Part shown: positions 1 to 61,525 of the stretch, in pieces
How the letters are laid out: each line of letters begins with the position of its first letter
Numbering within the stretch: the stretch's first letter is position 1
NCBI RefSeq assembly: GCF_000315625.1
Contig: NW_005434654.1
Coordinates: 429,820-491,344, forward strand
DNA length: 61,525 nucleotides
Source: Guillardia theta CCMP2712
Lineage: Eukaryota > Protista > Cryptophyta
Direction of reading: 5' to 3'
The notes under the pieces: generated by a model
What the model was told of the DNA's origin: nothing
Seen by the model: the letters and a program-made list of their open reading frames with translations, nothing else
Databases searched by the model: none
Position numbers and translations under genes: made by a program

Positions 1-530
1 GCAGCAGTGGTGCCGCCCGTCGGTCCGCCGCTGCCCGGGCCCGGCCGGGCCCGGGAGCCTGGGCCGGGCCGGGACTCAGTCTTCAACTTTCAGGCGGCTT
101 AATGACCGCTTAACTGAAACTTTCAAAGTTGAAACGTCCGACGGTCCGACCCGGCCCGGGTCACCGGGCGCCGGGCTGGGCCGCGGGGTCAAGTTTCAAG
201 CCTATTATTCAAAGTTGCCGCTAGTACCGTCCACTCAGGCCAGGCTGGCCCACAGGGCCAGGACATTGGCCGATCATCACGAGAGTAGACCGTGCCGTCA
301 CTGAGTGTCCCAGGCTGATCCGACGGCGGAAGGCTTGACCCTGACTGGGACACCGTGATTGTGGCACAGTGGCAAACGGTCCGGCGGAGAAGGTCGGCGG
401 CGCCGCGTGGCGAGCGGTACGGCCAGGCCGGGCCGGGCGGCCCCCGGCCGCGCCGAGTCACTCAGTGACTGACGCCCGTACCGTACGGTAGTACCCGGGC
501 CCGGTCGGGCATCGGTCAACCGGGGCGGGC
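1..530. repeat. GC-rich intergenic block of short palindromic motifs (class I)
   Basis: Dense CCGG/GGCC/GTAC, TCAGTGACTGA and AAAGTTGAAAC/TTTCAAGTT words; no credible ORF; the same vocabulary recurs in other intergenic regions. Confidence 0.6.
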
Positions 531-544
531 CTGTTTCATCTCAG

Positions 545-960
545 CCTTCAAACTAGTACCCCTACCCCTACCGTCTCCATATAGGGGATATTCCATGCTA
601 CCCCTACCCTTCTTTTTAGACCTCCCTCACCCCACCCACCCATGGCTCCCATTTTACTCCCCGAATACCACCCAACCCCATTTTCTCGTTACAGACCTAA
701 TTCTACCCCACCCTATGCAATTTCACCCCAATTCGCCCTTACATTGACCCCTACCTTCATCTTCGTCGACTGAACTTCATTCAAACCACTACCCCATCTA
801 CTACCCCCACCCCCCTTTACAAAGACTCCTACGATGTGCAGTCTTTCATTGTACCCCCACCCCCAGATAACTCTCAATGCATCCCCACCACCCCCGTTCT
901 CCTAGTAAATACAGCACCCCCTGGTTCGTGAACCCTACCCATCCTATACACAATTTGGAT
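545..960. promoter_or_regulatory. TACCCC/CACCCC-rich upstream block (class II)
   Basis: Many TACCCC/CACCCC words on the + strand directly upstream of the LysM-TLDc gene. Confidence 0.4.
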
Positions 961-1161
961 TGCAATGGCGAAACTGCGTAGAGCGTTGGCTCTCGTCGCA
1001 GTGCCCTCCTCCTCATTCACCACGTTGCCCTCCTCCTCCTCCTCCTCCTCCCTCTCTGCTTCTTAGACTACACACCCTCCCTTCCTTCCTCGGTCGTCTC
1101 TAGCTTCCTGTCCCGGGATGTGCTGAAGCAGAGCTGGCGGTCAACCCTGCTTTCCCTGAGG

Positions 1162-4100
1162 ATGCAAACAACAGGCAGCGATACGTATGATCCCTCTGAC
1201 AGCACCGACATGGCAACATCCGAGAATCAGTCAGGGGTAGACGATGCTCAGATCAAGAGCAGCGAATCTTCTCAGGATGCAGCGGCGGCGTTGCAACGAA
1301 ACGAGGAGAAACCTGCTCAGCACATTGTGCAGAGCGGAGAGACGCTGGCAGGGATCGCCATTCGCTACGGCACCAACGTGTCAGACTTGAAGAAGCTCAA
1401 CCGGCTCCTCTGCAGCGATCTCTATGCCGGGCAGGGCCTGCAGGTCCCATGAAAGCGCGCCGTGCGGGTACAGGAGAGGACTGAGACTGTTTGCAGTTGC
1501 CGGTCAATCAGATGGCAGCGGAGAAGATTGCGAAGAAGAACGAGGTGGGTTCATGATCCTTTGTTGTCACTAGATGCTCTCTCTCCTTGAGACTTGAATG
1601 CTTGTTCGCTCAAATGACATGATGAATCACTCTTCGCTCGCCAAGGCTTCGTCGGCGGCCGCGGACGACGGTGGAACCGACGAGGCTACATGCATCTACG
1701 ACACAGTTGCTGTGTGGGACAGAGAGTCAGGTGACTGTTTGCCGTCTCATGCTCGTCGCTGACGCAAGGGGCGAAGGCTTCTTGTCATTGAGAGCGGAGC
1801 AGGAGGTACACGAGGGTCAGAAGGTGCCATGCACAATCGTGGGGTCGCTCTTCACGCCTGTACAAGACATGCTCCTCTCGAAGGTGCTCGCAGTCCTTGT
1901 AGGTATGGCTCCTGATGTGTTGGTGTAGATCTCGATCTTCCTGCGGCTCGTCATGGGGGACACCCTCGAGTTCAAGGTGGTGGTCAGGATATGGAACGGG
2001 CACAGGCAGCGAGACGTCTCCAAGAGCATGGCAGGCCTGGTGGAGACTGCCTGCGGGAACCCCGAGGAGGTTCTGTTCTCCTCCTCCGTGTTGACCATCC
2101 AAAGGCAGGTAAGGAGAGAGGCAGGCTGTTCTCCGTCTCTGTGGTCCTGTGCTGAGCGTTTCTTCCAGGGCACTGACGAGCCTGTCTACGAGGGCTTCGT
2201 GGTCGAGTGCGATCCCTCGGCGAACTCGCATGACTCTGCTGATCTCAGCATGTTCGCAAGGGCCCAGTCGAGCTGGGGGCTTCACCTGTCCGCGAACAAG
2301 ACCGTGTTGATCGGAATCAGCACCGAAGGGATCCAACAGTCCCCTCAGTCCGAGGCGCAGGTCGGGTACGTCAGGCGGCACGTCGCCGGGCCCATCCTGC
2401 ACAAGTTAGTCTGGGTGAACGGCAAGCAGGAGACAGAGAAGGGATTGAGGAGGAGGTTCGACAGCACGGATCACACCATCGCAGCCATGCTTGTTACGCA
2501 CTCAGCGCCCTGCCGTCCTCATCCGATCGTTCTCACCCTCGACTCCAACGAGAAGCTGATTGGCGCGGAGGAGGTGGACTTCGAGCTGGAGGATGAGGCT
2601 GCTGTGCAGCACGTGCTGGAGGTCGCGTCCTCCAACGAGACTCTGTGCCTGCAGGAGGAGATGTTGCAAGGAGTTCTCGACCAGCACGAGCTGAGCATCG
2701 ACGATGCCCCGCTCTTCGTCGGCCGCAACGACGAAGACGAGATGATCGGGGTGTGCTCGGACATCATCAGCTGGCCTCAGGACGTCTTCCAGCTCAGCGA
2801 GTCGCTTCCTCGACGGTATGTTCCCTTGTGCTCCGTGGGCTCCCGTGACCACCGCGTGACCTCTTCCGCAGATGCTCCCAGTGCGACTGGGAGCTCCTGT
2901 ACAGCACGAAGAGGAACGGGCTGAGCATGAACACATTTTTCCGGCTCGTGACGGGCCGCAGGGACACGATCATGCTGATCAAGGACTCGGGAGGCAGCGC
3001 GTTCGGAGCCTTCATCCCGTTCCCCTGGAAGCAGTCCAAGGATTTCTATGGCACGGGGGAGAGCTTTGTGTTCCGCATGAAGCCGACCTTGGAGCTGTTC
3101 AAGTGGGGGGGCAACGACTCCATGTTCGCGCTCACTAACCACCAGGGGATCCTGATTGGAGGGTCGGGCAGCCCCGCGATCTGGATCGACAGCGACTTCA
3201 ACAGGGGGACGTCAGGGGCGAACAAGACGTACAGGAGCAGGTTGGGCGGGGCTGCACGCTCCCTCCTCTTCCTCCCCGCCCCCGTGCGCGGGGGTTTCTG
3301 CGTGCTGCCTCCCCTTCGACCTCCCCAACTCTTCCCCTCTTTACTGTGCTGTTGCCCGAACCCGCTGCTCTCCCTTTTGCTCTCTGCTTGCCAACTCGAC
3401 CTTCCCCTTCCCCTCGCTGCCATGCGCGCTGAGCTGGGCCCAGGTGTCTCGCCAGCGATGAATCCTTCACCTGCATCCACCTGGAGGTCTGGGCAACCTT
3501 GCAGAACACGCACCAGTCGATGGCGTTCCTCCTCAACCGCAAGGACATCCTCCTGCAGATGATGATCGACCACCAAAAGGCTCTTAGCATCACCCTGCGT
3601 AAGTCCAGCTCGACGTCCTCCCTCTCCGACGTGCAGCAGAGCCATCCGCCAGCGCAGGCAGCGGAGGCCGAGAGGGAGGAGAAGGTGGAGAGGGAGGAGG
3701 AGGTGCATGAGACGAGGTTGGATGGCCAACCGACCTCCTCGCCTCCCGATGACACGGAAACAAGTCAGGAGCACCAGCAGGTGCTAATCGAGCCCTCATC
3801 CATCCCCCCAAACCCTCCTTATCCTCCTCCTCCGCATCTCCCTTTTTTTTTTCAGCTCCTCCTGCTCCTCCTGCTCCTCCTCCTGCTCCTCCTTCTCCTC
3901 CTCCTCCTACACCTCCTCCTCCTACACCTCCCGTGTCCCCTTCCTCCCTGCCGCATCCTCCATCCGTCAAAAAGTGAATATCCTGTGCAGCCACGGCCTC
4001 TTGGCTCACACCAGCGACCCAAGGCAAAGTGGACAGGAGAGGAGGTGACCTTGCTTGCTCCTGGTCGTTCTCGTTGACCCGCCCTCAGGTCCCCCTCGAT

Positions 4101-6009
4101 GGCAAGTCGGATGTTTTTACGGACGTCGCAACGGGCGAGTGGATTGTGGGGCTCAAAGTCAAAGTCAACCTCCTCCAGGTCATTCTGAGCCTCGCCAACC
4201 GCCCCCCTCACTCCTCTCTCCTCCCTCCTCGCTCCTCCCCCCTCGCTCCTCCCTCCTCCTCCTCCTCCTCCTCCTCCGCCCTTCTCTTCCGCCTCNNNNN
4301 NNNNNNNNNNNNNNNNNNNNNNNNNNNNNNNNNNNNNNNNNNNNNNNNNNNNNNNNNNNNNNNNNNNNNNNNNNNNNNNNNNNNNNNNNNNNNNNNNNNN
4401 NNNNNNNNNNNNNNNNNNNNNNNNNNNNNNNNNNNNNNNNNNNNNNNNNNNNNNNNNNNNNNNNNNNNNNNNNNTTTCAGCCATCCCTGTCTGCACCACT
4501 GGTAACACAGTCCCCCCCCCCTCCTGCTCCCCCCCCCTCCCGATCCTCTCCACTCCCTCTCCTGCACTTCACTCTCATCCTCCTCCCCATCCCACTATCG
4601 TCTCATCTACCTTGCATTCACTTCCTTTGTTGAACGACATTGCAGGAGCACCTTCACATCTCCTACAGGAGATGTAAGTGGCAGATGCTCTACAGCTCAG
4701 CCATCCATGGCGCGAGCTGCGCCACACTACTACGGTCTCCCTCCTCCTCCCCCCCACCCCTTGTCTTGTCCCTCCCTCATCCTCCCTCATTCCCCTCTCC
4801 CCCCTCCTCTTTCTCCCTGTCTCCTGCTTCCCCTGCCTCCTTGTCTTGTTCGTCGTCCTCCTGACCGTCTCCGGCAGGTGTGCCAAGGGAAGGAGCCCCT
4901 GCTTTCTCCTCATCAAGGACATGAACAGTCATGTTTGCAGCAGCACCCCGCCCTCCCGCTCCTCGTTGATTCCTCTTCTCAGGTCTTTGGAGCTTTCCTC
5001 CCCACGCCCCTTGTCAGTCAGAAGCAACACTACGGTGAGTCCTCCACTGCCCTCGGACGCTGAAGGATGAGGAGTGGAGGAGAAGGAGCAAGGGAGATGC
5101 GAGGGAGATGGGGGAGAAGCGAGGGAGATGGGGGAGAAGCGAGGGAGATGGGGGAGAAGCGAGGGAGGGGGGGGAGAGAGCGAAAGATGACGATATGATT
5201 GTTTTTCAGGGGACCAGAACTGCTTCATCTTTTCTTTGCATCCTTCCTTCAGGTAGAATGTCTCCCTCTTCCCTCCTCTCCCTTCCTCCCATCCTCGTCC
5301 TTCTTTCTCCAGCCTCGTCCTCTGAACCCCCTCCTCTCGTTAATCCCCTTCCTCTCCGTCTCCTCTCTGTCTCACCACTTTTGCTTCTTCCTCCCAGGGT
5401 TTACGGGAGCAAGGGTACCAACACCCACTTTCTCCTGAGCTCCGAGAAAGGAATCTCCTTTGGGGGGCTGGTCAGCGGCAGCGGCAGCAGCGCGGTAGCA
5501 TGACAGTTCCCTCCCAGAGGAGACCTGACGGGTGCACAGGGGATCGGATTGGATAGCGACTTGCTGCAAGGAACGTCTGAAGGTATTCGAAGGGCTCCTG
5601 TTCTCCCTGGACCCTGCTCTTCTCTGTCTCCTTCCCCTCAAATCCTCCCCTTCCTTCTTTCCTCTGCTTCTCCCCCCTGCTCTAGCCCCCCCCCCCCCAC
5701 ACGGCCTCCTCTGCGCACCTCACTGACCTCGTCGGGTAGCTTGCATCACTTACGGCAACCCGGGCACGTTGGCGAGCAGTGAGACCTTCGCCTGCTGGAA
5801 TGTGAGCTTGAAACTCTCCTCGCCCTCGTCCTCTTCCTTTTCTTCCTCGTCCTTTTCCTTGACAAGTGCTAGGTGGAAGTGTGGGCGCTTGTCCGACCGG
5901 CGGCAGAGACGTTCACTGACAGGTCTGACCCTTCCACCTCCCCCAGCTGCTGACGTGCTGGTCCTGCCGCAGCGTCGACGCCGCCAGCCTGCTGGGCAAG
6001 TTCACGTAG
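1162..6009 (+). CDS. LysM + two TLDc domain protein (OXR1/NCOA7-like), multi-exon
   Basis: LysM HIVQSGETLAGIAIRYGTNVSDLKKLNRL (~1321-1443). TLDc-1 WELLYSTKRNGLS...FGAFIP...FYGTGESFVF...IGGSGSPAIWIDSDFNRGTS...LEVW (~2750-3490). TLDc-2 WQMLYSSAIHG...LLIKD...VFGAF...GISFGG...MDSDLLQGTS...TYGNPGTLAS...VEVW (~4640-5890). Stop TAG 6007-6009. Start may be ATG 1210 instead. The gene spans a gap. Confidence 0.85.
4296..4474. other. Assembly gap (N run) inside an intron
   Basis: 179 N. Confidence 1.
5097..5170. repeat. 20-bp intronic tandem repeat (GCGAGGGAGATGGGGGAGAA) x~3.5
   Basis: Directly visible. Confidence 0.85.
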
Positions 6010-6089
6010 GGCGGGGGAAGCGAGAGGACGAGTTAATCTTAGATTGTACAGTTTTTTTTCCCCTTCTCACCCGCCGCCTTCTTTGATCT

Positions 6090-6345
6090 CAACCGGGGCA
6101 TACTATCATAGCCTCAGCCTTGTAGTGACATTCTGCCGCTGACGCCAGTGGGTGGGACTTGAACTTGCGATCCCGGCGTGATGCCAGTCACCGGGGCTGA
6201 GGAGTCCAACTGACGCTCGGGCCCTAGACGTGGCCCGACCCGGCACATGCCGCCACTCAGCCACTCCGCTGCGACTCGCCCGGCCCGGCCGGGTGGCCCG
6301 GCGCCCGGCGCCTCCGATCGGAGTCTGAGCGACACTTGCAGTCCC
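6090..6345. repeat. GC-rich palindromic intergenic block (class I)
   Basis: TACTATCATAG, ACTTGAACTT, CCGGCCCGGCCGGG and TGAG/CTCA words between genes. Confidence 0.5.
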
Positions 6346-6384
6346 AAGGCAAAGGCTGGTCAAAACTGGTCAAACGAGACTGCC

Positions 6385-8863
6385 ATGGCGCAGCGTACAG
6401 CCGCATGGCTGTTGATCGTCATGCTGGCACAGATGAGGGGAGAGGCGACTGAGGTAGACGACATTGAGGACAAGCTTCATGCTCCTTGCTTCATGCTGCT
6501 TGCTTCATGCTCCTTGCTCCTCCTTGCTCCCTCCCCTTCCCTCCTCCTTTCTGATGGTCTCCTGGCTCCTCCCCATTTACTCCTTCATCCGATTTCTTGG
6601 TGTCCATCTCAGCATCGTAGCAGGACTTCACTTCTTCCTATTCTCCTCACTTTCTGCGCCTCTTGCTGCTGTCTTCCTCATCATGACGGTTCTTCCAGCC
6701 AGAGGACATGCTGGTGAAGGCGGCTGGTTTGTACAGCCATGGGAGTATGGCTGAGTGCGTGAGGGTCCTTCAAACGTCAATAGAGCAGGACAAGGACCAG
6801 GCTCTAGCTCATCTCATGCTGGGACAGGCGCTCCGCTCCCTCCAGCGTTGGCCGGAGGCGATCGATGCCTTCCTGGCCGTGAAGCGATGCACCGCCCCGG
6901 TCGGGGTCGAGGGAGGAGGTACCGAGGGAGGTGAGGGAGCAGGCAGGGATACACCATGGCAGGGCTCTGATGGAACTCGATCGGTGGGAGGAGGCCATTG
7001 CTGCCTTCGAGGAGACTTGGTCGCGACACCCTGAGTCCTCGGATGCTCTCTTCCGCTTCCTCTACCTGCAGCATTTCGCATGCAACTTCACCAGGTGACC
7101 CATCGCCTCCTCTGTCCTCACGATGTCCTCTGAGTGCCGCGAGCAGGCGCGATGAACTGCTCCTGACAGCGAGGAGGAGGCTTGTGGAGGAGCTCAAGGT
7201 GGCAGGCAGGAGCGCCATGACGCCATCCCAGGCGCTGATGATGCTCGACGCGCGAGAGCTGAAGCTGCTGGCCAAATCGTTTGCTCATGGGCACATCGTG
7301 GAAGGTAAGAGGACGAGGACTTGCTCGCTCCCGCTCACTGTCTTCCTCACCAGCCCTGAGGGACAACAAGGAGGGAGTCTGGCAGTGGAGCTTCGACTCT
7401 GAGGTTGGCTGACCTCTAGCGGAAGGGGGATCGTGACTCCTCTCCCGTCAGGTACTTGGAGGAGCGGCGGTGCAGGGCTGGTTCGCCTACTCTCCTGCTA
7501 GCCTGCTGCTTGTTGACGGTCGGCTGCGCGTGGGGTACGTCTCGAGAGACTTCACCTTCTCGTCCGTCGGGCAGCTGCTGCCCAGGCTCTTCAGCGCGCA
7601 CAACAGGAGGAGGCTCGGGGTGTTCGGGTACTCCCTCAACCAGGACGATGGGACAGAGACGAGAAAGGCAATTCTTGCGGCGGTGGAAAATTGGGTGGAC
7701 ATGAGGTCGGCGGGGAGCGGGGAGCTGGCGAGGAGGATCAACGAGGACGGTATCCATGTGCTGGTCGACCTAGGAGGGCACCTTTGCGTCACGAGCCAGC
7801 AAGCGCTGGCGCTGCAACCTGCCCCGCTCGCCGTCAACTTTCTGTCCTGGCTGGGAACGTCGGGGGCTCGCTACGTCCAGTTCTTCCTGTCCGATGCTGT
7901 CGCCTCTCCTGCTGAGTTTGCCTCCGATTTCACCGAGAAGTTTGCGGTGCTCCCGATGTCGTATCAGGTGGGAGGAGAGAAGGTCAACGGGGAGGAAGGA
8001 AGAGGAGAGAAGGGCTCACGGGATGGTGGTCGTGGTGGTGATGGCGATCATGATGATGATGATGATGATGATGATAATGATGATGATGATGATGAGAAGC
8101 AGGAGGAGTAGGAGTAGGAGTAGGAGGAGAACCATGAGGAGAATGTGGAGGAGGAGGAGGAGGAGGAGAATGTGGAGGAGAATGTGGAGGAGAATGAGGA
8201 GGAGGAGGAGAAGGAGGAGAAGGAGGAGGAGGAGGAGGTTGTGGAGTGGTTGAGGGAACTCAGAGAGGGGCAGGTGAACTCCAACAGGTTCATGCACAGC
8301 CACCACCATCACAATAAGAAGGCCAGATACACGCTGCTGCACCCTTACGGCCAAGTGAGGGAGGGGAGGGAGGGGGTGGAAGGGAGAGGGCAGGGGAGGA
8401 GGAGAGAGGAGGGGAGAGGGAGAAGGAGAGGAAGGGGGAGAGAGAAGGAGAGGGGAGGGGGAGAGAGAAGGGGAGGGGGAGGGGGAGAGGGAGGAGCGAG
8501 GAAGTAGAGTTGCAGTGCATTGACTCTTGTTTGTTCAGGATATCCTGCCTCCCTCTATCGACCAGGAGAATGTTGTGGTACAACGAAAGACGAAATTGTT
8601 AAGGGGGGGTGGGGAGAGAAGGGAGGTGGAGGGGGGGGGGTGAGGAAGAGGAGACGGAGCGAGAGTGGAGGAGGAGGTAGTGGACGTGGTGGATGTGGTG
8701 GAGGAGGGAACATGACTGTGACGGGGAGGATGCTGCGTAGTGACTTTTGACTTGAGGTTTATGCCAACTTCAATCAGCTCTTCAAGATCAACCCCGAGAC
8801 CTTTGAGGCATGGATGAGCATCCTAAAGGTAAATCTCCCTTCCCCTCTCCCACCTCCTGCCCT

Positions 8864-8902
<39 letters not shown>

Positions 8903-9606
8903 TTCCTTCTCTCTTCTCCCTCCCTCCGCTTCTCTCCTCTCGCTCCCTTCCCACCATATTCCCTCCGCCTTGCTTCCCTATCTTCTCTCTCGCCTCGCCT
9001 TTCTCCCCCCTTTTTCCTCCTTTGCTGGTATTATTGAAGTTTCTTGCAAGAAAACTCCCAACAGCGTCATCGCTCTCTTAAACATCACCGGCTCCCCTCT
9101 AGGTCCCTGTTGTCCTCTCCATCCCCTTCCCTCTTGTCCACCACTTCTTCTCCTCTGTCCCCCCCCCCGCCCCCCCCCCTCCCCCCCGCTCCGACGTCTT
9201 CCCCGGCTTGGATTCACCGCCTCCTCTCCTTTCTTAGTCTCAACTNNNNNNNNNNNNNNNNNNNNNNNNNNNNNNNNNNNNNNNNNNNNNNNNNNNNNNN
9301 NNNNNNNNNNNNNNNNNNNNNNNNNNNNNNNNNNNNNNNNNNNNNTCACTTTCGTCCTCCTCCTACTTCCATCCTTCCTCCTTGCTCTCGCTCTTGCTCC
9401 TTGCTCTTGCTCTTGCTCTTGCTCTTGCTCTTGCTCCTCTTCCTCTTTTCTCTTCTCATCGTCGTCTTTGTCGTTTTCTTTTTGTCATCGCGTGATAAGT
9501 TGGGCAGTTCTGGAGCAGATCTGTTTCTCGACAACACTTTCTACAACGCGGGAACAACAGGCATGAAGCGCGTGCTCTCGCCAGCTCTCTTCCTCGCCTC
9601 CCTCCC

Positions 9607-9645
<39 letters not shown>

Positions 9646-9646
9646 G

Positions 9647-9680
<34 letters not shown>

Positions 9681-10699
9681 CCCATCTCCTGCTCCTGCTC
9701 CTGCTCCTCATCGTCCAACTTCATGTCGATTCTTCTTCTGGCACGACATTGCTGATCTTGCCTCATGCGCCGCAGGAAGCGATGTCCTCTATGCCGGCGT
9801 TCCTGTGATCTCACTGTCGGGAAGGAGAACTCTGAGCAGGATGGGAGCAAGTCTGGCTGCAGGTGCTGCTATTTCTCTGCCTCCTGCCCTTCAACTTCCT
9901 GTATGCCGTTCCCTCTGGCTTGTCCTCCTCTCCTTTCCTCTCGGCTCGTGTCGTTCCTCTCACCCTCCAACTTTCAGCGATGAACTTCTTCGATCTTCTC
10001 GTTCGTGACCTCGACGAGTACGTCGACCTTGCCGTCCGCCTTGGGCAGAACCCGCGCAGACTAGCGGAGACGAAAATGAAGGCAAGCGTTCGCTTCCTCC
10101 CGCTGCTCCTACTCTCGTACATCACCATCTCGTTTCTTGCTCTCTTTTCATCGCTCCACCTTCCCTTCACCCTCCTCGTCTCCTCTCGTTCCTCCTGCCT
10201 CCCCCCCTTTCGCTCTTTCCTTCTCTTCTCTGGGATACTGCACTGAGTTACCCCCCGCAGCTTCACCGCCATACCCGACTCGGCCTGCTGTTCGACGCCG
10301 ACCGCTGGGTTGTGGCTTACGAGGTGAAAGAGGCAGAGGAGGGATGGGGGTGAGCAAAGAGCGACAGGAGAAGAGAGAGGAGATTGAGGAGCGAGGAGGA
10401 GTGAAGAATGGAGGGAGGAGCAGAATGACCGGGTGCAGGCGATGCTGGCGGCGATGTGGGATGCAGCGATCGCGGACGGTATTCGTACGGGGGGAAGAGA
10501 GGAGGAGGAGGTGATGAGAGAGGGAGGCAGAGGCAGCGAGGGTGTCCTGACGCCGCATGCAGGGAAGGAAGAGGAAGAGTATCGTGATATCCTCTCACGT
10601 GCTGGACCCGGGCTGACCTATCAAGTCGCTTCATGTGAACTAGTCTACACACACTGCAGCACCTCTGACTCAAGCACGCAACGACTTCTTTCCTCCTAA
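6385..10699 (+). CDS. TPR + GT41 glycosyltransferase (O-GlcNAc transferase/SPINDLY family), apparent N-terminal signal peptide, multi-exon
   Basis: TPRs (AHLMLGQALRSLQRWPEAIDAF; ALMELDRWEEAIAAF). N-cat LRVGYVSRDF...INEDGIHVLVDLGGH...ALALQPAP...WLGTSG...FFLSDAV. C-cat VYANFNQLFKINPETFEAWMSILK, ADLFLDNTFYNAGTTG, DVLYAGVPVISL...SRMGASL, LFDADRWV. The 3' end is approximate. Confidence 0.85.
9246..9345. other. Assembly gap (N run)
   Basis: 100 N within the GT41 gene. Confidence 1.
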
Positions 10700-10714
10700 C
10701 ACACAAGGGTTCCG

Positions 10715-12407
10715 TTAACAATCTACTCCCCCGGGGGGCGGGTGCCCTCCTGATCACTGTGGAGGACGAGTCAGCAGAGTCATCAGGCACGGAGGAGCAC
10801 AACGGGTACCTTGACCCTCCTCTGAGCCAACTTCTGCTGCTTGGTAGCCTTGTACTCTTCCCAAGGATCGAACTCATCGCTGCCATCAACCAGTCATACA
10901 CACTGTCACCCTCCCCTTCCTCCGTCGTCTTACTCGTTAGAGGACTCAGTGACCGAAGAGCCGTCCTCGACCTGAACCCTACACGTCAGCAATTCTCATC
11001 CCCACCTCCTTCCATGGGGGATTCACCTCCTTGTAGTGTCCCTTGTTGCTCAGGCTGTCGTACATGTATGCTACGTTGGTTCCCAGCGACCCTCCGCCGG
11101 CCTCCACGTTGTTGGCGAATTTCGCCATCTCCCAGGATCCTAGAGGAGGCTTCTGATCCAAGTACTTCTCCTCCTCCTCCTCGTCTGCTGCGGTCGCTGG
11201 CTGCTCCTCCGCTGCAGGAGCAGAATTCTCGCTCTTGCTCGCTACCTCAGCACTGCGCACAGACGTTGATCGCACAGTCTTCTTGGGCTCCTGCGCCTCA
11301 TCCTCGTTCCAGTAGTCCACGTCCTCCTCCTGCGGGCGGGAAAAGTCGCCCTTGCCGTGAACGTCAACCTGCCAGCCGTCAGCCACCGGAGAGCCACGAC
11401 AAGCAGCCACTGACGTTGGAGAGGTCGGGACCATGGCTCTTGCTCGACACCTCGAAGTGCCTTCCCTTCTTCTGCAGGCTGTAAGGCAGGGTGAGCCAGC
11501 AGTCGACGCAGTCGCAAGATGGCATACTCGTTGTAGAGGTAGGCCACGTTGGTTCCGAGCGCTCCTGCACCAGCCTCGGCGCTGTTGGCAGCGATGGCAG
11601 CATCCCAAGAGCCCAGGGCAGGCTTGTGCTTCACACGGCGATGAGCCTTCTTGCCCTCCTTGGCAGGAGCAGCCGCCTTCTTGCCCTCCTTGGCAGGAGC
11701 AGCCGCCTTCTTGTCTGACATCTGCGTCGACTCGTTCACACATGGGCTCTGCATCAGCAGGGACACACCTGGTAGATCTTGTCCTCCAGCTCCTTGATGC
11801 GCTGAGCCTGCGACAGCACCTGCACCTGCACGTCAGCGGGTTGGTCCCCAGCTCCTCCATCTCTCACAGCTTTCTCAAGGGCGGCTTCCAACTCAGCGTT
11901 CCCGCCCTTGGCGTTCTTGCTCTGATCATCGGAGGGAACGACCTTCAACGAGCTCCTGCGGCGCATTGGGAACGCATGACGAGCGGCATGAAACTCCGGT
12001 TCAAGAGGGATGGGAACGCTGGAATCGTCCATGAGCTGCTGGAAGCGAGCCTTCAAAGCCTGTCCGTTCGACTTCATGGCAGAGGCAGCGACCCAGGCCT
12101 TGATCTGGCGACAGAGACGCGAGTCAGCGTGACATGGCGGGGAGGAGAGAGGGGAGAGTCTGAGGTACCTGGCTACCAATCTTGTGCTGCCTGTTGATCT
12201 CAGCCTTGAGCGCGGACCTCGCGTTTGTCAGTTTGACCTGTACAGACGGTGAGCCAAGGAAAGGTTCATGGCGGCCGAGTCAGCTCTTGCCTGCTTCAGC
12301 ATGCTCCTGTGGTGCATGACGACTGTCACGACACCGATCATCACTGCCATGCAGCTGATTGCCGCCATGGCCGCCAGCAGCCTGGCGGTCTGTCGACACC
12401 CTGCCAT
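10715..12407 (-). CDS. Hypothetical membrane-anchored/secreted protein with coiled coil and duplicated ~50-aa motif
   Basis: ATG 12407 followed by a hydrophobic segment LLAAMAAISCMAVMIGVVTVV; several ~50-nt GT-AG introns; two copies of LGSW...AN.xEAG.G.LGTNVAY.Y; 30-bp tandem repeat coding KKAAAPAKEG. The 3' end is approximate. Confidence 0.65.
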
Positions 12408-13380
12408 GGTTCTGCCTCTTCGGTCGAGAGCTCCGCAGCTCCAGGAAGCCCTCATCCCCCAGCAACCCTCCTAGTTGATCTGCTCATCGCCCTCATTCCC
12501 AATTGATGGCTGAGGTGAGGGCGATGAAATGTCACATCCTTTCAAAGCCGCGGATTTCCTTATTTTGGGGGTAGGGGTACTTGCTCTAGAGATTATCACC
12601 CCCAATTTATAGTTATGATTTTTGATAATAGGGTGGGTAGTTAATTAAGGCTACTACGACCATGGTGGGTAGGTGCTTGCTGCAACAGAGGGCATACAAG
12701 AATCACTGGTTGGCGACCAACAATCCTCATGCAACATTCGCCATCCATACCCCACCAATATTTAGTTACTTGACTAATAGTTTAAACAATATGTTCTTAT
12801 ATACTAAATATAGTATTGAATTTTAACTAATATTGGAAGAGATACATTTGAATCAGGTAGAATAGGTAGACCCTTTCCGGTACGCAGTTGGATCCCTGCG
12901 GGGCGCAACCGATCGGGCAATGGTTGGCCTCCTTGCTGCGCTCTGTGCCGTGGCTCGCCCATGCTCCCTCCACCGCCTCCCCTCTGCTCCCCGCCCTCTG
13001 TAGAAGCTCCTCCTCTACATGTCTCGCTGCCTCGCTTGTCTGGTGGTACCCTAACTCTGACATGCTCATCTTCGCTCCTCATTTTTGTTACGCCGAACCC
13101 CAGGGTATCACAATACCCCTGCACATGTTTCTGCAGAAGGCGTTTCTGCCATGGCGACTTTTCCCTCCTTTAAAACAATTGAACAATTATGTTTGGTCTT
13201 GTCCTTGGTCAAGGTTTCATGCTTAAATCCTTGCGCTGCAACCACTTCATGATCCGACTCTACTGTTGCTTTGCCATCCTACGTCCCCTTTGCCCCCGTC
13301 GATGTTGCCTCTGCTTGTTCTCTGCTTGTTCAATCGTTTGACCTTAAATTTTGTCGTCTGACGACTGATGTGGATAGGAG

Positions 13381-14150
13381 ATGGAACACGATTATGTGCA
13401 GAAAAAGTCTAATGTAGCTAAGCAACAGCTTCTGTTGCTGACTGACCGCCCGCACAACAAGGTAGCTGCTCGCCCCTAGGTGGATTCTTTGTACTAAGTA
13501 TCCTTCTTAGTGTCCCCGTGTGAGCCCAACCCGCCACTTTCCATTCCGTGGGGTGTCGCAAGTCACTGTGAAGTGAGTCATGGCTGCTGCCTCGACCGAC
13601 TGGAAGTGATCTTGGAGTCGCAGAAGGTTCCTGGAGAACGAGGATGCGATGCAGCGGGTGCTCATGGAGTTCAACAGTGTGACTGAGGTGAGACAGCCGC
13701 TCCCTTGCGAGTGCGGAGCACGCTGACTGGCGGCAAGGTTGAGTCGTTGAGGAAGTGCAACCGCACCCTGCGAACGCTGGTTGACGAGCACCCGAAGCTG
13801 TGGAAGCACGTGACCTTCTCTCCTCCGGGGCTCGCGAGATTATCTCGACACGGGGTGAGGACCCTTCTTGCTCGTTGTCTGAAGCTGATTAGAGCTCTTC
13901 TACCAGGAAATGCTGCAGGCAGAGAAGATCTTGAGGAAAGGTGCTTCCTCCCGGCAGGCAATTGCTGGCTCTGACGTGCAGCAGGTGCCAAGGAAGGGAA
14001 CACTGAGGCGCAGATCATGCTGGCATTAATGTGAGTTGCGCGCTTCATGGGATGTCTCCTGACCCTTGTGCAGGTATCATCATGGATACACTTGCCCTTG
14101 CCATCCGCTCGCCCTGCCGGTAATTCCTCTCGCCGTCTGTAAAGATTTCT
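13381..14150 (+). CDS. Small multi-exon F-box-like + Sel1-like repeat protein
   Basis: Spliced FLENEDAMQRVLMEFNSVTE|VESLRKCNRTLRTLVDEHPKLWKHVTF (F-box-like) and AKEGNTEAQIMLALM|YHHG (Sel1-like); 51-nt intron 13573-13623 with GTGAGT donor. Ends uncertain. Confidence 0.45.
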
Positions 14151-14650
14151 TGCAAAGAAGACACTGAATGTCCCTGGTTGTTCCTGCATGTCTACCAGTC
14201 AGTACTGTGGTTGTTGTGCTAGTCCTTCTTTTGCGAACGTCTCTGTCAGCCTTCTATTCCATCTCCCATGCGGTCACTCCTGTCGCTTCTTTTTGATCTG
14301 GTGCTGCTGCAGGATGGTTTTTGTTGTTGTGTAAATGGTTGTCCGCCTCTGATGACGTGACATTGCTGTTTCTAGGGCGCACATTGATCGAGAGCGAGAC
14401 CATCTCGAGACAAGGGCAACCCATTTTTCTCTTTTTTCTTTTCTATTGGAGGATGCTCCTATCTCACCTTGCGAGAAACTGAAAGTTTTGGTGTACACAA
14501 GTAGAAAAAAAATCCAGTCAGTCATTCTTAAATACGATTTTTCCATCGAGAATGGCATGTTGTAGACGATGCTGCTGGAGCAACGGAACTAATTATAAAC
14601 AAAGTAAATGCTTAACTGACTATGAAAAGTCAACCAAAAATCTCCAGTGC

Positions 14651-16776
14651 TCACTCTACGACATGATCGTCGGCCGCGAACTTCCTCTTCAGTCTCGTCT
14701 TTGCATCGTTGTACATCCTCCGCCTGTTCATCGCCTCCCTTACCCTCTTCACCCTTGAAGACATCACCTTCTCCCCGGGCTGTTCCTTCAGGATTGATCG
14801 AGGGAACTGCAACGTGAACGAGTCGTGCACGGCCCGATCGTCTCCGTGCACATAGTCGACCCTGAAGGAGTCGAGGTCCGCCACGACCTTGATGTAGCCA
14901 TGGTTGATCGCATCCACCACCTGCAAGGGCACGGGCCGTCAGGCTCACGTGAAGCTCACCAGCCATGGCACGACTGCACCTCGAAGATCTCTGGCTGCGG
15001 CTCCTGGATGTTGTAGCAGCTCGCAAAGCCTCCCATGCCGATGATCATGTAGATCGGAGCAGCGTACACGCCGGGGCCCGCAGGCCTAACACACTTACCC
15101 TTATAGACTGGGCAAGAACGCTGGTAGCTGTGATGGTGGGCGGTGAGGACGACATTCACCTTCACATCAATGAGCCTCACGGAGAGCAAGGGAGCGAGAT
15201 ATCTCAACCTGGAATTCCATGAAGATCTCCTCCCACTCCTCGATCATCCGATCTCCCAGGACGTGATCCCCGTCGGGCTCGTCCCAGTTTGTGCTGCTGA
15301 TGTACATTGGGCGATGCGCAGAGACGACGATCCATGGAGTGACTTTCCGGTCCACGGACTTGAGATCTGCCAGCAGCCACGCCGTCTGCATCTTGTACTC
15401 GTGCTCTGACGAGAGCACGACAACGTGGACAGGCCCTCGCTCGAAGCTGTACCATGGCTTGTCTAGCGCCTTCTTGGGTGCTGAGCTGTTCCCGAAGTAC
15501 GGCATGGGAAAGCGCAGTTCGAAGGGAACCCCACACTCCCCTTCAGAGTCGGTCCGGCCGTAGGATCCAGTGCCGGGCCAGTCCCTCTCATGGTTCCCAA
15601 TCCCAACCATCCACGGGATCCTGGAGCTGATGTCCTCTATCTGCTTGTGGAACTGATCCCATACCGATGCAAACCCTCTAGCGTACGAGATGTCGCCAAT
15701 GTGGAGGACGAACGCCACGGATGGGTCCGCTGCCATGTCGCTGTACATGGCTTCCGTCGTGTTCAAGGACGGGAACGAGTCAGAGTACTGCACACTCTCG
15801 TCCGGGGCATGCATCCCCAGGTCCCCGAAAGCAAAAAAGGAGATCTTGGAGGAGCTTCCCGGCCCCGGCATCTTGAACGATTGCACCTTGCTGAAGCCAC
15901 TGGCCTCACTCCCGACACGGTAGAAGATTTCCTCTCCGCCCTCCAGCCCCTTCATCAGTGCCGAATAGAACATCCCTGGGTCACGGAAGCCCTTCCCCGC
16001 TGCGTCTCCTCCACACATGTCTTCGCGAGTGTAGGTCGTCCGCACTTGAACAGCCGCCTGCATGTTGAGGACGTCCTGCGTTCTCCCCCACTGCACCATC
16101 ATGGAGTCTCCTCCGACGGAGTTCGCCGTCCAACTGACGAGCATCTCGTCCTGTTTGCTGGTGTAGGCCAGCCTCCCTCCTGTCGGCATGTTCGGGTTCT
16201 TGAACTTGACGACGTTGGACTTGGAGACCAGCACTGCTGAGGTGATGTCATTCTGAAAGAGGTAGAAGATGGTGTCTTTCCTGGGGTTCACCACCTGCGG
16301 TAAAGATCACAAGAGGTTGCAGGTGAGACAAAACAGCAAGCAAGCAACAGCAACACAGCGCCCTTGCGCTCTCAACATCGAGTCACAGAGCTGTGCAAAC
16401 ATGCAAAAGAAGCAACAAGTCTCACCTGGAAAGTGATCGTGCCCTTGTATCGTCCGCCGACCGACTGATATTTGATCGGAGCAACGACCGTGACGTCATC
16501 ATCGACGTTGTACATGCCAATCCAGTACATGGTTCCGTTCTTCCCCGGCACCCCGTGCCATGAAACTTTCACAAACTCGCCGTTTTCCTCTAGGACGGCA
16601 GGAGAGGCGTTCAAGACTCCGACTATCATGGAGGGAGCGACAGTGAACTTCTCAGGCTGAGCTCTAGCAGGCGGAGGAAGGAGCTCGCTACCTGCTTCCT
16701 CGTACTGCCATCGAGGGAAGGCAGACACAGTCGTCAGCAGCAGAGCCGCCGCCAACACGTTTCTACACCCTGCCAT
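14651..16776 (-). CDS. Secreted purple acid phosphatase (metallophosphoesterase with N-terminal FN3-like domains)
   Basis: Signal peptide MAGCRNVLAAALLLTTVSA; metal-ligand motifs GDLG, GDISY, GNHE, VSAH, AHHH; introns at 16295-16425, ~15155-15205, ~14923-14970. Confidence 0.92.
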
Positions 16777-17021
16777 GGAGATGCAACAAGCGGGCTACAA
16801 CTTAGGACTGAATATAGACCCGTCCTTTTCAGAGTAAAAATTGGGGTGGTGGGGTGGTCCTAGGAAGGGGTGTAGCCGAGCGGGCCGCGGGACCGTCGGG
16901 AGTCGCCGCGGCCCGGGCCCGACCGGCACTGAGAAAACTGAAAGTTCCGTCTGCGGAACAACAGGCCCAAGGCGGCCGCTGTACATGGAAGGAGGCATCT
17001 GACCGCGCGAGTTTCAGCAGC

Positions 17022-18425
17022 ATGGCGTCAGCAGGGAGCTCTCTCCTCCTTGTCTCCGTCATGTTCTTCGCCTCTCCCCAGGTCTCCTCTGCCTTCAGCT
17101 TCCATGCTGCCCATCAGGGCGCCCTCTCAGCACCGAGCTTGCGCCTTGCCCCCAGGACGTCTGTCTTCATGAAGGATCCTTTACCGCAGAAGAGACAAAA
17201 GGCGCCAATTGCTGCTCCTCTCCTTGCTCAACGGGGAGATGGTGAAGCGCGCAAGACGGACATGCTTCAGTCTCTGTACAAGTTCACGAGGCCCCACACG
17301 ATCAGAGGCACAATCCTCGCTTCCTGCGCCTGTGTCACCAGGGTCATGTTGAGTTGCATTGAGAATCAGGCGTACATAGAATGGAAGCTCATGCGCACTG
17401 CCGTGATCGGGCTTGTTGCTCTGCTGTGCGGCAACGCATACATCGTTGGCATCAACCAAATATACGACGTGGACATCGACAAGGTGAACAAGCCGTTCCT
17501 GCCAGTCGCGGCAGGGGAGATCAGCAAGCCTCTGGCCTGGTCTCTTGTTCTGGGATCAGGTGTCTTGGGGCTTTCTTTAGTCTACACCTTCTTTTCTCCG
17601 CTCATCTTCAAGCTATATTGTTTTGGAATGTTTCTCGGAACCGTCTACACCATCCCTCCCTTCCGCTGGAAGAACAATGCTGTCCTTGCAGCGTTTGCCA
17701 TTGCGATGGTTCGAGGACTCTTGCTTAACGTAGGTCTGCATCATGCAGCTTCAGATGTCCTCGGACTAGCACTCTCATGGCCACCTCAGGTTCCTCGAGA
17801 CATATTGTGTCTCCATGCTGACATGTGGCAGGTGTTGTTCATAGCCTCATTCATGACCGTGTTTGCGCTGGTCATTGCTGTGGCGAAAGATCTTCCCGAT
17901 GTGGAAGGGGATCGCAAGTATCAGGTGCGGGAGATATCCTCTGTACTCCTCTCACCATTCGGCACATCAGGTGCAGACGTTCGCCTCTCGTCTGGGCGTG
18001 GACAAGGCATCGAAGCTTGTGGTGCTGGTAGCTACTCCTTCCCTCCTTTGTCACAATCTTGTTGTCTGATTCTGGATCTGTGCAGGTTCTGCTCAGCAAC
18101 TACGCCATGGGTGTTGCTGTGGGATTCTGGGCACAGTCTGTCAACAAAGTTCTCATGGTGAAGACATCTGGCGATGTTCTTGTATGAGCAATGCTGATCT
18201 GTGGTCTGCATTCTACCAGATCCTCTCGCACTGCGGGTTGGCCACTTGGTTGTTATGGTTTTCTTCCAAACTCCAAGCAGAATCAATTAGCAGGTCAAGT
18301 CTTTGCTAGCTTCGTTGTCCTTGATCCATCCATGGCTGACTTTGTTGCTTCCTAGCATCAAACTCTTCTATAGAAACATTTGGAAGCTGTTCTACGTCGA
18401 ATATTTGCTTTTCCCATTCATGTAA
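17022..18425 (+). CDS. HST: Homogentisate solanesyltransferase (UbiA family, plastoquinone synthesis), complex-plastid targeted
   Basis: FTRPHTIRGT, NAYIVGINQIYDVDIDKVNKPFLPVAAG, KDLPDVEGDRKY, FYRNIWKLFYVEYLLFPFM-stop (TAA 18423-18425); leader MASAGSSLLLVSVMFFASPQVSSA|FSF. Confidence 0.92.
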
Positions 18426-18469
18426 AAATAAATGAATGAACTTTCAGTGATCTTGCGATGAAAGTTTTT

Positions 18470-18860
18470 CAAGTTGGCCAGGCCCGAGGCTGAGTCAAAC
18501 AAACTTGAAACCTCCGAGTCCCCCCCCTCCCCCCCCCCGGGCCCTCACTGGCAGGCTCAATGCGCGTGACTACGGGCGGCCCCCCCGGCGGTCTGAAAGT
18601 TACCAGGCTTACTCAGTGTTATCATAGTATCACTGTACTTTTACTCAAAGTTAAGTTCAAGATCAGTACGGTACGGTACGAGGACAATCAGTAGAGGCGA
18701 GGAGGCTTGACTAGGACTGACTCACGGGCCGATAAGTCGGCGATCGGACCCATGCCGTGGGGGCCCGTCACGGCGTGGCCCGGCGCGCCGCGCCGTTTCG
18801 AAGTTTCAAGTTTCACACGGTTTAGCGCGGCGGCCCGGCCCGGCGGGGCGTTCGGGCTTA
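18470..18860. repeat. GC-rich palindromic intergenic block (class I) containing TTTACTCAAAGTTAAGTT
   Basis: 18-mer at 18640-18657; CGGTACGGTAC and GAAGTTTCAAGTTTC words. Confidence 0.6.
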
Positions 18861-19877
18861 TGTAACGTCTGTAACCGTTCTTTTTTATTTCGAATCTCCT
18901 AGTTTTAGTCAACCAGGGTGCGTCAGAGGGGGGATGTGGTTTTTTCGGAGGGGGTGAATCTCCATGCAGAAATCCAATAATCAAACATTAGTTAAATATT
19001 ATAGTACGAATTTATGTGTATCTTTCAAAATGAGTAAACTATCAATATAGATTTTTTCAGGGTGTATATGGGTTCTGTCAAAATCTGAAAACCATCGACC
19101 CTTCCCCCAACTTGCTAGAGCACCCTAGGAGAGGGCGGCAGGCAATGCAGCCCAGTTTCCACCTCCTCCGCCTCCTCCTCCGCCCGTGCCGCCTGCTCCT
19201 GCTCTACCTCGCTCACTGTCATGGCACAATCAGCCTACTCGATGCTTCCGTGCCTGCCTCCTATCCTCCCCGTGACACATGCGCGAATTGCAACTGAGAA
19301 TCCCTTGATCAATCGCATGTTCTCTACTCTACTTCCTTATCTGTAAAATTTTCCTCTTGTTCGATCTTGTTGTTCTCCCTTGCTGGTGTGAATTGCGACA
19401 TCTTGTGATGAGCAGAATTTCCGTCGCTCTATCTCAGTCCTGATGCTTCTCCCTGCATGTTTTGTTTGCTCATGATTCCCTTTCGGGCGAACGTCATGCG
19501 TTGCACTTCTCCCCACCATGTACGACTTATCAACATCTTCTCCCCTAGCTCACCTTCATCTCACCTTAGAGTCTGATGCTGTAGGGCAATCCGAGTCCTT
19601 CTGTTGTTCGTTGCAAGTTCTGTCGTGATGCACTTTGTGCTTGTATGGCTCGTGCTGTTACGATGGGCGGTCATGCCCAATTCGAATGGGTCTTGATGTT
19701 CGACTGAGTGTCTGCTCCATCTTGCAACCTGTGATGTAAATCTGCAATCTGTGACAGCCTTGCTCATATCTGCAACAAAAGTCTGCTCAACCTGTTGGAG
19801 CTGTCGCTCACTAGATTCCTTGCAGTCAGTTTCATTCGATTCCCAGCTGAGCGAGCAAGAGCAACTAGCATTGAGGA

Positions 19878-22800
19878 ATGGCCCACTACTGCGATACGGT
19901 TGGGATTGATCTTGGAACCACACGATCTTGTGTTGCTGTCTGGGATGGGACGCAGGTGAATCGCCAGGGACCTGCAGGCTTGTAGTGAGCATTGCTGCGG
20001 CAGGTGCACGTCATCGCCAACGAGAGCGGTGACAACACGACGCCATCCTGGGTTTGCTACCCTGACTTGAAGCAAAGACGAGTTGGAAAGGTTTGACGCC
20101 CTCCCGCTTGTCTTGTCTTGTGCATGAAACGAGCCTTCAGGCTGCTGAACGCGCCGGCACCAAGTATGCGAGCAGTGTGATTTACCATTCAAAGCGTTTG
20201 ATCGGCTGTCGATATGGCGAGAAAGTGATTCAGGTCTGTTGCTCTCCATCTCGAGGAGTTTGATCCTTCCCAAGACATCTGTCTGCCTCCTCGTGACATC
20301 TTGGGCTGCAGGATGCCGCTAACCTGCGATGGCCTTTCCGAGTCGTTGACCAGGTTGGTTGCAGTGACGTTGATGGTCAGCAGGTAGTCACATTCTTACA
20401 GGGAGACGGAGGAGCTGCCATTCAGATCACCGTTGCTGGGCAGCCGAAGATTGTGAGAACAGTGGAAGGTTCCAGCGCATGAGTGACGGTCTGTGCCAGG
20501 TGACCCCGGAAGAGGTTGGAGCCGGTATCCTTTCCTACCTCAAGAAGGTATGACTTGTTGTAGTGTGGTGCCTCTTCTCACTGCGTGCGTCAGGTTGCGG
20601 AAGAGTTCATCGGGCGGCCAGTCAAGAAGGTGAGGAGAAAGTCGGGAGGAGCGGTCAGAGCATGAACAAGGCTGCCAACAGGCGGTTATCACCGTCCCAG
20701 CATACTTCAACGATTCTCAGCGTCAAGCTACGAGGGATGCAGGCAGGGTATGGACGAGCAGCATGCGATGAGACGTGCCTTGATGGAGTTTGCAGATCGC
20801 TGGTCTTGAGGTCAAGAGGATCATCAACGAGGTTTGCCTTGTCCATGTGACCGCTGCTCTCTTTGTGACGTCACTCGGAAGCCGACGGCTGCTGCTCTTG
20901 CCTTTGGTGTGCTGGATTCTCATTCTATGGGCACGAAGAACTTGCTGGTGGACTGCTGCCGAGTGTTTGACGTCGTTGGTGAACGTAATGTTCAGGTGTT
21001 CGACTTCGGTGGTGGTACTCTCGACGTCACCATCATGCAAATCGAAGCGAACTCGATGAACTTCCTGGTCTCTTGCCGCCCGCGATCTCCTGCTCCTGCT
21101 CATTGCCTGCCCTGCCAGGTCCGTGCGACCGACGGAGACACGAGGCTGGGAGGCGAGGACATCGATGCAAGATTAGTCGACCACTTTCTTGATGTCTTCC
21201 AGAAGCACACTGGTTCCTCCCTCCCCTGTCGATCTTACCTGGCGGTCTGACGGAGAATGACAGGCGTCGACCTTGGTAACGCCAAGGAGAGCGACAAGAA
21301 GAAGAAGGTGGGTTGGACTCCTTGCTCGGCTGCCCCTTGACTGTCTTTCCCCCAGGCCCTCGCGAAGCTGCGAGCGGCAGCAGCACAGCTGAAGATCGAT
21401 CTCTCAAGGATGACGGAGTCCGACATCTGCCTCGACGAGCTCTACCAGGTAGGACAAGCTCGCCGTGTGGTGGGAGGAGGGTGAGAGGCTGGCAGGACGA
21501 GACGCTGGAGGCGAAGATGACGCGCGATGAGTTCGAGTCCTTGGTGAGTTCTCCTCCTCCCTTCCCTTCCTCCTTGCCCCCGCATGGCCGACGAGACGTG
21601 GGCAGGTCGGCGACTTGCTCGAGAGGGTCCGGCTGCCCGTGATGAGGGCGCTCGAGAAAGTCCATGGTGGGATGAAGGTGAGAGGAAGCTGGATGAGTCA
21701 CGACCGGCGCCCCTGACTGACGCCCTTCCCTCGCAGGCCGAGGACATCGACCAGGTGCGGGGCTGTCCGTCTGCCCTCGTCGGCCCGACGTGACATGCTG
21801 CCTCCCCAGGTTCTCCTCGTCGGAGGTTCCAGTCGCATCCCCAAAGTGCAGCAGATCCTTCAGGTTCTCCTTCCCCCCCCCCCCACCCCCCCAAAAACCT
21901 CACCCTCCATCTCACCCTCCTCGCCCGCTGACTTGATGTAACAGGAAATGTTCCCCAACAAGGAACTGTGCAGGAGGTTTGCTGCCTGCCCCTGCTGCTT
22001 CTCCTCCTCTCCCGCCTGCCCCTGCTGCTCCTGCTCCTCTCCATCTCCTTTTCCTTCTCGTTCTCTTCCCCGCTTCCTTCCCCTTCGTTTGCTCGTTGAC
22101 ACCCTGGTCAATCTTCTCGTTTCCCCGCGCTCATTCGTGTGCAGGATCAACCCAGACGAAGCCATTGCTGTCGGCGCAGCCATGGATGGCTCCCACCAGT
22201 ATCAGGTAGGCCCTTTGTCTTGGTCGTCCTCGTTCTCGTTCTCGTCCTCCGGCGTCGCCCTCCTTGCCGCTCACGCCATCGTACTCACTGTCGGGCTTGA
22301 AGATGGTGGATGTCGTTCCTCGAGCCCTCGGCGTCGCTACAGCCAATCACGAGGATCCATCACGCCAGGTAGAGGAGAGGAGAGGAGAGGAGAGGAGAGG
22401 AGAGAGGAGAGGAGAGGAGAGAGGAGAGGAGAGGGGACGAGAGAGTGTGAGAAAAGGAAGAGGTGAGTGGGGGAGAGGTAGGTGAGAGGAGAGGTGAGAG
22501 GAGAGGAGGAAGAGGAGAAGAGCATTTGCTGGTCAGCTACTCCTACCTGCGGGCGAACACTGGGAGGATGGACTGACCTGTATCCTCCAGTTCACAACCA
22601 TCATCATCCCAGCTTGCTCACCCATCCCCGAGGGAGGACTCATCGTTACCTCCTCCTTCGGAACCTCCCGTGACAATCAGACCGTGAGATTCGTTCCCTC
22701 TTCCGCCTGCCTTCGTACACCCTAACTCCCTCCATCCACTCTCTTCCACCACCCTCTCTCCTCTCCTCTTCTCTCTTTTCCTCTCTCCTTTGTCTCCCTC

Positions 22801-23686
22801 CTCTCCCTCCATCCCACTCCCCCCCTCGTCTCTTTTAGCCTCATGTCTCCTCTCGATCTTGCCTCTGACGCCACCGCCCCGCCTCTCCTCCTCCTGTGCT
22901 GGTCCACTGATGCGACACTTTTAGGGCGCGGACATCGAAATCTGTGAAGGAGAGGAGCGATACTTCGACGAGAACACCCACTTGGGAGGTGATGCTGCTG
23001 TTGCTCATGATGACGATGGTGGTGATGGTGGTGATGATGATGTGGGTTGTTTTGCGTGTGCCGGTGCTGCTGCGGCTGCACGAGGGATGGCAGGGCTGAT
23101 GGCGATGGTGCTGACGTCATGGGCAGAGTTCGAGCTGAGCGGACTTCCTCAACGAGGACGAGGAGAGATCACGATCAACGTCACCATGAGCGTCGACAAG
23201 GTGAAGGGCGCGGAGGTGAAGGAGGAGCAGGCGAGCCTGATAGGTCGATCCTCCAGGACGGAATCCTGACAGTCACTGGGACTGCGGAAGGGACTGACAT
23301 CAAGAAAGACATCTCGGTCAGAGCGAACAAGGGACGCATGTCAGAAGATACCATCCGCCGGCTTCAGGTCCGATGGATTTCTTGTTGAATGTTGTGCTGT
23401 GTGCCAGTGTTTGTTCTGCTCTTGTTGTGTTTTCGTTGTTTCCTCCACCCTCCCTCTCTCCCCCTTCCCTTTCCTTCTGAATTCCGTCACTCATCTACCT
23501 CATCCCATCTCACCTTGTCTTTACTGTCTCATCTCATTTTGTCTTGTGTTGTCCGGTCTCGCCTCCCCTTCCTATTGTTGCCAGTGTCTTGTTCAGCATG
23601 CTTCGTCGTTGACATGTTGCCCATGTTGATGTTGTTGCCAGACTGAGAACGAGGAGTATGAGAAGTACAACACGAGAGATCCCTGA
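19878..23686 (+). CDS. Divergent Hsp70/DnaK-family protein lacking most of the C-terminal lid, >20 introns
   Basis: [139 protein letters not shown]|[14 protein letters not shown]-stop (TGA 23684-23686). Confidence 0.9.
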
Positions 23687-23768
23687 AGTCTCTCTGCACG
23701 TGTTGAGTTGTTGCGTGCAACTCGTTGAAGCGACCAAGTCAATAAAAGATACTGAGGATGCGTGCGAA

Positions 23769-23802
<34 letters not shown>

Positions 23803-23939
23803 ACAGGAGGCAGAACGATCGCTCAGTGCATGTGGTGGTGATGGTGGTGACGGCGGCGACCAAGGTGACAACAGATTGACCAAGAGAGGAGCAGGAAGAG
23901 GAGATTTGAAATGCAGCAGCAGATGTTCGAGTTTCTTTG

Positions 23940-25056
23940 TCACCCCCTTGTCGCTGTCACTGCTCGTGCTATTAGCTTGCACATGCCTGGCTCCTCCTCC
24001 TCCAGCTTCTTCATCGCAGATCGCAAGTTTGCGGAGTTGATGAAGTTCTGAGTGAAGGCGACGGAGTCCTGCGAGAGTCGATTAGAAAGAAACAGCGAGG
24101 ACGAGGAGAGCAGGCGAGGGGGAGAGGAGAGAAGAGGGGAAGACGGTGATGGTTGAGAAGGAATGGAGAGCAAGTGTTAAAAGTTGAGGAAGAAGGGGGA
24201 GAAGGGAGGAAGAAGGGAGGAGAAAGGAGGAAGGAGGAGGAGGAGGAGGAGGAGGAGGAGGAGAAGGAAGTGGGTAGGAGGAAGGAGGAGGATATGGTGA
24301 TGGTGTGGCATCACCTCCAGATTCAGGACGCAGTGCCAGTAGCCGCGAGGGATGAAGACGACGTCTCCGGCCTCTTGGATGCCCCACAAGAAGGGTCGAG
24401 AGTTGAGCAAGTCCCTCCTCCTCTCCTCTACGTCCTCCTCCTCGCTCTCCTCTCCGTCCTCCGAACTTTGTTCTCCTCGTCCTCGCTTTCTTCCGGCATG
24501 TTCTCCCCCTCTCCCACTCTTCTCCTTCCCGTCCTCTCCCTCCTCACACAGGAGAGGCAGCAGCGTTCCCTTGAGCCACTGGAGGACAGGAGGAGGCTCT
24601 ACGACTTTCCCTCCTTGCCCCGAGAGGGCAGGGAGCGAAAGGACGCCAAGAGGATTCAGCTCTTCTCCCTCCTGCTGTTCTCGTCAGGTCGTGGGAAACT
24701 CCCTCCTCCCTCCCCCCTCCTCCTCCTCCTTTCAGCTCGCCAGTTCCTCATCCTCTCGTCTCCTCTGTTCCAACTCCCCTTTCTCGTTGACTTCCTCTTC
24801 GTTGTTCTACATCCCTTTCCTCTCCTCGCTTCCCTCTCCTCCCTCTCCTCCTCCTCCTGCTTCTCCTCCTCCTTCCCTCACCTCCTTCCTCCCCTTCCCT
24901 CTCACCTCATCCTTGCAGTCTCTGCACATAATCCAGAGCTTTCGGCCGCTGATCAGAAAATTCCACGCAGAAGTTCCCTTGGGGTCCACGTGCCATCCTG
25001 ATACCAGAGAGATCAGATTCGAAGTCACAAGTCGCGATGATGATGATGATGATGAC

Positions 25057-25100
<44 letters not shown>

Positions 25101-28002
25101 CAACGACGACGATGACGATGATGATGATGATGATGATGATGACGATGGTAATGATGGAAATGATGATGAATATGATTATGATTATGATGATGGAGATGAT
25201 GAAGATGATGGGGAGGAGGAGTTACAGCAGCAGCAGCATGATGATGATGGGGAGGAGGAGTTACAGCAGCAGCAGCAGCAGCGGGCACGGAGATCAAGGG
25301 TGGCAAGGAGGGGGAGATGGAGAGGAAGACGAATTGGAAAGTCGAGAATTGAAGGAGTTGAAACTCGCACGCACTTGATCCGGATCCCCTTGGCCCGATG
25401 ACCAGCCACCGCCTCTCGTCAAGGAGGGAGGGATTCCCGAGCAGATCCCTCTCATCCTCCTCCTCCTCGTCCTCCTCTCCAGCTTGCTCGCGCTCCCTCC
25501 CCCGCCTCTCTCGCTCACGATCGTGCGCGATCAGCTCTAACAGGTCGTCGTCAAACGTAGGAGGAGGTCGAATCATATCGAGAAGAAGGCGAGGAACTTG
25601 ATCGTCAAAGAAGTATAGAGGTTCATATCCCTCTTCCTGCTTCTGCTCCTCCTGCTCTTTCTCCTGCTCCTGCTGTTCCTCCTCACCCCCTCGGTCCTCC
25701 TTGTCCGCCTCCCCTAGCTCGCCCTCCCCCCGGCAGCTCCTCATGTATTCGCAGTAGTTCCCCAGACTCATCTTGATCGTGTACGGAGGGTCTCGAGCCC
25801 CGGGCACAAGAACAGCTGCAGGCAAGTCCGTGAGAGGAGGCACGACAGGAGCGAGGAGGAAGCAACGGGGCGAGTTCGAGGCGGAGGGAGGAAAGGAGGG
25901 ATGGATGGAGGGTGGAGGAGCAGGAGCAAGAAGGAGCAGGAGGAAGAGGGTTGGGAGGAGGCGGAAGGAGGCAGCAGGGAAACAGGAGGAGGAAGCACAG
26001 AACGACAAGAAGCAGCACAGCATCACCTGACTTCTTATTCCCGTAGATCTCCAGCAGACAAGCGAGCGTGAGCTCCGACTCTCCTCGTCCTCCCAGCATT
26101 GCCCGCTGACACCCTCGCAGCATCGCCGGCCTCCTCCCCCTGTCGTAGACCCTCTTGAAGTCCCCGACATCCACTTCTTCCATCCTCACGCTATCTATCT
26201 CCCGCAGCCACCTTGCGCCGCAGTTTCGCATGCGCCTCAGGATGCTGTTGACCCCGCTCCTCCCGCTCCCTCCGCTCCTCCTCCAACATCTGAGAGCCCC
26301 AAAATAGACGATGCTCGACGCATTCATACGTAAGCTCAACATTGACACGTACGTTCCCAGCCACGAGGATCTGAAGACAACACAAGGCTCCTCCTCCTCC
26401 CTTCGCAGCGACTGCAGCAACGCCTTTCGCCATAGTTGCTTTCTCGTCATGACGTCACGGAACAGCCTGCAGGTCTCGACCAGCATCGCCAGCATGGAAG
26501 CAGGGGCGGGAGCATCCGACTCCACGAGGGCCATCGCAAAGATTTTGACCAGCAATGTTGCACTGAGGGAGGATATAGAAGAGACGATCGTCTGGGAGAG
26601 AAGGACGGTTCATAGCGGCACAAACGATGGCTGATCACATACAGACACGACAACATCTCCAACACAAGTCTATCACTAGCAGGCAGCGGGAGGGGTTGCA
26701 GGGGCGTGACCACAGGCATCAGCGTGCAGTACTCAGCGAAAGGGACCACAGGGCTCCATAGTCCATACCTGTGCGATGTTGCTGCGGATGAGAAGGGACG
26801 TTGGGTTCGTGAGGTCCCGGCCGTTGTGTTGAAGGATTTCATCATCTCTTCCGATGACGCAGGTTTCCAACTTCGCAAGGGATCACAAACGATAAAGACA
26901 AGAGGGCAGGGGGATGAGGTGGGGAAAGAGGTAGGGAGGAGGAAAGGAGAGGAGGAAAGGAGAGGAGGGAGAGGGAGGGGCGGGGAGGGATGGAGGGAGG
27001 GAGGGAGAGTAGGGCAGAGCAGGGTAGAGTGGAGGAGGGGGGAGAGGAAACTTTACCTGCCAAACCATTTCCTCTTTGAACGCAAGCGCTCGGAGGAATC
27101 GCCCCGCTGTCCCTGCACGAGCGCCTCCTCTCGCTGCCGAGATCTTGGATCGCACAAGCTGGTTGACCAGAGCTTTCGGATGCTCTGCCCTCGGACCTCA
27201 GCCTCCTCTAACGGCAGCGCTCACAGCAAGGGCACCTGAGTAGAGTGCAGGGAGGAGGTCGTCTACCGGGATCGCACAATCGTGCATGCCCAGCGACAGC
27301 AGTCTCCTCACCCCCGTGGAAGAGAGGAGGTACGCATGAGCGCACGTGCTGAACCCGGCATGGCAGGTCCGCTCCGTGACCGAGGGCCCGTCGTAGCCAT
27401 GCAAGTTCCTGCCAAGGTACAAGAGATCCCACTGGACACACTGCCTCTTCAGCCGCTCCACCTCCTCCCCGACCACAGCCAGCACCTGCTGCAGGCTCAG
27501 CGCTACCCGAGCTGGATGGTTAGCTGACCTCTCTCCAGCGGAGGTGATGAAGCTCGCGATCCCTGACAAACGTCGGGAAGACGGTGACGTCATCCTCCAA
27601 GATAAGGAAGAGGCTCTCCCCACCCCCGGGCTCGCAAAGGACCTCGTCGGCTCGGCACCATGCCAGGTGGTGTGTGGCAAAGCATGCGAGCTCCTGGTCG
27701 CTGACCTCTCGAGCATGGTAGTCGATGAGGTCGATCACGTCAGGAGGATTTTGCCCCAGTGCGACCCATCGCTCCTGCAGCCCCTCGAGCTCCAGCGAGT
27801 TCATCCGCCATCCTCCTGCCTTCCTGAACCTGAAGCCATGATGGAGGAGAACTTGATCACGGCAGGCAGCTACGGAATCCCCCTCCACTGCATCGATGAA
27901 AACCATCTCTTTCCCCGCCTGCGCCCATGGTATCGTCTCCTCTAGCCATAAGCGCCGATCCCGCCGCCTCTTCAGGTTGAGCAAGAACGTGAGCAGACGC
28001 AT
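23940..28002 (-). CDS. Putative GT25 glycosyltransferase – F-box – JmjC (JMJD6-like) fusion protein
   Basis: GT25: LNLKRRRDRR, IDAVEG, ACFATHHLAW, LILEDDV, WDLLYLGRN, AHAYLLS..G.RRLL, IPVDDLLP. F-box-like: ISSLSATLLVKIF...TCRLFRDVMTRKQLWRK. JmjC: [69 protein letters not shown]. In-frame GT-AG junctions can be drawn (27528-27486, 27235-27185, 27056-26871, 26768-26592). Each domain is well supported; the fusion itself is inferred. Confidence 0.7.
25035..25210. repeat. (GAT)n microsatellite in an intron
   Basis: Directly visible. Confidence 0.9.
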
Positions 28003-28479
28003 GGCAGGATCATGGGATCAGCAAGCAACCTCTTTGTCCTACCCTCTCGTCCCTCTCCCTCCCGCCCCGCCCCGCCCGAGCATCGTTCCACGACACGGCG
28101 CAGTACAGGGACTAGGGCATTGAAGCCCGGCAGCCGGCACCGAGTGTGGCACGGAACAGGAGGAGGCCCGACTGATCACTGCACGGGCCAAAATAATAAT
28201 AGCGACGTGCACTTGTAGTTCAAAACTTCCTAATTATTTTGAATATTATCAAAGAATATTTTAAATATAGTACAGAAAATCAAAATCGATACCCCAAAGT
28301 TTAAATAATTGGATTTTATGATTACCGGACACGAAAAGTCTTGTTTTGGGGACTCGTTATCCTGCAAGATTGTACCAGAGCAGGTCCGGGTGTGTAAAAG
28401 ACATTTGTACGAGCTCGTTTACAACAATTTTTGTCTAAAAAACAATTCGGAGAGTACAGGTGGGGTTGCAGTGTCGATG

Positions 28480-29760
28480 ATAGTCACAGACGGGGGTCCC
28501 TGAAAGGGCTGGCTGGCTCTGAAGGGGGTGGTATCGTCATTTTTGGGTTGGTATGGGTGGTGGGGTCATGAACGTACCCCTTATGGAGTAAACATGTTGA
28601 TGGGATAAAGGGGGTGACAAGGATCTGCATGCTGACTTAGGGCAGGGTAGCAGGACCTCCAACAGCCTGGGGTACCAGAGGGTACGATGAAGTGATGTGG
28701 GTGGGTACTACCAGGGGAAGGAGGGGGTGAAAGAGTAATTAAAAGGCCACCGAGTTAAATACAATTTTATTTATACAATGTTATAATAGAGTCCGGTTTC
28801 AAACCATGCGACTACTGCTACTGCTGGCAAATGTTATATGGAGTAGTAGGGGGTGGAAGCAGTGATAAGGGGTGGTACACGGGAAAAGAAAGGGTAGAGG
28901 GTACCTTAGGTACCCGTACCGAAGGAGTACATTCTGATTTTCTTTTTTTCCATTTTCCTTATTTTATTTTTTGTCGGAGCGAGGGGTGGGTGGGTGGGTA
29001 GCCAGGACGGTAACGAACTTTGGGGGTGGTGTGGCGTGCACCCTGTGTTGATTGGGGTACCCTGGTAGATGACTTTCGGCATGGGTGGGTGCTTTGAGTC
29101 GGATAGGGTGTCTTTGGAGACAGGGTACCGGAAATAAGATTAATTTTGTACTATAAGGGAGCTTCGATTTTATAAGAAAGTCAATATACAAAATTGCTCA
29201 AGTACGAAAGATCAAGAGAGCCGGGACGAGTTTGACACATCAGCAGGGGTACCTTATATTTTATTCGGACAGGGGTACGGTGGTGGAGATGCGTTCGGTG
29301 AAGTCTTCCAAGGGGGTGAGGAACCCTGTGGGGGTAGGGTGGTTATTAAGATCTGGTTAGAGAGGGGGTAGCGTTATAGGGCAACCAATGTACGGGTGGG
29401 TAGGGGGGGGGTAGTTAATTTGTTATTATCAGGGTGGTCAGGGTGGGGGTGATGATCCACGAGGGGGGTGATTAGCTTAAAAAAATGGGGTGGTGCGGGG
29501 GACCCCAACATGTTAGCGTGAATGTTTGGAGGGGTGGAACAGGTGGGTGAGCTTGCACCATGGGGGGTGGAGCCAACATATCACTGCCAGTATGTTCCGA
29601 GACCCTGACAGGTATCTTTCTTTCATATGTAAGACACTATATAAATTATAGATAGTGCTGCTCTACTCCTTGACTTCACTGATGGGTCGATCGGAAGTTG
29701 TATGGGGGTCCGGAGATGGGGGTCAATCACCCCACCCCCTTGTGTAGTAGTGGGGTGGGC
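28480..29760. promoter_or_regulatory. GGGGTA/GGGTGG-rich divergent-promoter block (class II)
   Basis: Numerous GGGGTAG, GGGTAC and GGGTGGGT words; no credible ORF; lies between divergently oriented genes. Confidence 0.4.
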
Positions 29761-30409
29761 AGTCAGGCTCCTGGCCATGTTGAATGCGGTCTGAGGGTAG
29801 TTTGAGCAGAGTGGAGAGAGGGAGCGAGGAGCAGCGAGGAGCATGCAGGAGGGTTGAAAGAGCCGTTTGTGATGATGACAATGAGGAGCGACGAGAAGTG
29901 CGGCGATGTGTTTCATGGGTGCCGTAGAGAGGGCGGCCGACATGAGCGAGATATACAGTGAAGCCATGAGTGAGATTTCGAGTTAAAGTGCCCGTGCTCG
30001 AAGTTTCATTTCAGAATGTGCTGCAGTAGTGTGTGCGATGCTATTTTCCCTGCTTGTGTTGCTATGCTGGTTTGCGAGCGTGCTCCAATTCAGCCATGGC
30101 GGGCGATATGTAGATGTTGTCACCTGAATGTTACAAGGAGAGCCAAAACTGCATGCAGATGAGATATTGCTTTCCATCTTGCTGTGCTCCTTGTTCATGC
30201 TACTATGCTGGGCGATGCTGCTTACCTTTCAAACGCTCCGAATCGAACCACGTCCCTTTATGAGTTTGCATTGCCAGCTGATCGCTGACTGGTCTTATGT
30301 GATGGGCAGATGTATTGAATGCCATGCGAGAGCAGCACCGTCTAGAGGACGAAAGGATAGGGCGCGCTTAAATTTCGAGTTGGGATTGATGTGGGGCGAG
30401 GAAGCAGGA

Positions 30410-33400
30410 ATGTCAGCATGGCAGGGGAACGATGTGTACTCGATGGGCGACCTTGGTCAACGTTATCCTGTCAACAGCGCATACATGGGACAAGGGCAAA
30501 ACATGAACGATCCGGGATGGTAATGCTTCTCTGTTGATGTGTTTGATTTGCAGCAAGATATTCAAAGTGAGCAGACTGACTGATTTCTCCCTCTAGGTCG
30601 GGAGAACAGAGAGGTCCGGCTGCACAACAGGATGCGTACTATCAAGCCAACCCCCAGATGGTTCAGCACGGGATGCCATTCGATGGCCAGTCGGGGTGAG
30701 TGTCTCTACATCTCCTCTGCGCTTGCTAGGGTCTGATTGGACTTTACAGCAGCTTTCCTCGTGGCAGGTCGCAGCCTATCAACGTGCCGAATGCCCGAAA
30801 CAATCAGCATCAGTACAACCATGGCGCCCCGCCGTCTGGCGGAACTGTGTTGGGAATGATTCAAGAACAGGCAACACAGAATGTCCCGATGATCCGTTTG
30901 TGAAATCTTTTTAATGACAGAATTCGAGTGCGCCGTCCAGCCAACAACACTTGCTTGACGGTGGATCAGGGCGAAGGTTGAAAAGAGTAAATCCTTTCGT
31001 TTCAATGACTCGCCCTCAGGTCCGGAGATGCTAGCTTTCATGTGGAGTCGACACGTGAACAACAAAACAGCTATGACTCAACCTCGTATATGGGCAACAA
31101 CAGCCTCATTCAGGTACGAGATCGCAATCGCTGATATGGTGCCCTGACCTTTTGTTGTGAACAGCTGAGCGCCAGTCCAAGCTCTCAGGTTAAATCCCTC
31201 TAAGGTGAGTACAGCTTCTGGGTAAACGGCTTCATAGGTGCAAAGAGATAGCAGCAAGCCTGATCCGGACGCATCGCTGCGCCAGGAAGAGGTTCAGACG
31301 CTCGGCCATGTATGAGATCGTTGACTGACTTGATGCAGGTCGAGATCAAGTCTGGGTGGCTTTTCAAGAAGGCTGAGAGCAGCTGGTCGCCTTTCAGTGA
31401 TTCTTCTGATGGAACACTGAGATGTCTCTTTCAGGGGATGGCGCAAGAGATGGTTTGTGTTGTACAAGTCACGGTTGGCATATTTCAGCAGTCCAGAGGC
31501 AAGAGGAGTAGTCAAGACCATTGCTCTCAACGATCCTCGGGTCTGCTCATTTGTCGATGGTAAATATGCACCTATCTAATCGACCTCATGCAGGTCGAAG
31601 CGGTCGTAGAGGCGTTACCCAACGAGCTTGAATTTCGTATCAATAGCTACGGGCGATCGTTTCATCTCAAAGCTGTGTCGGATGGAGAGCGAGCTCAATG
31701 GATTTTTGCGCTGCAGCTCGTGATAAAGGATGGAATGATCGCGCACGAAAAATATTCCGAGCTTGCAAGAAGGCAGCAAGCTCGCAAAAGGGAACAGGAT
31801 GGTCCTCAGGGATACGCAGCTAATCTGATGGGAGGAGGGTCCCGTCAGCATCAACAGCAGATCAATCAGCAAGCCAGGGGAATGTTCAGCGCAACTCAAT
31901 TGAAAAGGAAGCTGGCGGAAGCTTTGCCTTGGGACGCGTCGAGGGGAGCGCCGACGCCAGCGCTGTCTCTATCAAATCCGGGTTCGCGAGACAACTCGTT
32001 GCATGGGAGCAGAGATGGTTCGCTCCGAGGGGGTCAGCAGTGTCGGTCGTTGGATGTTTCGCAGCACAACCATGATGACAGTTACCATGGGGGAGCTCTG
32101 AAGCAAGATGCATTATCCCATGGGTCCCGCTCCCGTGACGGATCTCTGCACGGGGGGCTGGAGAGTTGGGATCCTGATGATTCGGGGAAACGCGTGAGGA
32201 AGGATAGTGACGCGCTGACCAAGACCTTGAGTGTGGCTGGGCAGCAGGCGGTGGAGTTGACAATGCGATATTTGGCACATATGCTGCTGCGAGGACGAGG
32301 GCCGTTCCAAGTCCACGAGGTGGTCTGGGTGATCCACAAGGCGTGCAAGGGCCTGCTGGACAGGAACGCGACGATGCCTCAGCTCACGAGTCAGTTCCTG
32401 ACGTCAGTTGTCCTGCGTGGGCTCCTGGTGAAGCAGCAGATGGGTCCGGACGGCACTCAGTGGCCAGGTCTGCCTGGGATCGTTCTTGTTGATGTTGGAT
32501 GACCTTTGAGCCTGCAGAGGTGCACGTGAACACGGAGTCTGTCGAGTTTCACAAGTTCAGCCAGCACCTTACCCACCTCATCGTTGTGAGCCGACGCGCC
32601 TGTTCTGCTCTTCTTGCTTACTTGGCGCTAGGGATCACTGGAGAGCAATATCGAGGTGGCGCCCGAGGCCCTTGTCCTTCCGCCCATCTTGTGAGTCGAC
32701 AAGCCCCTCCTCACCCTTGTAGCCTCTACTGTATCTGATAGCAGCATGCAGGCTTCCGCTGTTGCTCTTGATAGAAGTGATGCACCAGAATGAATGGCCG
32801 GTGAGTGTTCGTGCTCTAGCACGTGTACACGAACTGATGCTTCACTAGGCTCCGCTCTCTCCTCAGGATTACCAAGATGAGCTTATCTCTGCTGTCTCGG
32901 CATTGTCATGTACATTCACCTTGTCCTCGTGTCGATGGTTGATAGAATGCTGCTACAGCTGGGAATGAGCTGGTGGGTCCAGCGCCATCGAGTGCGTTCG
33001 TTATGAGGGGAGGTGGGGAGAGCACGCCGACAACGCCACAGTCGCCCAAGTCAAGCGTGAGTGCCAGTATGCCATCTCTGTCTTCCCCTCACCTACTTTC
33101 CAGCACACGCCAACGACTCCCATGTCGCCCATGGAGCCGAGGTCACCGGGAGGCTTCGGGGAGAGAAGCGTTACTCCCAACATGCTGCAAACCTCCCGCT
33201 CCTTCCAGGACCTCATTGAAGGCATGAATCAGCTCCCCTACAACAGCCAAGGTGAGTCTCGGCCGGCTCCGTTGGCGCCTCACGAGAAACGATTTCCAGG
33301 CAAGAGCTCTTCGCTGCTGGTGGACGATATCAAGAAAGAGTTCGATGGCGGAGACGTCGATGCTGTCAGCCAGCCCGAAGACCTGACAGGCATACTGGGA

Positions 33401-33466
33401 AGCAGCGAGGATATCTGGGACGTTCTGGTGGACCCTGACACTGTAAACGAGAACTTAGGACATTGA
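30410..33466 (+). CDS. PH-domain protein, multi-exon
   Basis: IKSGWLFKKAE|GWRKRWFVLYKSRLAYF...FRINSYGRSFHLKAVSDGERAQWIFALQ (PH consensus); Q/G/M-rich N-terminus; S/P-rich C-terminus. Confidence 0.8.
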
Positions 33467-33664
33467 TTCTAATAAAATTTTCGCTGAATTATCGAAGTGA
33501 CCGAGGAAATATGTAGGTACGAGATTTAATGAGAAACTCATACCAAGCTAGCTGTGATTTCATAAGTTATAAAAGCAGCGGGACTGCCAAGCCTAAAGGA
33601 TAACAGATTCAACAAAGTTACTGAGCACGTTGCCGCGTCAAGGGCTTCAAGGTGACTGCTTCAT

Positions 33665-34760
33665 TCATGCCTTGTCCTCATCCTTCTTCTCGCCGATGGG
33701 CAAGTACTGGGAGGAGAACTGGTTCCAGTAGCTGCTGATGTCGGTGATGATCTGGCCAACAAAGGTGGACAAACCAACGACGGAGGCGATGGACATGACG
33801 ATAACCATGATGTGGAAGACGGTCAGGAGCATTCCGTGGTTGCTGGCATAGAAGTCGTCGCACTTCTCCGACATTCCGGCCCAGAGAATGATACCAAGGA
33901 CGGCGAAGGTGGTCATCGCCAAGGGGCTGGGGAGGGAGAGAGCGGAGTCTGGAATCTGAACGTTGATGAGGTTGAGGACCCACTGAACGACGAAGATGAT
34001 GAAGCCCAAGAAGGTGATGATGCTGATCACGAGCAGGGCATAGAGCCAGATCCAGGACTCCGAGGCACAGGGGCAGCTCATGGCGTCGGCATCCACAGCC
34101 AAGGCCACGACGCTGACCACGAAGTAGGCAACGAAGAGGAGGAGGAAGACAACCTACGGAAGGGTTACCGAACCTCAGGGCTGCATCAGTTTTACCTGTC
34201 CACCAGCAAAGTAGGGAGCAACAGCCTCTCCAGCATCCTTGTTGCTGCGCAAGTGTCAGCAATTACAATAGTTGACCCATCAGCTCCTCACATCTTGGTG
34301 ATCATCTCAGCGATCTGTCCAAGCTTGAATGGAGACATGTTCTCCACAAATGAGAGGTACTTCACGACCAAGCTCATGGTCTTGTTGACGTCAGTCAAAT
34401 CTTCCATCTGGGGGAACAGCGTTACGAACCGTGCAAAATGCTTGTGTGGCCGAACATCAACATTCGAGTTTCGTTCCAAATGACAACCCACAACATTGGT
34501 TCATTTGAAGACACCATTATGACATTCTTGGTGTATGAAGCTCCACAGTATTCACACGATCAGTCCGAATTGATCAAAGGCCATGTACATGGAGCCATCT
34601 ATTTCCAGGGCAACACTGTCTCGCATGACAGCAAAGACAAGACCAAGGTATCGGAGAGTCAAGCGAGGGAGAAGAACGAAGCTAGGCGAGCAGAGGTGCA
34701 TCACGGTATCAGCCGGCATGTCCTTACCTTGAAGTCGTCCTTCTGCTCCTCGGCTGCCAT
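33665..34760 (-). CDS. Hypothetical ~4-TM membrane protein
   Basis: Spliced ...EMITKI|NKDAGEAVAPYFAGGQ|VVFLLLFVAYFVVSVVALAV...WIWLYALLVISIITFLGFIIF...FAVLGIILW...VFHIMVIVMSIASVVG; first exon MAAAEEQKDDFK is tentative. Confidence 0.7.
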
Positions 34761-34814
34761 GGCTGCGGCGCTTGGGGCTGGATGTCTCTTCGCGACCTAA
34801 AAAAAAAAACATTT

Positions 34815-35240
34815 TTACTCAAACCCCACCCCAGGTTAACATCTTTGATCCGCATTTGTACACCCGTACATCTTACTTTGACTACCCCCTACCTGTAGCA
34901 GGGATAAACCACCCCCTACCCCTTGTTTGGCCTCACCTCCTATTCAACTTTTACTCATCTCGGAACTGGTTTGTATTGCCTGCACCACCCCGATTCCTGA
35001 TAACCCCCACCCCTATTTCCTACTCTGAATACCCCCTACTTTCTATGGAATGCGGCAAGCATCAAAATACCCCACCCACCTTTCCTCCTTGTTTCTTCAG
35101 CCTCACCCACCCCTCCCAGATCTACCTGATCCCTACCCCCCTATCCTCGACTGTTCACCCTACCCTGTCTCAGATCACCCCACTATTTCCCCTTCAAATA
35201 ACCCCCATAGATACAGGTACCCTCATCCCCACACTGATCT
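34815..35240. promoter_or_regulatory. TACCCC-rich divergent-promoter block (class II), followed by the 18-mer at 35278-35295
   Basis: Dense TACCCC/CACCCC words between divergent genes. Confidence 0.4.
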
Positions 35241-35410
35241 CGAGGTCTCTGCCGGGTCGGACGGGCCGTGTTTCAAGTTTACTCAAAGTTAAGTTAAAAA
35301 TTCTAGTCAATTGGTTGTCTTGAGAAGTTTTCTGAAGAAACAGTTTTTGAGGCCCCGAATATAAAAATAAAGTTCCTGAAACCTACCATGGCCGTTAGAG
35401 AAGGCGAAAG

Positions 35411-38400
35411 ATGGAGGAAGCAAGCAGGGAGATGAGACGGAGAGGAGGACGAGGACGAGGACGAGGACGAGGAGGACGAGGAGGACGAGGAGGACGAGGA
35501 GGAGGATTACAAGATCCAAGGACGGGTGCATTAGTTTCAGAGCCAGGGGAAGGAGAAGGAGCAGAAGGGTGGGGGCTGATTCAGAAAGAGGGGCTGGATG
35601 GTGAGGCGTACACTACTATCAGGTACGTTCGAGGAGGAGAGGAGGAGAAGACGAGGACGAGGAGGAGAGCGTTGACTTGAGCATCAGGCACTTTGATTCA
35701 GGGCTGTGCGTCGAGCTGTGGCATGAGAGGTAAGTTCTGCATGCTGCCTTGCCCCCTTGTGTGAGAATGAGCTCGTAGCTACGGCTCGTACCACGTATAC
35801 CTGCCCAATGAGAGCAAGGACGTCCATGAGCCCGGTGAGCTGTCGGAGAGGAGGATCCTCTAGCTGATCTTCTCTTTCTCCCCCCAGCGGTATTCTGCTG
35901 CTTCTCAACAGGAATCCTTGCACCTGTCACCTGCCTGCGAGCCCCGGAGCTGCTCTATCACTTCCTTGGGGAAGCGGGTGCGCCATTTGGGGGAGCAAAG
36001 GGGGGTAGGAGGAGGCGGGTAGAAGATGCGATGGGAGGAACGGAGGAGAGAAGATTTTTGGAGGGGGGGCGGGGGGGGGGCGAGGAGGATGAGATGAAAG
36101 GGAGGGAGAGGGAGGGAGAGGGAGGAAGGGAAGGGAGAGGGAGGGAGGGGAGGGGAGGAGGGGAGAAGGGAATTTATATCTTCCTCAACTGACTAGCGGG
36201 TAGCAGATGAGGGAGAGGAGCAGGAGAATTGTGAGCTTGTGCGAGACCTTGACGTGACGAACAGCAGCGGGGATGTAACGTGGATGGTGCGGGTGGGAGG
36301 ACACAGCATGGCGATGGGGAGGACATGCTCCCGGGCAGTGATCATGATCAGGCATGCGCAGACCAATGCGGAGGTACTGCTGTGCGGAGGGAAGCTGTTT
36401 GCTCTGAGCCAAGAGAACGAGATCGCGCAGCTCGAGGTAAGTGGTTGCGTTAGACGTGAAGAGGGAAGAGAAGTGAGGAAGAGGAAAGGGGAGGAGGAGG
36501 AGGAAGAGGAAGGGAGGATGATGAAGGGGTGGAGGAAGAGGAAGGAGAGGAGGAGGAAGGGGTGGAGGAAGAGGAAGGAGAGGAAGAGGAAGGGGTGGAG
36601 CAGGAGAAGGGGAAGGAGAAGAGGAAAGGAAGGAAGGGAAAGTGGAAGGTGAGGGAAGGGAGTTGAAAGGTTCTGCACCTCAGGACGGCAGCCCACCTGC
36701 ACCGAGCTGGAGGTCAGAGTAGCAGTGGCATGCGGCAGTGCTGAACTTGATCGAACCCCCCGCAGGATCTTACCAGAGCTCGCTGAAGCCTCCCTGCCCC
36801 GTTACGACTGCTCTGAGGAGTTCTGGCGATCGAGCTGGACGAGCTCGGGGGGGAGCAGGAGGGGGAGGGGGAAGGAGAGGGCGCGAGGGGCTCATGGACG
36901 ATGGACAGGATGGTTCTCCAAGTGAGCACAGGAGGGGAGGAGGGAGGAGGCGGGCTGGAGGGCGGCAAGGGATGGGAAGGGGGGAGAGGGAGGGAAGCGC
37001 GGAGGAGGGAGGGGAATGTTTTATGTGCTTTCCTCCTCCTTCTCTCCATTTTTCTTCATCCTTTCCTTCCGTTCCTGTGCCTGCCTGCTGTGGCTGTGCT
37101 CCTGCTATTCCCGCCTCCTTCTGTTCCTTCCCTCTCCCCCTCGGGATGTTGATCTTGCCTCCTGCAGGTCGGGAGAGAAGGAGGGGTACGGGGAAGTTTT
37201 GTCTTCTCCTCACATCGCCCTCCACCCTCGCCCCCTCTCTCGCCTCCTCCATGGCGAGCTCTACGGGGAAACCGAGCTCGCTACTTCTGCTCTTGCAGTA
37301 GCCATACAGCGGGGGAGGAAGGTGGGACATGAGAAACAAGGAGGAGGAGGAGGAGGGGGGGGGGGATCTGCAGCAGAGCAAGAGATCGGCGGGAGGAGGG
37401 AGGAGGGAGGAGGGAGGGAGGAGATCGGCGGGAGGAGGGAGGAGGGAGGTGGTGGAGCAGCAGGAAAGCAGAGGATGGGGGAAGGGAGGAGGAACGGGTC
37501 AGAGACTGACAAGAAGCCAGCAGCAGGTGACTTGCCTCAAGCAGTGGGCGATGCGTTTAGCATCGGATGCTGCAGCGACATCGGAGGATCTCAATAGGTG
37601 GCGACCTGCTGCTGCTCCTCTCCCTCTTCCTGCTCCTCCTCGGGCTCCTCTGCCTTTCGTCCTCCTGCTTCTACTCTCTTGCCTCCTCCTGCTCCTCCTG
37701 TCTCTCCTCTCCTCTCCTCTCCTCTCCTCTCCTCCTCTCTCCTCCTCTCTCCTCCTCTCCTCTCTTCTCCTCTCCTCTCGTTTCTGCTCCTAGCTTGCCG
37801 TTCTGACGGTAAGCAGCGTTTTGCTCACGGCTGCGGAACAAGGATGGAGCGATCTCTTCGTTCAGGAGAGGGGGAAGGTGAGAATGAAGGAATGAAGGAG
37901 TGCGGGAGCAGGAGGGAGGAGGAGGGAGGAGAAGGGGAGGGAGGGGAGGAGGAAGGAGGAGGAAGGAGGAGGAGGGGAGGGAGAAAGGGGAACCAAGTCA
38001 GGAGGGAGGGAGGAGGGGAAGAGGAGGAGGGGAGGAGAGCTGTCGTCTCCCAGACGCGGTGGAGGTGGAGGTGCAACGAGAGGAGGATCGACTTCAACTG
38101 CCGGGACAGGAGCGGCAGGTCGCCGCTGATGCTCGCGAGCTTGCGCGGGAACCTAGAGATGGTGGAGCTGCTGCTGGGCCTGGGGGCTAAGGAAAGTGCA
38201 GCTGGGCGGCAGGTGGAGGGACTGAGGGTGGTTGGCAGGTAGAGGAGGTGGACCCGAGCTGGAGGAATGCGATATTTTTTGCTGTGGTTGGGATGGGCCG
38301 GCTGAAGGAGAGCGAAGGAGGAGGAGGAGGAGGAGGAGGAGGAGGAGGAGGGAGACACATGGAAGTCATCGAGCTGCTGCTCGAGTTTGGAGGAGACGCC

Positions 38401-40875
38401 GAGGGGACGGATGCAGTCGGCGTGAGCCCCAAGCGGTCACATCCTCCCTGTCTTCCTGCTGCTGCTCCTGACGTTGTGCAGGCTGGCGGGACTGTGGGGG
38501 CTGGGAGAGTGCGTGGAGATGATGGAGAGAAGGCGGAAGGAGAGGAGGGAGGAGGGAGGAGGAGAGCATGACTCGATATTCCCGCTGCGTCCTCAGGATG
38601 TCAAACCGTATGATGGCAAGGAAGAGGGGGAGGCGGGGGAGGAGGAGGAGGAGGAGGAGGAGGAGGAGGAGGAGGAAAGGTTACGGAGAGAGGTGGAAGG
38701 AAGTTTGTTTGTTCGGGTAGCAATCGAGATGGAGGCAGGGGAGGGAAGACGAGGAGTCAGGAGGTGTACCCTGCTTCACCTGCAGCAGCAGCTGTCAAAG
38801 TTCGTTGATAGGGGCCTGGAGGAGGAGGAGAAGAAGCAAGCAAGCCTCCTGTCTCGCCTGCACAGTCTGTCCTCGTTTCAAGGAGAGGAGGAGCAGGAGG
38901 AGGAAGAGCAGCAGCAGCCTCTTGCCGCGGGAACTCCAGTGGAGTTTGTTGTGTTGGATGGAAAAGACAGGGGGAGGTTCAAACTAAGGAGGGGGAGGGT
39001 CGTGGAGTATCGGAAACTGGAGGAAAAGGTGCGGGTGAGGGTTACGGGGCCACGTCGACTGGATCAGGAGGAGGGAGAGGAGGGAGGAGGGATAGAGGAG
39101 GAGAAGAGAGGGGAGGATGGGCAAGATGTCGAGCTGCCGGAGTATGCTGTGAAGAGGGTAACCCATACAGCTCCCTCCCTGTCTTCCTCCCCCATCGCCC
39201 TTCTCCATCCTTTCTCCTCCTCTTCCCCCCCTCCGTTTTCCCCGCTCTTTTCCCTCTTCCTCTTCCTCTCCCTCTCCCTCCCTCATGTCATCTCCTCCCC
39301 TCCTCTCCCTCCCTCATGTCTTCTCCTCCCCTCCTCTCCCTCCTTGTTCTCCTCCCCTCCTCTCCTGACGTGCATCCAGGCTCTGGTGGGAGGTGCATGG
39401 CGTCACTGCCCCGGGCTCCTCCCTTCCTCTGCCGTCTGGCTCTTCTCCTCCAGAGGACGCGCCATGCTCGAAGCTGCGGCGACCAGCGGGACCTCGCAGC
39501 TTCCGCTCCTCTCCTCCTCCTTCCTCAAGCAAGAGTTCGCCTCCTCCTGTGGGGCGTGCTGTGCAACTATCGCCTACAACCTCCTGAGGGAGGGAGGGAG
39601 GGAGAAGGAGGAGGGGGAGATTCTGCGGCAGATCTCGAGCAAGGTGAGGGACGGGAAGAGGAGCGAGGGGATGATGAGGGAGCAGATGACGAAGGAGGAG
39701 GAAGAAGTCTTGTACAGTCATGGGCTGACCATCCAGCAAGTAAGTCCTGCACTCTTCCATCAACCTCTTCCTCCTTCATCTTCCTCCTTCATCTTCCGCC
39801 TGCTCGGACTCTTTTCTTTCTTCCACCTTCCTTCCCTCTCATCTAGACTGGCTTCATTGCTTCCATCACGACCCCTCCCCTCCCCTCCCCTCCCTTCACT
39901 TCTTCTCTTCTCCCCTCCCCTCCCTTCTCTCTCTCTTCTTCTCCCCTCTTCTCCCCTCCCCTCTTCTCCCCTGTCTTCCCTTCTCTCTCTCTTCTTCTCT
40001 CCTCGTAATCGCCGTATTCGTTATTGAAGGTGAAGGACTTGTGCGACGACGCCATGGGCGGCAGACGGTGTGAGATCCTGACGTGCGATGATGGAAAAAC
40101 TCTCGAAGATTTCAGTGAGAAGAATTTTGTTGTTGTATGACTGCAATGATGATGATGATATGATGATAATGAGGAGGAGGAGGGGGGGGAGGGGGAGGGG
40201 GAGGGGGAGGGAGGGGAGGAGGAGGAGGTGTGTTGACGTTGACGTTGATTTCATGATTGCGTCAGAGATAATCATGATATTCACAGGACGTGCATGTGAG
40301 CAAATTTTCCTTCGCAGCACTCCTCCTCCTCCTTCTCCTGCTCCTCCTCGCGCCTCCCGCGCGATCATCGTCGACGTCTTTATGGGGCCTGAGGAGCGAC
40401 GAGGGTTGGGGACAAAAGTCGACATGGGGCACTACTGCATGCTGGCAGCTCTGTACAGGCAAGGGGAGAGACGGACAGGACCACACGGGAGCGAGGACAG
40501 TACAGCAGCAGCAGAAGGAGAAGCAGCAGCAGAAGGAGAAGCAGCAGGAGGAGGGAGGGATTGGGCGCTTGTGCTTGACGTTCTTCATTACCATGCCGAC
40601 GCCTACTGGGTGAGGAGCAACGAAAGTTTTCACCAGCTGATGGCCAGCAGGTGCCGCTCGACAAGTTGTGGGAATCGATGAGCACAGGGAAGAACGAGAA
40701 GTACGGCAACGGTACCCCAAACTCCTCTTCCTCCTCCCTCCTCCTCCTCCCTCGTCCTCCTCCAGAACGACAACTTTGTGCTTCTACTTCCCCTGTCTCG
40801 CTTCTCAACTTCCTCCCAGGAAAAGTTTCCAACAGCAGCCGAGGATGCATCATCATCTCACGTGAAAATCGCTAA
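35411..40875 (+). CDS. Ankyrin-repeat + phytochelatin-synthase-like (papain-fold) fusion protein
   Basis: Ankyrins DRSGRSPLMLASLRGNLEMVELLLGLGA, HMEVIELLLEFGGD, GVSPKRLAGLWGLGECVEMM. PCS-like SSRGRAML...FLKQEFASSCG, HGLTIQQ, GHYCMLAAL, ALVLDV, YW|VPLDKLWESM, RGCIIIS-stop 40873-40875. The N-terminal exons are less certain. Confidence 0.75.
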
Positions 40876-40963
40876 GTCTCCTCCTCTTCTTCTTGTTCCA
40901 ACTTGTCCTCCTCCTCCTCCTCCTCCTCCTCCCCCTGCTCCTCCTCCTCCTCCTCCTCCTCCT

Positions 40964-41897
40964 TCAGCATCCAAGGCTCTGAGAGAGAGCTTCTTTCGCT
41001 TCCGACACCTCGTGCATCTTCCTCGTAGCTCTGTTCTTGTCCCCTGCATCTCAACTGTTACAAAAGAAGCTTCCATGCCAACTCAGCGATGCCTCTCCGC
41101 CTCTCCTTGCCCTGTGCTCCCTCTCCCCCCCTTCACTCCCACTGCCTCGTTCCATCTCCTCGTCTCTCCTTCCCGCTTGCATCCTGTCTCCTACATCCCC
41201 ATCTCTTCATCCTCGTTACTCCCTCTTTCTCTCTCGCTTCACCTTTTGCCTTGTCCGGGTGCCATTTCCTCGCCAACAGCTTGTGCTGCTTCTTGATCCA
41301 CACGCATTGTTTCTCCACGGGGAGCATGTGGAGATTGACGGGGAGCTCAAGAACGAGCCTGACACAGACCAGTCACTCCCACCTCTCCTTTCCTCTCCTC
41401 CCATCTCTCCTCTCCTCCCTTCTCTCCTCTTTTCTCCTCTCCTCTCCTCTACCCTCCTCCCTTCTCTCCTCTACCCTCCTCTCCTCTACACCAGTTTTCC
41501 TTCCCTTCCCTTTTCTTCCCTTCCCTTCCCTTCCCGTGTCCCTCCACTCTTCTGACGCTGTTCCTTCTTCCAGTTCCTCCTCCCTTCTCTCCTCCCTTCT
41601 CTCCTCCCTTCTCTTCTCCCCTCCTCCTCCCTTCTCTCCCCATACTTGTGGTCTCTGTTTGTTTTCCACATATTCTGCATCCTCAGCGCTTCGTTGAGCT
41701 TGTCCGACACATCGTCCCTTCCGGGCCTGGTAGCCTGTCAAGTCGACACCAGACGCTAATATGCTTACGTCAGCTCCTGAACTTTCCGGTAATCCCGAAC
41801 AGCCTCATCGTAATTGTGATCCTGCGAGTTCGACGTCAGGACATCACTATCATATGATTGCTGTCGTCCACATCATCATCATCATCATCATCAACAA

Positions 41898-41929
<32 letters not shown>

Positions 41930-44015
41930 TCATCATCATCATCATCGCAACTAGTGGCTTCAAATCTGGCTAGAGTCTCTCTGGTATCAGGATTGCACGT
42001 GGACCCTCCTTTGGGTCCACGTGCCATCATCATCGAGCACAACCTGAACATGCGCCTGCGCTCGAAGCTTCAACGCCTCTGCCAGCTTGGCGGGATCAAC
42101 GAAGAGGCCAGCGACCGGCATGCTCCTCCTCTGCAATTCCATCAAAGAAGCAGGAGGCGAGGACGACGAGACGATTGCAAGAAAACTCTGGAGACGATGG
42201 AAGATGGGAAGGGAGGGAAATGCACGAGGGGAGGACGGAGGAGAAACAACAGGACCAATGCAACATCACCTGAACACACTGATCGCAGGCAAGGAGGGCT
42301 TCTTCATACCTCTTGAGCTCAGCATAGACTCGGCACAACCTGAAAAAGGACAATTATCACCATCGCTTCTCCCTTGTACGTTTTCCCTCCCCCAACAAAA
42401 CATCCTCCCCTCCTCCTCTTCTTCCTCCAATTCTCCCTCGCATCATCTGCCACCTCCCCCCCTCCCTCCCCTCCCCTCTCCTCCTCCCCCCTCTCCCCGG
42501 CCTCTCCCTCCCTCACTCCCTCTCCCCCTCTCCCCCTCTCCCCCTCTCTCCCTGTCCATCACTTTCCTGAGAAGGATGCCCGAGCGTAGGAGGCCAGACG
42601 TTGCGTCCATTCCCTTCATGACTGACAGCGAGTGGCTGAGCACATCCAGTGCCTGACCAGGTGTGAATAGAAAGAGAAGAATGGAGGAGGACGGGGAGAA
42701 TAGATGCGGAGAGAGCAGAAGAGGAGGGAGGAGGGGAGGAGGGGAGGAGGGAGGAGGAGAGGGGAGGAGAGGGGAGGAGAGGACAGGAGAGGAGAGAGAT
42801 ATGGGGGCGGAGAGATTGGCGGAAAGTAGAGGAGTGGAGAGGACCTTGTGGTTCTGAGACTTTTGAATCTTCTCATCGGATTCTTTGAGCAACTTTAGCA
42901 GTTGCTTCAAGCTCTTGTACTGCTTGCTGATCTCTTGCTGGCAGAATGTTGTCAGATCAAGGAGGAGAAATGGAGCGGGAAGAAGAAGACGACGACGACG
43001 AGGAGGAGGAGGAGATGGAGAAGATATGGAGGAGCAGGAGCAGGAGCAGGAGCAGGAAGAGAACGAGGAGAGGGAGGAGGAGCAAACCTGGTCCGGATCA
43101 TTCCGCAGGACAGCCTGGTAGAACTTCAATGCTCTTTCTCCATCTCCAAGCTCGAGCGCTGCGTGACTGCAAAAACATCAGGTATTCGAAGGGACAACGG
43201 AGCCCTCTCTGATCACAACTCTAACCCCTCCTAAAACGTTCTCCCGTATATCCCCTCCTCTCCTCTTGTCGTCTTGTCCTCCCCCTTGTCTTTCGCTCTC
43301 CCGCTACTCTCCCCTCCTCACCTTCCAAGCGTCACAGCCATCATTCTGTGCTGTCCACGTTTCCATGCTCCTCTCAGCTCTGCCTCCTGCAGCAGCTGCC
43401 CAGCAGTCCTGGTGACATCAGCCCACTGAAAGGGCGCGAGGAAGAATCAGCGAATGTGAGAGGATGAGACAATGAAGGTTGAGAGGACGAGGTAGATGAA
43501 AACAAATCAAAGATGTATACGTCGTGAAGGAGGAGCAGGAACAGGAGCATGAACAGGAGAAATCAAGGAGGAGAAGACGAGGAGGAGGAGGAGGAAGACA
43601 GGGAGGAGATAAATAACTACAGGAAGAAGGGGAGGGAGAGAGGGAGGGAGGGAGGGAGGGAGGAGAAGGAAGATAAAAGAGGGCGAGCTGGGTGCAACCA
43701 CCTGTCCGAGAAGCTGATGACTTTTCGCCTTGACCAGCAGCATCGTGGAGTTTTGACCGAATGGAAGAATCTCGTCGACGAGCTTCAAAGCATCTTCGTA
43801 CTTGCCGTCGATGAAGCTCGAGTATGCAAGATGCACCCTGAGAAGATGTGAGGTCGATTCAGAAGAGGCACAACTGAGACGGACAGAGACATAGACCGAG
43901 ACTGAGACTGAGACTGAGACTGAGACTGAGACTGAGACTGAGACTGAGACTGAGACTGAGACTGAGACTGAGACTGAGACTGAGACTGAGACTGAGACTG
44001 AGACTAAGACTGACT

Positions 44016-44089
<74 letters not shown>

Positions 44090-45277
44090 TAGAGACAGAG
44101 ATAGACAAAACGAAAGATCTAGCACGAACAGCGGCTCTACTTTTGATGGACTTGAAGCATTCTCTCCAGGCTTGTCTTGTAGACCTGACCTTCATCACCC
44201 GATCCCTCCATGGCATGAACGATCTTCGAGTACGCCGTGCCTGCCTGCAGGAACGATCCCCCCTTCTCCAACCTCTTCGCCGCATCCTTGAGGGCTTCAA
44301 CGTCGAGGTCAGTCCTGCTCTTGTACCCCTTTTTCGACGCCTGGCTTATCAGCTCCCTCTTCACCTTGAGGACCTCGGCATGCGAGTGCAGCCCCTTGGA
44401 GCTGCAGAACTGGAACGCGACCTCCGAAACGTCCTGGCTGGCCTGAAGACTCACGGCGATGTCCTCTGAAACTTTGTTCCCGTCGCTCCCCTTGCCCTCG
44501 AGGTGGAAACTGACTGAAGCAAGAACCTCCTCCTCCTCCTCCTCCCCTCGTGAGCCGCTACTGTTCAGAAGCTTCAACAGCTCCTCTTTGAAATTCGACC
44601 AGTCAGTCTCATCCATCGCCTTTCTCCTCGCACTCTCTTCCTCCGCCTCCCGCTCCGCCTTCTCCCTCTTCTCCAGCTCATCTGCGATCTTCCGCTCCTT
44701 CTCCAGCTGCTCATCGAAGGCCTTCTGATCCTTGAAGGCATCCTGTAAGAGCTGAGAGATCTTGGAGCGGACCGTCGGGTCCAGCCCGTTCCTGTCTATG
44801 GCACGCACAAGGTCGGCTGCAGCTTCGATGTACTGGTCGTTTGCCGAGAGCTCCGCAGCTCGCTTCATGTATGCCCCGGCAGTCCGCAGGAGCTCTACCT
44901 CCGGCTGGTGTTCCTTCCCCTCGAGCGCGTTCTTGATGTACGACAGGACATTGAGGACTTGATCTGTCGGCAAGATGCCGTTCTCGTAGCATGCTCTCGC
45001 TGCTGCAGCTGTTGCAAGCGTCAGTCCCCCCAACTCTCCCTCTCTTTCCTTCACTCCCTACTCCTCTCTTACCGGCAGCATCCTCGCCCCGCCGCACCCC
45101 AATCAGGATGTCCTTCTTGACTTCGGCTCCATCCTTTCCAGCATGAGTGGCAACGAGAGTGATGGTCGTTACGTAGTCTCCTTCCGCACCCTTCACCCCC
45201 TCGTCTGCCTGTGCATGGAGCAGCCAGCAAAGTAGGAGCAAACAACTTAAAGACGACGTGGCAAGATTCCTTGGCAT
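40964..45277 (-). CDS. ER-type TPR + C-terminal J-domain co-chaperone (DNAJC3/P58IPK-like) with N-terminal extension
   Basis: Signal peptide MPRNLATSSLSCLLLLCWLLHAQA; several TPRs (LCRVYAELKRYEEALLACDQ; ALKFYQAVLRNDPDQ; DHNYDEAVRDYRK); J-domain IKKQHKLLARKWHPDK...ATRKMHEVSEAKEALS; TGA at 40964-40966. Confidence 0.8.
43897..44105. repeat. Compound microsatellite (GACTGA)n(GACA)n in an intron
   Basis: Directly visible. Confidence 0.95.
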
Positions 45278-45468
45278 GTTCGACGCCGTCAAGATCCTAC
45301 GACATGGGCTCCGCCGATGATTCTGATCTTGAGGCTGCTTGCAAGGACATCTACCTCCTCCTCTACTCTCTCCTCTCCTCTCTCCTCTACTCTCTTCTCC
45401 TCTCTTCTCTCCCTTCCTCTCCCTTCCTCTCGCTCCTTCCTGCCAGCCTCCTGGACACGATTGGGAAT

Positions 45469-45550
45469 TCCCGCCAATGAAAATGAATCGCAATAGCTGA
45501 CCGAATATCCCGCCAAACGAAAATTAATTGCAATAGCTGACCGAATATCC
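45469..45550. repeat. ~39-40-bp imperfect tandem duplication upstream of the DnaJ gene
   Basis: TCCCGCCAA...GCAATAGCTGACCGAATA x2. Confidence 0.8.
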
Positions 45551-45589
45551 GCTCATCATCATGATGCCGATCAACTGGCACTGCAGGCG

Positions 45590-46120
45590 GCCACGGAGTT
45601 GAAGCGGGGCCGGTAGGCTAGTCACGGACCGCGTCCAAGGTCACAGCAGGCAAAAAACTTTCAAAAGTCACCCGTCACTGTACGCGGCTCGGTCGGAACT
45701 TCCGGCCGCTCCAAGGCTAACTTAGTAACTGAGCGCTCCCCGGGACCGCCCCGCAACCCCGCGTCACAGGCCGGGCGTTGCCGCGGCGCCTGAGACTCTC
45801 AGGCCGCTGCCGGGCGTTGCCACTCAGTAAAAACTGATCTCTTTATCTCTTTACATCTATTCACGGTAAAGTTAACTTAATTGCTTCAGCGGCACGCCGA
45901 CTACGCCGGGTCGCCGACTCACTGCCGTCACTGTGAGCCCGTACCGTCACAGTACCGTCGGTGCTGGGGCCCCGGCGGCGCCGGCCCGCGCACATCGCGG
46001 TCGGACGGCAGTGAGAGTCACGGTCAGCCCAGCTTCGCCGAACGATATGATGATCATCGCACCCAGCAGTGACAAGTTTCAAGCGCCGAACTCCAGCCCG
46101 CCGACCGTGAGTGTGCAGTG
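45590..46120. repeat. GC-rich palindromic intergenic block (class I)
   Basis: AAACTTTCAAA, AAAGTTAACTT, CAGTACCGT, CCGGCCCG and TGAGAGTCA words. Confidence 0.5.
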
Positions 46121-46129
46121 ACGGTGGCC

Positions 46130-47941
46130 TCAGAAGTGGTCGGAGTGAATCCTCGTCAGATGTCGCTGCAGCAGCAGCCGGGGCTCGCTCACCTCCAGAG
46201 GGGAACCGCACTTGCACTTGCGCGACTTGGACGTCAGGTGAATCTCCAGCAGCTTGGCGGGGTCGACGAGACCCGGGCTGTTGGCCATCCACAAGGCACA
46301 GCGTCTCCGCCCCAGCGTCGTCTCGACGAGGGCGTCGTGGATCTCGAACCCCAGCAGGGAGTCTGTGTGAGCAGCTAAATTTCCGAGAGCCCTGACGCAG
46401 CGATGGTAGCTCGCATTCCACCGAGACGCGTTGTGCTGCAGCTGGTCGATACAGGTCAGCCCTCCAGAGATCGTGCTCCTGTCCCTGAAGGCCTGTTGCT
46501 CCACCAGCACAAACTGCCGCTGAGCGCAAGATCGTTGGCTCGAGAAGAGATTCCTGATGGTGCGCGTGATCGATTTCCCGGAGGGAGAAATCAGAGTAGC
46601 GTCTGCGTCGAGGTAGACCATGATCTCGTAGTCGCTCGCATACCGTTCAACAACCCAGTGGCCGAACGCGTTCTGCCCAGCCTGAAACGTCCGCTGAAAG
46701 ACCGGGGCAGACATAGGAATGGCGATAATCTTCACAACGATAGCGCGGGCTGCCAGCAAGTCCTTCACCTTCTTCTTGCAATCTCTCGTCATGCCCCATC
46801 GGTCTACGTCGCAGGAGGACAACGACAAGAAATGCTCCCAGAACTGACCGGCCTGATGATATTGCCCGGCAGGGACAGCCACCATCATGGTGAACTCGCT
46901 CGAGCTCCTCGCCAGGTGTAGCAAGTTGAGAGCTGCTGCATTGTGGTAACCCCCCGCAGGATACCTCTTGAAAGGGTCCAGGTCGCTCACTCCTCTATAC
47001 CTGATCTCATTCCAAACGGGCCCATGGATGAACGCGACGGGAGACTCGTGGGTTGTCGTCCTCCTCCTCGTCCCGGGCCTGTCCCGCGTTTGATGGAAGA
47101 TTCTTGTCAGGTTGTCGTCGTGGGTTCGCAGGGCCCTCCAGGGCCACCGAGACGAGATGGTGTGGAGTGCGCTGCCGGCTTTCAGGGGGAATTCAGCTTC
47201 GAGCCAGACGCTCTCGAGGGACTGAGACACCAGCGCCGCGCTGTCGAGCGAGCTCAAACTTTCGCAGGTAAGCAACTCCACATCCGAGGGGAGAAGGCAC
47301 TCTAGCCTGATAGGGAAGCCTGACTTGTTCCGCCGAGAGGAGTGATGCCTCTCGATTAGGAACTGTGCCCTGGAGACTGGGGAGACCGAGGGGGAACCCG
47401 AGAAGCTGATCCCGAGCCCCCCTGGGTCCACCGAGGGGACAGCCCAGGGGTGGTTGGGGAGCCTGTTCTTGAAGTCCGCGAGGTACCGCATGCTGGGGAA
47501 CCTGATGGAGACGCGGCAGTTGGCGCCTCGGGACATGTCGTGATTTAGGTTCAGAGTCACGAAAGGAGAGACGACGAGGTAGCTGATCGCTCTGCAGCCT
47601 ACAAACCTAGTTCTCTCCTTGAGCCTTGCCAAGGGGGCTGGCCTTCGGTCGATCGTGGCCTTGAAGGGGAGCACCTCCACGGCCGACGCTCTCCTGTCGA
47701 CCGGCTTGGCTGAAACCTGTGCCATCAGGCTACTCCTCGCTGATTCCAAACTCTCGTCATCCTTTCTCAGCACTTGGTGAACATGGATCTGAGACGGGGT
47801 CGATGGGGTTGATACCTCAGCTCGTATTATTCTCTTCTCCGTTGCCTTCCACAGCCACACGTAAGCTGACAGGATGCCAGAAAAGAACGAGAGGGTGATC
47901 AACAGCCATGCAAAGTTGCGGGGAGAAAATATCTTCATCAT
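46130..47941 (-). CDS. Intronless type II membrane protein, DxD-containing putative glycosyltransferase (GT92/DUF23-like)
   Basis: 603-aa ORF; N-terminal TM FAWLLITLSFFSGILSAYVWLW; GQNAFGHWVVERYASDYEIMVYLDADATL resembles the GT92 GQ...RY...D.D region. Confidence 0.6.
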   Translation of the reverse strand: MMKIFSPRNFAWLLITLSFFSGILSAYVWLWKATEKRIIRAEVSTPSTPSQIHVHQVLRKDDESLESARSSLMAQVSAKPVDRRASAVEVLPFKATIDRRPAPLARLKERTRFVGCRAISYLVVSPFVTLNLNHDMSRGANCRVSIRFPSMRYLADFKNRLPNHPWAVPSVDPGGLGISFSGSPSVSPVSRAQFLIERHHSSRRNKSGFPIRLECLLPSDVELLTCESLSSLDSAALVSQSLESVWLEAEFPLKAGSALHTISSRWPWRALRTHDDNLTRIFHQTRDRPGTRRRTTTHESPVAFIHGPVWNEIRYRGVSDLDPFKRYPAGGYHNAAALNLLHLARSSSEFTMMVAVPAGQYHQAGQFWEHFLSLSSCDVDRWGMTRDCKKKVKDLLAARAIVVKIIAIPMSAPVFQRTFQAGQNAFGHWVVERYASDYEIMVYLDADATLISPSGKSITRTIRNLFSSQRSCAQRQFVLVEQQAFRDRSTISGGLTCIDQLQHNASRWNASYHRCVRALGNLAAHTDSLLGFEIHDALVETTLGRRRCALWMANSPGLVDPAKLLEIHLTSKSRKCKCGSPLEVSEPRLLLQRHLTRIHSDHF

Positions 47942-48299
47942 CAGGGCAACCCTCCTCTTTCAGCACTGTTCGAGAAGTTCGGTCACTGTCATCCGGGCCT
48001 CTTGAAACTCATAGCTACAGGTTCATCTCACCTACATGCCTCTCACATGTCATCTTGATGTCACCGTCTCGAACTTCCTCTCTCTCCGTCTCCACCACAA
48101 CTCCCTCCCTCCTCTCCCTCCCTCCTCTCCCTCCTCCGCGTTCCACTCTCTTCGCATTCCCCCTGCTGGGGTGATCTTTTTTTAAGTTTTTGTTTACCTT
48201 TACAGTAAAGAAAAAAACGTCCGATACAGTTTTTTTTCTTCCTGGTTCCCATGACCGGCCGCAGTTTTAAAATTCAAAAAGATCGGTACGTAAGATCTT

Positions 48300-48960
48300 T
48301 GGTTATCACCACCCCCATCGTCTAGATATTTCAGACTACAAAGGGGGGGTACACAAGAACGTATAAGGAAGAATATATATATAGGGTTATCCCGTGCTCA
48401 CGCTCTTAAAACACTTATTGAAATCTGCGGTAGCTTTCAAACAGGGTAAAATTATTTAATATTTAGTATAATTTTAGGGATTCTTCCGAGAGGGGAGGCG
48501 CGTAGGAAACGCGGTTGGGCGGAAACTTATTGGGGGGTAGGGGTACTTGAATGTTCCATATCGCAATATCCACTACACAACATATGAATTTATTCTAATA
48601 CTCATATAGTAAAAAAACGTAAAGGCATGCTCCTTTGGACTTTGTGTCCTTGTGACTGCCAAAGCATACGAAATAGGGGGTAGGGGTGAGAACGTCTGTC
48701 GATACGAGGGGTGGGAGGCTGGTTCTTGAGAAATAGACCTGCCAGGTGATGTATTGAGGGTGGGGGGGTGTAGACACATTCTTTGAAATGAGGGGTAGGA
48801 GATTTAACCAATTGGTGAAATATGGGTAGGGGGTCAATGTGCAGGGGTGTATTGATAATGTAAATATAGGGTACTAAAAGACTTTGATAGGGTGAACAAA
48901 ATGCTCATAGTCGAAGTATGGTAGGGTAGGGGTACAGGGGTAGGGTGATAGCTGTAATTG
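48300..48960. promoter_or_regulatory. GGGGTA-rich divergent-promoter block (class II)
   Basis: Repeated GGGGTAGGGG/GGGTAC words. Confidence 0.4.
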
Positions 48961-49094
48961 ACTAGAGGCAGAGCGTGAAAGAGAGGAAGGAGGCGCGTGG
49001 AAGGGGCGGAGGCGGGGGCAGGAGGCGGGGGCAGGAGAGGGGGCAGGAGAGGGGGAGGAGGAGGGGGCGGAACGTGTAGATGAGAGAGGAGAGA

Positions 49095-49883
49095 ATGTCG
49101 GGCCTTCGAGATGGACTGAGGAGGCTGCTGCTTCAAGATTGTGAGAAGGAGATAGAGAAAGGGCGAGAATTGATGGTCAGCAACTTTGTGTCGTTGCTGT
49201 TCCAAAGTCATGCTCCTATTCGAACGGAAGTCTTTGCTAGCGAGAGTTTCGAATTCGTTGGAAGAATTTTGTTTTGCGCTTGCATCTGTTGCCTTCTTGC
49301 CTCTTTCTGTCCTTCAACATTCATTGACATTTCGTGAATCAGGTTAAAATTGAAATTCATCTGCATGAGAAATCCTTGCCCGACGAACTCTACATCGGCA
49401 GAACATGCCAGGACAATGCTTGATTTAAACAATACAACTCTTCCTCTACAAATAGAGAAGGAGGTCGCCGCGTTTGCTAAGCTGAAGGCGCCATGGTCAA
49501 ATAAACAGCGGGAATGCCCATGCTGCGGCATCAAGACGAATTCTTCAGAGGGAGGAGATTTTTTCGGCTCAGCGTGTGATAACAGCAGATGGAACTGGAA
49601 CGGCGAGCCTCCTTTCTGTTGTCTTTGTGCAAATCTGAAAGGAATCGGGCGGCTCTCACACTTCGGATGCGATAGCTGCAAGGCAAGGAGGTCGAGGTTT
49701 TACAAGAGGACTAGCTGGTGTAGCCCAAGGTGTAAGAACTGCGGGATGGCCAAGACAGATCACATCGCTGCGAGCCAGCGTAGTTTCCCCCGATGCCCCA
49801 AGGTGTTTGACTCCGACGACAGCTGTGACAACGGCAAGTTCACCCTCGTCGTTGAGGTGGGAGGCAGGGGCAAGCTGGTATGA
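49095..49883 (+). CDS. Hypothetical Cys-rich (CxxC) protein
   Basis: ORF 49350-49883 with CPCC, CCLC, CDSC, CKNC; the probable first exon MSGLRDGLRRLLLQ has an unresolved splice phase. Confidence 0.5.
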
Positions 49884-49913
49884 TGTACAAAATGTTGATA
49901 TTCAAAAATAGAA

Positions 49914-51211
49914 TCAAACAAAACTTAGCAGCACTAAAGAGATAGAATAAATAATTTCTTTTGCCAATCTAGGCAGTTCCCACAAAACCCTCCTGAGGGA
50001 ATGTCTCGTGAATAGGCTGTGAAGGAGGAATGTTGTAGTTGATCTGTGAAGAGTACTGGGGCTCGGGCGCGGGACGCCGCCAACCCCCTCATCAGCCAGG
50101 ATACCCAGCAAGATGGATCCGATGAATCCCCCCATTCCATGAACAGCCCAAACATCCAAAGCATCGTCCCACTTCATCATATCACGGCAGAACTTGACGC
50201 ATCCATAGCAGAAAAGCGCAGCCACGACGCCGATGACAAGTGCAGCCCATGGACGAACAAACCCAGCACAGGGAGTGATGGTCGCGAGACCAGCGATCGC
50301 ACCAACACAAGCACCAACCAGGGAAGGCTTCGAGGTGGAAACCCACTCAATGATGGTCCACAGGGTCATAGCAGTAGAGCACGCGATGCAAGAGTTTGTC
50401 ACCGCGAAGACAGCAACTCCGTTGGAGGCAAGAGCTGAACCTCCATTGAACCCAAACCAGCCGAACCAGAGCATGCCGGTTCCAAGAGCAACGAAGGTAC
50501 GGTTGTGAGGAACCTGCAAGATGAGGCGCTCCTCCTCGCTCTTGTACTTTCTGGACCCAACCACAAAGACGGACGCGAGAGCAGCGAAACCAGCAGAGAT
50601 GTGCACAACGATGCCACCAGCGAAGTCCTTCACTCCCCACTTGTTGAGGAAGCCCGCGGGGTTCCAGATCCAGTGGACAAAGGGGCAGTACACCAGGACG
50701 AGCCACAAGGAAATGAAGATCAGGTATGCCGGGAAGGTAACGCGATCGGCAAACGCGCCGGTGATGAGCGCAGGGGAGATGATGGCAAACATCATCTGAT
50801 AGGCTGCGAACAAGAGTCCAGGGAAGGCCATGGCGTCGTTGGGCTGCATGGGGTACCCAACGGGGGTGCAGGGATCAAGGTTCACGAAGACAGGGTAGGA
50901 CTTGGGGTTGCCAATCACTCCTCCTCCAGTTTCTCCGAAGGCCAAGCTGAAGCCAATGAGGAACCAGATCAGGGAGGTTGTCCCCATGGAGATCACGCAT
51001 TGCATGATGATGGTCAGAACGCTCTTGCGGTGCACCAGACCGCCGTAGAAGAAAGCAAGACCGGGCTGTGAAAAGTTTGTCATTACTAAGAGAGGAGGTG
51101 CGCAAAGGGTCTTACCGTCATGAAGAGAACGAGAGCAGTTGAAACAAGCATCCATGCTGTGTCTCCACTGTTGATCTTGGAACAATCTGATTCTGGCCAC
51201 TGACTCGCCAT
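49914..51211 (-). CDS. AMT: Ammonium transporter (Amt/MEP family), apparently missing TM11 and the conserved C-tail
   Basis: GDTAWMLVSTALVLFMT|PGLAFFYGGLV, YQMMFAII, DFAGGIVVHISAG, GMLWFGWFGFNGGS, GLATITP, WDDALDVWAVHGMGG (twin-His intact); one ~50-nt intron near 51066-51116. Confidence 0.92.
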
Positions 51212-51499
51212 CGCTAACAACAGAACCAAGGAAGGTGCACTAGGCAAGGCAGGAGCACACGAGCTTCAGCTGAGGCAATCCAACAGACGAAGAGGACAGA
51301 GGAAGGAAGGCGGGACTAGTCCGTGGACGATATGGGATGGGACTTGTGACGGGGGAGTAGCAGACAGTGAGCCAACAAGTAAAGGGGAGGGAGCAGGAGC
51401 AGGACTGAGCAGGAGCAGGCGGAGGGGGGGTGGAAATGGGGAATTTTAGCGAGCCCGTGCGGGGAGGTGGGATGGGGAGTGGAGTAGGGAGAGAGGGGG

Positions 51500-52860
51500 T
51501 GTGAGGGCTAAAGATGGGTGGTAGGGGTGGTCCAGAAAGGGTGGTGTGCACAGTAGCAGGTACAAGGGTAGGGGGTAAGAATTTGAGTGGGGTGGGGTAG
51601 TGCAGCGGGGTTAAAAAAATATTTTGAAATTAGAACTTTTCAAATATGATCCGGACAGAACCTTCGAGGTTGGCGACCTTGATCGAAATATCTCAATGTC
51701 AGCAAACACAAATTGAAAATTATACTTGGTTACTTTTGAAATATTATCATAAAGCTTTGAAGAGTTCAAAAAAACCTTCAAAGCTGAAGGCCATGCTATT
51801 TTGTATTGGACAGTACGTAAAGCCATCCTATAACCTTTTTTGTGAAGTGAACCACCCTTCCTGATGATGGTCTGACTCATGTCTCAACTATTACCTTAAC
51901 CCGTGGAAATTTGGGATATTTATGGGGTAGTAAAGGTTTTTTTCACTACCCTACCTGACATTTTAGCACTATTCTGATTTGTTATTAATTGAACACCGGT
52001 TTCAATAGAGTCCATATCATGGGTGGGGTTGTAACATAAAGGTGCGATCTTGTGGCTATTCATCAACCTCTAAGTTGCCAGGGTCCCTCCACCTACCCTG
52101 AAGTCATAATCACAAAATCTTGCACGACGACGGGGGTGGGTGGTCTGGATTGAAAGTCATCTGCGGGTGGGTACACGGAATCGTACCCCTCGTGGGTTCA
52201 TTATTCAACTACCCCCATTTGCTCCCTTTTTCCATGGGGATCTAGGTAGGATAGTTAACAAGATTCTAGGTACCCACCAGTCGACCCGTCTTTGACCCTA
52301 CCCCTTGTTGGCAAACTACAAGGCACCGTTTGGCTGACCCTATATACCAACAATATATTTCTAATCTGTGAATAATATAAGATCGACAAGTGGGTACCCT
52401 AGAGGTTTTAGAGGGGGACCTCAAGTCAAGGGCCATCACTGGCCACCACTCTATCCCAATATGAAGGGGATGCAGCACGTGCTTGAAAGGGATGGGGTAG
52501 GTAGGTTGGGTGACACGAATAGTTAACGTTGGGGGTAGTGACCAAGGGGTGGCCCAAATAGAACCGGTCGCACTGGTACGTACTCGACGATAGGACCCCT
52601 TGCGAGATAGAACCCCTACATATTTTGCCCCACCATCAAAGACACTATTCAGGTACCCACCAAAGCGACCGATTCAATTATCATCGGAATCACCCCGACC
52701 CATCCAGACGTCCCTGGACTGCAACTATCTCCTCTTGCTACCCACCCCCCGTATAGCCAACTAGCCAAGACTAGATTCAGCGAGAGGGTACGTGGACCCT
52801 TCCAGGTACAGGGGTGGTACAGGGGTGTATAGCTGGTACGTAGAATGGTAGCACAAAGTC
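51500..52860. promoter_or_regulatory. GGGGTA/TACCCC-rich upstream block (class II)
   Basis: Repeated GGGGTAG, GGTACCC and TACCCC words in both orientations. Confidence 0.35.
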
Positions 52861-52869
52861 TCGGTGTTG

Positions 52870-53700
52870 CCCGGAAGTGCAAAAGGCCCGGGTGCCGCCG
52901 GCCTTTTCCAAGTTCACTCTTTTCACTCAGTAGTACTGAAGTACTTTGCGAGTCCTAAACTTTTCCTGTACGTACCAGCCTTTACTCAAAGTTAAGTTAA
53001 AGTTCAGTACAACATACGGTACTAGCCGGTAGGCTTCGGAAATGTGCCGACGTAACAACTTGCAACGCACCGCATTGAAACTTTGAAACCGTTGAACACT
53101 CAGCGGCCAGTGTTCAAGGCGTTTCACTTAACTTAGGCGTAACTTTGAGTGCCGCGCCCGGCCGCGCCGGCCCGGGATCCCCGGGGGGCCCGGAGTCCCG
53201 GGACCGGGCGAGGCCCGCCGCCGCGGCGGCCCGCGGCTGCGACCCACTGACGGCCGCCCGACTGAGTTATCGGACGGTGACCGGCAGTGAGGCATCAGTA
53301 CTATGACTCAGTGATGACTGATCATCGGCGACCGTTCAGCGCCGCCGCGCCGACACTCCGGAGCCTAGTGGCCGGGCCGCGGGCCCGGCCGCGCGGCGCG
53401 CCGCCGCCGCCGCCGCCGGGGCGGCCCACCGGCGCCGGAGTCACGGGCCGGTCGGAGTGCCGCGGTGGGGTACGGTCCGAGCGGGCCGGGCTGCACGCGG
53501 CACCGCGGGCGGCGGCCCCGGGCCCGGGGCTAGCGGCTTGTCACTGAGTATAAAATTAAGCTAAAGTTTTACTTATACTCGCTCAGTCAAATCACTATGG
53601 CCGTTGCGGTAGCCGCGAGTCCAACTGAGCGGCGCTGCCGCTCGCAGGAAGCCGCTCACGGCCCTTGACTGAGTCCATGGGGGCGAGAAGAGCCAGCCGG
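52870..53700. repeat. GC-rich palindromic intergenic block (class I) with the 18-mer at 52981-52998
   Basis: CAGTAGTACTG, TTGAAACTTTGAAAC, GCCCGGCCGCGCCGGCCCGGG and TCAGTGATGACTGA. Confidence 0.6.
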
Positions 53701-54206
53701 ATGTCAGGATGAGTATCAGGCTAACAGCCGAGTCAGAGGACCGTCCGTGTGGTGCGCTACAGTTTGCGCAGGGAGGCATTTGAGGCCACCGTCAGAGTGT
53801 TTGAGAACAAACATGGCTATGATAGCCTAGTAGTTTGATTGGCAGTCTGGGAGCTTCGGCAACAGGACGGACAACTTGAGTGCGGGCAGTTGACAGACTG
53901 TCAGTTGGGGGCGACTGAGTTGACTTTGCCGTGTGTGTGAACTTGGATCGCCCTTGTGCCGGGTTGGCGGAGGGGGCGGAGTTGGTACGAGAGCCGCCGA
54001 CGGGACTGTTCAGTGCATACCCAGACTACACGTGTGACGTTGAGCCGGCGGTGCAGAGGCGGCAGGAGCAGCAGCACTCACTCCGACGAGCTACAGGGAA
54101 GAGTGCCGCTCAAAATGACCTGCTCCTGACTCGCCCTGAGCTGTTGATCTGTACAGCCTTGGGGGAGAGAAACTTGAGAGGAGACAGTCAGGGTGGAGGG
54201 ATATCA

Positions 54207-56096
54207 ATGCGAGGAGGGTCGACAGGGCCTGGAATGAAGGGGAGAGGGGAGAGTGCTTTTGCACCGCCTGCACCAGCACTTCTTCCACGGGCCCTCACGA
54301 ATATGTTAGAAGCTGAGCAAGCGAGAAGAAAGCTATGGTGGGGGATTGATTACGAGGACTGGAGGTCGAGGTCGTGCAGGAAGTTGATGAGGAACTGGAA
54401 AGAGCAGTTTGCAGACAAGGTCTCCCGCTCCTCCTGCTACGTAGAGGAACTCTGCGGAAACCGCCCCTGCTTCGTTCAAGCAAACCTTGGCCTCGGGGAC
54501 GGCACGCGTGGGTTCACGGCGTTGAAACCTCCCAAGGACCTCGTCCTCTTCGACGAGTTCCAGTGCGAGGACGACGACGTCTCGGTCAGCTCATCCAACA
54601 GCGAGGAAAGCAGCGAATCTTTCAGCTTGAACCTCTCCGGAGGGAGGGATGAAGCGGCGAACACTAGCTCGAGCTCGCGGCAGATCCTGGCGGATGAGTA
54701 CGTCTTTCTGACGGAGGAGCGAGGTTCGTTCTCACTTCAGACGGGCGCACCCTCCGTCAGCCAAGGGGAAGCGACAGGAAGGGAGGAGGGTCAGTGGGGA
54801 GGAGCAACAGGGGCGAAAGTGGTGGAGGGTGGGAGGGAGCTTCAGTCGAAGGAAGACAGGCAGCAAGACATGAGCATACCTGCAGATTTTGCCGTCCACC
54901 AGTCCGACCGCACCCCTTCTTACCGAGCCGAGGGTGCCGTCGGAGGATCAGCCCGGGAGCGCAGGAGACAAGCTCTACCTGCAGCCTGGCGCAAGGGAGA
55001 ACGGCTGCCCCACGTGATGGAGGCGATCAGGGTGAACAAGGAGAACGTGAACAACAACGACCGGGAGTTTGCCATCCCTGCTGACGTCTCGGTCTCGGCA
55101 GTGCCCAAGGACAAGGGACAGGCAGGCGGACAGCAGGACGGGGTCGCGCGCAGGCTCTTCTCCTCCCTGATCGAGGGCGAGAGGAACGTCCATGTGGCGG
55201 TAGGCAGCTGGAGCAGGGAGAGTCGAGGGGAGAGCAGCATCCCAATGGACGTACAGGAGAGCGCAGAGACCATCCACCACAACCTGACGCTTCCGTCATG
55301 GCCCAAGGAGGAGTGGACGGGGCCGACGAATGAGGTGGGGATGAAGGTGGGGAGGGAAGGGAGGAGCAGCAGGGAACGGGCAGGGAACGGATTTTCTCGC
55401 TCCTCCTCCTCGCCGTCGGAAGTTTCCTTCCTGGACGAGATCAAGAGTTTTCTGGACCGCTACAGGAGCGACTCGCAGGAGGAAAGGCAACTTTACAGCT
55501 CGCACGACTCCCCCCGCTTTCTCCCCGCTGCCAACGTGGTCGGGACTTCATCGCTCCCATCAGAGGGGGAGGAGGAGCTGGAGCTGGACGTGGACGGGCT
55601 GATCGTAAGGAGCAGCAGGCGACCGTCTACGTCATCTCACTTGCCCGGGTCCCCTGGCCTCCATCGATCCTCCTCGTCCTCCTCCTTCCTCTTCAGAGCG
55701 CCATCCTCGCAACTGCAGGAGCCGTCGTCCTCGGGAGCTGAAACCATCGCCCGCAGTTGGCGGATCTCTCAATCTCCCAGGACGCAAGCCTCCGCCTGGT
55801 CACCGAGCAGCCAGCAGCAAGTGCTTTCTCCCCTCCTGCCTCCTCCTCAGCCGCAGGCGCTGGCAGACAGCCCGAGCCTCACATGGTCGAAGCAGAAGAC
55901 GGCAGGGCCGAACCTCCCCCGCGCCCCCCGCGCCCCTCCCGCAGCAGATGCTGCTTGGTCGACGCCCCGGCACCAGACCCGGACAAACAGGAGAGCACCG
56001 TCATGGTTTGAGGAGCCAGAAGCTCCGAACGGGCCTCATCCTCCTCCTCCAGCAGCAGCAGAAGCAGCAGGTGGTGGTAGCATGATACGCGTTTGA
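54207..56096 (+). CDS. Hypothetical large, mostly low-complexity/disordered protein
   Basis: Long open frame (53931-56096) with coding-like codon usage; S/E/P-rich; short structured patch RRKLWWGIDYEDWRSRSCRKLMRNWKEQF; ATG 54207 chosen; may contain a short in-frame intron. Confidence 0.6.
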   Translation: MRGGSTGPGMKGRGESAFAPPAPALLPRALTNMLEAEQARRKLWWGIDYEDWRSRSCRKLMRNWKEQFADKVSRSSCYVEELCGNRPCFVQANLGLGDGTRGFTALKPPKDLVLFDEFQCEDDDVSVSSSNSEESSESFSLNLSGGRDEAANTSSSSRQILADEYVFLTEERGSFSLQTGAPSVSQGEATGREEGQWGGATGAKVVEGGRELQSKEDRQQDMSIPADFAVHQSDRTPSYRAEGAVGGSARERRRQALPAAWRKGERLPHVMEAIRVNKENVNNNDREFAIPADVSVSAVPKDKGQAGGQQDGVARRLFSSLIEGERNVHVAVGSWSRESRGESSIPMDVQESAETIHHNLTLPSWPKEEWTGPTNEVGMKVGREGRSSRERAGNGFSRSSSSPSEVSFLDEIKSFLDRYRSDSQEERQLYSSHDSPRFLPAANVVGTSSLPSEGEEELELDVDGLIVRSSRRPSTSSHLPGSPGLHRSSSSSSFLFRAPSSQLQEPSSSGAETIARSWRISQSPRTQASAWSPSSQQQVLSPLLPPPQPQALADSPSLTWSKQKTAGPNLPRAPRAPPAADAAWSTPRHQTRTNRRAPSWFEEPEAPNGPHPPPPAAAEAAGGGSMIRV

Positions 56097-56230
56097 AAGC
56101 AGAGAACAAGTCCAGATAATTATGATTGTCTGCCTCCCCCCCTTCCCCTTCCCTCGCCCTCCTCCCCTTCCTCCTTCCTTCCCTGGCCCTCATCTCCTGC
56201 GTTCTCCCCTCCCTCCCTCCCTCCTCTCCG

Positions 56231-58835
56231 TCATCCCGTCGCTGGAGCCTTGCCTCCTCGGATCAGCGAGTATCGGATCTCGTACTCGCGCACGTCCACC
56301 GGCACCCGTCGGATGCTCTCGAACTTCTTGCTGATCCCAACTCCCCCGATCCTCTTGGCCCGCAGGTCCTCCCGGAATTCTTTCTCCGGCAGGAACGTGC
56401 TGATGCGCTGGATAGAGGAGAAGCCGTTGCTCTCTCCTGCTCCCCGGAAGAACACCTGGACCCTTGTCGTTAGCATCTTCAAGGACCCTCCTCCTCGATC
56501 GCGTCTCCAACGCCCTCCCTCCCTCTCCTCTCACGTCCCCTCCCTCCCTCCCTCCCTCCCCTCCTTCCCTCCCAGCACTCTCTTTGTACTTCCCTCTCCT
56601 CCTTCCTGTCGCCATCCCTCACTTCCTCCCTCCTCCCTCCCTCTCTTCCACCAGACCTGCACTACTTCAATCGTCTTGGAACTCTCACTTGCCGCTCGAG
56701 GGATCGAGACTCTGCTATTCCCAACGTTCCCCTGCTAGCAGATGAGCAGGGGACAGGAGCAGGTGACGAGAGCATATCAGATGGGGACGAGGAGAATAGA
56801 GTGAGGTAAGGTGGGAAGGTCGGAAGGGAGGGCAGAGGGGAGGGTGAGGTAGGTGGGAGGGGGAGAGGAGGCATGCCAGCGGGGGGTCAGGGGAGCACGT
56901 CAGAGGGGGGTGGGGATGGAAACGCCATGATGAACCTGATCGGGTCATTCTCTGCGACGATGGTCTGGCTTGAGGTCTCCGAGCATGCAAAGTTGGTCGG
57001 GTGATCCCAGGGGCTTCTCGCATGAGTCAAGTTCCCTCCTCCTCCTCCCTCTTCCTCCTCTCTCCTCCTCCTCTCTCCTCCTCCTCCTCTCTCCTCTTCC
57101 TCTCTTCTCTCTCTTCCTCTCTCCTCCTATTTCCTCTTCCTCTTCCTCTTCCCCCCTCTTCATCCCCCTCTTCCTTTCCCTCTTCCTCCGGCCCCCTGCC
57201 CCCCCCTTCTTCTCTTCAATAGAGTATCGCCCCTTCTTGCTGCTTCGCTCCCTGTCTCTCCTCCTTATCCAGCCTGGTCTAGTCCACCATCTCCCCTTCC
57301 TCACTGCGCCCCCCTTTCCCCCCCGGTTCCCGACTCCGTCCTCCGTCCTCCTCCCCTACCCTCCCCTCCCCTCCTCCTCCTCCCCCTCCCCCTCCCCCTC
57401 CCCCTCCCCCTCCCCCTCCCCCTCCCCCTCCTCCTCCTTCACCTCTGTGATCGCCCAGTAACTTGCAGGTCTGCATTGAAAATTCTCCCTCCGGCATTCT
57501 TGGGGAGGATCGAGACCCTTAGCTTGTTGGCGTTCCCCTCCTCCTCGAAGCACTGAGAGTTGTGCAAGATCGAGGGGATAGGAAAGGGAAAGAGGAGAAG
57601 AAGAGGGAGCAGGACATCAGAGAAGAAAGGAGGGGAGGGAGGCAGGGAGAGAAAGAAGAGGGGGAAGAGAGGGAAAAGAGAGAGGGAGGGATTCCAATCA
57701 GCGAAGTACAGTCATCGGAGGGAGAATACCTCGAGCACGGCAGAGTCTCCCAGTGAGGCTCTTGTGATTGAGTCGACGTTGAAAGGTCTGCGGAAGCGTC
57801 AAGGCCAGAGCATCGAGGGAAAGAGGGAGGAGCAGGCGTGAGGAATGAGGAAGGTGGAGGGGAGGGGAGGGCGATGGCGGGGGCGGGGGCGGAGGGCAAG
57901 TTGGAGGTGGGGAAGGCGGAAGGGGGGGGGGGGGTNNNNNNNNNNNNNNNNNNNNNNNNNNNNNNNNNNNNNNNNNNNNNNNNNNNNNNNNNNNNNNNNN
58001 NNNNNNNNNNNNNNNNNNNNNNNNNNNNNNNNNNNTAGGGGATACGACGGACCTGTCAGCGATCACCCTCCCATCTGCTGCTCTTCGGAACCTCGCCTGG
58101 TAGGTGAGCGTCTGCTTCACTTCTTTCCTCGCCATCTCTAGCGCCCCTGGCCTATCCCACAACGAGATCAGCACCCTCCTCCTCCCTCCTTCCCATGGCC
58201 GCACCTGCCGAAGAGATCTTCTCCCAGCGGCGCTTCCACCAGCCTCGTGGTGGATTCAACCTTCCACAGCCCGTACATCCAGCTTGTAGGAGCAGGAAAC
58301 AGTATCAGGGGCGTCAGTCAGTGCAGGAGGGCAGTTACGTGGGGTAGAAAATGTCCGGCGATTCGATCTTCTGCTTCATCTTCTCCAAATCTCCCTCTTT
58401 CAGCTTCCTCCATAGCAAGGTCTTGTCCTCTCCCAGATCATCCGGCACCACAAGATCCTCCACCGACCATGTCGGAGCAGCGTTCGCTGCAGTTGTTGGT
58501 GCCAGTGCGAGCAAGCTTGAGGAGACAATGAAGTCTCTTCTCGAGAATCCTCGTAATGATCTTTCAGAAAGGCTGAAACTCCTCTCCTCCTGGACTTCTT
58601 CCTCCTTTGCAACGTCTTTGCAGCCTGACAGCGCGGATTTCGAGCTGAGCAGCAGCACGACGCCTCGGCGGTCACAGGTGCTGTATTCCCGAGAGATCAT
58701 ACCTGGTAGCGAGCAAGGAGAAGGGAAGGCGAAGGAGGGAAGGACAAGCGCCTCTGTCGTCTTGTATCGCGGCATCAGCATCATCGTCAGCATCATCGTC
58801 GTCCCCATCCTCGCCATTCTCGCCTTCGTCGCCAT
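56231..58835 (-). CDS. DUF6816-like protein with plastid/thylakoid-lumen (Tat) leader, multi-exon
   Basis: Hydrophobic N-terminus, then SRRDFIVSSSLLALAPTTAANAA (twin-Arg + AxA); DIFYP|DWMYGLWKVESTTRLVEAPLG...YQARFRR...VIADR...FNV resembles the cyanobacterial/plant DUF6816 family (recognised from memory); spans a gap. Confidence 0.65.
57936..58035. other. Assembly gap (N run)
   Basis: 100 N. Confidence 1.
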
Positions 58836-59164
58836 TCCTTATATCCAGGGCGGGTAAGCGCGGGGAGGAGGCAGCCGTTTCCGAGTCAAGTTTGCCAAGT
58901 TGGCCGGCCGAGCTCAGTGGGCCGGCGGCGAGTCCGGCCACGATGCCGCAAGTTGACTTGCAGCGGTCAGTACGTCCGTGTTGCAGTCGGATGCGAGCTG
59001 GTCGCTGCTGCCTTGGTGGTCCCGGCGGCCGCCGGAACATGTGGCCTTCAAGGTTCAACTTGCCAACGGTGAGTGAAATAATTTTATTATCTCCTTCACT
59101 GATGGATCTCTGCTGCAATGGAAATTCTCATGAAAGGTTCGGAATCGCCCGATAAGTTGCTAAA

Positions 59165-60805
59165 TTAAACCGAAGTGTCTTCTCTACCATAGCTCTGTGC
59201 CTGAGTGTATGTTCCGTAGTTGGACTGCGAGGCATCAGTCATACCCTGGCCTTCACTTCCACTTCCCCTGGACATACAAGTCACACTGAAGTCGGTCACT
59301 GACGTTACCCAGCTCACCTGCCATACTGGAACCACCAGAAGAGAAGAGCGCCCGCCAACAAGAGGAAGAAAACGGCAATGCCGATCTTCTCGCCGAGAGA
59401 GCTGTCGCGCGTCTTGCCACCTGGAGGAATCCTGTAAGCCGATCGATGTGGCCATGGAGCCAGTCCATCACCTGAGCTAATGGTGTTGCTTCCGCTGGAA
59501 GATCCCGAGAAGCTGCTGACGTCGGCCAGGTTGCGGGCAGCGACTTCGGCGTTGTCGGCTTTCACCTGTCATGGCTCGTCAACGAACTGAAGTCAACATT
59601 ATGCAAATGCTATCCTCACCTTGGCTTCCGCAAGAGCAATCCTAGCAGATTCAGCTTCCTTGGCAGCGGTTTCGGCAGCCAGAGCACGATCCATGTTGCG
59701 GGTCTACGGCCAACCGGTAAGAATGCAACCAGCGACAGAAGGGAGAGGGAGAGGGGAAGGGAGAGGGAGAGGGGAAGGGAGAGGGAGAGGGGAAGGGAGA
59801 GGGAGGGTGTGGAGGGGGGTTAGCAGGTAGGAGTAGGGAGGAGCGGGCAAGACATGCGCACCTGTGTTGCAGCATAAGCCATGGCAGCAGCAAGACGTTG
59901 GTTGGCAGAGTTGAGAGCAGCCTGCTTCTGCTGCGCGATCGCAGCAGGGGGACCAGCAGCATCCTCGTCTGCACGGAGCTGCTTCTCATCAGCAGCCACC
60001 TTTGCTGCCGCTGATGCCGCAGCCTCATTGGCATCTGAGAGCATGCGATCAATGGCAGGCTCCTCTCACCAAACATGCTCACCTGTGGCAGCCTTGGCAG
60101 CCTCGCCCTCAGCATCTTTGGCAGCCTCCACGATCTTCTTCGCAGCTGCGACCTGCCAAGATCGGTCACATCAGAGCATCTGGCGCCACCGTCTTGATCG
60201 CACCTTGGCCGCATCGGCGGAAGCTGCAGCTTTTGCAGCAGCCAAGATGGCCTTAGCCTGAGTTCCAACGGGCAAGTCAACATGGTGCGCTGCGGAATGC
60301 AGGAGTCAACCTGGGCAGCAGAGAGTGTCCCATGCTCCAAAGCCTTGGTGATGAGATCGTCGGCATTGGTTGCTGCCTCATAATTGTCGGCGACTGGGAC
60401 CACTGGAACAGCTGGAACAGCAGCTGCTTCCTCCGACTCGCCCTCGCCTTCGGCTTCGGCTTCACCCTCTCCAGCCATCATCTGAGTTCTTGCTGTTTGG
60501 ACTGGAGCCAAGCCAGTATATTGAACGCCATAGTTTCCGCGGAACTTTGCCGCTGAGTTCACTAGCGAACCATCATGGAGAACAAGGACGTAAGGAGGGA
60601 AGCTACCTTGCAGTCTTGCATCAACTTGAAGAGAGGTAAAAAGAAGACAAATAAGCACAGTAATGGAAAAAAATGCTGTGAATACAAACAACAGTCAGAG
60701 TTTGAACCACCACATGATCTACAAGAAGAAAGAACGACTTGTGACCGCTGAAAAGCGTGTTGAGGAGCACCATGGCAACTCACCACTGAAGCGTGTGAAA
60801 GACAT
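59165..60805 (-). CDS. Hypothetical Ala-rich coiled-coil type I membrane protein
   Basis: Signal-like FFSITVLICLLFTSLQVDA; A/K/E-rich exons (AKAILAAAKAAASADAAK; DANEAAASAAAKVAADEK); C-terminal TM IGIAVFFLLLAGALLFWWF; many ~45-nt introns. Ends tentative. Confidence 0.6.
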
Positions 60806-60959
60806 CCTGGAGTTCAAGAGAAGTGTCGACAGGAGAGGATGGCGAGGAGAGATCGGTCAGCGAGCTAGGAAGGAGTCTTGGAGGGCAAGCGCGCTAGCTC
60901 TGAAGCGCGTCACAGCCGATTCCTCCTGCCGCCATGCGCAGGCCTAGCCTCGAAGAGTC

Positions 60960-61270
60960 GCGCTACCACCCCCACCTCCTATCTAATATGTTCTCCAAAG
61001 TACCCCCTTGATTATGCCAAACCACCCTTCGACGCCAAGGTCATACTAAATCACTACCCCTATTTCCCTCATGTAATACCGGTCATTAGACCTTCACCTG
61101 ATGTACCCACCCTCCGATCAGACCAGTAATTTTGAAACCACCCCCTCCCTTTTCATCTTTCACTGCCCGGACCCTCAACTCGGCTCTCCTCGTTGGAAAG
61201 TGAGTACCCACCCCTTCCCAGACAGCAATATTGAGGTGAAAGAAGGGGTACTTTCAGGCACCCTTTCGCT
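60960..61270. promoter_or_regulatory. TACCCC-rich upstream block (class II)
   Basis: Repeated TACCCC/CACCCC words. Confidence 0.35.
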
Positions 61271-61525
61271 GGGTCTGTATATGAGGGTGATGTCGAGTGT
61301 ATGAGGGTGATGAAAACAATCGCCGGGCCCGGGCCCGATCGACACAGGCTTTTAGTAATTTTACTCAACAGGAGTACAAGGGGGGATGAGGGCCCATGGC
61401 GAAGTGTCGCGCAGTTGTATGGGTAGAGGGAGGCGAGGGAGGCGAGGGAGGGGAGGGAGGGGAGGGAGGGGAGGGAGGGGAGGGAGGGGAGGGAGGGGAG
61501 GGGGGGAGGGGAGGGGAGGGGGGGA

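What the first reader, a model, noticed from the sequence alone, without database searches (positions are those of the whole stretch)
23940..28002. Candidate single-polypeptide hydroxylate-then-glycosylate system: GT25–F-box–JMJD6-like JmjC
SEEN: a complete GT25 domain (NLKRRRDRR, DAV, CFATH, ILEDD, WDLLYLG, AYLLS, PVDD) begins at ATG 28002 with no signal peptide. It can be spliced in frame through GT-AG introns (27528-27486, 27235-27185, 27056-26871, 26768-26592) into an F-box-like segment (TIVSSISSLSATLLVKIF...LWRK). This leads to a JmjC domain with intact Fe ligands (WHVD...YWH) and the 2OG Lys (GRKLW). No class I/II intergenic block separates the parts. KNOWN: the JmjC signature matches the JMJD6 subfamily, which performs lysyl C5-hydroxylation. 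GT25 includes COLGALT1/2, which galactosylate 5-hydroxylysine. F-boxes bind Skp1. Protists such as Dictyostelium and Toxoplasma regulate Skp1 by O2-dependent hydroxylation plus glycosylation using separate, non-JmjC enzymes. PLOD3 and mimivirus L230 fuse hydroxylase and GT but use a PLOD-type hydroxylase. INFERENCE: a cytosolic/nuclear enzyme that creates a hydroxy-amino acid and then glycosylates it, possibly on SCF components or substrates, acting as an O2/Fe/2OG sensor.
Basis: partly seen in the sequence, partly recalled or inferred. Interest (0 to 1): 0.85.

Follow-up and report, generated by a model that had tools for sequence, protein, structure and literature searches.

The report
Fused glycosyltransferase–F-box–JMJD6-like hydroxylase gene
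A probable cryptophyte alga expresses one 845-residue protein that joins a collagen-type (GT25) sugar transferase, a Skp1-binding F-box and a JMJD6-like oxygen-dependent hydroxylase, which suggests that some protists hydroxylate and then glycosylate lysines on intracellular proteins, a modification not yet described there.

Summary
Spliced cDNA contigs from three independent studies each cover 28099→23774 on the minus strand in one piece. The open reading frame is 845 aa: GT25, then an F-box-like segment, then JmjC.

- **GT25:** the family profile matches human COLGALT1 best (7e-34). The donor-site and catalytic residues are kept. The collagen acceptor-cleft residues are not.
- **JmjC:** the profile matches JMJD6 at 3.5e-42, against 6.6e-7 for the next family. 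All Fe and 2OG ligands are present.
- **F-box:** it is weak by sequence, but a model with the alga's Skp1 passed the controlled test.
- **Homologues:** collinear fusion homologues exist in a dinoflagellate, in *Prymnesium* and related marine contigs (with an extra N-terminal methyltransferase), and, truncated, in Picozoa.

The F-box–JMJD6-like module is the known JcdI/JcdH (Fbxo13) family, whose substrates are unknown (PMC9485057). I found no description of a GT25 fusion. Hydroxylate-then-glycosylate remains an inference, which I put at about 0.5. I class this as a new variant of a known kind.

The parts
28003..28099 (-). 5' UTR (minimum extent). It holds two short upstream ORFs: ATG 28083, and ATG 28013, which overlaps the main start out of frame.
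   Evidence: The cDNA contig of X1 starts at 28099 and depth is zero upstream of 28166. The sequence was read.
27529..28002 (-). Exon 1, aa 1-158. N-terminal half of the GT25 domain: NLKRRRDRR with R16 (= COLGALT1 R354), and EDD with D137/D138 (= D436/D437).
   Evidence: Pfam PF01755 at 1.2e-6 and 29 bits, above the 24-bit cut-off. Profile alignment to COLGALT1. Splice joint.
27236..27485 (-). Exon 2, aa 159-241. GT25 core: WDLLYLGRN, GFSTCAHAY, and PVDD with the catalytic-base equivalent D233.
   Evidence: Residue roles come from PMC12987934.
27057..27184 (-). Exon 3, aa 242-284. End of the GT25 domain (HPK...ALAFKEEMVWQ).
   Evidence: The ALAF..LVWQLE motif is conserved in all fusion homologues.
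26769..26870 (-). Exon 4, aa 285-318. Linker carrying the conserved L-x-x-S-[DN]-I motif. It is spliced in frame to the F-box exon.
   Evidence: The 26769|26591 joint is present in X1, X2 and X4. The motif is aligned in all homologues, which are continuous ORFs or transcripts.
26424..26585 (-). F-box-like segment, aa 321-374, inside exon 5.
   Evidence: Pfam F-box-like at 0.029, below the cut-off. The family profile hits the F-boxes of FBXO4, FBXW7 and FBXO6 at 0.014-0.3. The Skp1 complex model scored 0.82 against a best control of 0.01.
26027..26591 (-). Exon 5, aa 319-506. F-box-like segment, the conserved F..SW motif, and the N-terminal part of the JMJD6-like domain.
25375..25815 (-). Exon 6, aa 507-653. 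JmjC part with Y574 (= JMJD6 Y131), two acidic low-complexity inserts, and [12 protein letters not shown] with S653 (= T184).
24906..24997 (-). Exon 7, aa 654-684. H656-x-D658 Fe ligands, N666, and the 2OG-binding K673.
24315..24671 (-). Exon 8, aa 685-803. A third acidic insert and the distal Fe ligand H797 ([12 protein letters not shown]).
   Evidence: Weak Pfam hits to JmjC_2, JmjC and Cupin_8.
23940..24068 (-). Exon 9, aa 804-845 plus the TGA stop. Contains VAFTQNF and the C-terminal helix.
23774..23939 (-). 3' UTR (minimum extent). It overlaps the 3' end of the convergent plus-strand gene.
   Evidence: The X1 contig reaches 23774. The plus-strand contigs end at 23797.

Best explanation
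**Shown.** A nine-exon minus-strand gene (28002-23940) is transcribed and spliced into one mRNA. It encodes an 845-aa protein with no signal peptide. The protein has three parts: (i) an N-terminal GT25 GT-A glycosyltransferase, (ii) an F-box-like three-helix segment, and (iii) a JMJD6-subfamily JmjC Fe(II)/2-oxoglutarate oxygenase with a complete active site.

**Inferred.** The F-box docks the enzyme on Skp1, as shown for its relative JcdI/Fbxo13. The JmjC domain uses O2 and 2OG to hydroxylate a side chain on intracellular protein substrates, most likely lysine C5 as in JMJD6. The GT25 domain then transfers a hexose from a UDP-sugar onto that new hydroxyl. This mirrors the way COLGALT1 galactosylates 5-hydroxylysine, but with a differently built acceptor cleft. 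The protein would be a nucleocytoplasmic, O2-dependent enzyme that writes a two-step mark.
For: **One transcript**
- One spliced cDNA contig per run in three studies spans every exon. No contig retains intron 4.
- The ORF is intact at 845 aa.

**GT25 domain**
- Pfam is above the cut-off on exon 1 alone.
- The family profile matches COLGALT1 at 7.4e-34, against 3e-8 for mimivirus R655 and 9e-6 for a bacterial GT25.
- A model of the close homologue P0001:1-349 (pLDDT 84) has COLGALT1 as its top Foldseek hit at 2.8e-14.
- R354, D436/D437 and the catalytic base D522 are conserved as R16, D137/D138 and D233. E523, which holds the Hyl epsilon-amine, is an acidic D234.

**JmjC domain**
- The profile matches JMJD6 at 3.5e-42 over residues 47-320. 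The next family, JMJD5, scores 6.6e-7.
- The Fe triad H656/D658/H797 and the 2OG residues Y574, S653, N666 and K673 match JMJD6 H187/D189/H273 and Y131/T184/N197/K204.

**F-box**
- The Skp1 (P0057) complex model scored 0.82 and the best of three controls scored 0.01. That mark was reached by 51 of 78 solved complexes and 2 of 108 mismatched pairs. The runs agree in at least 88% of contacts, and the partner's pLDDT is at least 61.
- The interface uses Skp1 residues 99-164 and partner residues 3-45, the canonical site.
- JcdI binds Skp1 through the equivalent F-box and is an O2-limited dioxygenase (PMC9485057).

**Domain-fusion (Rosetta-stone) argument**
- The same GT25 to F-box to JmjC order occurs in P0033 (*Yihiella*, 801 aa), P0032 (741 aa), P0056 (*Prymnesium parvum*, 1172 aa) and P0014, P0015, P0018 and P0023.
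- Truncated versions occur in P0006, P0010 (Picozoa cluster) and P0021.
- The two enzyme families joined here are the two whose characterised members make and glycosylate 5-hydroxylysine.
Against: - There are no biochemical data for any fusion member.
- COLGALT1's acceptor-cleft residues are not conserved. K470 is N185 here, and Y494/W495 are T205/C206 in a family-specific GFS[TS]CAHAY motif. The acceptor need not be Hyl.
- JMJD6 produces 5S-Hyl, whereas collagen Hyl is 5R (PMC9371714).
- The substrate and reaction of the F-box-bearing JMJD6-like clade are unknown (PMC9485057).
- The full-length model of homologue P0032 shows no confident inter-domain packing (pTM 0.46, linker pLDDT below 50).
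- The Skp1 model may pass from memory of solved Skp1-F-box complexes. It shows likeness, not binding.
- Logan contigs cannot exclude rare alternative isoforms.
Confidence: 0.5

Rival explanations
1. **SCF substrate receptor.** The F-box places the protein in a Skp1-Cul1 ligase. The JmjC and/or GT25 domains mainly serve to bind targets that are then ubiquitinated, or to mark them first. The end result is degradation rather than a stable glycan mark.
For: The F-box-like segment is modelled on the canonical Skp1 site. F-box proteins usually carry a substrate-binding domain C-terminal to the F-box. JcdI is an abundant Skp1 interactor (PMC9485057).
Against: Both catalytic sites are fully intact and conserved across distant lineages. 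That would not be needed for a binding module alone. In Dictyostelium the effect of JcdI overexpression on O2 sensing needed catalysis but not the F-box. This rival is not exclusive of the main reading.
Confidence: 0.15
2. **Uncoupled activities.** The two enzyme domains act on different atoms or different substrates. For example, GT25 might glycosylate Ser, Thr, Hyp or a glycan. The fusion would then only co-localise or co-regulate them, with Skp1 acting as a folding or turnover partner.
For: The Hyl-Gly recognition residues of COLGALT1 are replaced. Bacterial GT25 enzymes act on sugars (8xlz is a beta-1,4-galactosyltransferase). There is no modelled inter-domain contact. JcdI needs Skp1 for solubility.
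Against: The GT25-JmjC linkage is kept in at least four distant lineages and in two architectures. The fusion-type GT25 subfamily is single-copy here and occurs only in this gene. The acidic residue that holds the Hyl amine is retained (D234).
Confidence: 0.2
3. **Skp1 or another SCF core subunit is the substrate.** The enzyme docks through its F-box and then hydroxylates and glycosylates Skp1 or Cul1. This would be a second, JmjC-based version of the PhyA/Gnt1 Skp1 pathway.
For: Skp1 binding is modelled. Protist Skp1 is a known target of hydroxylation and glycosylation (PMC9485057).
Against: The genome has a strong Gnt1-type (PF11397) homologue at 1.6e-55, so the classical pathway is probably present. 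An F-box occupies the Skp1 C-terminal helices rather than presenting them. Nothing in the data points to a Skp1 lysine.
Confidence: 0.07
4. **Artefact.** Two adjacent genes (GT25 and F-box-JmjC) are joined by read-through or chimeric assembly, and the fusion protein is not made.
For: Logan contigs are assemblies, and the raw-read run X17 was too thin to show joints. Pfam sees the F-box only weakly.
Against: The exon 4 to exon 5 joint is a clean in-frame GT-AG splice found in three studies. The F-box exon has no in-frame ATG upstream of the F-box. An in-frame TGA lies 18 nt before the acceptor, and the first ATG, at M337, cuts helix 1. Homologues in other phyla are continuous ORFs with the same domain order.
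Confidence: 0.03

Closest known systems
JcdI/Fbxo13 and JcdH: F-box-bearing JMJD6-like dioxygenases of protists, plants and fungi (Boland et al. 2022, PMC9485057)
   Same: An F-box-like sequence lies directly N-terminal to a JMJD6-subfamily JmjC domain. Skp1 binding was shown for JcdI and is modelled here. The proteins are intracellular O2/2OG-dependent enzymes. Atlas neighbours of the F-box-JmjC part are clusters carrying F-box-like, Cupin_8 and JmjC domains.
   Different: JcdI and JcdH have no glycosyltransferase domain, and that paper lists no GT25 fusion. Here the F-box is internal, about 320 residues from the N terminus.
Human JMJD6 (lysyl C5-hydroxylase, PDB 3LD8/6GDY)
   Same: It is the best solved relative at 3.5e-42. 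The Fe triad is identical, and the 2OG-binding Tyr, Asn and Lys are kept, with Thr replaced by Ser.
   Different: JMJD6 has no F-box and no GT domain. The alga also has a separate canonical JMJD6 gene (contig C79), which aligns to the fusion's JmjC at 24% identity over aa 451-677 and 59% over aa 782-818. The fusion's JmjC carries three acidic low-complexity inserts.
COLGALT1/GLT25D1 (collagen 5-hydroxylysine beta-galactosyltransferase, GT25)
   Same: It is the best solved relative of the GT25 domain by sequence profile (7.4e-34) and by fold. The donor-site Arg, the EDD motif and the catalytic-base Asp are conserved, and an acidic residue stands at the E523 position.
   Different: COLGALT1 is an ER-lumenal enzyme with a second, N-terminal GT-A lobe and a Hyl-Gly cleft formed by K470 and Y494/W495. 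The fusion has no signal peptide and no N-lobe, and carries N185 and T205/C206 at those positions.
PLOD3/LH3 and mimivirus L230 (hydroxylase-glycosyltransferase fusions for collagen)
   Same: They follow the same logic: a 2OG lysyl hydroxylase and a glycosyltransferase for the product sit in one polypeptide.
   Different: They use a PLOD-type double-stranded beta-helix oxygenase, not a JmjC domain, and a different GT-A domain. They work in a secretory or viral collagen context and have no F-box. This comparison rests on established knowledge. LH3 appeared here only as a weak fold hit (6te3).
Skp1 hydroxyproline glycosylation pathway (PhyA, Gnt1, PgtA, AgtA/Gat1) of Dictyostelium and Toxoplasma
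   Same: It is a nucleocytoplasmic, O2-dependent hydroxylation followed by glycosylation, and it is linked to Skp1 and the SCF ligase.
   Different: It uses separate enzymes, a prolyl 4-hydroxylase rather than a JmjC domain, and GT families other than GT25. Its target is Skp1 Pro. The alga has its own Gnt1-like gene.

Membership tests
GT25 (Pfam PF01755 / CAZy GT25) | Significant match to the family model | tested here: met
   Exon 1 alone scores 29 bits against a 24-bit cut-off, E 1.2e-6. All six full-length homologues are above the cut-off. The own-genome scan also finds the locus.
GT25 (Pfam PF01755 / CAZy GT25) | GT-A donor site (Arg of NLxRRxDRR, the EDD metal/UDP motif) and the catalytic-base Asp of PVD(D/E) | tested here: met
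   R16, D137/D138 and D233 align with COLGALT1 R354, D436/D437 and D522.
COLGALT-type collagen Hyl galactosyltransferase | Hyl-Gly acceptor cleft (K470, Y494/W495), N-terminal GT-A lobe, ER targeting | tested here: not met
   The protein has N185 and T205/C206 at the cleft positions. It has no N-lobe and no signal peptide, and the domain starts at residue 3.
JMJD6 subfamily of JmjC hydroxylases | HxD...H Fe triad and the 2OG-binding Tyr, Thr/Ser, Asn and Lys | tested here: met
   H656, D658 and H797, with Y574, S653, N666 and K673.
JMJD6 subfamily of JmjC hydroxylases | Closer to JMJD6 than to other JmjC-only hydroxylases over the whole catalytic domain | tested here: met
   A profile that includes the window's exons scores JMJD6 at 3.5e-42 (residues 47-320), against JMJD5 at 6.6e-7 and PHF8 at 1e-5.
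JMJD6 subfamily of JmjC hydroxylases | Lysyl C5 hydroxylase activity | not testable with these tools
   This needs an enzyme assay and mass spectrometry.
F-box | Match to the F-box sequence models | tested here: inconclusive
   Pfam F-box-like gives E 0.029 and 14.6 bits, against a 24.3-bit cut-off. Homologue P0015 gives 0.0031. The family profile's top PDB hits are the F-boxes of FBXO4, FBXW7, FBXO6 and FBXL3, at E 0.014-0.8.
F-box | Binds the C-terminal helices of Skp1 | tested here: met
   This is a model only. The score is 0.82 and the best control 0.01. The mark was reached by 51 of 78 solved complexes and 2 of 108 mismatches. Contact agreement is at least 88% and the partner's pLDDT is at least 61. 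The interface covers Skp1 residues 99-164. The pass may reflect memory of solved Skp1-F-box complexes.
JcdI/JcdH (Fbxo13) F-box-JMJD6-like family | F-box directly N-terminal to a JMJD6-like JmjC domain; flanking H1/H4 homology segments | tested here: inconclusive
   The domain order is met.

The most novel reading that the evidence does not exclude
Several protist lineages (cryptophyte, haptophyte, dinoflagellate, Picozoa) may have a nucleocytoplasmic hydroxylysine-glycosylation system. A Skp1-docked JMJD6-type oxygenase would make 5-hydroxylysine on intracellular proteins, and a fused GT25 domain would cap it with a hexose. In haptophytes a third fused methyltransferase domain would add a further step. 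This would be an O2-graded protein glycosylation outside the secretory pathway. It would also be the first clue to the chemistry of the whole JcdI/JcdH family.
Probability: 0.4. Interest if true: 0.85.

Novelty: new variant of a known kind. Interest (0 to 1): 0.72.

Why it matters
**JMJD6.** This enzyme hydroxylates more than 100 lysine sites in human nuclear proteins (PMC9371714). In the papers read here I saw no glycosylation or other follow-on modification of that hydroxylysine described.

[quoted passage not shown] It takes part in O2 sensing, yet its substrates and reaction are unknown (PMC9485057).

**What the fusion adds.** It links this clade to the glycosyltransferase family that includes the enzyme known to glycosylate 5-hydroxylysine, and it is conserved across distant algae. 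That gives a concrete hypothesis: the product is a hydroxy-amino acid that then gets glycosylated. It also gives a natural construct to test it with. If true, it adds a new class of intracellular, oxygen-dependent protein glycosylation, alongside O-GlcNAc and the Skp1 hydroxyproline glycan.

Tried and rejected
- **Finding the window's own protein in the databases.** A search of 1.84 billion representatives with exon 1 gave a best hit of only 47% identity. The two word-index searches did not list it either. Tools that need one reference therefore saw the spliced 845-aa protein only exon by exon. It was analysed whole only in scripts.
- **Single exons against the PDB.** These gave nothing useful. 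Family profiles were needed.
- **Raw-read RNA run X17.** About 6% of the run was read. Depth on this gene was at most 1.3, so no joints, ends or strand could be called.
- **The odd 27703/25450 joint and the high depth at 25301-25491.** These come from other, more abundant transcripts that share GAG-rich low-complexity words. They do not belong to this gene.
- **P0022 (BTB plus GT25).** It first looked like a second link between a cullin adaptor and GT25. It lacks the first ~95 residues of the GT25 domain, and the rest is identical to P0003. It is probably an ORF-calling or assembly artefact, so I did not use it.
- **Domain trees for GT25 and JmjC.** They are unresolved apart from the methyltransferase-bearing, haptophyte-type clade (100/99). 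They cannot show whether the fusion arose once or several times.
- **Full-length AlphaFold model of homologue P0032.** It shows two confident domains, a low-confidence linker and a pTM of 0.46. It says nothing about how the two active sites sit relative to each other.
- **Literature searches.** I found no paper on a GT25-JmjC fusion. The library is incomplete, so this is not proof of absence.


Full report

I built a nine-exon model:
- E1 28002-27529
- E2 27485-27236
- E3 27184-27057
- E4 26870-26769
- E5 26591-26027
- E6 25815-25375
- E7 24997-24906
- E8 24671-24315
- E9 24068-23940

It translates without a stop into 845 aa.

I laid the contigs of three runs on 23200-28900. These runs cover the exons and leave the introns and the upstream spacer bare, so they are cDNA. 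They come from three studies dated 2014, 2018 and 2019. Each gave one contig (2720, 2801 and 2451 nt) that runs from the 5' UTR (up to 28099) to the 3' UTR (down to 23774). All eight introns are removed at exactly these coordinates, each with GT..AG ends on the minus strand.

The mean depth in the bin 26638-26828 is 7.59, 18.2 and 6.76 in the three runs. That equals the contig depth multiplied by the exon's share of the bin. No assembled molecule therefore retains intron 4 and stops at the TGA near 26733.

The 2026 raw-read RNA run had too few reads on this gene to add anything.

An independent argument comes from exon 5. It has an in-frame TGA 18 nt upstream of its acceptor and no ATG before the F-box. 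Its first in-frame ATG, at M337, would cut off helix 1. The F-box-JmjC part therefore cannot be translated properly on its own.

**2. What the three parts are**

*GT25.*
- Exon 1 alone passes the Pfam gathering score.
- I built a profile from the window's exons plus homologues. It finds human COLGALT1 at 7.4e-34, mimivirus R655 at 3e-8 and a bacterial GT25 beta-1,4-galactosyltransferase at 9e-6.
- An AlphaFold model of the closest homologue's domain has pLDDT 84 and pTM 0.86. Its Foldseek ranking is the same: COLGALT1 at 2.8e-14, then R655, then bacterial GT25.
- I mapped the residues named in the 2026 COLGALT1 cryo-EM paper (PMC12987934) through the HMMER alignment.
  - The UDP-contacting Arg (R354) is R16 here.
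  - The EDD motif (D436/D437) is D137/D138.
  - The catalytic base D522 is D233, so these three are conserved.
  - E523, which anchors the epsilon-amine of hydroxylysine, is Asp (D234).
  - The cleft that selects Hyl-Gly is different. K470 is N185, and the 'YW' pair Y494/W495 is T205/C206. These lie inside a GFS[TS]CAHAY motif that all fusion homologues conserve.
- The domain therefore looks catalytically competent and COLGALT-like, but its acceptor site is its own.

*JmjC.*
- A profile of the C-terminal part, again including the window's exons, hits JMJD6 at 3.5e-42 across residues 47-320. The next families are JMJD5 at 6.6e-7 and PHF8 at about 1e-5.
- The residues that the JMJD6.Fe.2OG structure paper names are H187/D189/H273 for iron and Y131, T184, N197 and K204 for 2OG (PMC6663879). 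They align to H656/D658/H797 and to Y574, S653, N666 and K673.
- Compared with the alga's own canonical JMJD6, the domain carries three acidic low-complexity inserts (aa ~540-570, ~604-630 and ~728-772). All three are present in the cDNA.

*F-box.*
- Sequence evidence is marginal. Pfam F-box-like gives E 0.029.
- A family profile's best PDB hits are the F-boxes of FBXO4, FBXW7, FBXO6 and FBXL3, aligned on those F-boxes, but only at E 0.014-0.8.
- I therefore ran the controlled complex test. I used the alga's Skp1 (P0057, an MMETSP transcript that matches the Skp1 gene on contig C5 almost exactly) and the first 90 residues of exon 5.
- The score was 0.82 and the best of three controls was 0.01. 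That mark was reached by 51 of 78 solved complexes and 2 of 108 mismatched pairs. The runs agree in at least 88% of contacts, and the partner's pLDDT is at least 61.
- The interface is the canonical one: Skp1 residues 99-164 against partner residues 3-45.
- Many Skp1-F-box complexes have been solved, so the pass shows likeness to an F-box rather than proving binding.
- The literature supports this reading. Dictyostelium JcdI/Fbxo13 has an F-box-like sequence directly N-terminal to a JMJD6-like JmjC domain. It binds Skp1 directly through that sequence and needs Skp1 for solubility. It is a dioxygenase limited by physiological O2 (PMC9485057).
- The nearest Atlas clusters to the F-box-JmjC part of homologue P0033 carry F-box-like, Cupin_8 and JmjC domains. 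They come from Euglenozoa, Chlorophyta and Ascomycota.

**3. Relatives with the same architecture**

The exhaustive search with exon 1 and two word-index searches gave collinear fusion proteins.

| Protein | Length | Source |
|---|---|---|
| P0033 | 801 aa | complete transcript ORF, dinoflagellate *Yihiella yeosuensis* |
| P0032 | 741 aa | EukProt, species not shown |
| P0056 | 1172 aa | *Prymnesium parvum* AB1Y20_003393 |
| P0014, P0015, P0018, P0023 | 1149-1169 aa | marine assemblies |

- All of these pass Pfam for both GT25 and JmjC. They align end to end with the window's protein.
- The *Prymnesium*-type group has an additional N-terminal class I SAM-methyltransferase domain. That domain gives weak Pfam and PDB hits, the nearest being small-molecule O-methyltransferases.
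- Shorter entries break off in or just after the F-box: P0001 and P0029 (JGI 'GT25'), P0006, P0010 (its cluster includes Picozoa sp. COSAG01) and P0021. They look like truncated gene calls.
- The linker motif L-x-x-S-[DN]-I, encoded by the window's exon 4, is conserved in all of them.

**4. Genome context**

- The assembly is 87.1 Mb in 669 contigs. The best relatives of its Skp1 are MMETSP and EukProt transcripts, one labelled *Cryptomonas paramaecium*. The organism is probably a cryptophyte.
- It has a separate intronless canonical JMJD6 on contig C79.
- It has four other GT25 loci of a different type. Two of them are intronless ORFs of 1002 and 892 aa with signal-anchor-like N termini.
- It has a Gnt1-type (PF11397) Skp1 GlcNAc-transferase homologue at 1.6e-55.
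- The fusion-type GT25 profile finds only the window's gene.

**5. How it most likely works**

*Shown:*
- There is one mRNA and one ORF.
- All three domains have intact signature residues.
- The architecture is conserved in distant lineages.

*Inferred from the families:*
- The F-box docks on Skp1.
- The JmjC domain hydroxylates a protein side chain with O2 and 2OG, most likely Lys C5 as in JMJD6.
- The GT25 domain transfers a hexose from a UDP-sugar to that hydroxyl, as COLGALT1 does for 5-Hyl.

The strongest argument is the domain fusion itself. The families joined here are the ones whose characterised members make and glycosylate 5-hydroxylysine. PLOD3 and mimivirus L230 show that evolution has fused those two steps before, using other folds.

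Four points weigh against this reading:
- COLGALT1's Hyl-Gly cleft is not conserved.
- JMJD6 gives the 5S product, whereas collagen Hyl is 5R (PMC9371714).
- The reaction of the F-box-bearing JMJD6-like clade is unknown (PMC9485057).
- The full-length model of P0032 gives no inter-domain geometry (pTM 0.46).

I put the coupled hydroxylate-then-glycosylate mechanism at about 0.5. The rivals are set out in their own section: an SCF receptor role, uncoupled activities, Skp1 itself as the substrate, and an artefact.

**6. Comparison with what is known, and novelty**

- The F-box-JMJD6-like module belongs with JcdI/JcdH, a described family. Placement within a clade was not tested.
- The GT25 domain is a GT25 member but not a COLGALT orthologue, because the defining acceptor and N-lobe features are not met.
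- Four literature searches and the supplement of the JcdI paper show no earlier description of a GT25-JmjC fusion. That supplement lists only the canonical *Guillardia* JMJD6.
- I class it as a new variant of a known kind: a bifunctional hydroxylase-glycosyltransferase built from different folds, intracellular and attached to Skp1.

**7. Limits**

- Most external tools saw the spliced protein only exon by exon. Alignments of the whole protein were made in scripts.
- Logan contigs show that a form is present, not that other forms are absent.
- The complex test is a model.
- No activity was measured.

Noticed in passing
P0056, P0014, P0015, P0018, P0023 (residues ~80-300): The Prymnesium-type homologues carry a third enzyme domain in front of GT25-F-box-JmjC. 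It is an N-terminal class I SAM-methyltransferase with weak Pfam hits (Methyltransf_25, Methyltransf_12, MTS). Its nearest PDB hits, also weak, are small-molecule O-methyltransferases such as DnrK. This would make a three-enzyme polypeptide.
   Followed up: partly
L001 (G000:C145:6229-9651) ORF 196-3204 minus strand; L002 (G000:C402) ORF 245-2923 plus strand: Two intronless ORFs of 1002 and 892 aa have hydrophobic N termini and a central GT25 domain. They are long single exons in a genome whose window gene has nine exons. They belong to a GT25 type different from the fusion's, because profile A3 does not find them.
   Followed up: partly
L009 (G000:C79:163332-167054) ORF 1474-2397 minus strand: This is a canonical, apparently intronless JMJD6 orthologue of 307 aa in one ORF. 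It is separate from the fusion gene.
   Followed up: partly
L019 (G000:C35:214233-217868): The locus gives a strong match to PF11397, the Gnt1-type Skp1 hydroxyproline GlcNAc-transferase family (1.6e-55), in a 441-aa open frame. The classical Skp1 glycosylation pathway may therefore exist in this alga.
   Followed up: no
window 20800-23797 (+): A convergent, highly expressed plus-strand gene with Hsp70-like motifs ([22 protein letters not shown]) has an intron at 23365-23638. Its 3' end, at about 23797, overlaps the 3' UTR of the fusion gene, which reaches 23774. A GAC/GAG repeat at 23770-23802 draws many loose read ends.
   Followed up: partly
window 25030-25300 (intron 6, minus strand): Intron 6 holds a long (CAT)n/(CGT)n-type trinucleotide microsatellite. 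It reads as a His-rich run in the frame of the preceding exon 6 and a Ser-rich run in another frame on the minus strand. cDNA depth across it is zero, so it is intronic and not coding.
   Followed up: yes
window 28083-28039 and 28013-27972 (minus strand): The 5' UTR holds two short upstream ORFs. The second overlaps the main ATG at 28002 out of frame, which may limit translation of the fusion protein.
   Followed up: no
L006 (G000:C5:994160-997291) 1063-1650: The Skp1 gene has one in-frame intron that reads through as GDWYDPLLASVLTDFI, and a second intron before the last helices. The MMETSP transcript P0057 matches the spliced form and differs by one residue in the part compared.
   Followed up: partly
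P0022 (507 aa, ENA): A BTB/POZ domain is joined to the second half of a fusion-type GT25 domain. The GT25 part is identical to P0003 but lacks its first ~95 residues. This is probably a gene-call or assembly artefact rather than a real BTB-GT25 fusion.
   Followed up: partly
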